The notes beneath the pieces were generated by a model. The model was given only the letters and a program-made list of their open reading frames with translations. It did not search any database and was not told the DNA's origin. Shown here one piece after another: positions 1-52,653 of a stretch of 52,653 nucleotides of DNA. This DNA is from Ignavibacteria bacterium (lineage in GTDB: Bacteria > Elusimicrobiota > Endomicrobiia > PHAN01): assembly GCA_041694835.1 (NCBI GenBank), contig JBGFRZ010000053.1, positions 1-52,653 on the forward strand. Reading direction: 5' to 3'. A program made the translations under genes and the position numbers. Numbering within the stretch: position 1 is the stretch's first letter; every line of letters begins with the position of its first letter.

Positions 1-137
1 TGGACGAAGCGGGAATCGTTACAACCCCCGGCAACGGCCTCGGAGTTTCGGGCGAAGGATATGTAAGATTCGCTCTGACCGTCGGGGTCCCTCGAATAAA
101 TGAAGCGCTCGACAGAATCGGAAAGATTAAATGGTAA
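1..137 (+). CDS. C-terminal fragment of a PLP-dependent class I/II aminotransferase (LL-diaminopimelate aminotransferase-like), 5' end outside window
   Basis: Frame 3 reads [27 protein letters not shown]...IGKIKW*, the typical C-terminal PGxGxGxxGEGYVR motif. Confidence 0.8.
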
Positions 138-162
138 CGCTTTCGTGCAGCGCAAAAAAGGC

Positions 163-621
163 GTGACGGTGTTTCTGGGTCTTGGTTCCAATATCGGCGA
201 CAGGAAGAGAAACATCCTTAAAGCCGTAGAAGAATTCGAAAGAAACGGACAGAAGATACTCAAAATTTCGTCGATTTATGAAACGAAGCCGTGGGGATTT
301 GAAAAACAAAGAAAATTTTTGAATGCCGCCGTAAAGATGAAAACTTTTTTGACCGCTTCAGATTTACTCGCTCTTTGCAAATATATCGAGAATAAAATCG
401 GGAGAAAAAAATCTTTCAGATGGGGCCCGCGGAAAGTGGATTTAGATATATTGTTTTATGGCAAAAAAAAAGTTAATACTGAAAAACTAAAAATCCCTCA
501 TCCCGAGATTAAAAACCGTGAATTTGTTCTAAACCCTCTCAAGGAAATCGCTCCAGATTTTATCCATCCCGTTTATGGACAAAGTATTTCAAATATGTTA
601 AAAAAACACTTAAAAATATGA
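163..621 (+). CDS. folK: 2-amino-4-hydroxy-6-hydroxymethyldihydropteridine diphosphokinase
   Basis: VFLGLGSNIGDR, SSIYETKPWG, WGPRKVDLDIL, IPHP motifs; GTG at 163 chosen as start (open frame begins at 100). Confidence 0.93.
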   Translation: MTVFLGLGSNIGDRKRNILKAVEEFERNGQKILKISSIYETKPWGFEKQRKFLNAAVKMKTFLTASDLLALCKYIENKIGRKKSFRWGPRKVDLDILFYGKKKVNTEKLKIPHPEIKNREFVLNPLKEIAPDFIHPVYGQSISNMLKKHLKI

Positions 622-627
622 TATAAT
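619..627 (+). promoter_or_regulatory. Extended -10 promoter element upstream of hup
   Basis: TGATATAAT (TGnTATAAT) ~130 nt upstream of the HU start codon. Confidence 0.45.
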
Positions 628-754
628 CTCTAAAAAATAAAGAGGCAATCATCGCACTTACTTTGAGTTGAGGAGGAACAAAATAATTTTTCAAGTCGGA
701 TGGCTTCCCATCCGTCAGGCGGAGATTAGTTGCTTTCTATAGGAGGATAAGAGG

Positions 755-1027
755 ATGAAGAAACTTAATTTTGTTAAAGAGATAGCAAAGAGCGTCGAGA
801 TGAGCGTCGGAGATGTCGACAGAACACTGAAGTCGTTTGTTAACGTTCTTGTAGAAAATCTTAAAAAAGGCGAGGTTATCTCTTTGTCGGGACTGGGTTC
901 TTTCAGGGTGAAGTCAAGAAAAGCTCGTCCCGCAAGAAATCTCAAAACGAATGAGGCGATATCGGTTCCCGCCGGGAAAAAGATTAATTTTCGTCCGACA
1001 AAAACGCTGAAAAAAATGATACAGTAG
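755..1027 (+). CDS. hup: HU family DNA-binding protein
   Basis: 90 aa, LSGLGSFRVKSRKARPARN...VPAGKKINFRP; AGGAGG SD upstream. Confidence 0.92.
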   Translation: MKKLNFVKEIAKSVEMSVGDVDRTLKSFVNVLVENLKKGEVISLSGLGSFRVKSRKARPARNLKTNEAISVPAGKKINFRPTKTLKKMIQ

Positions 1028-1068
1028 GCCAATGTCCTTTGGTAGTTTCATTCCAGGGGCAATAAAAT

Positions 1069-1344
1069 ATGGACAAAGAGCTTTTCGTCTATAACTTGAG
1101 AATTTCAAGTTGGATTTTCAGGATATGGGGTGCGCTTGTCTCTCTGAAGGGATTTTTTGACGCCGCTTTTGGAGAGCCTGAGGCCAACATGTTTTCTCCT
1201 GACAAATGGGATTTTATTTCTTACAATCAGTGGCTCAGATGGAGTGGTTTTGAGATAACTTACGGAATTTTCTGCTTCGCTTTTGGATATTTTCTTTTTG
1301 AACTGGCGAAAAAAGAATCTCGGGGGCAAAACGGTCGTCCATAA
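1069..1344 (+). CDS. Small hypothetical membrane protein (2 hydrophobic segments)
   Basis: ATG ORF fills the gap between hup and the aminotransferase gene on the same strand. Confidence 0.6.
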   Translation: MDKELFVYNLRISSWIFRIWGALVSLKGFFDAAFGEPEANMFSPDKWDFISYNQWLRWSGFEITYGIFCFAFGYFLFELAKKESRGQNGRP

Positions 1345-1352
1345 GAAAATTT

Positions 1353-2543
1353 ATGATAAAAATAAAACCGTCAAAAATTTTGGATTCGCTGCCGCCTTAT
1401 CTTTTTTCAAGGATTAGCGAACTTAAGCTTCAGGCATACGCCAAGAAACTCGACGTGATAGATCTTGGAATGGGAAATCCCGATATGCCCACCCCGAAAC
1501 ATATAGTCGAAAGACTTTGCGACACAATCGTTAATCATCCAAGGACGCACAGATATCCTCAGGCGAAAGGCATTCCGAGATTCAGGAAAGCCGCCGCCCA
1601 GTGGATGAAGAAAAGATTTGAGGTTGATTTCAATCCGGACTCTGATGTTCTTGCGCTTATCGGCTCTAAAGAAGGCATAGCGCATCTCTGTATGACGTAT
1701 CTTGAGCCGCAAGAATACGTACTGGTTTGCGATCCGGCTTATCCGGTGCACTTCAACGGGGTTGTTCTTGCCAGAGGAAAAATCTATTCCATGCCTCTGC
1801 TTGAAAAAAATGATTACATCCCCGATCTCGGGGAAATACCAAAAAACATTCTGGAAAAATCGAAAATGATTTTTTTAAACTATCCCAATAACCCCACCGC
1901 AGCGATAGCCGACAAAAAGTTTCTTGAAGAGGCGGTTAAATTCGCAAAAAAAAACAACATAATTCTCGTCTACGACAATGCATACTCCGAGATTACATTC
2001 GATGGATATGTAGCCCCTTCCATATTCGAGATATCGGGAGCGAAAGACATCGCTATGGAGTTCCATTCTTTTTCAAAAACCTTCAATATGGCCGGCTGGC
2101 GGGTGGGATGGGTTTGCGGCGATTCGGAATTAATAAAGCCGCTTGAAAAATTCAAGTCATTTCTTGATTATGGCGTCCCCACTTTCATACAGCTTGCGGC
2201 TTCTTGCGCACTTGAGTCATCACAGGAATGCATAAAAAAACAGTGCGACATTTACGCCTCAAGACGTGATAAGATGGTGGACGGACTTCGTAAAATTGGA
2301 TGGGAGTTGAGGAAGCCGCTTGCAACGATGTATTTGTGGGCGAAGCTGCCGGAGAAGTTCAGAATGATGGGCTCTCTGAAATTTTGCGAGGAACTTTTAA
2401 AATCGACGGGCGTTGCTCTTTCGCCGGGCGTGGGCTTCGGCGATCACGGCGAGGGTTATGTTAGAATATCACTTGTTACTCACGACAACAGATTTCACGA
2501 CGCGCTCATTAGAATCAATAAAGTGACGCAAGGCGGATTTTAA
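1353..2543 (+). CDS. PLP-dependent class I/II aminotransferase (LL-DAP aminotransferase/AlaC-like)
   Basis: DLGMGNPD, GSKEG, LNYPNNPT, DNAY, SFSKTFNMAGWRVG (PLP lysine). Confidence 0.9.
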   Translation: MIKIKPSKILDSLPPYLFSRISELKLQAYAKKLDVIDLGMGNPDMPTPKHIVERLCDTIVNHPRTHRYPQAKGIPRFRKAAAQWMKKRFEVDFNPDSDVLALIGSKEGIAHLCMTYLEPQEYVLVCDPAYPVHFNGVVLARGKIYSMPLLEKNDYIPDLGEIPKNILEKSKMIFLNYPNNPTAAIADKKFLEEAVKFAKKNNIILVYDNAYSEITFDGYVAPSIFEISGAKDIAMEFHSFSKTFNMAGWRVGWVCGDSELIKPLEKFKSFLDYGVPTFIQLAASCALESSQECIKKQCDIYASRRDKMVDGLRKIGWELRKPLATMYLWAKLPEKFRMMGSLKFCEELLKSTGVALSPGVGFGDHGEGYVRISLVTHDNRFHDALIRINKVTQGGF

Positions 2544-2556
2544 AATAGGGTAATTT

Positions 2557-3855
2557 ATGGAAAAGATATCTATTGGGATAATAGGCCTTGGAACAGTTGG
2601 GCAGGGGGTGCTTGAGATTTTTTCAAAACACAAAAAAGCCATAATTGATAGAGTCGGGAAAGAAGTTGAGATAGATGCGGTCTGCGACACGGACAAAAAA
2701 AAAGTTCCGAAATATCTGCTGAATGCCTACAGCGCGAATTGGCAAGAGATTGTTGAAAATCCGAAGATTGATTTGGTTGTTGAGCTTATAGGTGGATGGG
2801 AGCCTGCAAGGACGATAATTTTAAGCGCTCTTTCCTCAAAAAAGAATGTGGTCACGGCAAACAAAGCGGTTTTGGCTAGATACTGGGACGAGGTCTTCCG
2901 CTCCGTCAGAAAGCACGGCAATCTTATTTATTTCGAAGCGGCGGTAGGCGGCGGGATACCGGTTGTTCAGTCGTTGAATGAAGGTCTTGCAGCGAACAAA
3001 ATAACAAAGATATCGGGGATATTGAATGGCACGACAAATTTCATATTGACAAAGATGCAGAAAGAAGACATCGGTTTCAGCACAGCACTTGATTATGCCC
3101 GGAAATATGGCTTTGCCGAGGCCAATCCGTCATTTGATATAAAAGGCATCGACACCGCCAACAAACTCTCTATCCTGACATCTATCGCAGCGGAATGCTG
3201 GGTAAAAACTGACGAAATAAACATAGAGGGAATAGACGGAATATCCCGGCAGGACATAAATATCTCCAAAAACGAATTCAACTACACGATAAAACTTATA
3301 GGCAAAAGTATTTTTGACAATGACAAGATAGATATAACAGTTAGACCCACGCTTATATCAGAATCTCACCCTTTCAGGAATGTCGACGGGGAATATAACG
3401 CAATTCTTCTTCACGGAGATGTCGCCGAGGATCTTATGTTCTACGGCAAGGGAGCGGGTCGCGGTCCCGCTGCAAGCGCCGTTGTAAGCGACATTATTTT
3501 TCTCTCACGCCACATCGCCAACAAAACCGCGGGACTTTCGCCTTATATCAACTACAATCCGAACAAAAAAATAAATATAATGAAATCCGCCGACAAAGAA
3601 GGATGCTACTATCTGCGTTTCAGCGTCGAGGATCGTCCAGGGGTACTCGCATCAATAGCAAATATACTTGCAAAAAACAGGGTCTCAATCGCTGCGGTTT
3701 ATCAAAACGTTTTACCCGGGCAGTCAGGGAAAGGGGCGAGCGTAGTTATAATTACGCACAGAGCAAACGAGGGCAAACTTTTTAAATCGTTGGAAGTAAT
3801 AGACAGGCAAAAGTATGTAAAGGGGAAAAGCGCGGTTTATCCGATTGAAAACTAA
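2557..3855 (+). CDS. hom: Homoserine dehydrogenase with C-terminal ACT domain
   Basis: GLGTVG Rossmann motif, VTANKA, FEAAVGGGIP, GILNGTTNFIL, GKGAG, DRPGVLA. Confidence 0.95.
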   Translation: MEKISIGIIGLGTVGQGVLEIFSKHKKAIIDRVGKEVEIDAVCDTDKKKVPKYLLNAYSANWQEIVENPKIDLVVELIGGWEPARTIILSALSSKKNVVTANKAVLARYWDEVFRSVRKHGNLIYFEAAVGGGIPVVQSLNEGLAANKITKISGILNGTTNFILTKMQKEDIGFSTALDYARKYGFAEANPSFDIKGIDTANKLSILTSIAAECWVKTDEINIEGIDGISRQDINISKNEFNYTIKLIGKSIFDNDKIDITVRPTLISESHPFRNVDGEYNAILLHGDVAEDLMFYGKGAGRGPAASAVVSDIIFLSRHIANKTAGLSPYINYNPNKKINIMKSADKEGCYYLRFSVEDRPGVLASIANILAKNRVSIAAVYQNVLPGQSGKGASVVIITHRANEGKLFKSLEVIDRQKYVKGKSAVYPIEN

Positions 3856-3927
3856 AGCCGGCGATAGGATTTGAACCTACGACCCGCGGTTTACAAAACC
3901 GCTGCTCTACCACTGAGCTACGCCGGC
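3856..3927 (-). tRNA. tRNA-Thr(UGU)
   Basis: GCCGGCG acceptor stem, TAGCTCAGTGGTAGAGC D arm, GCGGT-TT-TGT-AA-ACCGC anticodon arm, GGTTCAAATCC T arm; CCA not encoded. Confidence 0.96.
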
Positions 3928-3987
3928 GTCAAAAATAAAGTCAATCACAGACATTTTTATTTTATCAAATTAAAGGAGCTTTACAAA

Positions 3988-5244
3988 ATGGGCATTAAGG
4001 AAGATGTATTGGCAAAAGCTGAATCGGCAAAATCCGCATCGCGCCTGATGGCTCTTTTGACAAGCGAACAAAAATCCAGGATACTCATGGCGATGTCTGA
4101 GGCTATACTTAATGAAAAGGACAACATAATCTTTCATAACTCCATAGATGTCGAGGCCGCGAAAGAATCTGGATTGTCGGCATCTCTCATAGACCGACTT
4201 ACTCTGGATGAAAAAAGGGTTAAAGCGCTCGCGGAGTCGTTGGCGGAGATATCAAATCTGCCGGATCCGGTTGGCGAGGTGATTTCCGAATGGGTGCGAC
4301 CCATCGGAATAAAAATCAGAAAAATAAGAGTCCCCCTCGGGGTCGTCGGAATGCTCTATGAGTCTCGCCCGAATGTAACGGTTGACGCCGTCGCGTTGTG
4401 CATAATATCCGGGAATGCCTGCATACTGAAAGGTGGAAGCGAAGCCATAAATTCAAATCATTCGCTCATAAAAATTTTAAATGAATCAGGGCTCTCGACT
4501 GGCTTGCCCGATGGTGCTATAAACTTTATAGAAACGGCCGACAGAAATTCCATCGTTGAGATGATAAAGCTGGATAATCTGGTGGATATAATAATTCCGC
4601 GAGGTTCCAGGGAGATGATAAAATTCATAAGGGAGCATTCGATTGTTCCTGTTCTTGCACATGGTAAAGGACTATGCCATACTTATATTGATAAGTTCGC
4701 CGATATAGGAATGGCAAAAAAGATATCCTTCAATGCAAAATGTCAGAGGCCGGGTGTCTGTAACGCAATGGAGACCCTTTTAGTCCACAAAGATGTGGCA
4801 TCCGAATTTCTGCCCGACATGTGTAAGGCGTACAAAGAAGCGAATGTAGAACTTCGCGGATGCAAAATCACAAAATCCGTAATTCCAGATGTGATAGAGG
4901 CAAAGGATGCCGATTGGTCAAGTGAGTATTTGGATTTGATAATATCAATAAAAGTCGTAAGTTCACTTGATGAAGCCATAGAGCATATAAATGTATACGG
5001 CTCGGGACATTCCGAATCCATAGTTACAGATGACCGTGCTTGCGCCGAAAAATTTCTCGCAGAAGTGGATGCTGCGGCTGTTTTTCATAATGCCTCAACT
5101 CGCCTTCATGATGGCGGAGTGTTCGGTTTCGGGGCTGAAATCGGCATATCGACGCAGAAGCTTCATGCGCGCGGCACTATGGGTGCCAGAGAGCTGACGA
5201 CAACAAAATATGTCGTTTACGGCTCTGGTCAGATAAGAGAATGA
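3988..5244 (+). CDS. proA: Gamma-glutamyl phosphate reductase
   Basis: RVPLGVVGMLYESRPNVT, GVCNAMETLLVH, NASTR, GAEIGISTQKLHARG; ATG at 3988 after AAGGAG. Confidence 0.96.
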   Translation: MGIKEDVLAKAESAKSASRLMALLTSEQKSRILMAMSEAILNEKDNIIFHNSIDVEAAKESGLSASLIDRLTLDEKRVKALAESLAEISNLPDPVGEVISEWVRPIGIKIRKIRVPLGVVGMLYESRPNVTVDAVALCIISGNACILKGGSEAINSNHSLIKILNESGLSTGLPDGAINFIETADRNSIVEMIKLDNLVDIIIPRGSREMIKFIREHSIVPVLAHGKGLCHTYIDKFADIGMAKKISFNAKCQRPGVCNAMETLLVHKDVASEFLPDMCKAYKEANVELRGCKITKSVIPDVIEAKDADWSSEYLDLIISIKVVSSLDEAIEHINVYGSGHSESIVTDDRACAEKFLAEVDAAAVFHNASTRLHDGGVFGFGAEIGISTQKLHARGTMGARELTTTKYVVYGSGQIRE

Positions 5245-6374
5245 AAATCGGATTATTTGGCGGATCGTTCGACCCCGTTCACAACACCCACATAAAGATA
5301 GCCCAAGAATCTGCAAAGCGATATAACATCGACAAAATAATATTCATACCTGCAAAAAACCCGCCTCATAGGGAAAAGAAAAATCCAATAGACCCAAGAT
5401 ACCGTCTTGATATGCTAAACCTTGCCATAAGAGGACGCAAGGACTTCACGCTCAGCGATTTCGAGATAAAAAGAGAAAGAGTGACTTATACCGCCGACAC
5501 GATAAAACATTTCAGAAAGAAATTTCCGGACGACGAGATTTTTTTCATAATAGGCGCCGACGCCCTTGCCGAAATTCCCCATTGGAAAAAAGGGATGGGG
5601 TTGCTTAAGATGTGCAAATTCATCGTGGCACAACGTCCTTCGGTAAAAATTTCGGGAAAATACGATGTTTTATATTTGAAAGATGTAAACTCCGATATAT
5701 CGTCGAGTTATATAAGAAAAAACATCTACTTAAATAACGTATCGAAGTTCATGCCTCCGGGCGTTTACAGTTATGTGAGAAAAAATTATCTTTATCTCGA
5801 CGAATGTATAAAAGAATATCTAAAAAAAAGGCTCGATTCTGCAAAATACAAACACACAATTGGTGCGGCCGATGTCGCGGTTAAGCTCGCTAAAACCTTC
5901 GGCGCCGACCCGAGAAAAACACTTATAGCGTCTTTGCTTCACGATCTGGGAAGGATTCATTCAATTTCAAGTTATGAGGCTTACTTAAACGAAAACAAAC
6001 TACATTTCAAAGGATTGGAGGAAATTGAAAGGAAAAATCCATTTTTGCTTCATTCCTTTATATCGGCGGACATGTCGAAAAAAATCTTCAAAATAAAGGA
6101 CACTGAAATTTTAAACGCCATAAAAAATCACACCTTTGGCGCGCCGAAATACAATGCGACGCTCTATGATAAAATTATATACGTCTCCGACACCATCGCT
6201 CCCGACCGAAGGTTCAAGAATATATCGGGAATAAGAAATGTCGCCTACAGAAACATAAACAAAGCGATGTTTTTATGTTCAGCGATTAAGATGCATTACA
6301 TCATTAAGAAAGGAAAATGGCTTGCGCCCCAGAGCGTGGCGGTTTACAACAGTTACAGAATATATGAAAGTTAA
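5241..6374 (+). CDS. nadD: Nicotinate-nucleotide adenylyltransferase fused to a YqeK-type HD hydrolase
   Basis: GGSFDPVH, IIGAD, ISSS in N-half; H..G, LLHDLGR, LLH, NHT, D..APDR in C-half. Confidence 0.9.
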   Translation: MKIGLFGGSFDPVHNTHIKIAQESAKRYNIDKIIFIPAKNPPHREKKNPIDPRYRLDMLNLAIRGRKDFTLSDFEIKRERVTYTADTIKHFRKKFPDDEIFFIIGADALAEIPHWKKGMGLLKMCKFIVAQRPSVKISGKYDVLYLKDVNSDISSSYIRKNIYLNNVSKFMPPGVYSYVRKNYLYLDECIKEYLKKRLDSAKYKHTIGAADVAVKLAKTFGADPRKTLIASLLHDLGRIHSISSYEAYLNENKLHFKGLEEIERKNPFLLHSFISADMSKKIFKIKDTEILNAIKNHTFGAPKYNATLYDKIIYVSDTIAPDRRFKNISGIRNVAYRNINKAMFLCSAIKMHYIIKKGKWLAPQSVAVYNSYRIYES

Positions 6375-7527
6375 ATTTCAGCCGTTTCTTCTGCTCTTTT
6401 TTGCGACTGTTCTTGCCGTATCCATAATTTTTCAAGGCACGGACACTATATCAAAAGCGATAAGGTCGGGCGAAAGGATAAACATCCTCATTATGGGAAT
6501 AGACGCCGTCCAGACAGCCAGACACACCGACACACTGATATTTATGAGTTACAGCCCGAAGGAGCAGATTCTCGATATGTTCTCCATCCCAAGGGACACA
6601 CTCGTAAGACCTGACGGGCAAAAAGCAAGAAGAATAAACGAGATATACGCACATAGCTACAAAAAATCAAAATCAGAAAAATATGCCGCCCAGCATCTTC
6701 TAAACGCGTTAAATGCTAATATTTTTTACGGCAAAGTGGAATTAAAACATTACATGCTGATAGAGTATGATTTTTTAATAAAACTCGTGGATTTGCTTGG
6801 AAAAATAAGGGTTGAAATCACGGAACCTATGAAATACGATGATTTCGCGGGAAAATTCCATATAGATTTTTCGACGGGGGTTCACTATCTCAATGGAGAG
6901 GACGCTCTTAAATTCATTCGCTATAGAGGCAAGGGGAGCGACATAAAGAGGATATCAAGGCAGCAGAAGTTTATTTCACAGTGGGTCAAAAGCATAAAAA
7001 AACCGGTCTTAATGATAAAATCGCCGAAAATTGTGAAGCATTTTCTTGAAAAAACTGACACAAACATAAGTGTGTGGGGAATGATAAGCCTTTTTGTTGA
7101 ATTAAGAGATTTTAACCCATCCAGGATAAGGTTTTTCACGCTTCCGGGCAGATTTTACGGAAATTATTGGCTGTGCGACAGAGATGAGATGTCAAATATC
7201 TTCAGTATAGTAAACGCTCCAAGAAAAGAAACATCACCCTATCTCGTCGAGGTGTGGAACGCATCCGGATACGGCGGAGCCGCAAGAGCCGCTCGCGACG
7301 CTTTGATTCGCTCTGGATTCAATGTAGTTGAATGGGGGAATTATTCCATCCGTCAAGAGAAGACCATAATAAAAAATCTTTCAAGCGACATCAATCCCGC
7401 GATCGTTGTTCAATCATTGCTCGGTTGTGGCGACATAATAAACAAATATGAATCGAACAGAGCCGTAGATTTAAGTATCATAATAGGTAAGGATTTCAAA
7501 GAGTCGGAGGTAGTGCAGTTGAAATGA
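6364..7527 (+). CDS. LCP (LytR-CpsA-Psr) family protein with LytR C-terminal domain
   Basis: N-terminal TM, NILIMGID, TDT, SIPRDT, LNGEDALKFIRYR, DIKRISRQQ, VEVWNASG. Confidence 0.9.
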   Translation: MKVKFQPFLLLFFATVLAVSIIFQGTDTISKAIRSGERINILIMGIDAVQTARHTDTLIFMSYSPKEQILDMFSIPRDTLVRPDGQKARRINEIYAHSYKKSKSEKYAAQHLLNALNANIFYGKVELKHYMLIEYDFLIKLVDLLGKIRVEITEPMKYDDFAGKFHIDFSTGVHYLNGEDALKFIRYRGKGSDIKRISRQQKFISQWVKSIKKPVLMIKSPKIVKHFLEKTDTNISVWGMISLFVELRDFNPSRIRFFTLPGRFYGNYWLCDRDEMSNIFSIVNAPRKETSPYLVEVWNASGYGGAARAARDALIRSGFNVVEWGNYSIRQEKTIIKNLSSDINPAIVVQSLLGCGDIINKYESNRAVDLSIIIGKDFKESEVVQLK

Positions 7528-7850
7528 AGACTCTGAATCTTGCAAAAAAAATAGCGCAAATAGCGATTTCAAAGAAAGCCGAAGATGTTATCATAATTAA
7601 CATAAAAAGGTTTACAGTTATAAGCGATTACTTCGTGATACTTACCGCTACCTCCGAGCCCCATAGGAAGACGCTGATGGAAGAGATTGAAAAAAAAACG
7701 GAAGCATCATTCGGGTTTGCGCCTCTTCATGTTGACGGCAAAAAAGCACCGGGTTGGACAGCCATAGATTACGGCGCTGTAATTGTTCACATTTTTTCAA
7801 AAAGTCAGCGAGCTCTTTATCAACTCGAAAAATTATATTACGCAAAATAA
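7524..7850 (+). CDS. rsfS: Ribosome silencing factor
   Basis: KKAEDV, DYFVI, W..IDYG.VIVHIF, R.LYQLE; follows nadD. Confidence 0.93.
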   Translation: MKTLNLAKKIAQIAISKKAEDVIIINIKRFTVISDYFVILTATSEPHRKTLMEEIEKKTEASFGFAPLHVDGKKAPGWTAIDYGAVIVHIFSKSQRALYQLEKLYYAK

Positions 7851-7860
7851 AGATTGAAAA

Positions 7861-9456
7861 ATGATTAAAACCAGACTTAAAGAAATAATAACATCTGTTT
7901 TGAATTTGAAATACAAGGATATTCCGGATTTTCTTCTAAACACTCCTCCGGGCAGCATAAAATGCGATTTTGCCACAAATCTTCCTCTCGCCGCCTCGAA
8001 AAATTTGAAAGTTCCCGCGCAGAAGTTGGCGAAAGAGTTTGCGGAGGAACTAAAAAAAATACCGCAGATCAGGGATATAACGGTTGTGGGTGGATTTATT
8101 AATTTTTGCGTTTCCGACGAATTTTTATACGAAACGATATCCGGGATTTATTGCGCCGGCGAAAAAATTTATGAAAACCCTTCCAACAAAGTTAAAAGAA
8201 TACTTATCGAGTTCGTTTCATCGAATCCCACCGGACCTCTTCACATAGGACATGCGCGCTGTGCCGCTATAGGCGATTCCCTGTCGCATCTCCACACCGC
8301 TCTCGGTTTTTCCGTCGAAAAGGAGTATTATGTCAACGATTCGGGAAATCAGGTGGAGATTCTTAAAAACTCCGTCGAGGCTAGAATTAACGAACTGAAA
8401 AATATCCCATCGCAGTTCCCCGAAAACGAATACAAAGGCGCCTATATCTATGACATCGCCCGCGAGATAATCAAACGCGGTGAGACGGATATAAAAAAGT
8501 TTGCGGTGGATTATATTATGGACGGGACAGTTCGCGATCTCGATAGTTTCAGAGTTGTCGTGGACAGATATTTCTATGAATCTTCATTAAAAGAAAACAC
8601 CGACAAGTTGTTGGAGGAATTCGCCGCGAACGCTAAGTCCTATGAGAGCGATGGAGCTCTATGGTTTGGCAACAAGAATCAATCGGAAGACGAAAAAGAC
8701 AGGGTTCTGAGAAAGCGCACTGGTGAATACACATATTTTGCGACGGATATAGCGTATCACAAAGACAAGTTTGCAAGGGGTTACGATGAACTGCTCAATG
8801 TATGGGGCGCCGACCATCACGGTTATGTCGGAAGGATAAAAGCCGCCGCGAGGGCGCTCGGCTATGATGCGGAAAAATTAAAAATTATTTTATATCAGCT
8901 TGTTTCCCTTAAAAGGGGCGGAAAAAAAGTGGCGATGTCCACCCGTTCGGGCGAGTTCGTGACATTGAAAGAGGTTGTGGATGAAGTTGGTGCGGATGCA
9001 GCGAGATTTTTCCTTCTTATGCGCGCCCCGGATTCCCCGGTTGAATTTGATTTAGAAGTTGCCAAAAAGCAGACATCCGAAAATCCGGTTTATTATGTCC
9101 AATACGCTCACGCAAGGATTTCTTCGGTTTTTGCTGAAGCAAAAAAAAGGGGCGTTGAGTTGAAAGAAGAGATAAACTGGGCCATTCTGACAGAGTTCGC
9201 CGAAAAAGACCTGTTGAAACTAATAGCTTCTTTTGGCGATGTATTACTCCTGTGCCGGAAGGATTTGTCGACTCATCACATAACGGTTTTTCTCATAGAA
9301 GCCGCAAAAAAGATGCATAATTTTTATGAAAAATGCCGCGTCATAAACGACGACGCGTCTATGTCTAACTCGCGACTCGCATTGATTAAGATCGCTCAGA
9401 AAACCATAAAGTTGGGATTAGACATTCTAGGTGTTTCCGCCCCCGAGCGGATGTGA
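7861..9456 (+). CDS. argS: Arginine--tRNA ligase
   Basis: EFVSSNPTGPLHIGHAR, WGADHHGY, MSTRSG, YYVQYAHARI, SAPERM end. Confidence 0.97.
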   Translation: MIKTRLKEIITSVLNLKYKDIPDFLLNTPPGSIKCDFATNLPLAASKNLKVPAQKLAKEFAEELKKIPQIRDITVVGGFINFCVSDEFLYETISGIYCAGEKIYENPSNKVKRILIEFVSSNPTGPLHIGHARCAAIGDSLSHLHTALGFSVEKEYYVNDSGNQVEILKNSVEARINELKNIPSQFPENEYKGAYIYDIAREIIKRGETDIKKFAVDYIMDGTVRDLDSFRVVVDRYFYESSLKENTDKLLEEFAANAKSYESDGALWFGNKNQSEDEKDRVLRKRTGEYTYFATDIAYHKDKFARGYDELLNVWGADHHGYVGRIKAAARALGYDAEKLKIILYQLVSLKRGGKKVAMSTRSGEFVTLKEVVDEVGADAARFFLLMRAPDSPVEFDLEVAKKQTSENPVYYVQYAHARISSVFAEAKKRGVELKEEINWAILTEFAEKDLLKLIASFGDVLLLCRKDLSTHHITVFLIEAAKKMHNFYEKCRVINDDASMSNSRLALIKIAQKTIKLGLDILGVSAPERM

Positions 9457-9489
9457 GTGTTTTCAAGTTTTTTAGTTTTTTTGTATAAT

Positions 9490-9766
9490 GAGAGCGTTGA
9501 AAAACCCCGCCGTGGAGCAGGAATAGGACGCAGATTTTCGCAGATGAGTTTATAGTTGCTTTAATCTGCGTTTATCAAAGTTGTTTCTGCGTTCATCTGC
9601 GTTCAATTATTTTTTAGGACGCAGATTTACAGGATTATCGCAGATTAAAAACTTTACCACGAAATCACGAAAATTAGAAATCACAAAATTCTTTACAAGT
9701 ATTTTCGTGTTTTCGCGCTTTCGTGGTTCAAATCTTTTTTCATCTGCGTTCATCTGCGTTCAAAAT
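9490..9766. repeat. Composite hairpin repeat / MITE-like element
   Basis: Starts GAGAGCGTTGAAAAAC; nested ACGCAGAT..ATCTGCGT and CCACGAAA..TTTCGTGG arms; near-identical inverted copy at ~17597-17779 lacking one inner hairpin. Confidence 0.85.
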
Positions 9767-9800
9767 ATAGTCCCCCAATTCATTGGGATAGGAGAGTCAA

Positions 9801-12395
9801 ATGTCGGATTTATTCAATGAAGCTGATGAAAAGTTTTATTCTAAAAGCGTGAGGAATTACATCGTTGCCCCGAATCTTCCTGAGAAACTCACCCCTCTTC
9901 TTGAGATAGCTTATAACTTATGGTGGGTATGGAACTCACAGGCACTTGAACTCTTCAGAAGGATGGACAGAGAACTTTGGGAAAAGGTCTATCACAATCC
10001 CATAAAGCTTCTTGGCATGATTTCGCAAAACAGGTTATTGGAACTTGCCGGGGACAACAGTTTTCTGTCGCATATGGAAAGAGCCATCAACGAGTTCAAA
10101 AGATATATGAGTCTTAAAACGTGGTATCAGACGGAATTCCCCGACAAGGACAAATGTCAGATAGCTTATTTTTCCGCGGAGTTTGGACTCCACGAAAGCA
10201 TACCGATTTATGCCGGTGGCCTCGGCATTTTATCGGGCGATCATCTGAAGTCGGCCGGCGATATGGGCATCCCCCTTGTCGGCGTCGGGATACTCTACAG
10301 ATATGGCTACTTCCACCAGTATCTCAACATAGATGGTTGGCAACAGGAAAAAATGGTGGAGAACCACTTTACGAAGATGCCGCTTTTGAGGGTTAGGGAT
10401 AAAGACGGCCGTCCAATAAAAATATCCATAGACCTTCCTTCCATAAAATGTTCGGCGCAACTGTGGAGAATAAATATAGGACGCGTCAGTCTTATTTTAC
10501 TTGACACGGATATCGATGAAAATGGCGATTTCGCAAGAACACTTTCATACGAGCTTTATGGCGGCGACACCGAGATGAGGCTCTCTCAAGAGATTTTGCT
10601 TGGCATAGGAGGGTTTCGCGCCCTGCGCTCTCTCGGATATAACCCCAGTGTTTTTCACATGAATGAGGGACACTCCGCATTCCTTACCCTTGAAAGAATA
10701 AGAGTTTATATGGAGGAAAACGGTTTGAGTTTTGAAGAGGCAAAACAGATTGTCGCGGCAAGCAGCGTTTTTACCACGCATACCCCCGTGCCGGCCGGCA
10801 GCGATGTTTTCTCCATAGAATTGATGGAGAAGTATTTTGAATCATACTACAAAAAACTTAGGATACCGAGGGAAAATTTTTTATCGCTAGGCAGAATGAA
10901 TCATTCCGACATAAAAGAGCCCTTTACGATGCCAATCCTTGCTTTCAGACTTTCGTCCCACGCCAACGGTGTAAGCCGCCTTCATGGGTCAGTTTCAAGA
11001 AAGATGTGGCATAGGCTGTGGCCTGACCTCAATAGATCGGAGATTCCGATTGACCACATAACCAATGGAATACACGCAAATACTTGGATATCTTATGAGA
11101 TGGCATCCCTTTTCGACAGATACATAGGTACAGTCTGGAAAGATGAGCCAGCCAACCAGAAGATATGGGAAAGTGTAGCGCAGATTCCCGATGCTGAGAT
11201 ATGGAGAAGTCATGAGAGAAGAAGGGAGCGGCTCGTCGAGTTTGTAAGAGGTCGTCTCAAGTTCCAGCTTATAAGCAGGGGTGCGCATCAGAGGGCTATC
11301 CAGTCGGCGGATGAAGTCCTTGATCCAGAGGCGCTCACCATCGGTTTTGCAAGAAGATTCGCCACCTATAAGCGCGCGACTTTGATTTTCAGCGATATAG
11401 AGCGCTTGAAAAAAATATTCACGAAAAAGGATATGCCCGTCCAGATTATAGTAGCGGGGAAGGCCCACCCCAGGGATAACGAGGGAAAGGAGTTCATAAA
11501 ACAGGTAATCCACATAGCCCGCGACTCCGAACTCAGAGACAGGATTATTTTTATCGAGGATTACGACATGAATGTGGCGCACTACATGGTTCAGGGTGTG
11601 GATGTGTGGCTTAACAACCCCCGCCGTCCTTTGGAGGCGTCGGGGACCAGCGGAATGAAGGCGGCCGTCAATGGCGTATTGAATTTCAGCATACTTGATG
11701 GTTGGTGGTGCGAAGGCTACGACGGAAACAATGGCTGGGCGATAGGCATGGGCGAGGAGTATGGCAGTTTTCAGAATCAGGATGAAGTCGAGAGTAAGAT
11801 GATATACGACATATTCGAAGATGAGATTATCCCTCTCTTTTACGACAGGGGCCATGGGGGTATGCCTCGCGGCTGGATCAAGAAGATGAAGGATTCGATG
11901 AGGTCAATATGCCCTGTTTTCAATACAAACAGAATGATAGAAGAGTATATGAGGAAGTTTTACATAAAGTCCCACAACGACTTCGCTTTGCTTTGCAAAA
12001 ATAACTTCGAAAAAGCGAAACAACAGGCGAAGTGGATGGAACATATCTCCCAGAACTGGAAAAATCTTTCCATAAATTCCGTTGAGGACACTATATCGGG
12101 AGAGTTGAAAATAAACGATGAATTTGAAATAACGGCGTCCGTGCATCTGGGTACATTAATACCGGAGGATGTCAGAGTGGAGGTCTTCTGGGGGTATGTC
12201 GATTCGCGAGGTGGATTTGACGCCGTTAAAGCTATTCAGATGGATTTTACCAGAAAAACAGGCGATGGCGATTATCTCTACAAAGTCAGAATTAAAGCTG
12301 AAAGAATAGGCCACTGCGGTTATACGTTGAGGCTCCTGCCTAACAGCGATGAAAACTACATAAAATACGCCCCGGGTTTGATACGTTGGCGATAA
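9801..12395 (+). CDS. glgP: Alpha-glucan (glycogen) phosphorylase
   Basis: AYNLWW, YFSAEFGLHES, YAGGLGILSGDHLK, ARRFATYKR, EASGTSGMKA. Confidence 0.95.
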   Translation: MSDLFNEADEKFYSKSVRNYIVAPNLPEKLTPLLEIAYNLWWVWNSQALELFRRMDRELWEKVYHNPIKLLGMISQNRLLELAGDNSFLSHMERAINEFKRYMSLKTWYQTEFPDKDKCQIAYFSAEFGLHESIPIYAGGLGILSGDHLKSAGDMGIPLVGVGILYRYGYFHQYLNIDGWQQEKMVENHFTKMPLLRVRDKDGRPIKISIDLPSIKCSAQLWRINIGRVSLILLDTDIDENGDFARTLSYELYGGDTEMRLSQEILLGIGGFRALRSLGYNPSVFHMNEGHSAFLTLERIRVYMEENGLSFEEAKQIVAASSVFTTHTPVPAGSDVFSIELMEKYFESYYKKLRIPRENFLSLGRMNHSDIKEPFTMPILAFRLSSHANGVSRLHGSVSRKMWHRLWPDLNRSEIPIDHITNGIHANTWISYEMASLFDRYIGTVWKDEPANQKIWESVAQIPDAEIWRSHERRRERLVEFVRGRLKFQLISRGAHQRAIQSADEVLDPEALTIGFARRFATYKRATLIFSDIERLKKIFTKKDMPVQIIVAGKAHPRDNEGKEFIKQVIHIARDSELRDRIIFIEDYDMNVAHYMVQGVDVWLNNPRRPLEASGTSGMKAAVNGVLNFSILDGWWCEGYDGNNGWAIGMGEEYGSFQNQDEVESKMIYDIFEDEIIPLFYDRGHGGMPRGWIKKMKDSMRSICPVFNTNRMIEEYMRKFYIKSHNDFALLCKNNFEKAKQQAKWMEHISQNWKNLSINSVEDTISGELKINDEFEITASVHLGTLIPEDVRVEVFWGYVDSRGGFDAVKAIQMDFTRKTGDGDYLYKVRIKAERIGHCGYTLRLLPNSDENYIKYAPGLIRWR

Positions 12396-12415
12396 TTCTC
12401 CATGCAATAACAAAT

Positions 12416-12448
12416 TCGAACATTTGTTCGAATTTTCCGTCTGAAAAA
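12416..12448. repeat. 33-bp dispersed repeat with TCGAACA-N2-TGTTCGA palindrome (copy 1)
   Basis: Reverse complement matches 33468-33500 with 1 mismatch and resembles 29420-29452. Confidence 0.75.
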
Positions 12449-12478
12449 TTGTGTGCTGAAAAACCGCATGTAAAAAAA

Positions 12479-12506
12479 TAACCCCGCACCGTTGAGTGCG
12501 GGGTTA
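12479..12506. terminator. Intrinsic terminator between convergent genes
   Basis: TAACCCCGCAC-cgttga-GTGCGGGGTTA stem; A-run on the left gives a U tail on the minus strand. Confidence 0.7.
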
Positions 12507-12557
12507 AACTGCTTTTCTGATATCAGAAAAGATTACCCATCACAGATAATGGCGGAT

Positions 12558-12797
12558 TTATTTCTTGCCTTTTTTTCCGCGACGGACCATCTTTGCCCTG
12601 GAAACATTGCCTTTTTTGTCGAGGAAGTAGAGATATCCAGACTGTTTCTTCACTCCGACTTTCGCAACGACCTCGGGCTTGCCGCCTTTCTTGCCACCTC
12701 TCGCCATTCTGGCTCTTGACACATCGCCTTTCTTATCGATGTAGTAAAGGTAGCCGTCCTCTCTTTTGACTCCAGCTTTTGCGACCACTTCTGCCAT
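12558..12797 (-). CDS. Small basic protein made of two tandem ~31-aa repeats
   Basis: Strong AGGAGGTGA SD; EVVAKAGVKREDGYLYYIDKKGDVSRARMAR / EVVAKVGVKKQSGYLYFLDKKGNVSRAKMVR. Confidence 0.8.
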   Translation of the reverse strand: MAEVVAKAGVKREDGYLYYIDKKGDVSRARMARGGKKGGKPEVVAKVGVKKQSGYLYFLDKKGNVSRAKMVRRGKKGKK

Positions 12798-12826
12798 TTT
12801 AACTCACCTCCTTTTTTAAAAAATGA

Positions 12827-14071
12827 CTACTTTATGGAGTTGACCAATTTCTTTTCTTCGTTTTCGGATAAAACAGCGTTGACTTGCGGATATATGAACA
12901 TCTTACCCTGATAGTTTTTTAGCAGGACAGCTTTTTTGTTTTTTGATATCACGTAATCCGGGTTGACAGGGATTTTCCCTCCACCGCCCGGCGCATCTAT
13001 GACAAATGTGGGTATTGCATATCCACTCGTGTGTCCCCTTAAAGACTCTATGATTCTTATCCCCGAAGATATCGGCGTCCTGAAGTGTTCCGTTCCGGGA
13101 GCGAGATCGCACTGATAGATGTAATATGGTCTGACGCGCATGGTAAGAAGTTTTTGCATTAGTTCAACCATGACAGGAGATTTGTCATTTATGCCTTTTA
13201 ACAGTACCGTTTGGCTTCCAAGAGGGATACCTGCATCGGCAAGGAGAGAGCAGGCTTTTTTCACTTCATCGGTAATTTCTTTCGGATGATTGAAATGTAT
13301 GCTTACAAAAAGAGGATGATATTTTCTCAAAACATCGCAAAGATTATTCGTCACTCTCTGCGGCATCACGACGGGCACTCGGGTTCCTATCCTTACAATT
13401 TCGACATGAGGGATTTTTCTTATTTCCCCTATTACGTCGTCGAGCCTTTCGTCGGTAAGAAGAAAAGGGTCGCCGCCTGATATCAAGACATCTCTTATAT
13501 TTTTGTTATTCCTTATATAATCCAGGACCTTTTCAAGGTGTTCATCACTCATCGCCCCCTCGGCTGAGCCGACTATCCTTCTCCTTGTGCAATGCCTGCA
13601 GTACATAGCGCAAGCGTCGGTAATAATAAGCAGAACTCTGTCGGGATATCTGTGGACAAGGCCGGGAGCTACGGTATCCTGCTCTTCGCCGCAGGGATCA
13701 GAGAGCTCGTTGACGCTCGTCTGAAATTCTTCGACGGAAGGGATCGCCTGTTTCCTGACAGGGCAGTTCGGATCGTTTTTGTCCATAAGGGAGGCGAAGT
13801 AAGGAGTTATCGCCATCTTTAGACGCCCCCTCGAATATCCTATGGCTCTTTTCTCGCTTACGGTAAGGTTTACTATTTTTTCTACTTCTTCAATTTTTGT
13901 GATTCTGTTTTTCAACTGATGCTTCCAGGCATCGTCCTGCGACGCTGAAGCGTCAGATACAGAAGTTTTAACGCTTCGAATTTTAGCATCCCTATTGAAA
14001 TCAGGATAAATCCTCGCATCGTTTTTGCTCGTACTCGGAGGTTTTTCTGCCGTCGTCATTTTTTCTCCCAT
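12827..14071 (-). CDS. kamA: KamA family radical SAM protein (lysine 2,3-aminomutase-like)
   Basis: HRYPDR, CAMYCRHCTRRR, SGGDP, RVRPYY, LRGHTSGYAIPTFVIDAPGGGGKIP. Confidence 0.88.
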   Translation of the reverse strand: MGEKMTTAEKPPSTSKNDARIYPDFNRDAKIRSVKTSVSDASASQDDAWKHQLKNRITKIEEVEKIVNLTVSEKRAIGYSRGRLKMAITPYFASLMDKNDPNCPVRKQAIPSVEEFQTSVNELSDPCGEEQDTVAPGLVHRYPDRVLLIITDACAMYCRHCTRRRIVGSAEGAMSDEHLEKVLDYIRNNKNIRDVLISGGDPFLLTDERLDDVIGEIRKIPHVEIVRIGTRVPVVMPQRVTNNLCDVLRKYHPLFVSIHFNHPKEITDEVKKACSLLADAGIPLGSQTVLLKGINDKSPVMVELMQKLLTMRVRPYYIYQCDLAPGTEHFRTPISSGIRIIESLRGHTSGYAIPTFVIDAPGGGGKIPVNPDYVISKNKKAVLLKNYQGKMFIYPQVNAVLSENEEKKLVNSIK

Positions 14072-14072
14072 T

Positions 14073-14315
14073 TTATTTTTTTTCAACCTTTTCGGCTTCA
14101 CTGAAAAGCAAAATATTGGGTTCTTCTTTTTTCGTTATGATTTTTTCTTTCAGCCAGTTGTCTATAACGCTTTTTGAGAATCTGTATTGTCTGCCTATTT
14201 TTGAAGCCGGAATTTTTTTTGACCGTATCAAAGCGTATATCTTCGATTTTCCTATACCGAGATAATTGGACAGCTCCTTTATGTCCATTATCTCTTTTGT
14301 TTCTTTATTTTCCAT
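14073..14315 (-). CDS. Excisionase-like helix-turn-helix DNA-binding protein
   Basis: MDIKELSNYLGIGKSKIYALIRSKKIPASKIGRQYRF..IDNW pattern. Confidence 0.85.
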   Translation of the reverse strand: MENKETKEIMDIKELSNYLGIGKSKIYALIRSKKIPASKIGRQYRFSKSVIDNWLKEKIITKKEEPNILLFSEAEKVEKK

Positions 14316-14356
14316 TTTTTATCACCTATTTGCGAAGTTTATCTAAACTTGTTAAA

Positions 14357-14385
14357 ATTATACAAAATTTGCCATGCTTTGTCAA
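14357..14385 (-). promoter_or_regulatory. Sigma70 promoter for the HTH-kamA unit
   Basis: Minus strand TTGACA-17 nt-TATAAT, perfect consensus. Confidence 0.75.
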
Positions 14386-14537
14386 GTTTTATCAAAAAAA
14401 ATTTTGTTCCATAATTTGTCATAATTTTTTATATAGTGTTATGTTTTATCTTACACTATCCGATTTCGCAATCAGGTTGACGTTTCGTAATATCCCATCG
14501 GCATACAAGTTGTGTTCTTGAGAGATTAAAAAATACC

Positions 14538-14566
14538 TTGACATTTATTTTATTTTTTTGTATAAA
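14538..14566 (+). promoter_or_regulatory. Sigma70 promoter (divergent)
   Basis: TTGACA-17 nt-TATAAA. Confidence 0.6.
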
Positions 14567-14617
14567 CTATTAAAATATTTGGAGGTTTCAGAGTAAGGGT
14601 AAAAGGAGGTGATGTTT

Positions 14618-14869
14618 ATGGAAATTAAACTCGGAGAGGTTGAAGATTATTTCGCTCATGTTGGAGCGATTTCGGTAACTCTTGAATCTCCGCTTGCAGT
14701 GGGAGACACTATCAAGATTCATAAGCACGATGGGGATATTATCCAGAAAGTCGAATCTTTGCAGATAGAACATGTGGCGGTTACTTCGGCGAAGGAGGGC
14801 GCCCGCGTCGGAATAAAGGTCAAAGAAAAAGTTCACGCGGGCAACAAAATTTTTAAAGTAGTGGAATGA
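14618..14869 (+). CDS. Small translation-elongation-factor-like beta-barrel protein
   Basis: GEVEDYFAHVGA..L..PLAVGDTI....Q.VESLQIEH..V..A..G..VGIKV; AGGAGGTG SD. Confidence 0.75.
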   Translation: MEIKLGEVEDYFAHVGAISVTLESPLAVGDTIKIHKHDGDIIQKVESLQIEHVAVTSAKEGARVGIKVKEKVHAGNKIFKVVE

Positions 14870-14882
14870 TTGTTTAATTTTT

Positions 14883-15097
14883 GGGTCTTCTCTATTTTTT
14901 GTTGTGCCTATAAAAACAAAGTGTTTGAGCGGGTTTAATCAAGTGTGAACACTTGATTACCTCGCAGTCCCGATTTATCGGGACGAGAATGAGCGAAAAT
15001 ACTTTGTTTTTACATAGTCAGACAATTAACCCCACACACATCATAGCGGTATTGTAAAATCTTTACCCAATGTTACAACAACATTTAGAGAAGAGCC
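14883..15097. mobile_element. MITE family A (215 bp), uninterrupted copy
   Basis: TIRs GGGTCTTCTC / GAGAAGAGCC; flanks TAATTTTT / TAATTTTA; second copy at 31770-32388. Confidence 0.85.
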
Positions 15098-15150
15098 TAA
15101 TTTTATTATCCATGTGTTGACTGGATAAAATGAAAAGCCCCGAGATTAAT

Positions 15151-15424
15151 GAGATTATTGAAAAAGTTCTTCTACCACACAAGACGCAAAAAAATGTGTA
15201 AGAAATTTTTTGCAACAAAGCACAAGTTTTGTAGTTGCAGACCTTGGTCTGCACAAGTGCACAAGGCACTGTAAATCCCCCTGCTTCGCTTCCCCCTTTA
15301 CAAAAGGGGGATAGAGGGGGATTTTCCGTGATTTCTAACTTTCGCGCTTTCGTGGTTCAAATCTTTTTTCATCTGCGTTTATCTGCGTCCAAAAATAAAA
15401 AAGGTGAGGTTTTTCAGCGGTCTC
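15151..15424. mobile_element. Mosaic MITE inserted in the loop of a terminator hairpin
   Basis: TIRs GAGATTATTGAAAAA / TTTTTCAGCGGTCTC; ATTAAT on both sides; stem arms AAAGCCCCGA (15134-15143) and TCGGGGCTTT (15430-15439) outside. Confidence 0.8.
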
Positions 15425-15468
15425 ATTAATCGGGGCTTTCTATTTTGAGCGCGAATTAAATTGCGAAC

Positions 15469-17523
15469 TTATCTGATAAATCCGACGAAGTATTTGTTGA
15501 GTATCAGTATGAGTGGCGCGAAAACAAGAGCTACTACCGACATAAGTTTCAGAAGTATGTTTAGAGATGGCCCCGATGTATCTTTGAACGGATCTCCTAT
15601 AGTGTCTCCTATAACCGTCGCCTTATGGACATCCGAGCCCTTGCCGCCCAGGTTTCCTTCCTCCACGAATTTTTTAGCGTTGTCCCATGCGCCGCCTGCG
15701 TTTGCAAGGAGTATAGCAAGAGGCACTCCCGTTATAAGTGAGCCGACCAAAAATCCTCCAAGACCTTCTGCGCCAAGAAGCGTCCCGACGATGAGCGGTG
15801 TTATTATTGCCCCCACACCGGGAAAAATCATTTCTTTAAGCGCCCCTCTGGTCGTGATATCGACGCACTTCGCCGAGTCGGGCATGACTTTTCCTTCCAG
15901 TAGTCCTGGAATTTCCTTGAATTGACGACGGACTTCTTCAACAACGCTAAAGGCCGCTCGTCCTACGGCGAGCATCGTGTAGGCACAGAAGACAAACGGC
16001 ACAACGCCTCCTATAAAAAGTCCGGCTACGACTTTTGATGATAGAGCGTTTATGACATCTATACCGGCGATCTGTGAGTATGCCGTGAATAGCGCCAGCG
16101 CCGTCAATGCTGCCGAGCCTATGGCGAAACCCTTGCCTATTGCGGCCGTTGTGTTTCCGACAGCGTCGAGCTTCTCAGCCCTTTTTCTCACTTCGGGTCC
16201 CATATGAGCCATCTCGGCGATGCCAGCGGCGTTGTCGGCTATCGGTCCGTATGCGTCTACGGCGACCGTCATTCCGGTTATCGAAAGCATTCCGAGAGCG
16301 GAAAGAGCTACCCCGAAAATCCCGGAGAATCTATACGCAAGCACTGTGGCTGCCGCGATAGCTATGAGAGGAACGGCTGTGGACTTCAAGCTCACCGCGA
16401 AGCCATTTATTATACATGTGGCGGGACCGGTGGTGGCGGATTTTGCTATCGTCTGCACAATCTTGCCGCTTGTGAAATACTCCGCAGTAAAACCGACTAT
16501 CATGCCGGCGATAAGCCCGGAGAGTATCGCCCAGAAGTGAAGTATCTGTCCGTACCAGATTTTAGTGAGAAAAAAAGCCCCTATCACAAGAAGAATGGCG
16601 GTTACTATCATTCCCATTCTAAGAGCCACCTGCGGGTCCGTTTTTTCGTCGGTTCTTACAAAATAGATGCCTATTATGGCCGCTATTATTCCCCACGCGG
16701 CCACAAGGATTGTCAGCATTATTCCTTTTATATCTATGATGGGATTTGGCGCCGCCGCTATCACCAAAGCGGAGACAATGGCTCCTATGTACGACTCGAA
16801 AAGGTCAGCCCCCATACCAGCGACATCTCCGACGTTGTCTCCGACGTTGTCGGCTATTACAGCAGGGTTCCTGGGGTCGTCTTCAGGAATCCCGGCCTCG
16901 ACTTTTCCGACGAGATCCGCCCCCACGTCGGCCGCCTTGGTGTATATCCCGCCACCTACTCGCGCAAAAAGAGCGACTGAAGATGCGCCGAGAGAAAAAC
17001 CGGCCATGTACGTTATTGCTTCTAGGATTCTGTCGGAGATGTTGAGATGCCCCGAAAGTCTTATGTAAAAAAGCATCACCGCAAGGAAGCCAAGAAGTCC
17101 GATGCTGACGACGCTTATTCCCATAACCGCTCCGCCGGGGAAAGCTACACCGAGTGCTTCGTTAAAACTCTTTGAGGCGGCTTGTGCCGTTCTGGCATTT
17201 GATTTCGTCGCTATCTTCATTCCGATAAAGCCCGCAAGTATCGAGCAGAAAGCGCCTATTATGAACGCGAGGGCGGTCTTTTTTGCCACAAACACGAAAA
17301 GGACGAGAGCGACGAAAAACACGAAGAAGGCTATGGATTTATACTCCCTGAATAAAAAGGCCATCGCTCCCTTGTGTATGGCTGCGGAAATCTCCTTCAT
17401 CCTGTCGGTGCCAACTTCCTTCGAAAGGATTTTTTTAGCAAGATAAACAACGAATCCGACACCAAAGATTGAGACAAAAAGTGAAACCCACAAGCTTGAC
17501 AGTTCGCCGAAAAGCCGTACCAT
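15469..17523 (-). CDS. hppA: Membrane-bound pyrophosphatase, K+-stimulated type (probably Na+-translocating)
   Basis: DVGADLVGKVE, DNVGDNVGD, DLFESY, GNTTAA (Ala form), GDTIGDPFKDTSGP. Confidence 0.95.
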   Translation of the reverse strand: MVRLFGELSSLWVSLFVSIFGVGFVVYLAKKILSKEVGTDRMKEISAAIHKGAMAFLFREYKSIAFFVFFVALVLFVFVAKKTALAFIIGAFCSILAGFIGMKIATKSNARTAQAASKSFNEALGVAFPGGAVMGISVVSIGLLGFLAVMLFYIRLSGHLNISDRILEAITYMAGFSLGASSVALFARVGGGIYTKAADVGADLVGKVEAGIPEDDPRNPAVIADNVGDNVGDVAGMGADLFESYIGAIVSALVIAAAPNPIIDIKGIMLTILVAAWGIIAAIIGIYFVRTDEKTDPQVALRMGMIVTAILLVIGAFFLTKIWYGQILHFWAILSGLIAGMIVGFTAEYFTSGKIVQTIAKSATTGPATCIINGFAVSLKSTAVPLIAIAAATVLAYRFSGIFGVALSALGMLSITGMTVAVDAYGPIADNAAGIAEMAHMGPEVRKRAEKLDAVGNTTAAIGKGFAIGSAALTALALFTAYSQIAGIDVINALSSKVVAGLFIGGVVPFVFCAYTMLAVGRAAFSVVEEVRRQFKEIPGLLEGKVMPDSAKCVDITTRGALKEMIFPGVGAIITPLIVGTLLGAEGLGGFLVGSLITGVPLAILLANAGGAWDNAKKFVEEGNLGGKGSDVHKATVIGDTIGDPFKDTSGPSLNILLKLMSVVALVFAPLILILNKYFVGFIR

Positions 17524-17559
17524 AGAACACCTCCTAAATTTTGGATATTACGACATTAT

Positions 17560-17779
17560 AAGACCGTCGAAAAACTCATCAACCGTTTTTTTATTTTTGG
17601 ACGCAGATAGACGCAGATGAAAAAAGATTTGAACCACGAAAGCGCAAAAACACGAAAATACTTGTAAAGAATTTTGTGATTTCTAATTTTCGTGATTTCG
17701 CGGCAAAGTTTTTAATCTGCGATAATCCTGTAAATCTGCGTCCTATTTCTACTCCACGGCTGGGTTTTTCAGCGCTCTC
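17560..17779. mobile_element. Mosaic MITE-like element
   Basis: Ends AAGACCGTCGAAAAAC / GTTTTTCAGCGCTCTC; interior is an inverted copy of 9490-9766 and shares an arm with ~15340-15400. Confidence 0.75.
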
Positions 17780-17814
17780 AAAATAAAATTAAAAATGTCA
17801 ATCCCGCCGCCGCA

Positions 17815-18564
17815 TCAGATGCCGGAGCCATCGTAGAATTTAGAAAGAAAATCAGCCCGTTTTTCTCTGTCATTTTGTTCGCCACGCGATATAATCCCGG
17901 TTTTTTCTTCGACTTCTCTTATTCTTTGAGCAAATTCATCCTGTTGGGTGACGACAAACCTTATCGCTTCCGCTATAGGGTCGGGAAGTTTTCCGTGCTG
18001 AAGCATATCCAGTTCTTCAGGAGAAAATCCGAGACCGATTCTTGCAGGGACTCCGACGGCGGTGGCTTTGGCCGGCACATCTCTTACGACGACTGAACCC
18101 GCCCCTATCATTGCGTTATCTCCGATATTTACCGCGCCTAAAATTGTTGCCCCCGCTCCGACTACAACATGGTTGCCGAGAGTCGGATGCCGCTTTTTTT
18201 TCTCCAGACTCACCCCTCCGAGAACGACCCCTTGATATATAAGAACATCGTCACCTATCTCGGTCGTTTCGCCGATTACAACGCCCATCCCGTGGTCTAT
18301 AAAAAATCTGCTTCCTATCGTTGCTCCCGGATGTATTTCTATTCCTGTCATAAATCTTGCCATATGCGATATGAATCTTGATACGAACTTGAAGCCGAAG
18401 CCGCCTTTTTTCCAGAGATAGTGGGCGAATCTGTGAAGTATTATGGCGTGGAGCCCGGGATAGCATGTAAGAACCTCGATGACGCTTCTTGCCGCCGGGT
18501 CTTTTTTGAAAACGGTGCCGACGTCTTCTTTAAGCTTAAAATAGGCTCTTGAAAAAACATTCAT
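17815..18564 (-). CDS. cysE: Serine O-acetyltransferase
   Basis: [42 protein letters not shown]. Confidence 0.95.
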
Positions 18565-18639
18565 GATGAAAATTATATAATTTTATTGGTCAAAAACAAA
18601 ATTTTGAAGTTCCCATCATTTTTGGTAGAATAAAACCCT

Positions 18640-18951
18640 TGACGCTTTGCTAAAACATCACCACAGAGGCATTCACCCCGGTAGAAAGGATTTTTCTAAC
18701 GGGGCAAGGAGAGCACAGAGAAGAAAACTTTACCACGAAAGCGCGAAAGTCAGAAATCACGAAAAAAATAATCCCCCTATTTCCCCCTTTATTAAAGGGG
18801 GAAATAGGGGGAAGCGAAGTGGGGGATTTACAGTGACTTGTGCACTTGTGCAGACCAAGGTCTGCAACTACAAAACTTGTGCTTTGTTGCAAAAAATTTC
18901 TTACACATTTCTTTGTGTCTTGTGTGGTAGAAGAACTTTTTCAATAATCTC
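18640..18951. repeat. Mosaic repeat element forming the valS 5' leader
   Basis: Left part is an inverted match to ~32160-32295; right part is an inverted match to 15151-~15295. Confidence 0.8.
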
Positions 18952-18964
18952 AAAATAAAAAATT

Positions 18965-21900
18965 ATGGAGATACCTAAAGCATACGACCCGCAGTCAGCA
19001 GAAGAGCCGATATATCAATTTTGGCTAAAAAAAAATTTATTTAAGTCAGTTCCAACTCAAACAAAAAAATCTTTCACCATTGTAATTCCTCCCCCGAATG
19101 TTACGGGCTCTCTTCATATGGGTCACGCCCTAAATAACACTCTTCAGGATGCGGTGATAAGATATAAAAAACTCTGCGGTTTTAACACTTGTTGGGTGCC
19201 AGGCACCGACCACGGCGGCATCGCAACGCAGAATGTCGTCGAGAAAATACTTCTTTCTGAAGGAAAAAACAAAAATGAACTGGGTCGCGAAAAATTTCTT
19301 GAAAAAATGTGGGAGTGGAAAAACGAATCCGGCGAGCAGATATTAAATCAGTTAAAAAAACTCGGATGCGCTCTTGACTGGGATAGAACAAGATTTACGC
19401 TCGACGCTCTTTGCTCCCGCGCCGTCAACGAGGCGTTTGTCAGATTATATCAAAAAGGACTCATATACAGAGGCAGGCGACTTGTGAACTGGTGCCCGCG
19501 TTGTATGACGGCTCTTTCGGACATAGAAGTTGAACACGAGGAAGAAATCGGCAAGTTGTGGCACATTAAGTATCCACTCAAAAACCAGAGAACAGAGGAC
19601 AGGGGACAGGGGACAGAGAAGAGAGAAGAGAGAAGAGAGAAATATACGGGAAGCGGGAAGAGTAAAGAGTTTAAAGCCGTTCACCCTTTCCGCTTTACGC
19701 TTTCCGCTTTACGGCATTTTATTCTCTCACCTCTCGCCAGTCGCCAGCCACGAGCCACGAGTCACGAGCCACGAGCCACCAGCCACCAGCCACCATCCAC
19801 TGATTTTGTTGTTGTGGCGACGACACGCCCCGAAACAATGCTGGGAGACACCGCCGTTGCAGTCCATCCTGATGACGAAAGATATAAACACCTCATCGGT
19901 GAAAAAATTATTTTGCCGTTAGTTGAGCGCGAAATCCCGATTATCGCCGACAATGCGGTTGACATTACTTTTGGCACAGGCGCCGTCAAGGTTACTCCCG
20001 CCCACGACCCGTCTGATTTTGAGATAGGTATGAGGCATAATTTGGAAAAAATCGTGGTGATTGATTACGACGGAAAAATGCTCAACGCGGGGAAATACAC
20101 ATCTCAGGACAGATACCATGCAAGAAAAGAGATATTAAAAAATTTACAAGAGGCGGGGCTTCTGCTTGAAACCGTCGAACATCCACATTCCGTCGGAGTT
20201 TGTTATAGATGTTCTACGACGATAGAGCCGCTCATTTCCGAGCAGTGGTTTCTCGATGTTAAAGAGATGTCAGGTGCCGCGGTCCTGGCATCAAAAAACA
20301 GAAAAATAAAATTTTACCCCGCATCATGGGAAAAACCTTATTTGCTTTGGCTGGAAAACTTGAAGGACTGGTGCATTTCTCGTCAGATTTGGTGGGGACA
20401 CCGCATCCCCGTTTGGTATTGCGCCAAACAAGAGAACAGAGGTCAGAGGTCAGAGGTTGGTCACCAGTTGTCAGTTGACAGTTGCCAGTCACCAATCACC
20501 AGCCACCAGCCACTTGAGACGTGTCCGCCAATAGTTTCCGCCGAAAAGCCCGAAAAATGTCCTCACTGCGGTGGAACTGATTTGAAACAGGACGAAGATG
20601 TGTTGGACACCTGGTTTTCGTCGGCATTGTGGCCGTTTTCGGTCTTCGCATGGCCGGAAAATCAGAGGACAGAGGACAGAGGACAGGGGACAGAGAACAG
20701 GGGACAGAGGACAGAGGTCAGAGGAGAGAGGACAGAGAACAGAGGACAGAGAAGAGAGAAGAGAGAAGAGAGAAGAGAGAAATATACGGGAAGCGGGAAG
20801 AGTAAAGAGTTTAAAGCCGTTCACCCTTTCCGCTTTCCGCTTTCCGCTTTACGGCATTTTATTCTCTCAACTCTGGTCTCTGACTTATCTTACTACTATC
20901 CCACATCTGTTCTTGTTACGGGGCACGAGATACTTTATTTGTGGGTTGCAAGAATGGTTCAGTTTGGAATTGAATTTATGGGGGAAGTTCCGTTCCGCGA
21001 GGTCTACATACACGGAATAGTCCGTGATAAATTCGGAAAAAAAATGTCAAAATCGCTCGGCAATGTCGTCGACCCGCTTGACATAATGAAAAAATACGGC
21101 ACGGATGCTTTAAGATTTGCGATGATTTCCTCCGCCTCCGCCGGTCGTGACATTCAGATTTCTGAGGATTCGTTCGTCGGAGCCAGAAATTTCGCCAACA
21201 AACTCTACAACGCCGCAAGGTTTGTTTTGCTCAATCTTCAAAGTGTCGATTTGGAAAATATCGACATAGAGGGAGAAAAACCCGACAAAACTGACAGATG
21301 GCTCATTTACGAACTCAGCATTTTGCTTACAGAGATAAAAACTAACTATGAAAATTACGAACTTGATAAATCTTCTCGGGCGATATACGACTTCACATGG
21401 TCTAAATACTGCGACTGGTACATAGAATTTTCGAAGGAGCGTCTTTACGGAGATGACCTATCCGCAAAGAAAACCGCCAGCAAAGTACTTGTTAATGTGC
21501 TAATCGCCCTTCTCAAGGTCTTACATCCAATAATGCCGTTTATCACTGAGACGCTCTGGCAGAGTTTAAGAGAGTCGTTGAAGGGGGTAGCGATTGAAGA
21601 AAGCATAATGCTCTCAAGTTTTCCGCAAAAGACACTCCCTTCTTCGTGGCGTCAGGATTCCGAAAATGTGAACACATTAATCGATTTAATTTCGAAAATA
21701 CGCTCCGTAAGAGAGGAAATGAGAGTGCCCTCTTCGGTCGTTGTAAATCTTGTTCTCAAAACCGACAAAAAAACATTGTTCGAACGGATAGAAAAAGATA
21801 GCCACTATATAAGGAAACTCGCGAGAGTTGGGGATATCACCGCCTTAAAAGTCAACCCGACGGAATGCGCCTACGGAGTAGTTTCGGGAATAGAGTTTTT

Positions 21901-22120
21901 CATACCCCTTAAGGGTCTGGTAGACATTAAAAAAGAAAAACAACGGCTTGAGCAGGAGTTGGAAGGGTTGAAAAAATTTCGTTCGACCATTCAGGTGAAA
22001 TTAAAAAACGAAAACTTTGTCAAAAAGGCTCCGCCAGCGGAAGTGGAAAACACAAAAAACAAACTCTCTGACACCGAATCGAAAATGGAAAAAATCGCCG
22101 AAAATCTCAAATATCTTTAG
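18965..22120 (+). CDS. valS: Valine--tRNA ligase with three in-frame repeat-derived insertions
   Basis: PPPNVTGSLHMGHA, VATTRPETMLGD, DWCISRQIWWGHRIP, DTWFSS, KMSKS, C-terminal coiled coil; 1051 aa vs the usual ~880 aa. Confidence 0.96.
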   Translation: MEIPKAYDPQSAEEPIYQFWLKKNLFKSVPTQTKKSFTIVIPPPNVTGSLHMGHALNNTLQDAVIRYKKLCGFNTCWVPGTDHGGIATQNVVEKILLSEGKNKNELGREKFLEKMWEWKNESGEQILNQLKKLGCALDWDRTRFTLDALCSRAVNEAFVRLYQKGLIYRGRRLVNWCPRCMTALSDIEVEHEEEIGKLWHIKYPLKNQRTEDRGQGTEKREERREKYTGSGKSKEFKAVHPFRFTLSALRHFILSPLASRQPRATSHEPRATSHQPPSTDFVVVATTRPETMLGDTAVAVHPDDERYKHLIGEKIILPLVEREIPIIADNAVDITFGTGAVKVTPAHDPSDFEIGMRHNLEKIVVIDYDGKMLNAGKYTSQDRYHARKEILKNLQEAGLLLETVEHPHSVGVCYRCSTTIEPLISEQWFLDVKEMSGAAVLASKNRKIKFYPASWEKPYLLWLENLKDWCISRQIWWGHRIPVWYCAKQENRGQRSEVGHQLSVDSCQSPITSHQPLETCPPIVSAEKPEKCPHCGGTDLKQDEDVLDTWFSSALWPFSVFAWPENQRTEDRGQGTENRGQRTEVRGERTENRGQRREKREERREKYTGSGKSKEFKAVHPFRFPLSALRHFILSTLVSDLSYYYPTSVLVTGHEILYLWVARMVQFGIEFMGEVPFREVYIHGIVRDKFGKKMSKSLGNVVDPLDIMKKYGTDALRFAMISSASAGRDIQISEDSFVGARNFANKLYNAARFVLLNLQSVDLENIDIEGEKPDKTDRWLIYELSILLTEIKTNYENYELDKSSRAIYDFTWSKYCDWYIEFSKERLYGDDLSAKKTASKVLVNVLIALLKVLHPIMPFITETLWQSLRESLKGVAIEESIMLSSFPQKTLPSSWRQDSENVNTLIDLISKIRSVREEMRVPSSVVVNLVLKTDKKTLFERIEKDSHYIRKLARVGDITALKVNPTECAYGVVSGIEFFIPLKGLVDIKKEKQRLEQELEGLKKFRSTIQVKLKNENFVKKAPPAEVENTKNKLSDTESKMEKIAENLKYL
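19583..19801 (+). repeat. valS insert 1 (heptamer-repeat cassette, ~70 aa)
   Basis: CAGAGGA, GAGAGAA, CGGGAAG, CTTT(A/C)CG, CGAGCCA, CCAGCCA tandem units between YPLK and DFVVVATTRPE. Confidence 0.9.
20429..20515 (+). repeat. valS insert 2 (heptamer repeats, ~29 aa)
   Basis: CAGAGGT, CAGTTGN, CCAGCCA units between IPVWYC and CPPIVS. Confidence 0.85.
20660..20881 (+). repeat. valS insert 3 (heptamer-repeat cassette, ~72 aa)
   Basis: CAGAGGA array plus the cassette shared with insert 1, between WPE and DLSYYYPTS. Confidence 0.9.
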
Positions 22121-22128
22121 AAGGAGAA

Positions 22129-22240
22129 GTAGCGAGTAGATAGTAGATAGGAAATTGTGGTTTGAAAAAGTTTGCAGTTGCCCCATCTACTCGCTACCAT
22201 CTACCATCTACTATCTACTATTCACTATTTGCTATTCGCT
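22129..22240. repeat. Heptamer-arm hairpin repeat
   Basis: GTAGCGAGTAGAT pairs with ATCTACTCGCTAC; followed by C(C/T)ATCTA and CTATTNG tandem units. Confidence 0.8.
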
Positions 22241-22258
22241 GCTTTCATAGGAGTTTAA

Positions 22259-22975
22259 ATGAACAAAATTCGAGCAATCAAGTTTGAAATCGGCTATCTG
22301 AAAAATGTCCCCGAGTCGTGTTTAATTTCAATGGGCGACACGAAAGTCTTGTGTGTCGCTTCCGTCGAACTCAACAAAGTTCCTCCTCATTGCGAAGAGA
22401 AAAAAATCGGATGGCTTTCGGCGGAATACTCGATGCTGCCTATGGCAGGTGGCACAAGAACCGCGCGGCAACGTTCAAGTTCGGCAGGAAGGACAAAAGA
22501 AATTTCAAGAATTATAGGACGCTCTTTGAGGGCGTCTGTGGATTTGGAAAAACTCGGCAAAAACACCATATTGATTGACTGCGATGTTATACAAGCGGAC
22601 GGAGGCACAAGGACAGCGGCAATCAACGGCGGATTTGTGGCGATGATGCTTTTGATGAAACGGCTTTTGAAGGAAAAGGTTCTCGCGACAAATCCTTTGA
22701 AAAATTATGTAGCCGCTATAAGTGCGGGGATTGCCGGCGGGAAAAAAATACTGGACCTTTCTGCGAAAGTCGACAACATAGCGGATGTCGACATAAATGT
22801 AGTTATGAATGGTAAGGATAAGTTTATTGAAATTCAAGGGAGTTCAGAAGGTGAGACATTTGACAAAAAAGACCTGGACGAACTTTTAAAGATGGCATCT
22901 TCGGGAATTCGCGAGGTAATCAAAAAACAAAAAAAGATACTCGCTAAATTGAATATGGATTTACAAATACAATAG
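22259..22975 (+). CDS. rph: Ribonuclease PH
   Basis: GWLSAEYSMLP, GRTKEISRIIGRSLRA, DCDVIQADGGTRTAAING, EIQG. Confidence 0.95.
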   Translation: MNKIRAIKFEIGYLKNVPESCLISMGDTKVLCVASVELNKVPPHCEEKKIGWLSAEYSMLPMAGGTRTARQRSSSAGRTKEISRIIGRSLRASVDLEKLGKNTILIDCDVIQADGGTRTAAINGGFVAMMLLMKRLLKEKVLATNPLKNYVAAISAGIAGGKKILDLSAKVDNIADVDINVVMNGKDKFIEIQGSSEGETFDKKDLDELLKMASSGIREVIKKQKKILAKLNMDLQIQ

Positions 22976-23066
22976 CCACTGATAGACACGGAATGCACTG
23001 AAAAAAATTGTGTTAATCTGTTAAAAAAACCAATTAGACGCAGATAGACGCAGATAAAACAGGATT
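22976..23066. repeat. Partial ~9-nt-arm repeat (ACGCAGAT family)
   Basis: GACGCAGATAGACGCAGAT identical to the arm near 17600. Confidence 0.55.
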
Positions 23067-23118
23067 AAGAATTAAATATTAAGCGGTAAAAAAAACTTAA
23101 TTCTTAAAGCGAACTCAG

Positions 23119-23712
23119 ATGATAAAAGAAATAATTCTTGCCACGAAAAATCCCGACAAGACGAAAGAAATAAAAAAACTGCTCAGTATAAGAGGCATCA
23201 AACTCAAAATTTTGCCGCGCTCGTATAAAGCCCCTTGCGAAGACGGAAAAACCATCTCGCAAAATGCCCGCGTTAAAGCCTCAACCGCCGCAAAAAAATT
23301 CAATTCGTGGAGTATTGCCGACGACACCGGACTTGAAATAAATTATCTTAAAGACGCTCCCGGTGTGTTTTCGGCGAGATTTGCAGGTCAGGGGTGCAGT
23401 TATCTTGACAATGTAAAAAAAGTTTTAGGGCTTATGAAGGGTGTTTTGTGGGAAAAAAGAAAAGCCGTATTTAAAACCGCTGTTTGCCTTTGTTCGCCTT
23501 CGGGCAAGAAATACTGTTTAGAGGGGAAATGCAGCGGTTATATAACCACGAAATCGCGGGGGAATAATGGTTTTGGTTACGACCCGATATTTTACGAGCC
23601 AAAATCAGGAAAAACATTCGCTGAAATGAACATGGCAGAAAAAAACAGAGTCAGTCACCGCTCCCGGGCGTTTAGAAAAGCCGCCAAACTTATCAAAAAG
23701 TTTAAGAGTTAA
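23119..23712 (+). CDS. rdgB: Non-canonical purine NTP pyrophosphatase (RdgB/HAM1)
   Basis: ATKN..K, ADDTGL, APGVFSARFAG, GFGYDPIF, KNRVSHR; follows rph. Confidence 0.93.
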   Translation: MIKEIILATKNPDKTKEIKKLLSIRGIKLKILPRSYKAPCEDGKTISQNARVKASTAAKKFNSWSIADDTGLEINYLKDAPGVFSARFAGQGCSYLDNVKKVLGLMKGVLWEKRKAVFKTAVCLCSPSGKKYCLEGKCSGYITTKSRGNNGFGYDPIFYEPKSGKTFAEMNMAEKNRVSHRSRAFRKAAKLIKKFKS

Positions 23713-23803
23713 AGAAAGTGGCTGGTGACTGGAGGAACGAGCCACGAGCCACAAGCGAACTCCCAAACTCCACAACTCTGCAATTTCCAAACTCTTTAAC
23801 TCC
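23704..23803. repeat. Nested short-tandem-repeat hairpin overlapping the rdgB stop
   Basis: GAGTTAAAGA..TCTTTAACTC outer arm; GTGGCTGG..CGAGCCAC inner arm. Confidence 0.7.
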
Positions 23804-23808
23804 CCAAT

Positions 23809-23886
23809 TGGGGTGGCTGACGGGATTTGAACCCGCGACCTTCCGGGCCACAGCCGGACGCTCTAAACCGCTGAGCTACAACCACC
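23809..23886 (-). tRNA. tRNA-His(GUG)
   Basis: G-1, GTGGTTG/CAGCCAC acceptor, C73, encoded CCA, TCCGG-CT-GTG-GC-CCGGA anticodon arm. Confidence 0.96.
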
Positions 23887-23891
23887 GTTAA

Positions 23892-24236
23892 AACAGTAAT
23901 CGGTAATCGGTAATCAGTAAGACAGAGGACAGAGGTCAGAGACGAGTTCAGAACCGATACAGGATGCAGGAGCACAAGGGCACAAGAACACAAGTCAGGG
24001 CAGCAGAGCAGCGGTGGCTCGTGGCTCGTTCCTCCAGTCACCATCCACTATTCGCTATTTGCTATTCACTATACGCTATTCTCTCACCCCTCACCCCCCA
24101 TCTCTCATCTCTATTCCCTATTGCCTATTGCTATTTACTATTCGCCGAACATTTTGCGGGATATAATCCCGCCGCTACTCTTACGCACCGTAAGACGGTG
24201 CCCCTACCTACTACCTGCTACATACTACATACTATA
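23892..24236. repeat. Array of many different short tandem-repeat modules plus two GTAG-type REPs
   Basis: GGTAATC, CAGAGG(A/T), GCACAAG, GTGGCTC, CTATTCG, TCTCATC, CTATTGC, CTACCTA, CTACATA units in series. Confidence 0.85.
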
Positions 24237-24280
24237 TTGAACGCGTCCGACAGGAATCGAACCTGTAACCCTCTGCTTAG

Positions 24281-24706
24281 CTTACCACTCTGAATTACTT
24301 CAGCCCCCGATAGCAACATTCGGGGACAAGCCCCTGATATCGGAGTTGTGGTCTGGACTATGTCTTCACCTTTTCAGGCGCGCGGCGTATAGTCTCTGAG
24401 GACTCGCTTCCAATAACAAGATATGAATTTGCCCACTTAACCTGTTTGTTTTGATTGTTAGAAGGTTTTTCAAAGCGAATCATATGGTTAATGCTCTGAT
24501 AATGGCAGACATGGCACATGCCCTTTTGAGATAAGGTCGGCAATAACTTTTGCCAATCCTATATCCGCTTTGTGTTTTGTGTGGTGCAAATTCACCTCCT
24601 TTATTGAAAGATTGCCTGCAAATAGTCCCCGATATATCGGGGGTGTCCTTGCATACAGCCGCGTCCACTTTATGCGTTTCGTTTTCGCATAAAGGCTCCT
24701 CTGCGG
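24281..24706 (-). ncRNA. Group I intron (426 nt)
   Basis: Exon ends in U, intron ends in G; P2 CTTTATGCG/CGCATAAAG; P3 CGCGGC/GCCGCG; P4 TGCAA/TTGCA; R TCAGAGACTA and S AAGACATAGTCC (P7 GACTA/TAGTC); P8 CGCCT-GAAA-AGGTG. Confidence 0.9.
24358..24589 (-). pseudogene. Decayed intron-encoded PD-(D/E)XK homing endonuclease (I-Ssp6803I-like)
   Basis: AGGAGGTG SD, TTG start, MHHTKHKADIGLAKVIADLISKGHVPCLPLSEH*PYD, then in another frame IRFEKPSNNQNKQVKWANSY; central part missing. Confidence 0.75.
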
Positions 24707-24880
24707 AAGGCAGATGCTCTATCCGTTGAGCTACGGACGCAAAAAATCAAATTTTAATTTTTCTATACATCGTGTCTTTTTAACACGAGAATTATTTTTC
24801 TTGTAGTTTGACTAATAAAACTATTTGATTGATAGATTATATCAAAAATTTCTCCGAAAACAATAAAATAAACCAAAAAA

Positions 24881-24996
24881 ACGGGAAGCGGAAAGCGGGA
24901 AGAGTTTTAAACCCGGCAACAATGTGCGATTGCAATTGTATCGCTACAACGATAAGATTATAAGGGGTGCCTACGGGGTTAGAGGGGGCGGAGGGG
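24881..24996. repeat. Repeat cluster: CGGGAAG arm plus REP-like palindrome
   Basis: ACGGGAAGCGGAAAGCGGGAAGAGT resembles the valS cassette arm; GCGATTGCAATTGTATCGCTAC palindrome. Confidence 0.6.
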
Positions 24997-25004
24997 TAAA
25001 AACA

Positions 25005-25032
25005 AGAAGCCCCGATTTTCATCGGGGCTTCT
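25005..25032 (-). terminator. Intrinsic terminator downstream of the outer-membrane protein gene
   Basis: AGAAGCCCCGAT-tttc-ATCGGGGCTTCT, followed by TGTTTTT on the minus strand. Confidence 0.7.
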
Positions 25033-25100
25033 GTAATTGCTCTCTAAACCGATTATTCCTGTCCCCGAAAGTAATATCGGGAAACACGGATACAATTAGT

Positions 25101-27038
25101 TTAGAATTTAAGCGTTGCGCTGATTCTCCATGAAGCGAGGTCAAGTATTCCAGCCCCTGAACCCATGCCGGAAACACCAAGAATATCAAACGACAGATTT
25201 TCAGACCAATCATAACCGATGCCATAGTAGTACTGCGTGGTTCTCGTTATGCTGTTGGTCACAGTTGTTGTTTCTTGCCCCGTATTTTTACCTGCTCCGG
25301 TGCCTTCATAAGTAACGGGAGCGACTCCGTTGGATTCGACAGTGGTTTTAATTAAACCGTCATTTATTACTTTTGTAGTATTTGTTGCTTTTGCGGCTTG
25401 AATTTGATGTGTTACACCCAACCTCGTTGAAAATTTCCTCCAAACTCTCATTTCAAGTCCGATGGGTATTTGAAGCGTGTCTGTTTTATTTTCATTCACA
25501 AAAGTTGCGGTGTCAGTATCTTCAACTGTTGTGCGGTTATCTGTATCTAAAGGATCGTTCGTATCATTGACAACTTCTCCGTCGTTGTCCCCATCGAAAG
25601 TAGAGACATCTTTTCTTGACCTTGTATAACCCCCGTCGGTTTTAGCGGTTACCATTGTGTAAATAGCTCCAAATCCAAGCGTTACATTATTTTTAAGTTC
25701 AGCTTCTCCGCCGAGAGTTATTCCAACCGTATTGTTGGCTATATCGCCTGACACCGAGTAGGTTGTGTTGTCATTTTCCGTGGTTTTTGAGCGCCCACCG
25801 GCAACATTTGCTGCACTTGAAAAATAAACATTGGAATATGGCAGTGAGAGAGCGCCGGTTAATTTCTGTGGGACAGATTGTATATTGACACGTCCCACCA
25901 ATTTAAGAGCATCAGTTAATTTATAATAAGAATCCGCTCCTATATTTATGCCTGTTCCATCGGATTTTGCCGTGCCGATTTCGTTGCCGGTTATTCCCAA
26001 CCATCCTAGCGCACTGAACCCCCCCCAATTCATTCCGCCCGTCCAATCAAAACCATTCGTGACGGCTCCTGGAAGAAGTCCGAATCCTCCGGGAAGTGTA
26101 ACCAGATTGCCGTCAACCGCTGTGGCTTCAGCGGTTATGGGGTCTCCAGGTATTGCACCAGCAGTTTGGGATAAGTCAATGCTGACTTTGGCGGTTGATG
26201 CTCTGACTCTCTGCCTTGAGGTTGAAACGATACCTAAAACCGCTCCGACATTCAATTTATCGTCCAACAATCTAAAGCGAGTTCCTAAATTCGCCCTAAT
26301 TGTTGAATTTTTATTTGTTTCTTTAGCGTCTAATGAATAGTTGTGGGTCGTCACTATATTGGAAGGAGTTCCGATTGTGGTTAACCGCCTATAATGACTT
26401 CCTGTGATTGGTTCTTCAGAAGAAGGGTTGCCGTTTATGTCGGCATCATCGTAAAAAATGTTAGCTCCAAATTTTAACAAGCCAAGCAAGTTCATTGAAA
26501 ACAATGCGTTATAGTCAGTGCCGAAAGTTGAAATCTCGCGATTCGCCCTTTGATTGTCAACCCTTGTCCAGTCGCCGACATCAGTGTAGTCACCATCGTT
26601 ATTAGTATCACCTTGTGTGACCGTGTCTAACTTTCTATCGCCTGTGAACCCAAGAGTATTAATCGCCCCCATCAGATTGGAACCAGAATTATAGAGTAGT
26701 CCCATTTGGGAATCTGGGAGTATGTCGCCTAAAGGATTGCCGAAACCACCTAATAAAAACTGGTTCAAACCAATCCCACCGGTAGTTGTGCCGCCAAAAG
26801 CTCTGTCAGCCCCCAAATTGCCTCCGCCATATAAGTTTGACAAATTTGTAAAAACTCTGTAGCCGGAGACATTCAGCAAATCAGCCGGGTTTATTGAAAG
26901 AGGGTCGGAATACTCGTCCTCAATTATACCGACAAGATTGGGATTGATGCCCTGCATTCTTACGGATGTGACGCTGAAGTCCGCAAAAGCCGCCGCGGAC
27001 ATTGAAGCCAACAAACAAACTGCGAGCAACTTCTTCAT
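25101..27038 (-). CDS. Putative outer-membrane beta-barrel / surface protein
   Basis: Signal peptide (MKKLLAV..AAAFA), alternating beta-strand pattern, C-terminal WRISATLKF, DTNNDGDY and DGDNDGEV motifs. Confidence 0.7.
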   Translation of the reverse strand: MKKLLAVCLLASMSAAAFADFSVTSVRMQGINPNLVGIIEDEYSDPLSINPADLLNVSGYRVFTNLSNLYGGGNLGADRAFGGTTTGGIGLNQFLLGGFGNPLGDILPDSQMGLLYNSGSNLMGAINTLGFTGDRKLDTVTQGDTNNDGDYTDVGDWTRVDNQRANREISTFGTDYNALFSMNLLGLLKFGANIFYDDADINGNPSSEEPITGSHYRRLTTIGTPSNIVTTHNYSLDAKETNKNSTIRANLGTRFRLLDDKLNVGAVLGIVSTSRQRVRASTAKVSIDLSQTAGAIPGDPITAEATAVDGNLVTLPGGFGLLPGAVTNGFDWTGGMNWGGFSALGWLGITGNEIGTAKSDGTGINIGADSYYKLTDALKLVGRVNIQSVPQKLTGALSLPYSNVYFSSAANVAGGRSKTTENDNTTYSVSGDIANNTVGITLGGEAELKNNVTLGFGAIYTMVTAKTDGGYTRSRKDVSTFDGDNDGEVVNDTNDPLDTDNRTTVEDTDTATFVNENKTDTLQIPIGLEMRVWRKFSTRLGVTHQIQAAKATNTTKVINDGLIKTTVESNGVAPVTYEGTGAGKNTGQETTTVTNSITRTTQYYYGIGYDWSENLSFDILGVSGMGSGAGILDLASWRISATLKF

Positions 27039-27175
27039 AATGCTCCCTCCCGTCTCGTGATTTAACTCCCATTCTTGCCAAAGTATACAAAAATAGCACT
27101 AGATTGTCAATCCCGGTTAAAAACCTCACATGCTTTACATCGCTTGATTGAGGGCTTTTGATTATTTCTATAGTA

Positions 27176-27513
27176 GTGCTCCGTCTCGTGAATAATTGAC
27201 ATTTTGCACAGGTGATTTTGAGGCGAAACAAAGAACGAGGAGTGAAGCATACCCTCTGTGGTATGTGAGCGACGAGTGATGAAGTTGTAGCCCAAAAGCG
27301 CCGTGCCCTTCGGGGTTCGTCATCTTTGGGGCATTCTTAAGTCACTCCTCGCTTATGTAGCACTGCGGCTACACCGCACTCGTCGTTCCTTTCACCCCGT
27401 TAGATATTCAAAGTCGAATGGAATGAACACTGTTAGGTATCAATTATCTAACGGGGCGAACTGCCCTCAAATCTAACGAACCAAGATGCTCAACTATTTG
27501 CGAGACGGAGCAC
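27176..27513. mobile_element. MITE (338 bp) carrying a nested CACCCCGTTAGA..TCTAACGGGG module
   Basis: TIRs GTGCTCCGTCTCGTGAATA / TATTTGCGAGACGGAGCAC; TAGTA on both sides; internal CGAGGAGTGA/TCACTCCTCG and CGACGAGTG/CACTCGTCG inverted pairs. Confidence 0.85.
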
Positions 27514-27553
27514 TAGTATGCTATAATTTCTAATTGTATGAGGTTATTAAGGT

Positions 27554-28717
27554 ATGGCGAGCGAAGAAGTCAGACTTTACAAAATCATCTCTGCCGGGCT
27601 TGAACTTGCTGAAGTGAGGGACGAGGACATGCTTCTCGAGAAAGTCCTTCTTGAGGCAAGGAAGTTTTTCAACGCAGACGCCGGCTCTATTTACATAAAA
27701 GACGACAACACGCTCCTTTTTAGATGCGCTCAGAACGACACGCTCATAAAAAGACTGCCACCCTCTAGGAAGCTGATATATTCCACTTTTACCGTGCCAA
27801 TAAATCATAAATCCGTAGCGGGATATGTAGCGGTTTCGGGAGAGACGTTGAATTCGCCCGATGTTTATTCGATTCCGACCGACCGACCTTATTTATTCGA
27901 CAAAAATTACGATAAAATTTCTGATTATCGGTCAAAATCGATGCTCACGACGCCGCTTAAAACGAGCAGAAACAAGATAATCGGCGTTCTTCAGTTGATA
28001 AATTCGAAAAGCGAATCGGGTGAAATTGTTTCTTTCCGCCCGGAAGATGAGCCTTTTCTGAAGCACTTCGCGAATATAGCCGCCACCGCGATTGAAAGGG
28101 CGCAGCTTGTAAGAACGACAATTTTAAGAATGATAAGCATGGCTGAACTTAGGGACCCGCATGAGACAGGCGTTCACGTGAACCGCGTCGGGGCGTATTC
28201 CATAGAAATCTATGAGGCGTGGGCTAAAAAGAAAGGATTGAAAGAAAACGAGGTTGAAAGAAACAAGGACACCCTGAGAATGGCGGCGATGCTTCATGAT
28301 GTCGGCAAGGTTGCCATATCCGACGTCATACTGAAAAAACCCGACAGGTTCGACGAGAACGAGTTCAACATGATGAAAAATCACACGACATTGGGTGCGA
28401 AACTTTTCGAGGACGGACAATCCGAGATGGATGAGATGGCGGCTGAAATCGCCCTTAACCATCACGAGAAGTGGAACGGGGCGGGTTATCCGAACGGGAA
28501 GAAGGGGGAAGAAATTCCTATTATGGCAAGGATTGTGGCTGTGGCCGATGTGTATGACGCACTTATATCAAAGAGGTCATATAAAGAGGAATTCTCCGAG
28601 CGGGAAGCTCTGAAAATCATAAGAGAAGAATCGGGCGGCCATTTTGATCCGGGGATTACGGATGCTTTTTTTGATTCGCTTGATATTATAAGGGCGATAA
28701 CTCAGAGGTATAAATAA
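27554..28717 (+). CDS. GAF + HD-GYP domain protein (cyclic dinucleotide phosphodiesterase-like)
   Basis: GVLQLIN GAF motif; ETGVHVNRV, LHDVGK, HHEKWNGAGYP, ADVYDAL..KRSYK. Confidence 0.92.
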   Translation: MASEEVRLYKIISAGLELAEVRDEDMLLEKVLLEARKFFNADAGSIYIKDDNTLLFRCAQNDTLIKRLPPSRKLIYSTFTVPINHKSVAGYVAVSGETLNSPDVYSIPTDRPYLFDKNYDKISDYRSKSMLTTPLKTSRNKIIGVLQLINSKSESGEIVSFRPEDEPFLKHFANIAATAIERAQLVRTTILRMISMAELRDPHETGVHVNRVGAYSIEIYEAWAKKKGLKENEVERNKDTLRMAAMLHDVGKVAISDVILKKPDRFDENEFNMMKNHTTLGAKLFEDGQSEMDEMAAEIALNHHEKWNGAGYPNGKKGEEIPIMARIVAVADVYDALISKRSYKEEFSEREALKIIREESGGHFDPGITDAFFDSLDIIRAITQRYK

Positions 28718-28816
28718 AAATTCGCGCTTTTAGAAAAAATTTTGCGGAAAATTATGGTCGGCTTCAAAATAGTTGACAACAGATTCTTCGGGAAGTTGAA
28801 GTTGTAGTCGGAGAGA

Positions 28817-29569
28817 TTAAATCTCGTTTAAAAGTTTCATCACGAGTTTGATGTCTTCCCATGTATATTTTTTTAAGGCAGGATTTCGCAAAAGTGCTGC
28901 GGGATGATATGTCGGGACCATCTTTATGTTGAGAGATTTTATTTTCAGTTCAATGACCCTCCCCCTAAGATTGCCTATGGTTTCTTCGGTGTCGAGCAGC
29001 CCTTGGGTTGCGGTATTTCCGAGGGCACAGATTACTTTAGGGCCGATTATCTCTATCTGTTTTTCAAGATACGACATACATTTTTCCATCTCTTCTTTCG
29101 TCGGGGGACGGTCGTTGCCTCTTTTTTCCGGGTTAGTCGGGTCAATCATAGGATGGCATTTGGTTATGTTTGTGATATAAACATCTTCTCTTTTTAATTT
29201 CATCGCTTCGATTATTTTGTTCAATAATTGTCCCGCCCGCCCGACGAATGGCTCACCTTGGCGGTCCTCATCGTATCCGGGACCTTCACCAACGAACATA
29301 AGCGGAGAAGATGGATTTCCGACACCGAAGACGAAGTTCAGCCGCGTTTTTCCAAGCGGACATTTGCGGCAGTTCCTGATTTTTTCGTACAGGTTGTTTA
29401 GTTCGGTGTTTCCCCTTTGTTTTTCAGACGATAAATTCGAACATTTGTTCGAATCTTTCGACACAACCTGTTTTTTCGTTTTTTCGGTCTTCATAGAGAA
29501 ATATCCAACACCCCAGTTTGCCTGCTCATCTATATAAGCGTTTATATATGCGTCAATCGATTTTTCCAT
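28817..29569 (-). CDS. udg: Family 4 uracil-DNA glycosylase
   Basis: CRKCPL, VGEGPG, PFVGRAG, N..KC, PTYHPAALLR. Confidence 0.9.
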   Translation of the reverse strand: MEKSIDAYINAYIDEQANWGVGYFSMKTEKTKKQVVSKDSNKCSNLSSEKQRGNTELNNLYEKIRNCRKCPLGKTRLNFVFGVGNPSSPLMFVGEGPGYDEDRQGEPFVGRAGQLLNKIIEAMKLKREDVYITNITKCHPMIDPTNPEKRGNDRPPTKEEMEKCMSYLEKQIEIIGPKVICALGNTATQGLLDTEETIGNLRGRVIELKIKSLNIKMVPTYHPAALLRNPALKKYTWEDIKLVMKLLNEI

Positions 29570-30200
29570 CTGCATAATCGGAGATTATTTTTAATATCTT
29601 TTTTGCGATGATTTTCTTCGGCGATTTTTTTAGTTTTATGATTTCCCCGTTTTTTAAAATGACAGCGGCCTCCGATTTGTCTGACTCCATCGATTCGGAC
29701 GGATTCGCTATGACGATGTCCAAACTTTTTTCATAGAGTTTTTTTCGGGCGTTTTTGATTATATTTTCGGTTTCAAGTGCGAATCCCACGATGATTTTAC
29801 CTTTTTTAGTTTTTGATTCGGTCGCTGATTTTAATATATCGCTTGTCGGAGCGAGTTTTATCGTCATAACTTGTGAGCTTTTTTTGATTTTTGATTTTTC
29901 AAATCTAAGAGGTTTATAGTCGCTCACCGCCGCACACGATATAAAAACATCGCACTCCGGAAAGCATTTTCTTACCTCTTTGTGCATATCCTCGGCTGAT
30001 ATAATGCTTATAACCCTTGTTTTTAAAGGCGGCTTCAGGCAAGTTGGTCCGCTTATTAGCGTTACAATATTTCCTTTTTTCAGCGCTTCTTCGGCAATCA
30101 GGTAGCCCATTTTTCCCGACGAAGCGTTAGAGATGAATCTGACCGGGTCCATATATTCTCTTGTTGGCCCAGCCGTTATCAGAAATTTTCTTTTTTTCAT
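29553..30200 (-). CDS. coaB: Phosphopantothenate--cysteine ligase (stand-alone CoaB)
   Basis: ITAGPTREYMDPVRFISNASSGKMG, AAVSDY, VGFALET. Confidence 0.92.
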   Translation of the reverse strand: MKKRKFLITAGPTREYMDPVRFISNASSGKMGYLIAEEALKKGNIVTLISGPTCLKPPLKTRVISIISAEDMHKEVRKCFPECDVFISCAAVSDYKPLRFEKSKIKKSSQVMTIKLAPTSDILKSATESKTKKGKIIVGFALETENIIKNARKKLYEKSLDIVIANPSESMESDKSEAAVILKNGEIIKLKKSPKKIIAKKILKIISDYADGKID

Positions 30201-30260
30201 CTGCCATGCCTCAAATAAACATTCTCGATAATTTTTCTCTTGTTACAATGCGGGACAGGT

Positions 30261-30791
30261 TCATTTAAGGAAGGATTTTACCGCTTTAAAAATATTCTCG
30301 GCTTCGGGCAACCTGCCAATGTCCTCGTCTCCGCAGGCAAGCTTACCTTTTTCAGGGGGAATAATTTTGTAACCGTAGCTTTTTAGTTTTTTTATGTTTT
30401 CGGCTGTAGCGGGATGTTTCCACATGTTTGAATTCATAGCGGGACACAATACCACGGGACTTTTGCTCGATATTATGACAGCTGATAAAATATCCTCGCA
30501 TCTTCCCGACGCTATCCTTGATATAGCGTCGCATGAAGCCGGGGCGACGAGTATCAGGTCGGCCCACTTCGATAACGCTATATGTTCTTCCTTGAAGTCG
30601 TCCGAGAACATATCCATATAAACCTTCTCGGAAGAAAGCGTCTGGAGGGTTGTTTTTGTTATGAATTTACTCCCGGCTTTGGTAAGTATGCATTTTATCG
30701 CGTATCCGTTCTTCCTGAATAATCTTAAAAGGTAGGCCGATTTATACGCCGATATGCTGCCCGTTATGCCCAGTATGATGTTTTTCTTCAT
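30261..30791 (-). CDS. coaC: Phosphopantothenoylcysteine decarboxylase (stand-alone CoaC)
   Basis: GITGSISAYK, HIAL, APAS, PAMNSNMW, LACGDEDIGRL. Confidence 0.92.
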   Translation of the reverse strand: MKKNIILGITGSISAYKSAYLLRLFRKNGYAIKCILTKAGSKFITKTTLQTLSSEKVYMDMFSDDFKEEHIALSKWADLILVAPASCDAISRIASGRCEDILSAVIISSKSPVVLCPAMNSNMWKHPATAENIKKLKSYGYKIIPPEKGKLACGDEDIGRLPEAENIFKAVKSFLK

Positions 30792-31108
30792 TTTTTGCTT
30801 TTTTTCCCTTTTTGTTCGGTTTTCTTTTCTGTCTCTTTATCCGTAGTTTCTTTTTCCCGCGAAGTTTCCGTATTAGAAAGATCCGACTGCTTTTTACTGT
30901 TAAGTTGCTCGAGTATTTCTTCTGGAGTGATTTCGCCTTTCTGTATATCCGTTACGCTTTTTTGAATCAGTTGGGAAACGGAGAGCTTGCTTAACTCCGG
31001 ATTTTGTTTGAGCAGGTTGAAATAAATTGAAGAGTATTTAACAATGTCATACTTCGATATCTGCCCCCCTGTTTTTTTCAAATCCGGCTGCGTTGGCTTT
31101 TTTGTCAT
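30788..31108 (-). CDS. Hypothetical protein, candidate divergent RNA polymerase omega subunit
   Basis: Sits between gmk and coaC; SKYDIV..and..DIQKGEI resemble omega motifs. Confidence 0.55.
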   Translation of the reverse strand: MTKKPTQPDLKKTGGQISKYDIVKYSSIYFNLLKQNPELSKLSVSQLIQKSVTDIQKGEITPEEILEQLNSKKQSDLSNTETSREKETTDKETEKKTEQKGKKSKK

Positions 31109-31122
31109 TTTAAATCTCCTCG

Positions 31123-31710
31123 TCAGTTTTCGCTTTTTATCCTCAATCTTTCAGCGGTTATTATGGCGACCATCTTTTTGACGGCGTCTCCCATTTTGTC
31201 GTTTATCACAAGATAGTTATAGTTTTTTAGACGCCGTAGTTCGTTTTTGGCGTTTTTAAGTCGCATCTTTATCACTCTAGAGTCCTCCGACCCTCTGTTT
31301 ATGAGACGTTCTTTCAGTATTCGGAATGTCGGCGTCATTATGAATACGAAAACCGTGTTCGGAAGGTTCAGTTTTTTTATTTTCATAGCCCCCTGAACGT
31401 CTATGTCCAATACTACAACTTTTCCCAAGCCTATTTGTCTGGCGATAAATTCCTTCGGCGTTCCATAATAATGGCCGTGGACATTTGCCCATTCAAGAAG
31501 TTTTTTTTTCGCTACGAGTTTTTTAAATTTGTCCTTTGTGACAAAAAAATATGATTTTCCGTCGATTTCCCCTTTTCTCGGCGGCCTTGTCGTCGTTGAA
31601 ACCGAATAGACGGCGATATCTTTCAGAGTCTCTATGACTTTAGAGCAAATTGTCGATTTGCCAGCGCCTGATGGGGCGGACACAATCAATGCAAAACCTT
31701 TTTTTTTCAT
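31123..31710 (-). CDS. gmk: Guanylate kinase
   Basis: SAPSGAGKST, TTRPPRKGE.DG..Y.FV, YYGT, LDIDVQGA. Confidence 0.96.
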   Translation of the reverse strand: MKKKGFALIVSAPSGAGKSTICSKVIETLKDIAVYSVSTTTRPPRKGEIDGKSYFFVTKDKFKKLVAKKKLLEWANVHGHYYGTPKEFIARQIGLGKVVVLDIDVQGAMKIKKLNLPNTVFVFIMTPTFRILKERLINRGSEDSRVIKMRLKNAKNELRRLKNYNYLVINDKMGDAVKKMVAIITAERLRIKSEN

Positions 31711-31769
31711 AATTTCGGACGGTCGTTTCAGAGATTATATCAAATTGTTTTTGGGCTTCAAAATTTTTC

Positions 31770-32388
31770 GGGTCTTCTCCATTTTTTGTTGTGCGTATAA
31801 AAACAAAGTGTTTGAGCGGGTTTAATCAAGTGTGAACACTTGATTACCTCGCAGTCCCGATTTATCGGGACGAGAATGAGCGAAAATACTTTGTTTTTAC
31901 ATAGGGTCTGCTGACGCTACGCTAAAATGCTAAAAATTCAAGCACTACGACGGGAATTAAACAACTGAAACCACAAAAATAGCGCTCAAAGTGCACGATT
32001 TTTTGCTATTTTTACGCAAAAACCTTGCAGTTTATTACAAAAATAAAACCTTTTACCACAGAGACACGGGGAAAAATGAAAGTATCACAGAGAAATTACC
32101 GACGGAGATGTGAGTTCCGTGTTATTAAAACTCTGAACCACGAAGACACGAAACAATCCCCCTTAAATCCCCCTTTATTAAAGGGGGAAATGGGTGGATT
32201 ATTTTTTTCGTGATTTCTAACTTTCGTGCTTTCGTGGTAAAGTTTTTTCTCTGTGTTCATGGTGCCTCTGTGGTGAATTTTAGCGAAGCGTCAGTGAGCC
32301 CTACATAGTCAGACAATTAACCCCACACACATCATAGCGGTATTGCAAAATCTTTACCCAATGTTACAACAACATTTGGAGAAGAGCC
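31770..32388. mobile_element. MITE family A, copy interrupted by a nested element
   Basis: 31770-31903 and 32308-32388 match 14883-15097; flanks AATTTTTC / AATTTTTT. Confidence 0.85.
31904..32301. mobile_element. Nested MITE (398 bp)
   Basis: ~25-bp imperfect TIRs GGGTCTGCTGACGCTACGCTAAAAT / GGGCTCACTGACGCTTCGCTAAAAT; TACATA target duplication. Confidence 0.85.
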
Positions 32389-32409
32389 AATTTTTTTAAC
32401 TGAAGGGAT

Positions 32410-33459
32410 TTATACATCGCCAGATGTCAGTCTTCCCCCCGGTTTCTCGCCTATTGTATTGACTCTGTCAGAGAATCGCTCCATCTTTTTAGCGGCATCG
32501 TCGTATTTGTTCCTGGCCGAGTTCAGGTGTTTGCCGAGCACATCGAAGTCCTCTGAAAATTTGCCGAGCTCGGATTTTAGCCGTTGGAGTTCCTGCAGGA
32601 TTATTTTTGAATCGCGGTCTATCTTCATTCCTTTCAGCCCCAGAACAATGGCTTGAAGGTAGGCATAGAAAGAGTTAGGAGAAGTTGGTATGACCCTTTT
32701 TGACAGAGCATAGGAAGAGATGTTATCCTCGTCGCTATTTTCGTCTTTTATTATCAATTCATAATAGACATTTTCAGCAGGGATGTACATTAGTGCGAAA
32801 TCGAAAGTGCCTTCGTCCGGCAGTATGTACTTTGAAGAAATGGCGTCTATGTGTTTTTTGACATCGGAAGCGAATTTTTTTCGACATGACTTTTTTTCGG
32901 CATCATCAATTGTATCAAGCATTTTTCTGAAATTTTCGAGCGGGAATTTGGAATCGACGGGAACCATCCCCTGCCCCAATCGGATTACGGCGTCCACCAT
33001 TTCGCAGGAGTTAAACCTATATTGAAGGGTGTAGTTTTCTGAAGGAAGAATCTGTGAAAGCAGGTCGCCCAGCAGAAACTCGCCAATGTTTCCCCTGAGT
33101 TTTGGCGCCCTCAGGATTTCCTGAAGGCTCGAGATGTCTTTGCCGATGTCAAAAACCTTGTTTGTCGCGGCTTCAAGTGAACCGAGATTTTTACTGATGT
33201 CGGCGAAAACTTTGTTCGTGCCCTCAAGTCTTTCTCCTATGGTTTTTTGAGAAGTTATAAGGTTAGAGACGACGGATTCGAGTTGTCTATTTATGTTTTC
33301 GCTTAATCTTGAAAAACTCTCATTGTTTTGATTCCTGAGATTTTCCACTTGTTGATTCAGAAGCAGCACGGAGTCGAGGCGCTCAGTTTTTTTTCTTAAA
33401 GCGAGACCAATCCCGGCGCCGAATAGAATCAGAATTATGATTAAAAGCGCGATTTCCAT
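32410..33459 (-). CDS. rmuC: DNA recombination protein RmuC
   Basis: N-terminal TM, PKLRGNIGE, VDSKFP, KYI.P..GTFDFALMYIPAE, SP. Confidence 0.92.
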   Translation of the reverse strand: MEIALLIIILILFGAGIGLALRKKTERLDSVLLLNQQVENLRNQNNESFSRLSENINRQLESVVSNLITSQKTIGERLEGTNKVFADISKNLGSLEAATNKVFDIGKDISSLQEILRAPKLRGNIGEFLLGDLLSQILPSENYTLQYRFNSCEMVDAVIRLGQGMVPVDSKFPLENFRKMLDTIDDAEKKSCRKKFASDVKKHIDAISSKYILPDEGTFDFALMYIPAENVYYELIIKDENSDEDNISSYALSKRVIPTSPNSFYAYLQAIVLGLKGMKIDRDSKIILQELQRLKSELGKFSEDFDVLGKHLNSARNKYDDAAKKMERFSDRVNTIGEKPGGRLTSGDV

Positions 33460-33568
33460 AAATCGGTTTTTTCAGAAGGAAAATTCGAACAAATGTTCGA
33501 TAGTTTTATCCCGCACATTTCGTAAGAATAGTTTGGAAAATGCAGGAAAAGTTTTGCGTTATTTTTTG

Positions 33569-33904
33569 TCACCCCAACGAAGGATGCGGGATTACCTCGC
33601 CCTTAAGCCAGCTGAAGTATTTTTCGTTCGATTCAACATTTATCTTAATTCCGCACGGAATAGTGTAAGGGTGGATTTTCTCGATTTCCCCTCTCACCGC
33701 CTCGAAATTTTCTTCGAGCGTTTTTGCTATAAGCACGGCCTCTGAATCTTCTGTTATCTTCCCTTCCCACCAATATAAACTTTCTATCGGAAAAATATTG
33801 GCGCAAGCGATGAGTTTTTTTTCGAGAAGATGTTTTGCGATATCTTTCGCCTTTTCCTTAGAAGGATTTGTGATGTAGATGAAAATGAAACCATTTTGCG
33901 GCAT
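33569..33904 (-). CDS. cutA: Divalent-cation tolerance protein CutA
   Basis: LLEKKLIACANI, S.Y.WEG, KT, HPY..P. Confidence 0.92.
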   Translation of the reverse strand: MPQNGFIFIYITNPSKEKAKDIAKHLLEKKLIACANIFPIESLYWWEGKITEDSEAVLIAKTLEENFEAVRGEIEKIHPYTIPCGIKINVESNEKYFSWLKGEVIPHPSLG

Positions 33905-33924
33905 AGTTTTGTTATATTTTTTTC

Positions 33925-35139
33925 CTAATCCATTAAAATCGTTGGAACAAAGTTAGGTTTGTTAGTAAGATGCTCAAATATCTGCGCGAATATTTGCTTA
34001 TCCAAAAACAGCCATTTTCGCAAGATATGCGAAACATAATCTACTTCAACAATAGCCATCGCCTTATCCACATCCGAGAGAGCCACCTCGCCGCTCTTTC
34101 TTAGGTAAGCAAACATCTTTGCAAACCATATAATCAGTGAGTAAAAAAGCGTCACCAGTGCCCATGAGTTTATGACCGTGGGCGTCCAGGCTATATCCTT
34201 GCTCCGAATCAAAAGCCAGTTTGCCTCGAGCAGATGTTTGAAATAACGACATAAAAACGAATTGATTTCCGGATTGTCCTCTATAAATCTGACTTTTTCA
34301 ATTTCTATTAGTTTCAGTTTTCCGTACTTTGAGTTCAGGTCACCCTTGTTTCTTACTAAATTTATCAGGTTTTTTAATTTTGTAAACGCCGATTTTTCCT
34401 CACGACCGACGAACTCATAGCCAATAAAAATAGCGAGATACATATTTCTCTTTATAGAGGACGCCTGTGAATCAAAATCAATGACGGTATTCTTTTCAAT
34501 CGCTTTGTCTATAATTTCGCGACTTATTGCCGATGCTCCATTCTCAAGTGCGTATTTTAACATCAACCAAATATGGTTCCATATTTCAAAAAGATATGTT
34601 TTGTTTATCCCCGCTTCCTTTAACTTTTTCAGAATTACCTTTTCGTTTAAGTAAAGCAACGTGCTTTCGTCTATATTTACTCCGTCGTGAAAACTTACGG
34701 GGAAACTCAAATCTCCAGCGCAGACGCCCTGTGCGATGTATCTTTCAACATCGTTCAAGTAATCGCCAACAAGACGGCCTTTGTTTTTTCTTACGGCGGT
34801 GCAGGCGAACGAAACTCTGATGAAATGGCCGCTGGGTGTTTGAATGGGCTTGAAGGGGAATGTCTGGCACATTGAGAGTTTGGCGGCCGGGCCAAGTTCC
34901 ATGTGCATAATACAGTGGTTTTTTTCAGTCAGAAAAATGCAGCCTTTTTTTGGAATTATTCTTAGTGCGCGGTTTTTGGAAACAGGTTCGACTACAACCG
35001 GCTCCGATATGCCGTGTTTCCTGGCGAGATTCTCTATGCTTTCTATTTTTTCATCTTCCACATCTATCCGCCAGTTTCTGCTGCAGCAATCCCCGCAGCA
35101 GGTACATTCGTAAAAAATATCCTCGGGGAATTTTATCAT
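33925..35139 (-). CDS. YkgJ/FliB-like cysteine-cluster protein
   Basis: CTCCGDCC, C.FL....C..H, CQTFPF, SFAC. Confidence 0.7.
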   Translation of the reverse strand: MIKFPEDIFYECTCCGDCCSRNWRIDVEDEKIESIENLARKHGISEPVVVEPVSKNRALRIIPKKGCIFLTEKNHCIMHMELGPAAKLSMCQTFPFKPIQTPSGHFIRVSFACTAVRKNKGRLVGDYLNDVERYIAQGVCAGDLSFPVSFHDGVNIDESTLLYLNEKVILKKLKEAGINKTYLFEIWNHIWLMLKYALENGASAISREIIDKAIEKNTVIDFDSQASSIKRNMYLAIFIGYEFVGREEKSAFTKLKNLINLVRNKGDLNSKYGKLKLIEIEKVRFIEDNPEINSFLCRYFKHLLEANWLLIRSKDIAWTPTVINSWALVTLFYSLIIWFAKMFAYLRKSGEVALSDVDKAMAIVEVDYVSHILRKWLFLDKQIFAQIFEHLTNKPNFVPTILMD

Positions 35140-35417
35140 AACTTATGTCCTTTATACGCTGTAACCGGGAACATCGAGACGATGAAGTCTTTGTTAAGGT
35201 TCAAAAAATCCACCTCATAAGACCACTCAACGCCCGGCGTGATTGATTCAACCTCTGCGCTTGAAACAGGAATAAACTGGCGGCTTGCGACATTTATAAA
35301 ATCGCTGAGCCGTCCGCCCGGCGGAAGATACACTACGCCTCTGATCTTACAGTCTTCAAGATAGATAATTACCTCAATCGGCTCTCTGGATGCATAATCA
35401 AATGATTCCTGTGTCAT
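35136..35417 (-). CDS. Small hypothetical protein
   Basis: AGGAGG SD, stop overlaps next gene; IRG.VYLP...RLSDF.N...FIPV pattern. Confidence 0.7.
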   Translation of the reverse strand: MTQESFDYASREPIEVIIYLEDCKIRGVVYLPPGGRLSDFINVASRQFIPVSSAEVESITPGVEWSYEVDFLNLNKDFIVSMFPVTAYKGHKL

Positions 35418-35436
35418 AAAACCTCCTGCGATGCGA

Positions 35437-36825
35437 TTATTTCCGCAACTGAGTTCCTTCCATAATTACCGTCGTCTTGTCTCTGTAAATAGCACGGAAA
35501 CCTTCTTTGCTCAGCGATAAAGTAAGCGGGTGCTCCGATGGCCATATTATAGTATTTATTCCGTATTTTCTGAATATTTCTACGGCTTTTTCCAAATCCA
35601 CCTCTCGCGACAGCAAAACGGCGTATTCGTCCAAAAATTCTCTGCTAAAGACCTGCGTTCTTCCGTCCATAAACACCTTATACTCCGGCCAGAGTTTGTA
35701 AATAAAATATCCGCCGTAGTCGAAAAAATTGGCTATTGGAGGCGGGGGCTTCCTTTCTTTTATAAACTCCGATGCTCCAACGGGAACGCTTTTAGCGATA
35801 GGGGTAACATAGTCGGAAAAGAACCTGAAAAAAAAGACGACAGCAAGTGTGAATATAAAAAAGCGTTTAATAAAAATGGATACGCTCGGCGGAGGCAGGT
35901 TTACCCCTGAATTTCTAAGAAGCACCCCAAAAAACGGAAGTGATATAAGCGGGAAAAATGCGATATGCCTCAATGCCGTCAGAGAATACATAAGGGGAAA
36001 AAACACGAAAAAAAGCGGGAGGAAAGAAACTTTCTTTCTAATAACGAAAACAAAAACTATCGCCGCCAATACGAATATCCAAAAAGCAAATACCTGCGAA
36101 TCCCATGGGTACGGCCTTTCCATCTCCATTACCCATGACCATGTCCAGGAGTGAGTTGCGAGCTCCCAGAACTGCGAATATATTCCAAGCACGTAAGGAT
36201 TGAGCAACGTTACTAAAATACATATAAAAAAGAGCGCCAAAAGTTTAAAGTCGATTTTTTTCTTCTCGATAAATTGGATTAAAATAAAAGCGAATACAAG
36301 AAAAATGCCGACGACAAAGTAAATATGAGAGTTCGCCCAGACGAGAAAAATCAGAGGAAGAAGCGGTGTTATGTCCTTTAATTTAATGTATTTCAGCGCC
36401 AAAATTCCACAAACGGCCGAGATAAATAAAAATGAGAATATATGAGGTCTCAGTTCCCAGACGGGATATGACGAGCCCCATCCCAAAAAAACAGCGAGGG
36501 CGGCAAACTGTGAATTATTTATTATTTTTCCGATGAAAAAATACAAAATCGTTGAAATTATTGAAAGTATGAAAATCCTTAAAACTATGAGAGCAAAATA
36601 CCCAAATTTTGAGGTTAGATAAAATATCGTCTGAGGCAGCCAGGAGTATGCCCGCCACCTGTTCCCATGCGATGTGAAGGAAAAGACATCCTTTGTCGGA
36701 AAAGAGCCTGTTGCAATTATCATCTCGCCGGTCTTTATATGCCACCACAAATCCGGGTCATGGAGGGGACCGGTGGCGATGATAAAAGACATCAGTATTA
36801 AGACCGCAAGAAAAAATCGCTTCAT
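35437..36825 (-). CDS. Polytopic membrane protein, GT-C glycosyltransferase-like
   Basis: DPDLWWHIKTG after TM1, W.NSH, GGY..Y, VFMDGR; ~10 hydrophobic segments. Confidence 0.65.
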   Translation of the reverse strand: MKRFFLAVLILMSFIIATGPLHDPDLWWHIKTGEMIIATGSFPTKDVFSFTSHGNRWRAYSWLPQTIFYLTSKFGYFALIVLRIFILSIISTILYFFIGKIINNSQFAALAVFLGWGSSYPVWELRPHIFSFLFISAVCGILALKYIKLKDITPLLPLIFLVWANSHIYFVVGIFLVFAFILIQFIEKKKIDFKLLALFFICILVTLLNPYVLGIYSQFWELATHSWTWSWVMEMERPYPWDSQVFAFWIFVLAAIVFVFVIRKKVSFLPLFFVFFPLMYSLTALRHIAFFPLISLPFFGVLLRNSGVNLPPPSVSIFIKRFFIFTLAVVFFFRFFSDYVTPIAKSVPVGASEFIKERKPPPPIANFFDYGGYFIYKLWPEYKVFMDGRTQVFSREFLDEYAVLLSREVDLEKAVEIFRKYGINTIIWPSEHPLTLSLSKEGFRAIYRDKTTVIMEGTQLRK

Positions 36826-36865
36826 TGTAGAGTAGTTCTCTGTGACAGAAGTTATTGATAGCAGT

Positions 36866-37220
36866 TGTCATTGCGAGAACCGCTCAACATCAGGGGTGAC
36901 AATTTTTGTAAATCCCCTTGAGCGGAGTTTACCCCGCACAGTTATTGTGCGGGGCTTCCCGCCAAATCCCCCCTCCCCCCCTTTATTAAAGTGGGGAAGC
37001 GAAGCTTTTCTAGATCTTCTTCATTTACGAATTCACCTATATTCCCCATTTTGTAAAGGGGGATTGAGGGGGATTTTTCGTGCTCGTGGTTGCAATGAGA
37101 GTAGGGTAGCATTATCAAGGACTAACTTAACAGAACAGTAGTATGTAGGGAAACTATTTACCCCCTACAATTTGCCACTAACGATAAACTACCAGCCACG
37201 AGCAACGAGTCACGGGCAAT
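36866..37220. repeat. Composite hairpin repeat region
   Basis: TGTCATTGCGAG..TTGCAATGA ends; CCCCGCACA..TGTGCGGGG; AAATCCCCC..GGGGGATTT; GTAGGG..CCCTAC; CGAGCCA-type units. Confidence 0.7.
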
Positions 37221-37225
37221 CAGCA

Positions 37226-38083
37226 TTAAAACGGAAGTCGTTCTATCCCGATTCCTTCTTTGACTATAGAAGGCGTTATAAAAATAACAACGTTGGTTTT
37301 CTCGTCGCGACTCTTTTGCCAACTGAATAGATATCCAAGCAGCGGTATATCCATTAAAAGCGGTATGCCGGCGCGATACTCTTCGGTAAGGTTTCTGGTT
37401 AAGCCCGCTATAGCGATTGCTTCTCCGTCGTTTACAAGAACACTTGAAGCGGCGCGACGCTTTATCATCGCAGGAACGGTGGCCTGGCCAATCGTAATTG
37501 AAAGCGATGGGTCAAGGTCGCTTACTTCCGTATAGAACGAAATGCCAATTTGATTTTCTCCGACAATAGTGGGAAGAATATCAAGTTTTACACCGTACTC
37601 TTTCCACTCAATTGAAACTTCCATCGCCGTAGCGATTGCGTAAGGAACCTCGCCTCCGACCATGACACTCGCGCTGGTCTCGTTCTTAGTCACAAGTCGT
37701 GGCTCTGCAAGAATCTTTGCGGCGCCCCTTTCCGTCAAAAATCTAATATCATTTCTTATTGCTGTCCAGCGGGCAAACTCGCCTAATCTAAAAAGCGACG
37801 GAACCTCCGGCAAGACCATCGGGACACGTGCATCCACCGACCACGAAATTTCACCCGTCTCAATCCTATCTATCCATTTGATTCCAAGTTCTCTTGCTTT
37901 TCTTGTGCGGATTTCGACTATTTCTGCCGATATCTGAACAAGTCGGGCCCTTTTTTTGTTTATTTCGTTAAGGGCTGTCAGTTCCTCGGCGCCCATATCT
38001 TCGCTCATCGCTTTCGGCACCTGCGCATGGGCGATTGTGGCGCAGAAGAAAATAAACATAAAGACAAGGTTCTTTTTAATCAT
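37226..38083 (-). CDS. Short secretin (RcpA/CpaC-like)
   Basis: Signal peptide; AKILAEP.L, GGEVP, EYGVKLDILP, IP.L.DIPLLGYLF, IFITP. Confidence 0.85.
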   Translation of the reverse strand: MIKKNLVFMFIFFCATIAHAQVPKAMSEDMGAEELTALNEINKKRARLVQISAEIVEIRTRKARELGIKWIDRIETGEISWSVDARVPMVLPEVPSLFRLGEFARWTAIRNDIRFLTERGAAKILAEPRLVTKNETSASVMVGGEVPYAIATAMEVSIEWKEYGVKLDILPTIVGENQIGISFYTEVSDLDPSLSITIGQATVPAMIKRRAASSVLVNDGEAIAIAGLTRNLTEEYRAGIPLLMDIPLLGYLFSWQKSRDEKTNVVIFITPSIVKEGIGIERLPF

Positions 38084-38103
38084 ACATCCCTCTTATGAAA
38101 TCC

Positions 38104-38457
38104 TTAAGGATCTCGTGAAATTTTGACTATATCGCCGCAAGAAAAATAAGAATCCAAATCGTTCCTCGCGGCCAACTCCACAACATTTTCCGAGTTTTTT
38201 ACAAAATGCGTAACCCTCCACGGCTGCAGGTTTTTTACGATTTTTACGACCCGTCTGTCTTTATCCAGAAAAATAACATCTATGGGAAACTTCATGAAAA
38301 AACTGTGCACCGAGTTGCATTTTGTTATGATTATTGCTTCGTCTCGCTCCATTTTTCCGCGGAACATCAATCCTATTAAACGTTCAAAAAAACCAGAGGC
38401 AATCTCTAAATCAGTGGATATCACTTTGTTTTTAGTAGTATTTATCAACCGCCCCAT
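38104..38457 (-). CDS. DUF192 family protein
   Basis: R..GLMFR, VHSFFMKFPIDVIFLD, L.PWR, VVEL. Confidence 0.85.
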   Translation of the reverse strand: MGRLINTTKNKVISTDLEIASGFFERLIGLMFRGKMERDEAIIITKCNSVHSFFMKFPIDVIFLDKDRRVVKIVKNLQPWRVTHFVKNSENVVELAARNDLDSYFSCGDIVKISRDP

Positions 38458-38942
38458 AGTTTGTATGCCATCATCCCAAAAGACAAAAACACCCCGTAGG
38501 GCAAATCGACATTCATGGGATTACGAGACATCTGCTTAAAACCTGTGAGAAAAAAGAGTTTTAAAAATTCCAGTGTGTTACCCCAGGTCGACTTGAACTG
38601 CTTCTTTATTATCAGCAAAAAACTCACGATAATTCCAGCGAGAATAAATCCCCAAATGCTTCCCATGACAACAAATTCATATCCCATGAGAGCCCCGACA
38701 GCGCCCACGAATTTTACATCTCCGCCGCCACATCCTCCCAATTTGTAAACCCACCCAAGGAGTGCAAGTCCGACGACAAGGCCTATTAAGCTGTTTGTCA
38801 GGCCGCTTACACCCTGTAAAAATGTATTGTAAAAAATACCGAAAAATGCAACGGTGAAAGTTGAGCAGTTGTATATCTTTTTGTACCTTATATCAGTAAA
38901 AATGACCACTACAAGAAAAATCCAAAAGACAATGTCTATCAT
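38445..38942 (-). CDS. cpaA: Prepilin peptidase (A24, CpaA/TadV-like)
   Basis: TD....KIYN, GGGDVK, LPYGV. Confidence 0.88.
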   Translation of the reverse strand: MIDIVFWIFLVVVIFTDIRYKKIYNCSTFTVAFFGIFYNTFLQGVSGLTNSLIGLVVGLALLGWVYKLGGCGGGDVKFVGAVGALMGYEFVVMGSIWGFILAGIIVSFLLIIKKQFKSTWGNTLEFLKLFFLTGFKQMSRNPMNVDLPYGVFLSFGMMAYKLWGG

Positions 38943-38943
38943 C

Positions 38944-39034
38944 TTGCTTCTCGTTCGTTACTTCTTGCTCGTTGATGGTTGCTCGTTTTTCAAGTCGCCA
39001 GTCACTATTTACTATTTGCTATTCGCTATTCGCT
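38944..39034. repeat. Heptamer tandem repeats
   Basis: TGCTCGT, CCAGTC(A/G), CTATT(T/C)(A/G) units, as at ~22220 and ~24050. Confidence 0.7.
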
Positions 39035-39036
39035 TT

Positions 39037-40323
39037 CTATCTTTCTATTCTCCTGCGGGCGCGGTGGAGCGCTCTTTGGGCTCGCGTATGCTCGGGGTTA
39101 TATCTGAGTGCTTGCTCCCAGAGTTTGATAGCTTCGGTAAGTCGCCCTTCGGCAAACTCGTGCAGTCCTTTTTCGTATAATTCTTCTGCTTTTTCAAGCG
39201 AGCGTGCAGGTTTGTCAACTTGCTCTTTTGGAGCGATAGATGGTGTGGCTTTTCTGTCAGGTCTTGCTCTCCTCGGACGTTTGGGCTCTTTAGGTGTAAT
39301 TATTCTGTCATCAATTATCTCGATTGTCACTTCTTGCTGCCGCTCTCCTTTTGGGGCCAGCGTTTTCGTGAATTTTGCATAAAACTCTCTCGCCTCTATG
39401 CGCCTTGGTTGTAGAGCAAGAATTTTTCTAAGCTCATTTACTGCGCTCCGTAAATCTCCCCGCACATAAAAAAGAAACGCCTTCCCATAGAATTCGTCAA
39501 CTCCGACGAGCGTCGCCCGCTCGAGTTTTCTTTTTACTTCTGTGACCATTCTGTTTTGAAACGAGCGAACCGCCATATTATCGGGTATAATAAACAATGC
39601 TTTCTCGGTTTTTTCGTAAGCGCTCAACCATCTGCCGCTCCCGTAATCGTGTTTGGCTTCAGCAAGAAGAAGTTCCGCTCGCACACTCCTATTTTCTATA
39701 GCGATATCCTTGGCTTCTTCTTTGCGCGCCGCTTCAATACTTTCCTGTTTCGTTTCTGCGCGAACCGGTCGTGCGACCTCGGCAAGTCCCCCCATATTTC
39801 TTGGCGCGCGCAGTGTTTGCGCTCTAAAATCTCTTGAGTTGTCGTTGGTGTCTCTTAACGGATCCTTTCTTATTATGACCTCGCCTAAAATTTTTTCTAT
39901 CGGTCGTGTCTCCGACTCGGGGGCATCGGGGCCGTAGCCGACGAGGTCTATGACAATCTCTTCAAAATCAATAATCCTGAGAGAACTGTCGCTTGAAATT
40001 CCAAATCCGAAATTACCGACAAGGTCTGGTCTAACATTTACAGTCGTGTAATTCTTTGAAGCGATCAGATAAAAACTTTTGGGCCGAATGAATGTATCTT
40101 CGGGTATTACGGCGAGCGTCCTCCATGGGGTTGTGCGCGAGGACCTGTATTGCAATCTCCAGAGCGACACATTGATTATCTCATTTGAAGAAGGGTTAAA
40201 AATCTCAACATATTCGTCTATTGCAGATTTTTCACTGCCAAATGAAACCTGCGATATTACAATCTGGGAAGAGCCTGACCTTGCGGCAAGAAAAAGGATA
40301 AAAAATAAAAAAAGTAAATTCAT
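39037..40323 (-). CDS. Secreted lamin-tail-domain + TPR protein
   Basis: IVISQV..DEYVEIFNP..W.LQY..DTNDNSRDF (LTD); C-terminal TPR-like helices. Confidence 0.7.
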   Translation of the reverse strand: MNLLFLFFILFLAARSGSSQIVISQVSFGSEKSAIDEYVEIFNPSSNEIINVSLWRLQYRSSRTTPWRTLAVIPEDTFIRPKSFYLIASKNYTTVNVRPDLVGNFGFGISSDSSLRIIDFEEIVIDLVGYGPDAPESETRPIEKILGEVIIRKDPLRDTNDNSRDFRAQTLRAPRNMGGLAEVARPVRAETKQESIEAARKEEAKDIAIENRSVRAELLLAEAKHDYGSGRWLSAYEKTEKALFIIPDNMAVRSFQNRMVTEVKRKLERATLVGVDEFYGKAFLFYVRGDLRSAVNELRKILALQPRRIEAREFYAKFTKTLAPKGERQQEVTIEIIDDRIITPKEPKRPRRARPDRKATPSIAPKEQVDKPARSLEKAEELYEKGLHEFAEGRLTEAIKLWEQALRYNPEHTRAQRALHRARRRIER

Positions 40324-40324
40324 A

Positions 40325-41395
40325 TTATGATAAAACAATTATTGTCCCTATCCTTTCCCGTTCAAGGTTATCGGTCATCGTGCATATGGATATCCTGGCG
40401 CTTAAACTCGACAAAGTCTCGGTTAGTATGGTGTTCGGCTGCCTTTCTGCGTCGGAGAGCATGCTCATAATCTCGGATGAACGGGTTATCTCAAGTATGT
40501 GTTTTCCCACGACATCATCCGAGACAGAAATTAAATTTATCGCATGAGAATTTATGTATATTACTTTGTTCTGATCGTCAAGGACTATAAGTCCCTCCGA
40601 AAAAAACTTCGCGAAGCCAGTTATGAAATAATTTTTCATCTTGCCCATAGACGTTATCTTGTTCTCATAGGAATCACAAATCGCTCTCGTTTCGGACATT
40701 GTCTTTTGTATTTGAGCGGCGATGTCAGATATTTCATCATCCCTGCCGAACCTTATTTTCTCGCTGATCCTCCCCTTGGCGGCCGACTCGATAAGGGCGT
40801 TCAAATCCGAAAAGCCCTTTGAGATATTTAACGAGGATACGAAAACACCTATTACCGATAGGGCGAGCATGAATATCAGTATAAGAGTGGCTTGCTGTCT
40901 GTAGTTGTCCATCTGCTTTGAAACACTCTCTATGTTGAATCCGATTCTCAGCACAGCGACTTTTCGAAAGTTTATGAGCACGGGCGATGAAACGTCGTAA
41001 ATTTTTTCACCATTGTAAATTTCCTGAATCAAAGTGTCGTCGGCTTCAAGGGTTCTTAGAGTTGTCGTGTCAGAAAGCCTCTCCCTGACTTTTGTTGAAT
41101 CCGTGTGCATAAGCACTTTTCCTTCTTGGTTAATTATCATCGCGTATTGACAGTCGGGAATTTTTTTGAGACGGTCCATGTAGGATATAAGCAGTATGTC
41201 GTCTTTTATCTCCATGGCGTCTGAAACCGCCATAGCGTATGTTTCTGTAAGCAGTTTTGCCTGATTGAGACTCTTTTCAACAAGTGTCGCCCTCAAATGA
41301 ATGAAAACAAAAATGGCAACGCCCAGTGATATGACGGAGAAAAACACGGCAAGGAAAATAATCAACCGCGCTACGATGCCTATGCGTATCTTCAT
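40325..41395 (-). CDS. Membrane sensor-like protein (periplasmic domain, HAMP, PAS; no kinase domain)
   Basis: Two TM segments, RDDEISDIA HAMP-like motif, EGLIVLD..YINS PAS-like motif. Confidence 0.65.
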   Translation of the reverse strand: MKIRIGIVARLIIFLAVFFSVISLGVAIFVFIHLRATLVEKSLNQAKLLTETYAMAVSDAMEIKDDILLISYMDRLKKIPDCQYAMIINQEGKVLMHTDSTKVRERLSDTTTLRTLEADDTLIQEIYNGEKIYDVSSPVLINFRKVAVLRIGFNIESVSKQMDNYRQQATLILIFMLALSVIGVFVSSLNISKGFSDLNALIESAAKGRISEKIRFGRDDEISDIAAQIQKTMSETRAICDSYENKITSMGKMKNYFITGFAKFFSEGLIVLDDQNKVIYINSHAINLISVSDDVVGKHILEITRSSEIMSMLSDAERQPNTILTETLSSLSARISICTMTDNLERERIGTIIVLS

Positions 41396-41460
41396 TTTTC
41401 AATGTTCATGTTTGTCCGACAATTACTCCATGCGTTATGGCGGGGTTTATTGGCGCAATT

Positions 41461-41600
41461 GAGGGACACTAAATAGAGACAAGAGACGAGAGGTGAGAGT
41501 TCAAGAGTTGAGAGTTTAGAGTTGAGAGTGTAGAGATGTCTGGTAGTGTCTCTAAACTCTCAACTCTAAACTTGTCCCCTATCCTCTATTCTCTAAACTA
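41461..41600. repeat. Short-tandem-repeat hairpin inside the Tad operon
   Basis: AGAGTTGAGAGTTTAGAG pairs with CTCTAAACTCTCAACTCT. Confidence 0.8.
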
Positions 41601-41602
41601 GT

Positions 41603-42496
41603 TTACCACATGCGACCTGTCCCAAGAACCCTCAAGAACAGCGGAGCGAACAACATCAGAAAAATCGAAGGCAAGATGCAAAAAATTAGAGGGAATAACA
41701 TCTTTATGGGCGCCTGTTGCGCCAGCTTTTCCGCAAGTTGGAATCTCTTTATACGCATCTGCTCGGACTGTATCCTCAGCACAGGACCGAGCGGAGAGCT
41801 TATCTTTTCTGCCTGTATAATATTTGTTATCGCGGCGGTAAAATCAGGGTTGTTTACTCTTTTGATCATATCCTCCAGTGCAACAACCCTGGATTGTCCA
41901 AGACGGATGCCCTGCTGCATCAGCATTAACTCCTCGATGAGCGGTGTTACTTTGGACTTGGCAGTCACCTTTGAGACGGCGGCGTTGAAATCTATTCCGG
42001 CTTCCATCGAAAGCGTTATCAAATCCAAAACATCCGGGAGAGTCCTTATAATTGCTCTGTGTCTTTTCGTTATAAGACCTTTAAGCCACAAATAAGGCAG
42101 GGCAATCCCTAATCCCACGCCAAAGGAAATTTTTATGAAAGGTCCGAATCTTTGAAAGAACATAAAAGATATCACTGTAACAACAAAGGAGGCTAAAACG
42201 CATAAAGCCACGAAGCCGTCAACAGTCACACCAGCTGGATTTCCGGCCATGTCGAGCATTGACTTTATATTTTTCCTGACATTATCAATGCCCGGACCTT
42301 TTAATTTGGAAATCCTGTACTCGAGAAAAGCAAGAACCGACTGCGAAATTTTGTTTAACTCTTTTCCGGCACTCACCTTTTTCATAAGACCGAGGCGCCT
42401 TGCTATATCGAGCTGCTCTCCATGAGGCATATACGCCCTGACGAAAACAAAAACGGCGCCGGCGCTCAAAAGGGTTATCAAAAGTGAATAAATCAT
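41603..42496 (-). CDS. tadC: Tad pilus inner-membrane protein TadC
   Basis: LPDVLDL...MEAG..F..A, AEKLAQQAPIKMLFPL; ATG overlaps the tadB stop. Confidence 0.88.
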   Translation of the reverse strand: MIYSLLITLLSAGAVFVFVRAYMPHGEQLDIARRLGLMKKVSAGKELNKISQSVLAFLEYRISKLKGPGIDNVRKNIKSMLDMAGNPAGVTVDGFVALCVLASFVVTVISFMFFQRFGPFIKISFGVGLGIALPYLWLKGLITKRHRAIIRTLPDVLDLITLSMEAGIDFNAAVSKVTAKSKVTPLIEELMLMQQGIRLGQSRVVALEDMIKRVNNPDFTAAITNIIQAEKISSPLGPVLRIQSEQMRIKRFQLAEKLAQQAPIKMLFPLIFCILPSIFLMLFAPLFLRVLGTGRMW

Positions 42497-43365
42497 ATAT
42501 CTATCGAGATTATTTTTTTTATCAGAAGCCACCCGATTCCGATAAGAAACATAATAAAGAGGATAATAAAGTAGCCGGGCAACGTTGTGTAAAGCGGCCT
42601 CATCATCACCGGGTCTATCAGGTTTATCACGAGACCAAGCCCGAATGGGAGGGCCGTCACAATAATCCCGGAAAGACGCCCCTGCGCCGTCAGAGCCGAT
42701 ATTTTTCCGAACATCTCATTTCTTTTTCTCATCGTCTCCGATATCGTCTCAAGCGCCTCAGACATGTTGCCGCCGGTTTCGCGCGCTATGTTTATTGCCG
42801 TGATGGCTATTTTCATCTCTCTGGAATTTTTCAGCCTTTCGCTCAGGTTATTGAGAGCATCCTCCAGCGCCAGACCGAGACGAAGTTCGTCTACAACCAC
42901 CTTGAACTCGTCCTTCAACGGGGGCTGGCCCTGCTCCGAGAGAACTTCAAGCCCCTGTGAAAAAGAAAGCCCCGAGCGGAGGGAATTTGTGACAAGCACA
43001 AGTCCGTCGGCAAGTTGCATGTCTATCATTTGAAGTTTTTTACTTTCCTTGTATTTTTTGATGATGACCGGCAGATAATAGCCGACACTGGCAAAAAGCA
43101 CAGAGATAAAAAGATTTGCCCTGGTTATTATAAAGGTAGCCACAAAAAAACCAAGTATAACAAACAATCTTTTTCTTTTACCCTCCGGAGTTTTTCCTTC
43201 TGCGGTTGCAAAAAAAAGCATGTCGCGTATTTTGGTGATGGGATGTTCTTCCTTAAACTTTTTCGATGACAGAAAAAGATATATACGTTCAATGACCGGG
43301 TAACTCACCCTCCACACAAGAACACCAAAAATTACGGTTAGAATCAAACCGAAAATAAAAAACAT
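42493..43365 (-). CDS. tadB: Tad pilus inner-membrane protein TadB
   Basis: SLRSGLS, ETGGNMSE.L, ALTAQGRLSG. Confidence 0.9.
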   Translation of the reverse strand: MFFIFGLILTVIFGVLVWRVSYPVIERIYLFLSSKKFKEEHPITKIRDMLFFATAEGKTPEGKRKRLFVILGFFVATFIITRANLFISVLFASVGYYLPVIIKKYKESKKLQMIDMQLADGLVLVTNSLRSGLSFSQGLEVLSEQGQPPLKDEFKVVVDELRLGLALEDALNNLSERLKNSREMKIAITAINIARETGGNMSEALETISETMRKRNEMFGKISALTAQGRLSGIIVTALPFGLGLVINLIDPVMMRPLYTTLPGYFIILFIMFLIGIGWLLIKKIISIDI

Positions 43366-43452
43366 CGTACTTGTCCCCGATATAAAATTATGAATCCATT
43401 GACTATGAAATGTGGACTATGGACTAATCTGTTATTGTTCTCTTTAAGTTTA

Positions 43453-43797
43453 TTACGGCGTCGACGTGCTTATTACTATATCTTTAACAAATACTGTTTC
43501 ACCCGGGCGTGCCATCACATCATTTGAACCCGTTGTGCCCCGAAAGGTTGCTTCTATGGTATATGATTTTGCTGTCGGATACCCCACGACGGCGGGCACT
43601 TCTATCGTAAGATTGTATTTTCCGGCGGCATCGCTCGTTGTTTTTTCAGGATATATTTTTTCTTTTATGGTCGCACCGCTAACAGGAGACAAGGCGCGGT
43701 TATATACGGTGCCTTCAAATGTTATTTTCTGATTACACCCTGAAATCAAAAACCCGGCGTACACAATTAAAAACAAAGGAAAAAAGTAGTTTTTCAT
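43453..43797 (-). CDS. Putative lipoprotein with carboxypeptidase-regulatory-like beta domain
   Basis: LISGC lipobox; GTV...PVSGATI...TTSDAAGKY. Confidence 0.7.
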   Translation of the reverse strand: MKNYFFPLFLIVYAGFLISGCNQKITFEGTVYNRALSPVSGATIKEKIYPEKTTSDAAGKYNLTIEVPAVVGYPTAKSYTIEATFRGTTGSNDVMARPGETVFVKDIVISTSTP

Positions 43798-43889
43798 CGT
43801 AACCTCTTGATTAGAATAAGTGCATAAGTCAAAACTTGTGCTCTTGTCATCCCCTGCCTACTACCTACTACCTGCTATTTGCATAGAGT

Positions 43890-46046
43890 TCACGCTTTGC
43901 TAAAAATCGCCATATCGTATGCTATGTTATGGGCTTTTAGTTCGTTGATAAATGATGGAACGACTCCTGTGGCTTTTAAGTCCCCGAGCACTCTGCCTTT
44001 TTCGTCTATGCCCGTTTGTTCAAACTCAAAGATGTCGGATAATGTTATTGTCTCCCTCTCCATACCCGTGATCTCAGTTATCGCCGTGACTTTTCTCGTC
44101 CCGTCTGATAACCTCGCCTGCTGGACAATAATATCAATAGCGCCGGTTATCTGCGATCTTATCGCGGGGATGGGTATTTCCATTCCGGCCATAAGGACAA
44201 GCGTCTCAAGACGAGCGAGTGACTCTCTTGGAGTGTTAGCGTGGATTGTTGTAAGAGAACCGTCATGGCCGGTGTTCATCGCCTGAAGCATATCCAGGGC
44301 TTCGCCTGCGCGGCATTCTCCGACGACTATTCTGTCTGGCCTCATGCGAAGAGAATTTATAACGAGCCTTCTTATGGTTATTTCGCCGGCCCCTTCAATG
44401 TTCGCCGGGCGGGACTCAAGTCTGATCCAGTGTTCCTGCGGCAACTGAAGCTCGGCGGCATCTTCTATTGTTATAATCCTTTCATTTGGCGGGATGAATC
44501 CGGAGAGTATATTCAATAATGTGGTTTTTCCTGAACCCGTGCCGCCTGATATCAGAATATTTTTTCTGAGTCGCACGCATATCCTCAAAAACTCGACCAT
44601 TTCAGGGGTAAGCGAACCGAATTTGATAAGGTCGTTAAAAGTGAGTTTTTCCTTCGAAAACTTTCTTATCGTGATACACGGTCCAACAAGAGAGAGCGGC
44701 GGAATTATGGCATTCACCCTGGAGCCGTCTTTGAGACGGCCGTCGACAAGGGGGGATGCCTCGTCTATCCTGCGTCCGAGCGGTGTCACTATTCTTTCAA
44801 TTACATTGAGCAGTTCCTGGTCGCTCGAAAACTTTCTGTTTGAGAGAAAAATTTTCCCTGCGCGTTCCATAAAAATTCTGTCCTTTCCGTTGACCATTAT
44901 TTCCGTAATCGAGGGATCCTTAAGCAGATCTTCAAGTGGTCCAAGTCCCAGGGCCTGGTCAAGAACTTCAAGGACAAGCAGTGTTCTGTCAAACCTTGAC
45001 GGCAGATTTGACACCTCCGCATCCAGGATTCTTTCTATTTCTTCTCTGACGAGCGTCTTGTTCTCTTCTATCTTTACGGGATCTGTCATATCGGACAGCT
45101 CGAGCCTCTTTTCCTTCATATCTTTTACAAGTCTTTCGTATATCTTGAGCTTTACATCGGCCGAAACCCGGGAAAGCGATGGCATCGCTTTATCATCGTG
45201 CCCCGGAGTCGCCTGCTGAGCCTTTTCTTTCTTTTCTCTCTCTGATTGATGCTCCTTCCGTGTTTGCTCCAGAACCTGGCGGAGACCTGAAAAAAGCGCC
45301 CCGCCATCGGAGCTGTTTTGTATGATAAAACCGGCGAGGTCCGTTATTGCCTTACTGTAAATTGAGCGAGGGGAGTTAATGACGGCCGGCACACCCTTGT
45401 TAATCGACAAAACGCAGGTGTCCGGGTCGTAAGGAATTTTCCAGAGGATTTTTTGTTTAATATACTCGCTGACTTGATTTTCGCCGAGACCCGAATTGAT
45501 GTTTTGCTTATTTAACAATATTTTCAGCATCTGCGTGGGGAAATGGTTCATTATGAAATTCTGCCAAATCTTTTTTGTGTGATAGAGCGCAGCTAGTTCG
45601 GGAACGGTAACAAGCAAAGCTATGTCGGTGTGGTCGAGGACAGCTATGTTGAAGTCGTTGATATTTTTGCTTATGTTCAATATGGTATAATCGTAAACTT
45701 CGCGAAAAAACTGCACCGCTTTTTCGATGTGCGACGGTAAAATGGCGCCCGCTTCTGAAAAGTCGTTGACTACTGGCAGGAAATCAATCCCCGAGTTATG
45801 ATTTATGACATAGCCTTTTGCCAGATGAGGCGTCAGTTTATCGATAATAGTAAGAAGGTCGAGAAGCGATTTGTTCGGTTTGATATTCAGAAGCAAAGAT
45901 ATCTCACCCGCAAGCGCGAGATTGGCGTCAAGAAGAATCACTTTTTTTCTTTCACGCGAAAGTGCGACTCCAAGATTTATGGCCGTGAGCGTCTGTCCCA
46001 CGCCGCCCTTCGCTCCTATGATGGATATAACTATTCCGCTACTCAT
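43890..46046 (-). CDS. tadA: Fused CpaE/TadZ-like ATPase + CpaF/TadA pilus ATPase
   Basis: N-terminal GAKGGVGQT (MinD-like); C-terminal GGTGSGKTT, IEDAAEL, LRMRPDRIVVGECR, AMNTGHDGS. Confidence 0.9.
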   Translation of the reverse strand: MSSGIVISIIGAKGGVGQTLTAINLGVALSRERKKVILLDANLALAGEISLLLNIKPNKSLLDLLTIIDKLTPHLAKGYVINHNSGIDFLPVVNDFSEAGAILPSHIEKAVQFFREVYDYTILNISKNINDFNIAVLDHTDIALLVTVPELAALYHTKKIWQNFIMNHFPTQMLKILLNKQNINSGLGENQVSEYIKQKILWKIPYDPDTCVLSINKGVPAVINSPRSIYSKAITDLAGFIIQNSSDGGALFSGLRQVLEQTRKEHQSEREKKEKAQQATPGHDDKAMPSLSRVSADVKLKIYERLVKDMKEKRLELSDMTDPVKIEENKTLVREEIERILDAEVSNLPSRFDRTLLVLEVLDQALGLGPLEDLLKDPSITEIMVNGKDRIFMERAGKIFLSNRKFSSDQELLNVIERIVTPLGRRIDEASPLVDGRLKDGSRVNAIIPPLSLVGPCITIRKFSKEKLTFNDLIKFGSLTPEMVEFLRICVRLRKNILISGGTGSGKTTLLNILSGFIPPNERIITIEDAAELQLPQEHWIRLESRPANIEGAGEITIRRLVINSLRMRPDRIVVGECRAGEALDMLQAMNTGHDGSLTTIHANTPRESLARLETLVLMAGMEIPIPAIRSQITGAIDIIVQQARLSDGTRKVTAITEITGMERETITLSDIFEFEQTGIDEKGRVLGDLKATGVVPSFINELKAHNIAYDMAIFSKA

Positions 46047-46049
46047 AAC

Positions 46050-46802
46050 CTATCGCAAACTCCCCCTTGTTGATGGAGTAAGCGACGATATCATGTTGTC
46101 TGCTAAACTTCTGGCCGTAAGCCTTATGACCCCTGAGCCGAGCGCATGGGCAAGAATCTGCGCCTCACCGGGTGACAACGCAAGCGTTACCGTCGGGGCA
46201 ACTTCCTCGGGCATAACCCCCATCTCCATTTGCTCTAAATCGACTTCATTTTTTTTTGGTTCGCCCATAATTGAGTCCCTGACGGCAAGAACGGTAACAT
46301 TTTGAAAAAGTGTCACTGTTTTTGAGGGGTCGCCGGGTTCGGCTTCAAGGGTTACAAGCACATCGACTCTATTGCCTGGCATTATTAATTCTGCAACACC
46401 GGTTACGGCGTCAATGGGAATAGTAATCGCCCTCTTTCCATCGGGCACTATCACGGATATCCCGGAAACCCTGCCCGGCGTGATTAACTTTGTCGTAGTA
46501 ATCTGCTCCCCCTGTTCCAGGGGGACCACTGTGGAATAAATATAGAGTCCGTCTTTATCCCAAAGCTGGTTTACATTCGTCAGCGCTTTAGGAGCCACGT
46601 GTTCTGCGGGGATTTTCTTCGAAGTCACCAGGTGTTCTGTCAGAAGAGTCCTTTCCGTGATATATCCCCTGGCAATGAGCACATCTATGGGTCTAGCGCC
46701 CATTCTATACTTTTTTTCAAGACTTGTCAGGTATGCCTGAAGCAAAACAGCGGCAAAAAGAGCGAGGACGATTGAAATTATCAGGGCTTTTCTTTTATGC
46801 AT
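46050..46802 (-). CDS. cpaB: Flp pilus assembly protein CpaB/RcpC
   Basis: N-terminal TM, SAF-like region, GKRAITI, PGNRVDVL, QNVTVLA. Confidence 0.9.
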   Translation of the reverse strand: MHKRKALIISIVLALFAAVLLQAYLTSLEKKYRMGARPIDVLIARGYITERTLLTEHLVTSKKIPAEHVAPKALTNVNQLWDKDGLYIYSTVVPLEQGEQITTTKLITPGRVSGISVIVPDGKRAITIPIDAVTGVAELIMPGNRVDVLVTLEAEPGDPSKTVTLFQNVTVLAVRDSIMGEPKKNEVDLEQMEMGVMPEEVAPTVTLALSPGEAQILAHALGSGVIRLTARSLADNMISSLTPSTRGSLR

Positions 46803-46837
46803 AATTCCCTCCAATCCGAGTGTCTTTCAGTGTTGAG

Positions 46838-46866
46838 ATTATACAATATTTTTATCAGTTTGTCAA
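46838..46866 (-). promoter_or_regulatory. Sigma70 promoter of the Tad assembly operon
   Basis: Minus strand TTGACA-17 nt-TATAAT. Confidence 0.75.
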
Positions 46867-46886
46867 TTATCTTTTTCAAAAAAAAC

Positions 46887-46917
46887 TTGACAAAGTCTTG
46901 GAAATTTGGTATATAAT
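46887..46917 (+). promoter_or_regulatory. Divergent sigma70 promoter of the pilin operon
   Basis: TTGACA followed after 17 nt by TATATAAT. Confidence 0.6.
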
Positions 46918-46921
46918 TATT

Positions 46922-47089
46922 GTGTTTTACAAGAGTCTTTCTTCACAAAGTGCGCAAAGTGCAGTTGAATATCTTTTCCTTATCTTTCTTGTCGGGCTGT
47001 CTTCGATAATCACCCTTCAATTGCTTGGGCTATCGCTGACAACCACTTTTTTTTCATTTGTAAGAATGATAGCGGAGGAAATAAGGTGA
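46922..47089 (+). CDS. Flp-like pilin 1 (start uncertain)
   Basis: AQSAVEY followed by a hydrophobic helix; stop overlaps next GTG. Confidence 0.55.
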   Translation: MFYKSLSSQSAQSAVEYLFLIFLVGLSSIITLQLLGLSLTTTFFSFVRMIAEEIR

Positions 47090-47292
47090 AAAAATCTCTA
47101 AGTGTAAGAAACGATACTATCGCTGATGGCGCCGGGATGGTAGAATATATTCTTGTCTTGTTTTTGATAGCTCTAATAGCGTATCTGGGTGTTCAGCAGT
47201 TCGGTCTTGCCGTCAGAAATAGATGGCTTAGCGCAAACAGAAAGGTGCAATCCCTATATCTTGGAGAACCGGGAATGGATAGAATTAGATAG
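47086..47292 (+). CDS. Flp-like pilin 2
   Basis: GAGMVEYILVLFLIAL...FG; GGAGG SD. Confidence 0.8.
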   Translation: MKKSLSVRNDTIADGAGMVEYILVLFLIALIAYLGVQQFGLAVRNRWLSANRKVQSLYLGEPGMDRIR

Positions 47293-47326
47293 TTCTAAAA
47301 TGGCAGCGGAAAGGAGGTGATGAGAT

Positions 47327-47485
47327 ATGTTTTTAAGAGATGAAAGAGGGCAAGGTATGACGGAGTATATACTCCTCGTGTTTCTTATAGCAATTCTTGC
47401 TTATGTGGCGGTTCAGTTCTTTGGCGGTACGATTAAGAATGCGTTTAACAGCGCCGCAAAAAGAGTTAAAAGTGCAGCAAGATAA
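47327..47485 (+). CDS. flp: Flp pilin 3, 52 aa (absent from ORF track); candidate major pilin
   Basis: AAGGAGGTGA SD; MFLRDERGQGMTEYILLVFLIAILAYVAVQFFGGTIKNAFNSAAKRVKSAAR*. Confidence 0.9.
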   Translation: MFLRDERGQGMTEYILLVFLIAILAYVAVQFFGGTIKNAFNSAAKRVKSAAR

Positions 47486-47561
47486 AAGCAAAGAATTGTG
47501 GTAGAATGAAAATGGATTTCGTGGCAATATGCTGACCATTTCAGGGGGGGAGAGGTGTTTT

Positions 47562-47741
47562 ATGGCGGTTTTGCAGTTCAATCGTCAGAATAAAGGGCAA
47601 AGTTTGGCGGAGTACATCATTGTGGTGATGCTATGCGCTCTTGTGGCCGCCGGAAGTTATAATCTCTTTTCGAGGGCGCTCTCTATGTTTTACAACAGAA
47701 TGCGCTCCGCCAGAACGGGGACAGCGGGGATATTTCCGTGA
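47562..47741 (+). CDS. Flp-like pilin 4
   Basis: KGQSLAEYIIVVMLCAL; GAGGTG SD. Confidence 0.8.
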   Translation: MAVLQFNRQNKGQSLAEYIIVVMLCALVAAGSYNLFSRALSMFYNRMRSARTGTAGIFP

Positions 47742-48226
47742 AGCTTCTTCGCAAAAAAAACATTCCTTCTAATCTAAAAAATAAACAAAAAGGTCAGGCG
47801 ATGGTGGAATCCGTCATATGTTTTGTTTTGCTTTTATTCTTTCTTTTCGCGGTTATGGACATGGCTATGATAGCGAATTGCGTTTTCGTCCTTCATGACA
47901 CCGCCCAAGCCGCCGCACGAGCGGCTGCCGTCAGAGAAAACGCCACTGTGGCAGCCACAATACTTCTAACAAGAACAATCGGCGTAGTGGGAAGTCACGG
48001 AGAGTTTGGCGGAGTTACAATCAGTCGCCGCAACGTCTCTTCCAACAACTACATAGGTGTCTCTCTCTCCGAGAGTTCGCAAAACCCCGTCAGGGTTATC
48101 ATAGCGGAGGCCAGGTATTTTTACAGGCCATTTTTCGTATATACCCCGCTTATGACGAGAATACCACTGCGAGCAACCTATAGAATTATGGAAGAGCCAG
48201 TTCTTCCGTCCGCGGGAAGCAGTTAA
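47738..48226 (+). CDS. TadE-like pseudopilin
   Basis: KGQAMVE + hydrophobic helix, AQAAARAA. Confidence 0.82.
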   Translation: MKLLRKKNIPSNLKNKQKGQAMVESVICFVLLLFFLFAVMDMAMIANCVFVLHDTAQAAARAAAVRENATVAATILLTRTIGVVGSHGEFGGVTISRRNVSSNNYIGVSLSESSQNPVRVIIAEARYFYRPFFVYTPLMTRIPLRATYRIMEEPVLPSAGSS

Positions 48227-48228
48227 CT

Positions 48229-49107
48229 ATGAATACTTTTTATAGATTGAAGCGCGAAAAAGGCCAATCGCTGGTGCTTGTGGTTCTCTCCATATTGGTC
48301 CTTTCAATGTTTTCATTTATGGTAGTCAGTATAGGCGAGCTAATTTATACAAGGATAAAAATGCAAAACGCCTCAGATGCGGCATCACTTACCGCCGCAA
48401 GATTAATGGCAAGAAGTTTGAATAATATCGCGAGAGCAAATGTTCTTATGAACGGTCTTGTTACAAGAGTTAGAATGCTTGGCCGCGAAGGTTATTTTGT
48501 CAATCAGAATGTTCTGGCAGCTTTTAGAGCGGCAAGAAGTGCTCTTGTTGCGGCTGTCCGGGCGGGTTCGGGAGGCTTTGTTTTGTGGGGCGCACGAGAG
48601 GCAGCAAGAAGAAACGGCGCTGAAGGTGTTTCTCTCGGAATTCCTCCGACACGTCTATCGCTTCAACTTCAGGCACAGCGCGGCAATCCCTGGGTTTATA
48701 GAATCGTAACTGTCGCAGGTGTGCCGATTCCGCTTCCGGGTTCGCCGCTGCGGGCAGGCATGGGAACCATTATGTATGTCAGAAGATGGGAGCCATCTTT
48801 ACTAAGAGCGCAGCCGCCACATCGTGTCAGATACAGGGCATATGTCACCGCTCCGACACCATTTGCAGGAGCGCTTTTTACCGGCATCAGAGCATCCAGG
48901 ACGAGAGTTCAGGCGATGTCCGAAGCAAAGGTCTGGCTGGATGTCCGACCGGACGCCATGGTGCATAACGGCGGCTTTTTAAGAGTCTCCGAGATGCGAT
49001 GGTGGGAAGGCATTGGAATTCAAAGTTGGTGGCCACAGTTCAATGCCTCTTTGACAAATCTTACTCTTGGGGTTGGCCACGGGGATAATCCTGTATATTT
49101 CCATTAA
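48229..49107 (+). CDS. TadG-like pseudopilin
   Basis: KGQSLVL + TM, MQNASDAASLTAA. Confidence 0.8.
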   Translation: MNTFYRLKREKGQSLVLVVLSILVLSMFSFMVVSIGELIYTRIKMQNASDAASLTAARLMARSLNNIARANVLMNGLVTRVRMLGREGYFVNQNVLAAFRAARSALVAAVRAGSGGFVLWGAREAARRNGAEGVSLGIPPTRLSLQLQAQRGNPWVYRIVTVAGVPIPLPGSPLRAGMGTIMYVRRWEPSLLRAQPPHRVRYRAYVTAPTPFAGALFTGIRASRTRVQAMSEAKVWLDVRPDAMVHNGGFLRVSEMRWWEGIGIQSWWPQFNASLTNLTLGVGHGDNPVYFH

Positions 49108-49109
49108 AA

Positions 49110-49550
49110 ATGAAAAACAGGACGAGCAAGAACTCAGGTCAGACACTTGTTGAGTTTGTAATCTCGCTTATAGTCATACCAATCTTTTTTGTGGGGATTG
49201 TCCATCTTACACAGGTTTTGATGGTTAGAATCAGATTGGTACAAGCGGCGAGACACGGGGTGTGGCTTATATCGACGGGACGCGTCTCTGATGCGGTCGC
49301 AAGACAAGAAATAACCGACTTTCTTGCGACGGGTTTTCCGAGATTGCAGCGAAGAAATATTACAATAAGACCTTTTATCAGGCGCCAGGTGCCATTTTCA
49401 CTTGACACTGTGGAAATCGAATATAATCTAAGAACATTTCAGTTTACGGACAACTTCTTCAGACCTCTTACTTTTGCCGACTATCGTATCAGAGAATCGG
49501 CAACAGTGGGCAACGTTTCTCAAATAGGAAGACCCTATCTTGCATTTTAA
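49110..49550 (+). CDS. TadE-like pseudopilin
   Basis: SGQTLVEF + TM, AARHG. Confidence 0.82.
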   Translation: MKNRTSKNSGQTLVEFVISLIVIPIFFVGIVHLTQVLMVRIRLVQAARHGVWLISTGRVSDAVARQEITDFLATGFPRLQRRNITIRPFIRRQVPFSLDTVEIEYNLRTFQFTDNFFRPLTFADYRIRESATVGNVSQIGRPYLAF

Positions 49551-49557
49551 CTTTCCA

Positions 49558-49577
49558 GTGCTCCGTCTCACAAATAG
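49558..49577. mobile_element. Solo MITE end (same family as 27176-27513)
   Basis: GTGCTCCGTCTCACAAATAG matches the reverse complement of that MITE's right end at 19/20. Confidence 0.6.
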
Positions 49578-49780
49578 GGGTTATCAGGACTGCTGTAATA
49601 TAAATTTCGTAGATATTCTTCATATTGATATTCTGATTTCATCGTGATAGCCGTTGCCTAGATATTTCACTAAAGAAAAGCCATTCTAAAGCTTCGGTAA
49701 AACTACTTTTACTTGACCCATTGAGGCCATAAATTATTATGACATCGCTGTCGAGAGATATTGTTTGCTCAGTGATGTTT
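49578..49780 (-). pseudogene. N-terminal remnant of an SMC/ABC-type ATPase
   Basis: Minus strand reads TISLDSDVIIIYGLNGSSKSSFTEALEWLFF (degenerate Walker A), then a stop/frameshift; no start codon. Confidence 0.55.
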
Positions 49781-49844
49781 TTCGCTTTTTGTCCCCTCCC
49801 TCTTTATTACTGCTGTTTACGATATTTTTAAGCGAATTCATAGT

Positions 49845-52448
49845 TCAAGAAAGTATTTTCTTTTCTAATGTTTCTTCAAATTCTTTTTTCAAATTTTCGT
49901 TATAGAAGGGTAGACCTATCAGCTTAAAGTGATTATTTTCTAATTTTAAATCTGTGTCTGCTTGATTCTCCAATTCTAGCAAGAAATCTTGTTTCCATCC
50001 TTCTTTAGAATTTTCAAATCTCCTCTGTTTATCTTTAAACTGATCGCCTTTCGGTTCAATAAAAATCTGGTAAATGCTGATAACTTTATTTCTTTCCTTT
50101 AAAATCATTATGAAGTCAGGCTCAAATGGCCTGCCCTCATCAAAATCAAATACCTGAAAGAATTTTTCGTTACGAAGTAGAGCGATATCTGAATACTTTT
50201 GTCTTAACTTTTCTATAAATCCATCAATAAAACTGATAAATTTTTGTTCCTCATCTGTGCCATAAAATTCATTCTGGGCATACCAATCTTTTTCAGCTAA
50301 ATTAACATCTTTCAATTTTTTGTTTTCAACTTCGTCAATATCTATTTTGATTTTCTTATCTTTAAAAACCTGTTGCAGCAATCTGGCTTTAAATAGATTA
50401 GTACCTACAAACTCCGAAGTATTAACTCTCGCTTTTTCCGCTACATTTTTAACCACGAATAAAACTATTTCCAATTTCTCAATTGGCGTTAGTTTGTTTA
50501 ACTTATTTTTTGGTCCCGAAACTTCTATCTCAACTCCACTCAAATAATTAGAAGATAGAACAAATTCTCTAACCGATTTAATGTGAGGAAAATATTTTTT
50601 TAATGTTTCAAATTTATAGAACTCAAATTTATCTAACGCACCTCTAATTATATTCTCTCCGAAATCAGAAAGTTTATATTTCATTTTGCTGCGCGCCACA
50701 GCTTTTGCCGGCTTTGCTTCTTCACCTTCAGCCAGAATAATCTCTTCTCTGACCTCTCCGGTTTTCAATTTATAGGGGTAGCTTTGCCCGATTTTTGCGT
50801 CATCTAAACTAAAAATTTCTGTCCTTGGATTTGCTACTCTATCATTTATAAAAACAACTCCATTTTCCCAAAACTCGGTTTTTTTGAATTCCGGCTTGAT
50901 AAACAAATCCATCTGAACGTGTGTTTCTGGTATAATGCCAATTTCTTTAAGTGTGCTTTTTATTTCGCTAATATAGTCGAGGTTGTGCGCGCTGTGATAA
51001 TGCAATGTTTCCACAATTCGCATTTCATTCTCAATATCATCGTCAAACTTCCTTTTATATCTATCCTCTGTTTCATCCAGCTGAAATGGAAAGTATCTCG
51101 CTCCTCTGCCAATAAGCTGGGCTTCGCCCATTGTTGTATTGCCGGGCTTATATTTTCCGCGAACATATTTTCCGTCTCGGGTATCATATAACCTCACAAT
51201 GTCAAACAAGTTTAGCACATCCCAACCCTCGTTAAGCATATTTACCGCAAAAATTGCCCTTGTTTCGTTATTTCTGTTCTCTAAAGAATTAAGTACCAGC
51301 TGCTTTTCTTCATCAACATTTTCAGAATCCAAAAGCATGCATTTTTCTTCGGCAAAATCTTCTTGTAGTTCTCTAATTAAATTTTCAGGGCTTATATTTT
51401 CTCTTTGAAAATAGTTAAATGCTTTCTCTAAATCTGTTCCCTTTGATCGCGAGCTTATTTCTTGAATGTCTTTTGAAGATAAACTTTTTATTTTCTCTAA
51501 AAAGTTGTCATAATTCTCTTTTGACTCCTTAATGCTTTTTGACTTGAGAAGCAGAACCGGCTTTAAGTAAAGCTTGTTTTTCTCGGCTATCTTTCTGCGA
51601 TACTGGCTCAAAATAACAGCTTGCAAAGCTCTATCAAGCGGCTCCAAGTCGGCCTGCAAAACTTCTATCTCTTTTGAAAATTTATCCAAGCGAAACTGCT
51701 TCAAGTCATACCGGAAAATAATTTTATCGTCGTATTTCTGAGCAATATTTGGATTGCCTAAATCAATCGTAGCGGTAAATTCCAGTAAAATGTTTTTGGA
51801 ATTACTTTTAAAAATTCTCTCGGCTGTATATTCCCAGCTTTTTTCTAATTCAATTTCTTCTCTACCTTTCTTTGTTATTGTCTGTAAATGATGTGCCTCG
51901 TCAGAAATCAAAACAATTTCCTTGTCGTTAAAATCTCCATAAGTTAAAGCGTTTTCTCTTGGATAATTCAGACGGGTATGTAATCCTTGAATAGTTGTAA
52001 AAAGGATATTTATATCTTCCGAACTTGCCGCCTCAAAATTCTGGACCCTTTTAACAAAAACTTCTTTTTCGCCGAATTTAATTTTGGGCGCAAAAAGATA
52101 TTTTTCAGATAAAGGATTTAGAAAGTTATCTTTTGTTTTCTCAATGATGTTTACGCTGTTCACAAAAAAGATAAAGTTGCGGTAGCCCTGTTTGTAAAGT
52201 TGTAAAATGTTGGCGGCCATAACCAGTGTTTTGCCGGAACCCGTCGCCATATGAAAAAGCAGCTGCGCCGGGTATTTTCTCTTTTGAAAATCTCCAAAAT
52301 AAAAATCAAATCGGCCCAACGCTTCTTTCTGATATTCTCTTAACTCAAACTTTGGATTGAGATTTTGGACTATCTCATTATCAATCCGAGAAGTAAAATA
52401 ATCCTCTCCGTGAGCTTCTTTTAGCGAATTAAAAACTTCATAAAGCAT
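49845..52448 (-). CDS. res: Type III restriction-modification Res subunit
   Basis: LREYQ, FHMATGSGKT, DEAHH, EGWDV, QLIGRGAR, C-terminal FEPDF..IEPKG nuclease motif. Confidence 0.88.
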   Translation of the reverse strand: MLYEVFNSLKEAHGEDYFTSRIDNEIVQNLNPKFELREYQKEALGRFDFYFGDFQKRKYPAQLLFHMATGSGKTLVMAANILQLYKQGYRNFIFFVNSVNIIEKTKDNFLNPLSEKYLFAPKIKFGEKEVFVKRVQNFEAASSEDINILFTTIQGLHTRLNYPRENALTYGDFNDKEIVLISDEAHHLQTITKKGREEIELEKSWEYTAERIFKSNSKNILLEFTATIDLGNPNIAQKYDDKIIFRYDLKQFRLDKFSKEIEVLQADLEPLDRALQAVILSQYRRKIAEKNKLYLKPVLLLKSKSIKESKENYDNFLEKIKSLSSKDIQEISSRSKGTDLEKAFNYFQRENISPENLIRELQEDFAEEKCMLLDSENVDEEKQLVLNSLENRNNETRAIFAVNMLNEGWDVLNLFDIVRLYDTRDGKYVRGKYKPGNTTMGEAQLIGRGARYFPFQLDETEDRYKRKFDDDIENEMRIVETLHYHSAHNLDYISEIKSTLKEIGIIPETHVQMDLFIKPEFKKTEFWENGVVFINDRVANPRTEIFSLDDAKIGQSYPYKLKTGEVREEIILAEGEEAKPAKAVARSKMKYKLSDFGENIIRGALDKFEFYKFETLKKYFPHIKSVREFVLSSNYLSGVEIEVSGPKNKLNKLTPIEKLEIVLFVVKNVAEKARVNTSEFVGTNLFKARLLQQVFKDKKIKIDIDEVENKKLKDVNLAEKDWYAQNEFYGTDEEQKFISFIDGFIEKLRQKYSDIALLRNEKFFQVFDFDEGRPFEPDFIMILKERNKVISIYQIFIEPKGDQFKDKQRRFENSKEGWKQDFLLELENQADTDLKLENNHFKLIGLPFYNENLKKEFEETLEKKILS

Positions 52449-52450
52449 AG

Positions 52451-52533
52451 TTATCCTTCTAAAAGATTGGTGATAATTTTTATTAAAATTTCCTTATCTT
52501 TTGGATCGCTAATAGCAATTAAAAGCGATAGTG
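52451..52533 (-). pseudogene. 3' stub of a gene cut by the IS (resembles RhuM/Fic-type C-terminus)
   Basis: LSLLIAISDPKDKEILIKIITNLLEG*, stop 2 nt before the res start; family assignment from memory. Confidence 0.5.
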
Positions 52534-52653
52534 TGGGGTGTACCCCTTTGACTGTACAAAAGAATTAGTATTGTGCTGACAAGGCATTGAGATTGTTTTT
52601 ATAGTTGGCTTCAAACTCGTTCGGAGTCAAGTAACCCAAGGACGAGTGAAGCC
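52534..52653 (-). mobile_element. IS3-family insertion sequence, right end (partial)
   Basis: LHSSLGYLTPNEFE transposase C-terminus (stop at 52565) followed by IR ..GTCAAAGGGGTACACCCCA. Confidence 0.85.

Follow-up and report, generated by a model that had tools for sequence, protein, structure and literature searches.

The valyl-tRNA synthetase gene (valS) of an uncultured bacterium with a small genome is interrupted in frame at three points by arrays of 7-nt units that belong to a dispersed repeat family. We consider it probable that the three inserts are copies or fragments of this repeat, gained after the split from the sister genus, and that they are translated and tolerated as disordered loops. 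This is a phenomenon like that of the Rickettsia palindromic elements (RPEs), here built from heptamer arrays. The heptamer-lattice family is present in at least 10 conserved enzymes of the bacterium, with three insertions in the one valS found.

In the window, by which we mean the whole 52,653-nt stretch of DNA that was analysed, valS is an ORF of 1051 codons at positions 18965-22120 of the plus strand. Its product matches the ValRS of T. thermophilus (1GAX) with an E-value of 2.5e-222 in phmmer and carries the Pfam domains tRNA-synt_1, Anticodon_1 and Val_tRNA-synt_C. The homology to 1GAX is split into four query blocks (residues 1-205, 280-487, 525-570 and 639-1049). Tandem Repeats Finder (TRF) places period-7 arrays exactly where the initial annotation had seen three heptamer blocks interrupting the gene, with the units named there (CAGAGGA, AGAGAAG, CTTTCCG, AGCCACG and CCAGCCA). 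The lengths of all three inserts are multiples of three and none holds an in-frame stop, so the earlier claim of a preserved frame also stands at the refined boundaries 19586-19801, 20432-20515 and 20663-20881. Together the inserts account for 173 residues, and their removal leaves 878 aa as against 882-943 aa for the ValRS of relatives, in agreement with the prediction that taking out about 170 residues would give an enzyme of standard length. Base identity at a lag of 7 is 0.71, 0.71 and 0.72 in the inserts versus 0.25-0.26 in the three remaining stretches of valS, which is far beyond chance. A second intact valS, raised at the outset as an objection to this reading, was not found in a search of the bacterium's own 97.2%-complete draft genome of 89 contigs.

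All three inserts lie on the plus strand with the gene. Insert 1 (19586-19801; 216 nt, aa 208-279; 210 nt extra relative to the sister-genus orthologue) sits where the catalytic body meets the editing domain. It runs from CAGAGGA/GAGAGAA arrays through a hairpin core (19631-19734) to ACGAGCC/ACCAGCC arrays, with period-7 arrays at 19586-19641, 19686-19713 and 19737-19800. Insert 2 (20432-20515; aa 490-517; 66 nt extra) has no core; its 84 nt make exactly 12 heptamers or 28 codons, with the units CAGAGGT, CAGTTGN, CAGTCAC and CAGCCAC in that order and arrays at 20437-20457 and 20465-20513. Insert 3 (20663-20881; 219 nt, aa 567-639; 213 nt extra) begins with a long CAGAGGA/GAGAGAA array, continues into the core (20771-20875) and ends in a short right arm; its arrays lie at 20663-20781 and 20826-20850. 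The palindromic core folds as a hairpin in both inserts (RNA folding z-scores of -2.2 and -2.6), and for the copy in insert 3 the only Rfam matches were sub-threshold ones to generic miRNA-precursor hairpin models. The two cores are 98.1% identical over 104 nt, and the lag-7 identity of the core alone is 0.56-0.57.

The heptads encoded by the inserts are highly charged (QRTEDRG, EKREERR). AlphaFold2, given an alignment of 19 sequences, yielded a generally poor model of ValRS (mean pLDDT 60, pTM 0.52). In the inserts pLDDT is 24-36 and there is almost no secondary structure, and much of the catalytic domain is low as well, so that the low confidence in the inserts hints at disorder only weakly. 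Within the core peptide there is also a hydrophobic stretch, FRFPLSALRHFILS, which is not obviously loop-like and counts against disorder at that point.

The initial annotation had suggested aligning ValRS orthologues to define empty sites, and such sites exist. An alignment with 19 relatives gives extra residues at the same three points as the comparison with 1GAX. The nearest orthologue, from a genome of the sister genus (G001), has a ValRS of 66% identity in which all three sites are empty, and other relatives (L024, L025 and L026) vary in length at these same sites. At site 1, the relative G002 carries a period-8 array of five units (lag-8 identity 0.73). Closer relatives were not met in a metagenome collection, where the top ValRS relatives reached only 36-56% identity and no contig nearly identical to the valS region was found, nor in a scan of genome contigs other than the window's own record, where identity went no higher than 66%. 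When the insert-1 region (aa 200-285) was searched against a 5.8-billion-protein library outside its 'longer' and 'shorter' length bands, the protein itself was the sole match.

The 105-nt core shared by inserts 1 and 3 has about 18 copies in the genome, about 16 of them at other loci, and no full-length copy was found among 121 other genomes of the class. In an alignment of 18 copies, those other than inserts 1 and 3 are about 75-94% identical. Members of the family also lie between genes of the window, as had been noted earlier. A mosaic at 23717-24240 combines ACGAGCC (23737-23756), GTAATCG (23896-23920), GACAGAG (23921-23941), an 8-mer array, GTGGCTC, CTATTCG, TCTCTCA and CTACATA, and one of its modules ends in ACCATCCACT, as insert 1 does. 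A lone fragment of the core's left arm with CGGGAAG-type units is found at about 24881-24903 and a lone run of ACGAGCC-type units at about 37191-37217. Between valS and rph, a hairpin at 22126-22237 sets AGTAGAT units (22135-22150) opposite ATCTACT units, and the CTATTCG-type units that follow it reach up to the ribosome-binding site of rph. The stop-bearing units AGTAGAT and GTAATCG are confined to intergenic DNA, as the initial annotation had observed, which is true by construction since the frame of the inserts is open.

Throughout the genome, period 7 dominates, with 800 TRF rows versus 48 of period 6 and 151 of period 9. Once merged, the period-7 rows give 742 arrays that make up 1.37% of the genome, a density of 41.9 per 100 kb versus 7.0 in a 384-kb sample of the sister-genus genome, or about 6-fold. 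Non-coding DNA, 13% of the genome, holds 253 (43%) of the 594 arrays that measure 21 nt or more. Another 102 arrays, distributed over 55 ORFs, are located more than 300 nt into the reading frame, a count to be read as an upper bound because some are chance period-7 matches; several, among them C84 63455, C86 25687, C27 14219 and C67 38493, are ordinary coding sequence and were rejected as false positives.

In-frame inserts of the same type split the Pfam domains of a GltX/GlnS-type synthetase, a PALP enzyme, a HATPase_c kinase, a metalloenzyme-family protein, a NuoF-like protein, a HisF/A-type enzyme (an insert of 90 aa) and CarB, and shorter arrays of the family occur in LeuRS (leuS) and IleRS (ileS), bringing the class I synthetases with such arrays to four. 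In an unbiased comparison of 647 orthologue-like pairs between the sister-genus genome and this one, eight of nine insertions with arrays preserve an open frame and one contains stops (p ~0.001 against an expectation of 1/3, the counted arrays being partly non-independent). Two artefactual gene breaks had been removed beforehand: at C42 9388-9458 the second match, judged by eye, is conserved DNA resembling a tmRNA 5' end downstream of the gene, and at C30 7788-7896 the sister-genus query is probably an antisense ORF across two genes. The element with stops (C73 9011-9250) lies inside what is a single gene in the sister genus, and there a VanZ domain precedes a C-terminal domain that is separate from it and has a possible restart codon. 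Thus, insertion is not always harmless.

The orientation of the arrays gives a further line of evidence. Where the unit of an internal array is open on both strands, the more hydrophilic orientation is the one present in 25 of 29 arrays, again partly non-independent; counted by gene (n = 20), 16 are all-hydrophilic and 2 all-hydrophobic. For co-directional intergenic arrays the corresponding split is 32 versus 22, and the difference from the internal arrays is significant (Fisher p = 0.013). This test leaves aside 185 arrays within the first 300 nt of ORFs, where a crude ORF caller may have run on through 5' untranslated sequence. Such a bias makes sense only if the arrays are translated.

How the inserts would have arisen and persisted may be pictured as follows. 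A lineage-specific dispersed repeat, with flanking arrays and a hairpin core all on a 7-nt lattice, would have entered valS in several copies after the lineage had separated from its sister genus. No other copies are as similar to inserts 1 and 3 as these two are to each other, which makes it probable that one gave rise to the other or that gene conversion homogenised both. After arrival, array units would have been gained and lost, likely by slippage. Persistence in an essential single-copy gene would then depend on four conditions. The length has to be a multiple of three, the units must lack a stop trinucleotide on the coding strand, the orientation should give charged or polar heptads of the QRTEDRG or ATSHEPR type, and the site should be one of the three ValRS loops that vary in length. 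The second condition is eased by arithmetic, because each frame of a heptamer array translates into one and the same cycle of 7 residues and a stop-free unit is therefore open in any phase. The inserts would be transcribed and translated with valS and carried as disordered surface loops, much as RPEs are. Of the proposal in the initial annotation that a mobile system writes peptides into tolerant loops, the copied family, the variable loops and the recurrence in other genes bear out most, whereas mobility itself is something that we infer.

The strongest competitor is that the inserts grew in place, from short seeds in tolerant loops, by replication slippage in steps of 7 nt. This would explain why whole inserts keep a single 7-nt register with units that shift by single bases along the array, why insert 2 is exactly 12 heptamers long and free of the core, and why no target-site duplication was found; published heptamer repeats have been ascribed to polymerase slippage in two reports (PMC4679880, PMC4692102). 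However, the 105-nt core is not an array. Inserts 1 and 3 share it at 98% identity and some 16 further loci hold it as well, so copying must have taken place. An intergenic copy with the module order and the terminal sequence of insert 1 also tells against local growth. We therefore regard growth in place as distinctly unlikely for the inserts as a whole, although slippage is possibly the origin of insert 2.

It has also to be asked whether the inserts reach the protein at all. The initial annotation had offered their removal or skipping in the RNA as an alternative, and RNA excision, translational bypassing of the gene 60 or mitochondrial 'byp' kind, or protein splicing would each fit a core that folds into a hairpin, a standard-length ValRS once the inserts are subtracted, and the stop-bearing element at C73. 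The last of these is better read as an ordinary gene split, leaving a VanZ protein and a separate C-terminal domain. Moreover, an excised insert would need neither a length divisible by three, nor freedom from stops, nor the bias of eight in nine for open frames or of 25 in 29 for the hydrophilic orientation. As the initial annotation had also stated, there are no intein or intron features: the insert peptides gave no Pfam match and ValRS no Hint/intein domain, and at the gathering score Rfam found two tRNAs in the whole window and no group I or II intron, with sub-threshold miRNA-hairpin matches only in 19400-21000. The signature of T4 gene 60-type bypassing is absent as well, given that the codons flanking the junctions form no matching take-off and landing pair, no stop follows the junctions and the inserts are open. 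Removal is thus very improbable, and the evidence points to tolerated selfish DNA that is translated. Even less credence is due to an assembly artefact, in which repeat reads were mis-threaded into valS. The draft consists of 89 contigs and its repeats are dispersed, and array copy numbers from a short-read assembly may be wrong. Yet three errors would each need a length divisible by three, freedom from stops, the same orientation, placement exactly at a variable loop and a frame that continues beyond, the same pattern recurs in many genes on other contigs, and arrays are not enriched at contig ends (24 of 178, versus ~21 expected). We are just as sceptical that the inserts were recruited as charged, Arg/Glu/Lys-rich appendages that aid binding of tRNA or partners, in the manner of the appended domains of eukaryotic synthetases. 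The charge of the heptads, the four class I synthetases involved and an orientation bias that shows selection at the protein level would suit such a role. However, unrelated enzymes carry the same peptides, neither the sister genus nor the 121 other genomes of the class has them, no conservation points to a function, and selection against harmful orientations suffices for the bias.

Among known systems, RPEs come closest to what we propose for valS. According to PMC10969869 they are short (~100-220 nt), palindromic, dispersed repeats that have inserted many times in frame in unrelated housekeeping genes, where they add a peptide compatible with the fold; they have no known transposase. A palindromic dispersed repeat in frame in unrelated coding genes is what we find here too (valS, gltX, carB and others). 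Unlike RPEs, which have a fixed consensus and a conserved peptide, the present family is a mosaic of heptamer arrays with variable units and copies and a 7-periodic core; it belongs to another lineage, in a genome that is not Rickettsia-like, the resemblance is functional only, and three copies reside in one essential gene. The arrays themselves recall the long heptanucleotide simple sequence repeats (SSRs) described in PMC4692102 and PMC4679880: the most abundant class of long SSR in many bacteria, exemplified by cyanobacterial STRR, GGGAATC in Xanthomonas and Nostoc and TAACTGA in Beggiatoaceae, with tandem 7-nt units of several kinds side by side, sometimes in inverted pairs, over-represented in particular lineages and variable in length among relatives. 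Units of 7 nt are likewise over-represented here relative to other periods. In contrast to those repeats, which the same accounts place mainly in intergenic DNA and find under-represented in coding sequence, up to 102 arrays here lie deep (more than 300 nt) within ORFs, essential genes included, and are linked to a copied core that is not an array.

REP/REPIN sequences with their RAYT (Y1) transposases are also short, palindromic, dispersed and lineage-specific, and they are extragenic (PMC3116915). The genome analysed here does hold one single-copy Y1_Tnp gene, but no period-7 array was found within its 3.3-kb locus (C41; L288 1468-2178) and no conserved REP-like head was established. The other transposase-type domains in the draft are one rve and a weak DDE_Tnp_1, with no RVT_1, and no link was found in the draft between the repeats and Y1_Tnp, rve or DDE_Tnp_1. 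MITEs share the small size, non-autonomy, dispersal, hairpin formation and potential for in-frame fusion (PMC10969869). In contrast to MITEs, the present elements showed no terminal inverted repeats like those of a parent element with a transposase; their arms are heptamer arrays that differ in length. Nor did the three valS junctions reveal any consistent target-site duplication. The 7-nt ATCCACT that stands at 19572-19578 and 19795-19801 also ends an intergenic copy (24043-24049) and so belongs to the element. Conserved proteins of Plasmodium carry low-complexity inserts that stem from period-3 codon-repeat expansion under AT bias; these too are repeat-derived hydrophilic segments in surface loops of housekeeping enzymes, aminoacyl-tRNA synthetases among them, but they are eukaryotic, consist of codon repeats and involve no dispersed copied element.

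Rickettsia is the main known example of dispersed repeats that have colonised housekeeping genes in frame, and heptamer repeats have mostly been regarded as unexplained curiosities of intergenic DNA; the two phenomena meet here. A literature search that covered articles without their supplements returned no paper on heptamer-array elements in frame in essential genes. If confirmed, this would be a second, independent and mechanistically different case in which repeats drive insertions into proteins. It would show on a natural map which loops of class I synthetases tolerate insertions, and would offer a tractable system in which to study the origin of 7-nt periodicity. It would also warn annotation pipelines that a low-complexity segment of this kind may be a genuine part of an essential gene.

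A bolder version of the idea, which we think rather unlikely, is that the repeat is a hitherto undescribed kind of selfish element, core included built and propagated wholly in a 7-nt register, for which essential genes (four aminoacyl-tRNA synthetases, carB, a HisF/A-type gene and others) could be safe havens since imprecise loss would be lethal. Since 7 and 3 are coprime, a unit without stops can be read through in any frame and is hence compatible with coding in any phase. Were this true, it would call for a dedicated copying mechanism in heptamer register, beyond slippage and recombination, and would provide a route for new peptide segments into the proteome, possibly including N-terminal extensions of many exported proteins. 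As a minor observation on the layout of the arrays across the genome, inverted pairing is modestly enriched, with 35 pairs observed versus 19.5 +/- 4.6 (maximum 31) in 200 shuffles.

The valyl-tRNA synthetase gene valS (18965-22120, plus strand, an ORF of 1051 aa) carries three extra segments, which the initial annotation had described as in-frame inserts of heptamer repeats. The description is confirmed. The protein matches T. thermophilus ValRS (1GAX) with an E value of 2.5e-222, the homology being split into four blocks (query residues 1-205, 280-487, 525-570 and 639-1049), and period-7 arrays called by Tandem Repeats Finder (TRF) fill precisely the three homology gaps. Alignment with 19 ValRS genes from the genomes of relatives sets the limits, all on the plus strand, at 19586-19801 for insert 1 (216 nt, aa 208-279), 20432-20515 for insert 2 (84 nt, aa 490-517) and 20663-20881 for insert 3 (219 nt, aa 567-639). 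Each length is a multiple of three, with no in-frame stop, and each insert is open in two of three plus-strand frames and in no minus-strand frame. The lag-7 base identity of the inserts (0.71, 0.71 and 0.72) compares with 0.25-0.26 for the other three stretches of the gene. One register of 7-nt words runs through the whole length of each insert, successive units differing by single bases. Pfam finds the complete ValRS domain set and no other domain; minus the 173 insert residues the enzyme has 878 aa, which agrees with the standard length claimed for it (882-943 aa in relatives). The intergenic occurrences of insert units that had been named were all found.

By arithmetic, three 7-nt units would make seven codons, and all three frames of an array should yield the same cyclic heptapeptide. 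A unit without a stop trinucleotide is thus open in every frame, a rule that explains the reported absence of stop-bearing units from the inserts. The sole length demand on a heptamer array within a gene would be a total divisible by three; slippage by one unit (7 nt) in valS would therefore be a lethal frameshift, and only changes of 21 nt would be survivable.

On the evidence of their sequences, the valS inserts appear to be a copied element, more than slippage. Inserts 1 and 3 have in common a 105-nt palindromic core (98.1% identity over 104 nt), which folds as a hairpin (RNA z-scores of -2.2 and -2.6). Its arms are also heptameric, CGGGAAG-type units opposing CTTTCCG-type units, and the non-array core has by itself a lag-7 identity of 0.56-0.57. 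We aligned 18 core copies from 14 contigs, usually flanked on the left by CAGAGGA-type arrays and on the right by CTCTCAC/CTCTGTC-type arrays. Since the remaining copies are only about 75-94% identical to those in valS, inserts 1 and 3 are each other's nearest relatives. Many copies follow a common module order, in which a purine-rich array is succeeded by an 8-mer array, GGCTCGT, ACCAGCC and CTATTCG, and the final bases of insert 1, ACCATCCACT, recur at 24040-24049, where they close a module of a mosaic between genes. When a 146-nt query was searched against 122 genomes of the class, this genome included, a match over most of its length occurred in this genome only; five others gave 25-60-nt matches, chiefly to the array portions, and short core stretches were matched in both sister-genus genomes at 73-96% identity.

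The proposal of a mobile repeat system writing into tolerant loops holds as to the copied element and the loops, but not as to any identifiable machinery. The genome's only Y1_Tnp (IS200/RAYT-like) gene, encoding 236 aa with an HYH motif (contig C41, 8757-9467; 1468-2178 of locus L288), has no heptamer array within its 3.3-kb locus (1.1-1.5 kb each side). No reverse transcriptase domain was found in the genome, and no target-site duplication appeared consistently. Arrays form inverted pairs only modestly more often than in shuffles (35 observed versus 19.5 +/- 4.6). As for the loops, all three sites are empty in the closest orthologue, from a genome of the same family (G001, 66% identical, zero extra residues). 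G002, the second genome of that sister genus, carries a short addition at site 1: residues 206-221 of its ValRS (L009) are encoded by a five-unit period-8 array of AAGGTAGA type with a lag-8 identity of 0.73, which indicates that short-period arrays entered this loop independently. In more distant relatives (L024, L025 and L026) the three sites also differ in length, each in its own non-periodic way, and this variation marks them as loops that tolerate insertion. Site 1 falls between 1GAX residues 204 and 208, at the passage of the chain from the catalytic body into the editing domain; for 1WK9 and 1WKA, chains of the editing domain alone, alignment starts at query residue 279. Site 2 lies inside 1GAX residues 418-431 and site 3 at residue 474. 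An AlphaFold model was too poor to contribute much.

The inserts might be translated, or, as the initial annotation also considered, removed or skipped at the RNA level. In keeping with its description, they match no intron model, and Pfam detects no intein domain in ValRS; their junction codons are inconsistent with bypass, and the genome, 97.2% complete, yielded no second valS. We compared 883 ORFs from 1.18 Mb of G001 with the genome containing the window, obtaining 647 orthologue-like pairs and 11 extra segments in the latter. Ten overlap a period-7 array by at least 14 nt; the other, on contig C30, is frameshift-flagged and its repeats are not period-7 arrays. Eight segments preserve the frame and contain no stop. 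Three of these lie in valS, while gltX, a PALP gene, a kinase gene, lpxK and argJ have one each; those in lpxK and argJ are short and belong less clearly to the family. Of three apparent gene breaks, those at C42 and C30 proved to be artefacts on inspection. The sole real one is a 240-nt repeat element with two stops (C73, 9011-9250) between a VanZ domain and a C-terminal domain (8675-10090) that form a single ORF in G001; it contains a possible ATG restart codon and is likely a repeat-mediated gene split. Thus 8/9 are in frame and open, versus about one third or less expected without selection (p about 0.001; counted by gene, 6/7, p about 0.007). Among arrays that lie deeper than 300 nt in an ORF and are built of a unit with no stop on either strand, the more hydrophilic orientation is the coding one in 25/29 (by gene, 16 of 20 are all-hydrophilic and 2 all-hydrophobic). 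The same split elsewhere is 32 versus 22 for co-directional intergenic arrays and 44 versus 30 at ORF starts (Fisher p = 0.013 and 0.009, respectively, indicative only as the arrays are not all independent). If the inserts were removed, whether from RNA or from protein, such constraints on frame, stops and orientation would be unneeded. They point to translation and disfavour RNA-level removal or skipping. The valS inserts are most likely passengers that are translated, rather than modules that are processed or serve a function; for both the assembly and the expression of the inserts, this reading rests on internal consistency.

Genome-wide, the 1.91-Mb assembly (89 contigs, 42.5% G+C) gives 800 TRF rows of period 7, against 48, 403, 151 and 198 of periods 6, 8, 9 and 10. 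Merged, the period-7 family comprises 742 arrays with 181 distinct units, covering 26.2 kb (1.37% of the genome). Its density is 41.9 rows per 100 kb, versus 7.0 in a 384-kb sample of G001 and 7.7, 3.9, 6.7, 5.1 and 17.5 in samples of G002, G009, G010, G022 and G025. Among 594 arrays of at least 21 nt, 253 are intergenic, 54 span an ORF end, 185 fall within the opening 300 nt of an ORF and 102 are deeper, within 55 ORFs; the ORF set was non-overlapping ORFs of at least 100 aa, and part of these internal arrays are chance coding periodicities. Pfam domains are interrupted by clear family-type inserts of 65 aa in a GltX/GlnS-type synthetase, 48 aa in a PALP enzyme, 43 aa in the HATPase_c domain of a histidine kinase, 60 aa in a metalloenzyme-family protein, 35 aa in a NuoF-like protein, 90 aa in a HisF/A-type protein and 24 aa in CarB. 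LeuRS and IleRS have short arrays of the family coding for PLSPIPY-type or QRTADRG-type heptads. With so many other proteins affected, valS is the most heavily hit case of a general phenomenon.

In function, the closest known system is the Rickettsia palindromic elements, short palindromic repeats that, according to PMC10969869, lie in frame within dozens of unrelated metabolic genes. Closest in sequence architecture are heptanucleotide long simple-sequence repeats. According to PMC4692102 and PMC4679880, these are the most abundant long-repeat class in many bacteria, are attributed to polymerase slippage and, in Xanthomonas, Nostoc, Beggiatoaceae and Microcystis, lie mainly between genes. Our literature search (supplements excluded) turned up no account of heptamer-array elements placed in frame within essential genes. 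The feature is real and is best read as an in-frame colonisation resembling that of the Rickettsia elements by a heptamer-lattice repeat family that is, as far as our searches go, new.

Other repeat structures accompany the family. A second short-period group, of period 8 (CACGAAAT) or period 10 (TTCATCTGCG / GACGCAGATA), often forms inverted pairs and occurs in the window at 9586-9762, 17600-17700, 18734-18852 and 23035-23056. Heptamer-built 36-nt arms (23717-23752 and 24014-24049), 97% complementary and separated by 261 nt, enclose tRNA-His (23809-23885, minus strand) and might base-pair within a precursor transcript or give rise to a cruciform. The valS-rph spacer (22126-22237) contains a hairpin of AGTAGAT units opposite ATCTACT units, followed by CTATTCG-type units reaching the rph ribosome-binding site, and looks like a terminator or REP-like structure from the same family. 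Three ORFs are giant, with 8223, 6363 and 5423 aa (C66 3-24671, C89 1-19090 and C77 9955-26223, respectively), and two of them reach contig ends. Finally, in C62 11592-33139 and at about 40 other ORF starts, composite arrays immediately precede genes with which they share an open frame, many of these encoding exported or envelope proteins (e.g. OmpA, PorP/SprF, M6 peptidase, fn3, CBM48). These arrays translate as a charged stretch, a hydrophobic IRYSLFA-type stretch and then 'LYA'. They could represent either 5' untranslated sequence that crude ORF calling took into the ORFs, or signal-peptide-like N-termini built from repeats. An array of this kind is present in FliG as well, which favours the untranslated reading for some.

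Follow-up and report, generated by a model that had tools for sequence, protein, structure and literature searches.

We consider it highly likely that this genome carries a single tRNA-Arg(UCU) gene, that this gene holds, at the U34/C35 junction, a group I intron of 426 nt belonging to a family widespread in genomes labelled Omnitrophota and Elusimicrobiota, and that the intron, whose homing-endonuclease gene is dead, is now fixed and immobile and kept for the tRNA that it interrupts. The gene structure, the family membership, the covariation of the ribozyme, the decay of the endonuclease ORF and the codon demand are all observed, in the window (the whole 52,653-nt stretch of DNA that was analysed) and in the genomes compared with it. 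Feature coordinates are collected in Table 1.

The split tRNA gene and its ribozyme

Joined in silico after removal of the intron, the exons give a canonical cloverleaf, tRNA-Arg(tct), with the anticodon loop CUUCUAA, and ARAGORN, once introns were allowed, made the same call and put the intron at 426 nt ('gcctt-Intron-ctaag'). The exons were 89% (5′) and 90% (3′, query positions 35-73) identical to the uninterrupted tRNA-Arg(UCU) gene of a genome of the same family, G002, where a second tRNA follows with an anticodon read as GUG (His) in the alignment, the same gene order as in the window. The intron starts with CCGCAGAGGAGCC and ends with GGUAAG, and the junction 34/35 (U34|C35) is unique, as no alternative combined a 7-nt loop, U at -1 and a terminal G. 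An earlier note on this DNA had placed a group I intron after the wobble base of tRNA-Arg(UCU) and held that, if the intron ends in G, the exons can rejoin only as CT-T|CT-AA; the first point is borne out by the splice, the cloverleaf and the family model R1 described below, and the second by the terminal G at 24281. The note had also foreseen that standard tRNA finders would miss the gene, and it was indeed missed by default ARAGORN and the Rfam tRNA model, which called only tRNA-Thr and tRNA-His in the window.

A promoter scan gave a 9/12 site directly upstream (24778..24751), the number of sites being no higher than in shuffles. The spacers around the tRNA-His gene and downstream of tRNA-Arg (window positions 23737-24234) are packed with short tandem arrays of 7-nt units, two to five copies each (ACGAGCC, GTAATCG, GACAGAG, GTGGCTC, CTATTCG, TCTCTCA, CTATTGC and CTACATA). 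On the minus strand at 25005-25032, after a 645-aa ORF (25101-27038), a strong hairpin (12 bp) precedes a T run; its weak Rfam matches to unrelated sRNA and leader families were set aside as terminator-like noise.

Table 1 Features of the split tRNA-Arg(UCU) locus, ordered along the minus strand (window positions)
Feature	Position	Strand	Details
tRNA-Arg(UCU) 5′ exon	24740..24707	minus	34 nt, tRNA positions 1-34; 3′ end is wobble U34 (...CUGCCUU)
Group I intron	24706..24281	minus	426 nt, C1 to terminal (omega) G; RF00028 and family model R1
Internal guide AGGAG	24700..24696	minus	GAG pairs exon CUU (P1, U34-G wobble); AG pairs 3′-exon CU (P10)
P2 hairpin	24668..24694	minus	9 bp, 9-nt loop; 9/9 pairs form; 8/9 covary in family
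P3 5′ strand	24658..24663	minus	pairs with 24381-24386; 6/6 pairs form; 5/6 covary
P4-P5 domain	24617..24653	minus	P4 24648-24653/24617-24622, near invariant; P5 24637-24642/24627-24632, 1/3 pairs covary
P6-loop insert	24402..24614	minus	holds decayed homing-endonuclease gene
RBS AAGGAGG	24595-24601	minus	inside P6 insert
Endonuclease N-terminal fragment	TTG 24589 to stop TAA 24488	minus	PF11645 match
Deletion junction	~24479/24480	minus	gap in alignment A2
Endonuclease C-terminal fragment	to stop TAG 24358	minus	other frame
P6 3′ strand (CC)	24400..24401	minus	pairs GG at 24615-24616; invariant in family
P7 5′ strand	24389..24396	minus	G, bulged A, GACUAU; pairs 24355-24361; family-invariant, but fixed by search pattern
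P3 3′ strand	24381..24386	minus	
P8 hairpin	24367..24380	minus	GAAA loop; 5/5 pairs form; 2/4 covary
P7 3′ strand (AUAGUCC)	24355..24361	minus	includes ORF stop codon UAG
P9 domain	24285..24351	minus	outer P9 (CCAC/GUGG), P9a, P9b; P9 2/5, P9b 5/5 pairs covary
tRNA-Arg(UCU) 3′ exon	24280..24242	minus	39 nt, positions 35-73; starts CUAAGCAG; CCA not encoded

Group I identity was assessed with Infernal covariance models, a check that the earlier note had named and that came out clearly with one model and below the gathering score with the other. The Rfam model RF00028 matched the intron over 24339-24717 on the minus strand at E = 4.4e-4 in a 1.6-kb search and 1.3e-4 in a search of the whole genome. 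Its score of only 25.8 bits, against a gathering score of 50, is explained by the P6 insert of about 210 nt; the alignment treated 202 nt there as inserted and ended short of the true 3′ end. In a BLAST search of the locus against 60 relatives, one genome alone matched inside the intron (G012, same class, other family), and its copy of this tRNA gene has, at the identical site, a 212-nt ORF-less intron that scored 59.5 bits against RF00028, above the gathering score. A family model built from 17 ORF-less relatives with the window left out (R1) matched the window at 24273-24486 (85.9 bits, E = 1e-27) and at 24565-24716 (71.4 bits, E = 8e-23), the two halves of the intron that flank the P6 insert. 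The splice sites read CUU|...GAG guide...G|CUAA, with U at -1 wobbling with the guide G and a terminal G, while the core runs from P3 to P8 with a P3/P7 pseudoknot, covariation in P3 (5/6) and P8 (2/4), and invariant P4, P6 and P7; the host tRNA, the site and, by the two R1 matches, the ribozyme are those of the family.

Across the whole genome R1 found nothing else bar a 21.6-bit echo on a 23S rRNA intron, and a weak RF00028 match on contig C24 reached 14.6 bits (E = 0.28). The 23S rRNA gene of the window's own genome (G000) holds two ORF-less group I introns (RF00028, 69.7 and 54.4 bits) with 19 nt of exon between them (contig C31:15727-16215; locus L001 1501-1989, minus strand), followed by the 5S gene. 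Eight further 'split tRNA' calls by ARAGORN in the genome were treated as ghosts, with no RF00028 match listed at any of them.

A check by coordinates showed that P2, P3, P4, P5, P6, P7, P8, P9, P9a and P9b each form fully in the window copy, in agreement with the P2-P4, P7 and P8 pairings claimed before. The claimed guide, pairing exon CUU with U-G at the splice site and 3′-exon CU, likewise held, P1 being paired in 99.5% and P10 in 96.8% of family cells. L8 is GAAA and L9b is GUAA (P9b, 24290-24303), and P9a carries an extra hairpin specific to the window (24322-24334). Group I introns already studied in tRNA genes suggest a mechanism by analogy: the pre-tRNA would fold as a P1-P10 ribozyme in which exon CUU pairs with the guide GAG through the U34-G wobble; free guanosine would attack 3′ of U34, the terminal G (24281) would occupy the G-site in P7, and the exons would be ligated to leave the loop CUUCUAA. 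On the same analogy the RNA would splice itself without protein, at a folding rate that the dead insert of about 210 nt and the extra P9a hairpin could lower.

Many organellar group I introns depend on proteins, and splicing in vivo might here too require a host protein or, formerly, a maturase encoded by the intron itself. We regard such dependence as very improbable. Nothing direct points to it, the features in its favour being a P1 of only 3 bp and the large P6 insert, whereas 21 ORF-less copies of 192-315 nt (20 loci and G012) persist in the family, so that the encoded protein is not required. The GNRA loops at L8 and L9b, conserved in type, are moreover consistent with tertiary contacts made by RNA only, and small tRNA introns like that of Azoarcus self-splice efficiently in vitro, according to the accessible part of PMC13168695.

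The demand for the tRNA is high. AGA is the commonest arginine codon (7748 of 18653, or 41.5%; 1.9 per 100 codons, in 770 ORFs of at least 300 codons), which extends to the genome the earlier remark that AGA codons are frequent. ARAGORN listed 38 tRNAs in the genome, among them Arg(acg), Arg(ccg) and Arg(cct) and no other Arg(tct); with introns allowed it gave tct at the split locus only, and BLAST of the genome with a relative's uninterrupted gene returned only the two exon halves in the window. The second Arg(UCU) gene that the earlier note had proposed looking for was thus found by neither program in this draft genome (89 contigs, 97.2% complete), in whose unassembled ~3% a copy may lie. 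Under standard wobble rules a CCU anticodon reads AGG only, and since no other Arg(UCU) gene was found, AGA decoding depends on the split gene, barring a copy in the unassembled 3%. With AGA at such a share of arginine codons and no second UCU gene found, splicing of the intron is therefore probably essential.

A copy in the unassembled DNA is also what would be needed if the locus were a dying pseudogene whose ribozyme no longer splices, a reading that we think has very little chance of being right. The clearly decayed endonuclease gene and the draft state of the assembly would suit it, as would the extra P9a hairpin, a basal C-A mismatch in P5 and departures from the family consensus at 4 of the 127 columns conserved at 90% or more. 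Such departures, however, number 0-7 in the other rows of the family alignment (A2, which includes the window), and in the window two of the four amount to one compensatory change in P3, from U-A to C-G; all family-invariant columns are kept, and 51 of the 53 family pairs are standard, with the two exceptions at pairs that fail in other rows too. Against a pseudogene stand also the searches for a second gene and the rank of AGA among arginine codons. We retain the reading of a probably functional split gene, and the locus offers a clean example of a late homing cycle, in which a rotted endonuclease gene sits in a ribozyme held intact by an essential tRNA.

The intron family and its covariation

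We scanned public genomes, one per species, with one exact pattern from the core common to the window and G012, and 66 loci matched. By a hand count of record titles, which give submitters' labels that may be unreliable, 33 are Omnitrophota/Omnitrophica, 16 are third-party MAGs titled 'Planctomycetia/-ales', 10 are Elusimicrobia/Elusimicrobiota/Endomicrobiales, 2 Deltaproteobacteria, 1 Armatimonadetes and 1 Clostridia, and 3 are unclassified. Under a strict test (an anticodon stem free of mismatches, CUU|...G|CUAA and a tct call by ARAGORN on the spliced product), 43 of the 66 are tRNA-Arg(tct) genes split at 34/35; the failures include loci where a single U-C mismatch interrupts that stem and loci whose 5′ exon lies partly beyond the 600-nt flank. 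A relaxed rule located both splice sites (CCUU|...G|CUAAGC) in 61 loci, and the five others (L025, L026, L072, L083 and L087) are cut by contig or flank ends, four of them keeping G|CUAAGCAG. ARAGORN's own placement of the intron in these loci was inconsistent (Gly, SeC, Ser and other calls), and the rule of U at -1 and terminal G was used instead. In viral contigs the core pattern had no match, which gives no phage vector at exact-pattern stringency.

Two observations concern the tRNAs of relatives. Twelve loci (L032, L037, L038, L042, L045, L048, L050, L062, L067, L068, L076 and L078), titled Omnitrophota or 'Planctomycetales', share a U29-C41 mismatch in the anticodon stem of tRNA-Arg(UCU) (CCUGC / GCCGG); nine fall in one starred clade of the tree, and L067 and L068 elsewhere. 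The Elusimicrobia-titled locus L039 (57-704, plus strand) has A for U at tRNA position 33 and U for G in the guide, changes that break one P1 and one P10 pair beside an intact endonuclease ORF and could reflect an assembly error or a failing gene.

Covariation was assessed in alignment A2, whose 63 rows are the 61 loci with both splice sites plus G012 and the window, extended by 10 and 8 nt of exon; it is annotated with P1, P10, P2-P9 and P9b, P7 being entered as a pseudoknot with P3 (53 pairs, 12 helices). Standard pairs occupied 99.0% of 3286 cells compared with 92.8% in shuffles, two-sided changes occurred at 23 of the 53 pairs compared with 14.7 ± 1.9, none of 500 shuffles reached the observed measures of pairing and covariation, and pairing fell to 31-46% when the 3′ partners were slid by 1-3 columns; these controls overstate independence, because the structure was drawn from the same related, pattern-selected sequences, and the search pattern itself dictated P7 and some of the core. 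The two-sided changes are broken down by helix in Table 1; P1 (only 3 bp), P4, P6 and P7 are invariant and thus uninformative in this respect. Of the 62 distinct rows, 61-62 form the P1 pairs, 59 and 61 form the two P10 pairs, and all 62 have the U-G wobble; the terminal G is an invariant column.

The relatives of the window are scattered. At E ≤ 1e-5, R1 found the family in 5 of 122 genomes of the window's class (its own genome, G000, with G012, G116, G117 and G118) and in 4 of the 67 that are at least 90% complete, with no match in the two genomes of the same family or in the 89 of the largest family. In a quick maximum-likelihood tree of 209 ribozyme columns, the window grouped with L027 (87% identity across 203 core columns) and L039, both Elusimicrobiota-titled (SH-aLRT 91, which is not strong). 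Judged by these neighbours, the genome of the window probably belongs to Elusimicrobiota or lies close to that phylum. Phylum labels were interleaved in the tree, with 20 label changes against a minimum of 4, a pattern consistent with a sporadically spreading element in labels and a tree too weak to prove transfers.

A decayed homing-endonuclease gene

The family falls into size classes. The introns of 20 loci and of G012 measure 192-315 nt and lack a family-type endonuclease ORF (L090, in this class, has an unrelated 104-aa ORF), and those of 40 loci measure 629-683 nt, 38 of them with an ORF (124-200 aa) in the loop of P6 and AAGGAGG ahead of it. The ORF is broken in the two others (L027 and L054), and L047 has a partly deleted intron (482 nt). 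The ORF of L039 matched the Pfam family PF11645 (PDDEXK_5, PD-(D/E)XK; E = 1.3e-27, 97 bits), and in the PDB its best match was 2ost_A (E = 5.7e-4), labelled a 'putative endonuclease' of 151 aa, in an alignment that takes in the YD...QVK block; NCBIfam had no family model for the intact ORF. The ORF usually overlaps the core: in the majority of intact copies its final ~16 codons (...ESSETIRHTPEMVKT), together with the stop UAG, lie in the P6 3′ strand, J6/7, P7, P3′, P8 and the P7 3′ strand, as in L039 (ORF 178-642, plus strand), and the overlap has its counterpart in the window at 24358-24410. By manual count, eight of the 38 intact ORFs end just ahead of the core, after ...DYLELK.

The remnant of this gene in the window had gone unmentioned in the earlier note. 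Read from TTG 24589, its N-terminal fragment is LHHTKHKADIGLAKVIADLISKGHVPCLPLSEH, and a TAA stands where relatives have CAA (24490-24488), after codon 33 from the aligned TTG start or codon 35 counted from the GTG start of the ORF listing. Beyond PYD the window row is gapped over A2 columns 383-609 relative to the intact ORFs, and the window intron is 204 nt shorter than that of L039 (426 vs. 630 nt); the deletion of ~204-218 nt shifts the frame and removes the catalytic D...QVK block, and past it the sequence resumes in the other frame with IRFEKPSNNQNKQVKWANSYLVIGSESSETIRRAPEKVKT up to the stop. The two fragments align to both ends of an intact relative's ORF. Against PF11645 the N-terminal fragment scored 19.4 bits (E = 0.0011, profile positions 1-32 only), short of the cut-off of 26.1 bits, and the C-terminal fragment gave no match. 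Judged from its sequence, with a stop codon and a deletion, the endonuclease gene of the window is dead, and the intron is for this reason immobile and retained only for the role of its ribozyme in making the tRNA. In G015, a genome of the same class in which R1 finds no intron, a 31-nt stretch (contig C31:6729-6759) matches the C-terminal endonuclease fragment at 90% (FEKPSNNQNK region), on a contig other than that with the match to the tRNA-Arg 5′ exon.

A homing cycle runs through invasion, fixation and decay of the endonuclease gene, with the ribozyme kept under selection, and the window locus represents its late part. The Arg(UCU) family appears to be mobile by way of a PD-(D/E)XK homing endonuclease encoded in P6, whose activity and target in the intact relatives are predicted from homology and position. 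More tentatively, and with somewhat less than even confidence, we propose that the family is a distinct mobile lineage crossing phyla, perhaps uncharacterised in peer-reviewed work, with an Arg(UCU)-specific PD-(D/E)XK endonuclease outside the cyanobacteria whose last ~16 codons and stop are embedded in the catalytic core (P6′-J6/7-P7-P3′-P8-P7′). If so, a given RNA could not be translated into the endonuclease and fold as the ribozyme at once, and the family would display each stage of the homing cycle, from the intact gene through the broken gene of the window to the ORF-less intron.

Because standard finders skip the split gene, the genome appears to have no tRNA for AGA, the arginine codon it uses most. 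At least 61 further species-representative genomes are subject to the same oversight, such that tRNA inventories and inferences of completeness and codon capacity are biased for Omnitrophota and Elusimicrobiota MAGs.

Relation to known tRNA introns

In GenBank genomes of January 2017, including metagenomic assemblies of unnamed phyla (0.49 split tRNAs per genome), Williams 2020 (bioRxiv 10.1101/2020.01.27.920355) added 17 new settings to the four classical ones (Leu.3Ug, Arg.5Ug, fMet.2Ug and Ile2.5Ug), making 21 among 5292 split tRNA genes, and assigned the four classical bacterial tRNA introns to IC3. The classic hosts named in the earlier note, Leu(UAA), fMet, Ile(CAU) and Arg(CCU), agree with that list. 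Its suggestion that Arg(UCU) at 34/35 might be an undescribed host and site did not survive, as the same intron occupies the same site at 61 of the 66 public loci and the settings had grown from 4 to 21 in Williams 2020. The site is not new in public genome data and very probably not new in print, and what the window adds is a family member with a decayed endonuclease gene. The main text of Williams 2020 mentions neither the PD-(D/E)XK gene nor its overlap with the core, nor Omnitrophota or Elusimicrobiota.

Literature searches for Arg(UCU) group I introns, also with Omnitrophota/Elusimicrobia, returned no paper describing the 34/35 site, only the Williams preprint being relevant. 'Group I intron' paired with Elusimicrobia gave no paper, and paired with Omnitroph- gave papers that by title treat other subjects. 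The accessible part of Hausner 2014 does not list host tRNAs, and that of the tRNAscan-SE 2.0 paper presents a tool not built for such introns and names fMet and Ile2 only. The 'group I introns' of PMC5733544, as described in the part available, are inserts of 22-49 nt in three cyanobacterial tRNAs (Arg(ACG), Gly and Lys) and were discarded as far too short for a group I ribozyme.

Compared by its junctions, the Arg(UCU) intron resembles the Leu.3Ug intron (CUU/a...g/AAAA in the text of Williams 2020) in its site after U34, the 5′-exon CUU, the U-G wobble and the terminal G, as well as in compact size and anticodon-loop position, but differs in host tRNA and 3′ exon (CUAA vs. AAAA). Set against the Leu.3Ug intron, the Arg(UCU) family often carries an endonuclease gene.

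That gene links the family to the Synechocystis tRNA-fMet intron, whose endonuclease, I-Ssp6803I, we take to be the protein of 2OST. The two endonucleases belong to one family (PF11645, E = 1.3e-27), and the predicted target of the Arg(UCU) enzyme, like that of I-Ssp6803I, is a tRNA anticodon stem-loop, whereas the Synechocystis host is tRNA-fMet with another loop position ('fMet.2Ug') and the proteins are distant (pairwise E = 5.7e-4). Close homologues of I-Ssp6803I are generally cyanobacterial, according to the part of Taylor and Stoddard 2012 available, in contrast to the Omnitrophota- and Elusimicrobiota-labelled genomes of the Arg(UCU) family, whose intact members may add another natural target specificity to the I-Ssp6803I-type endonucleases, a little-studied group. 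The introns of Agrobacterium tRNA-Arg(CCU) and Azoarcus tRNA-Ile(CAU) are likewise small bacterial group I introns of the anticodon loop, the former also in an arginine tRNA, but they ('Arg.5Ug', 'Ile2.5Ug') interrupt other isoacceptors and do so at setting 5, past the anticodon and two positions 3′ of the Arg(UCU) site.
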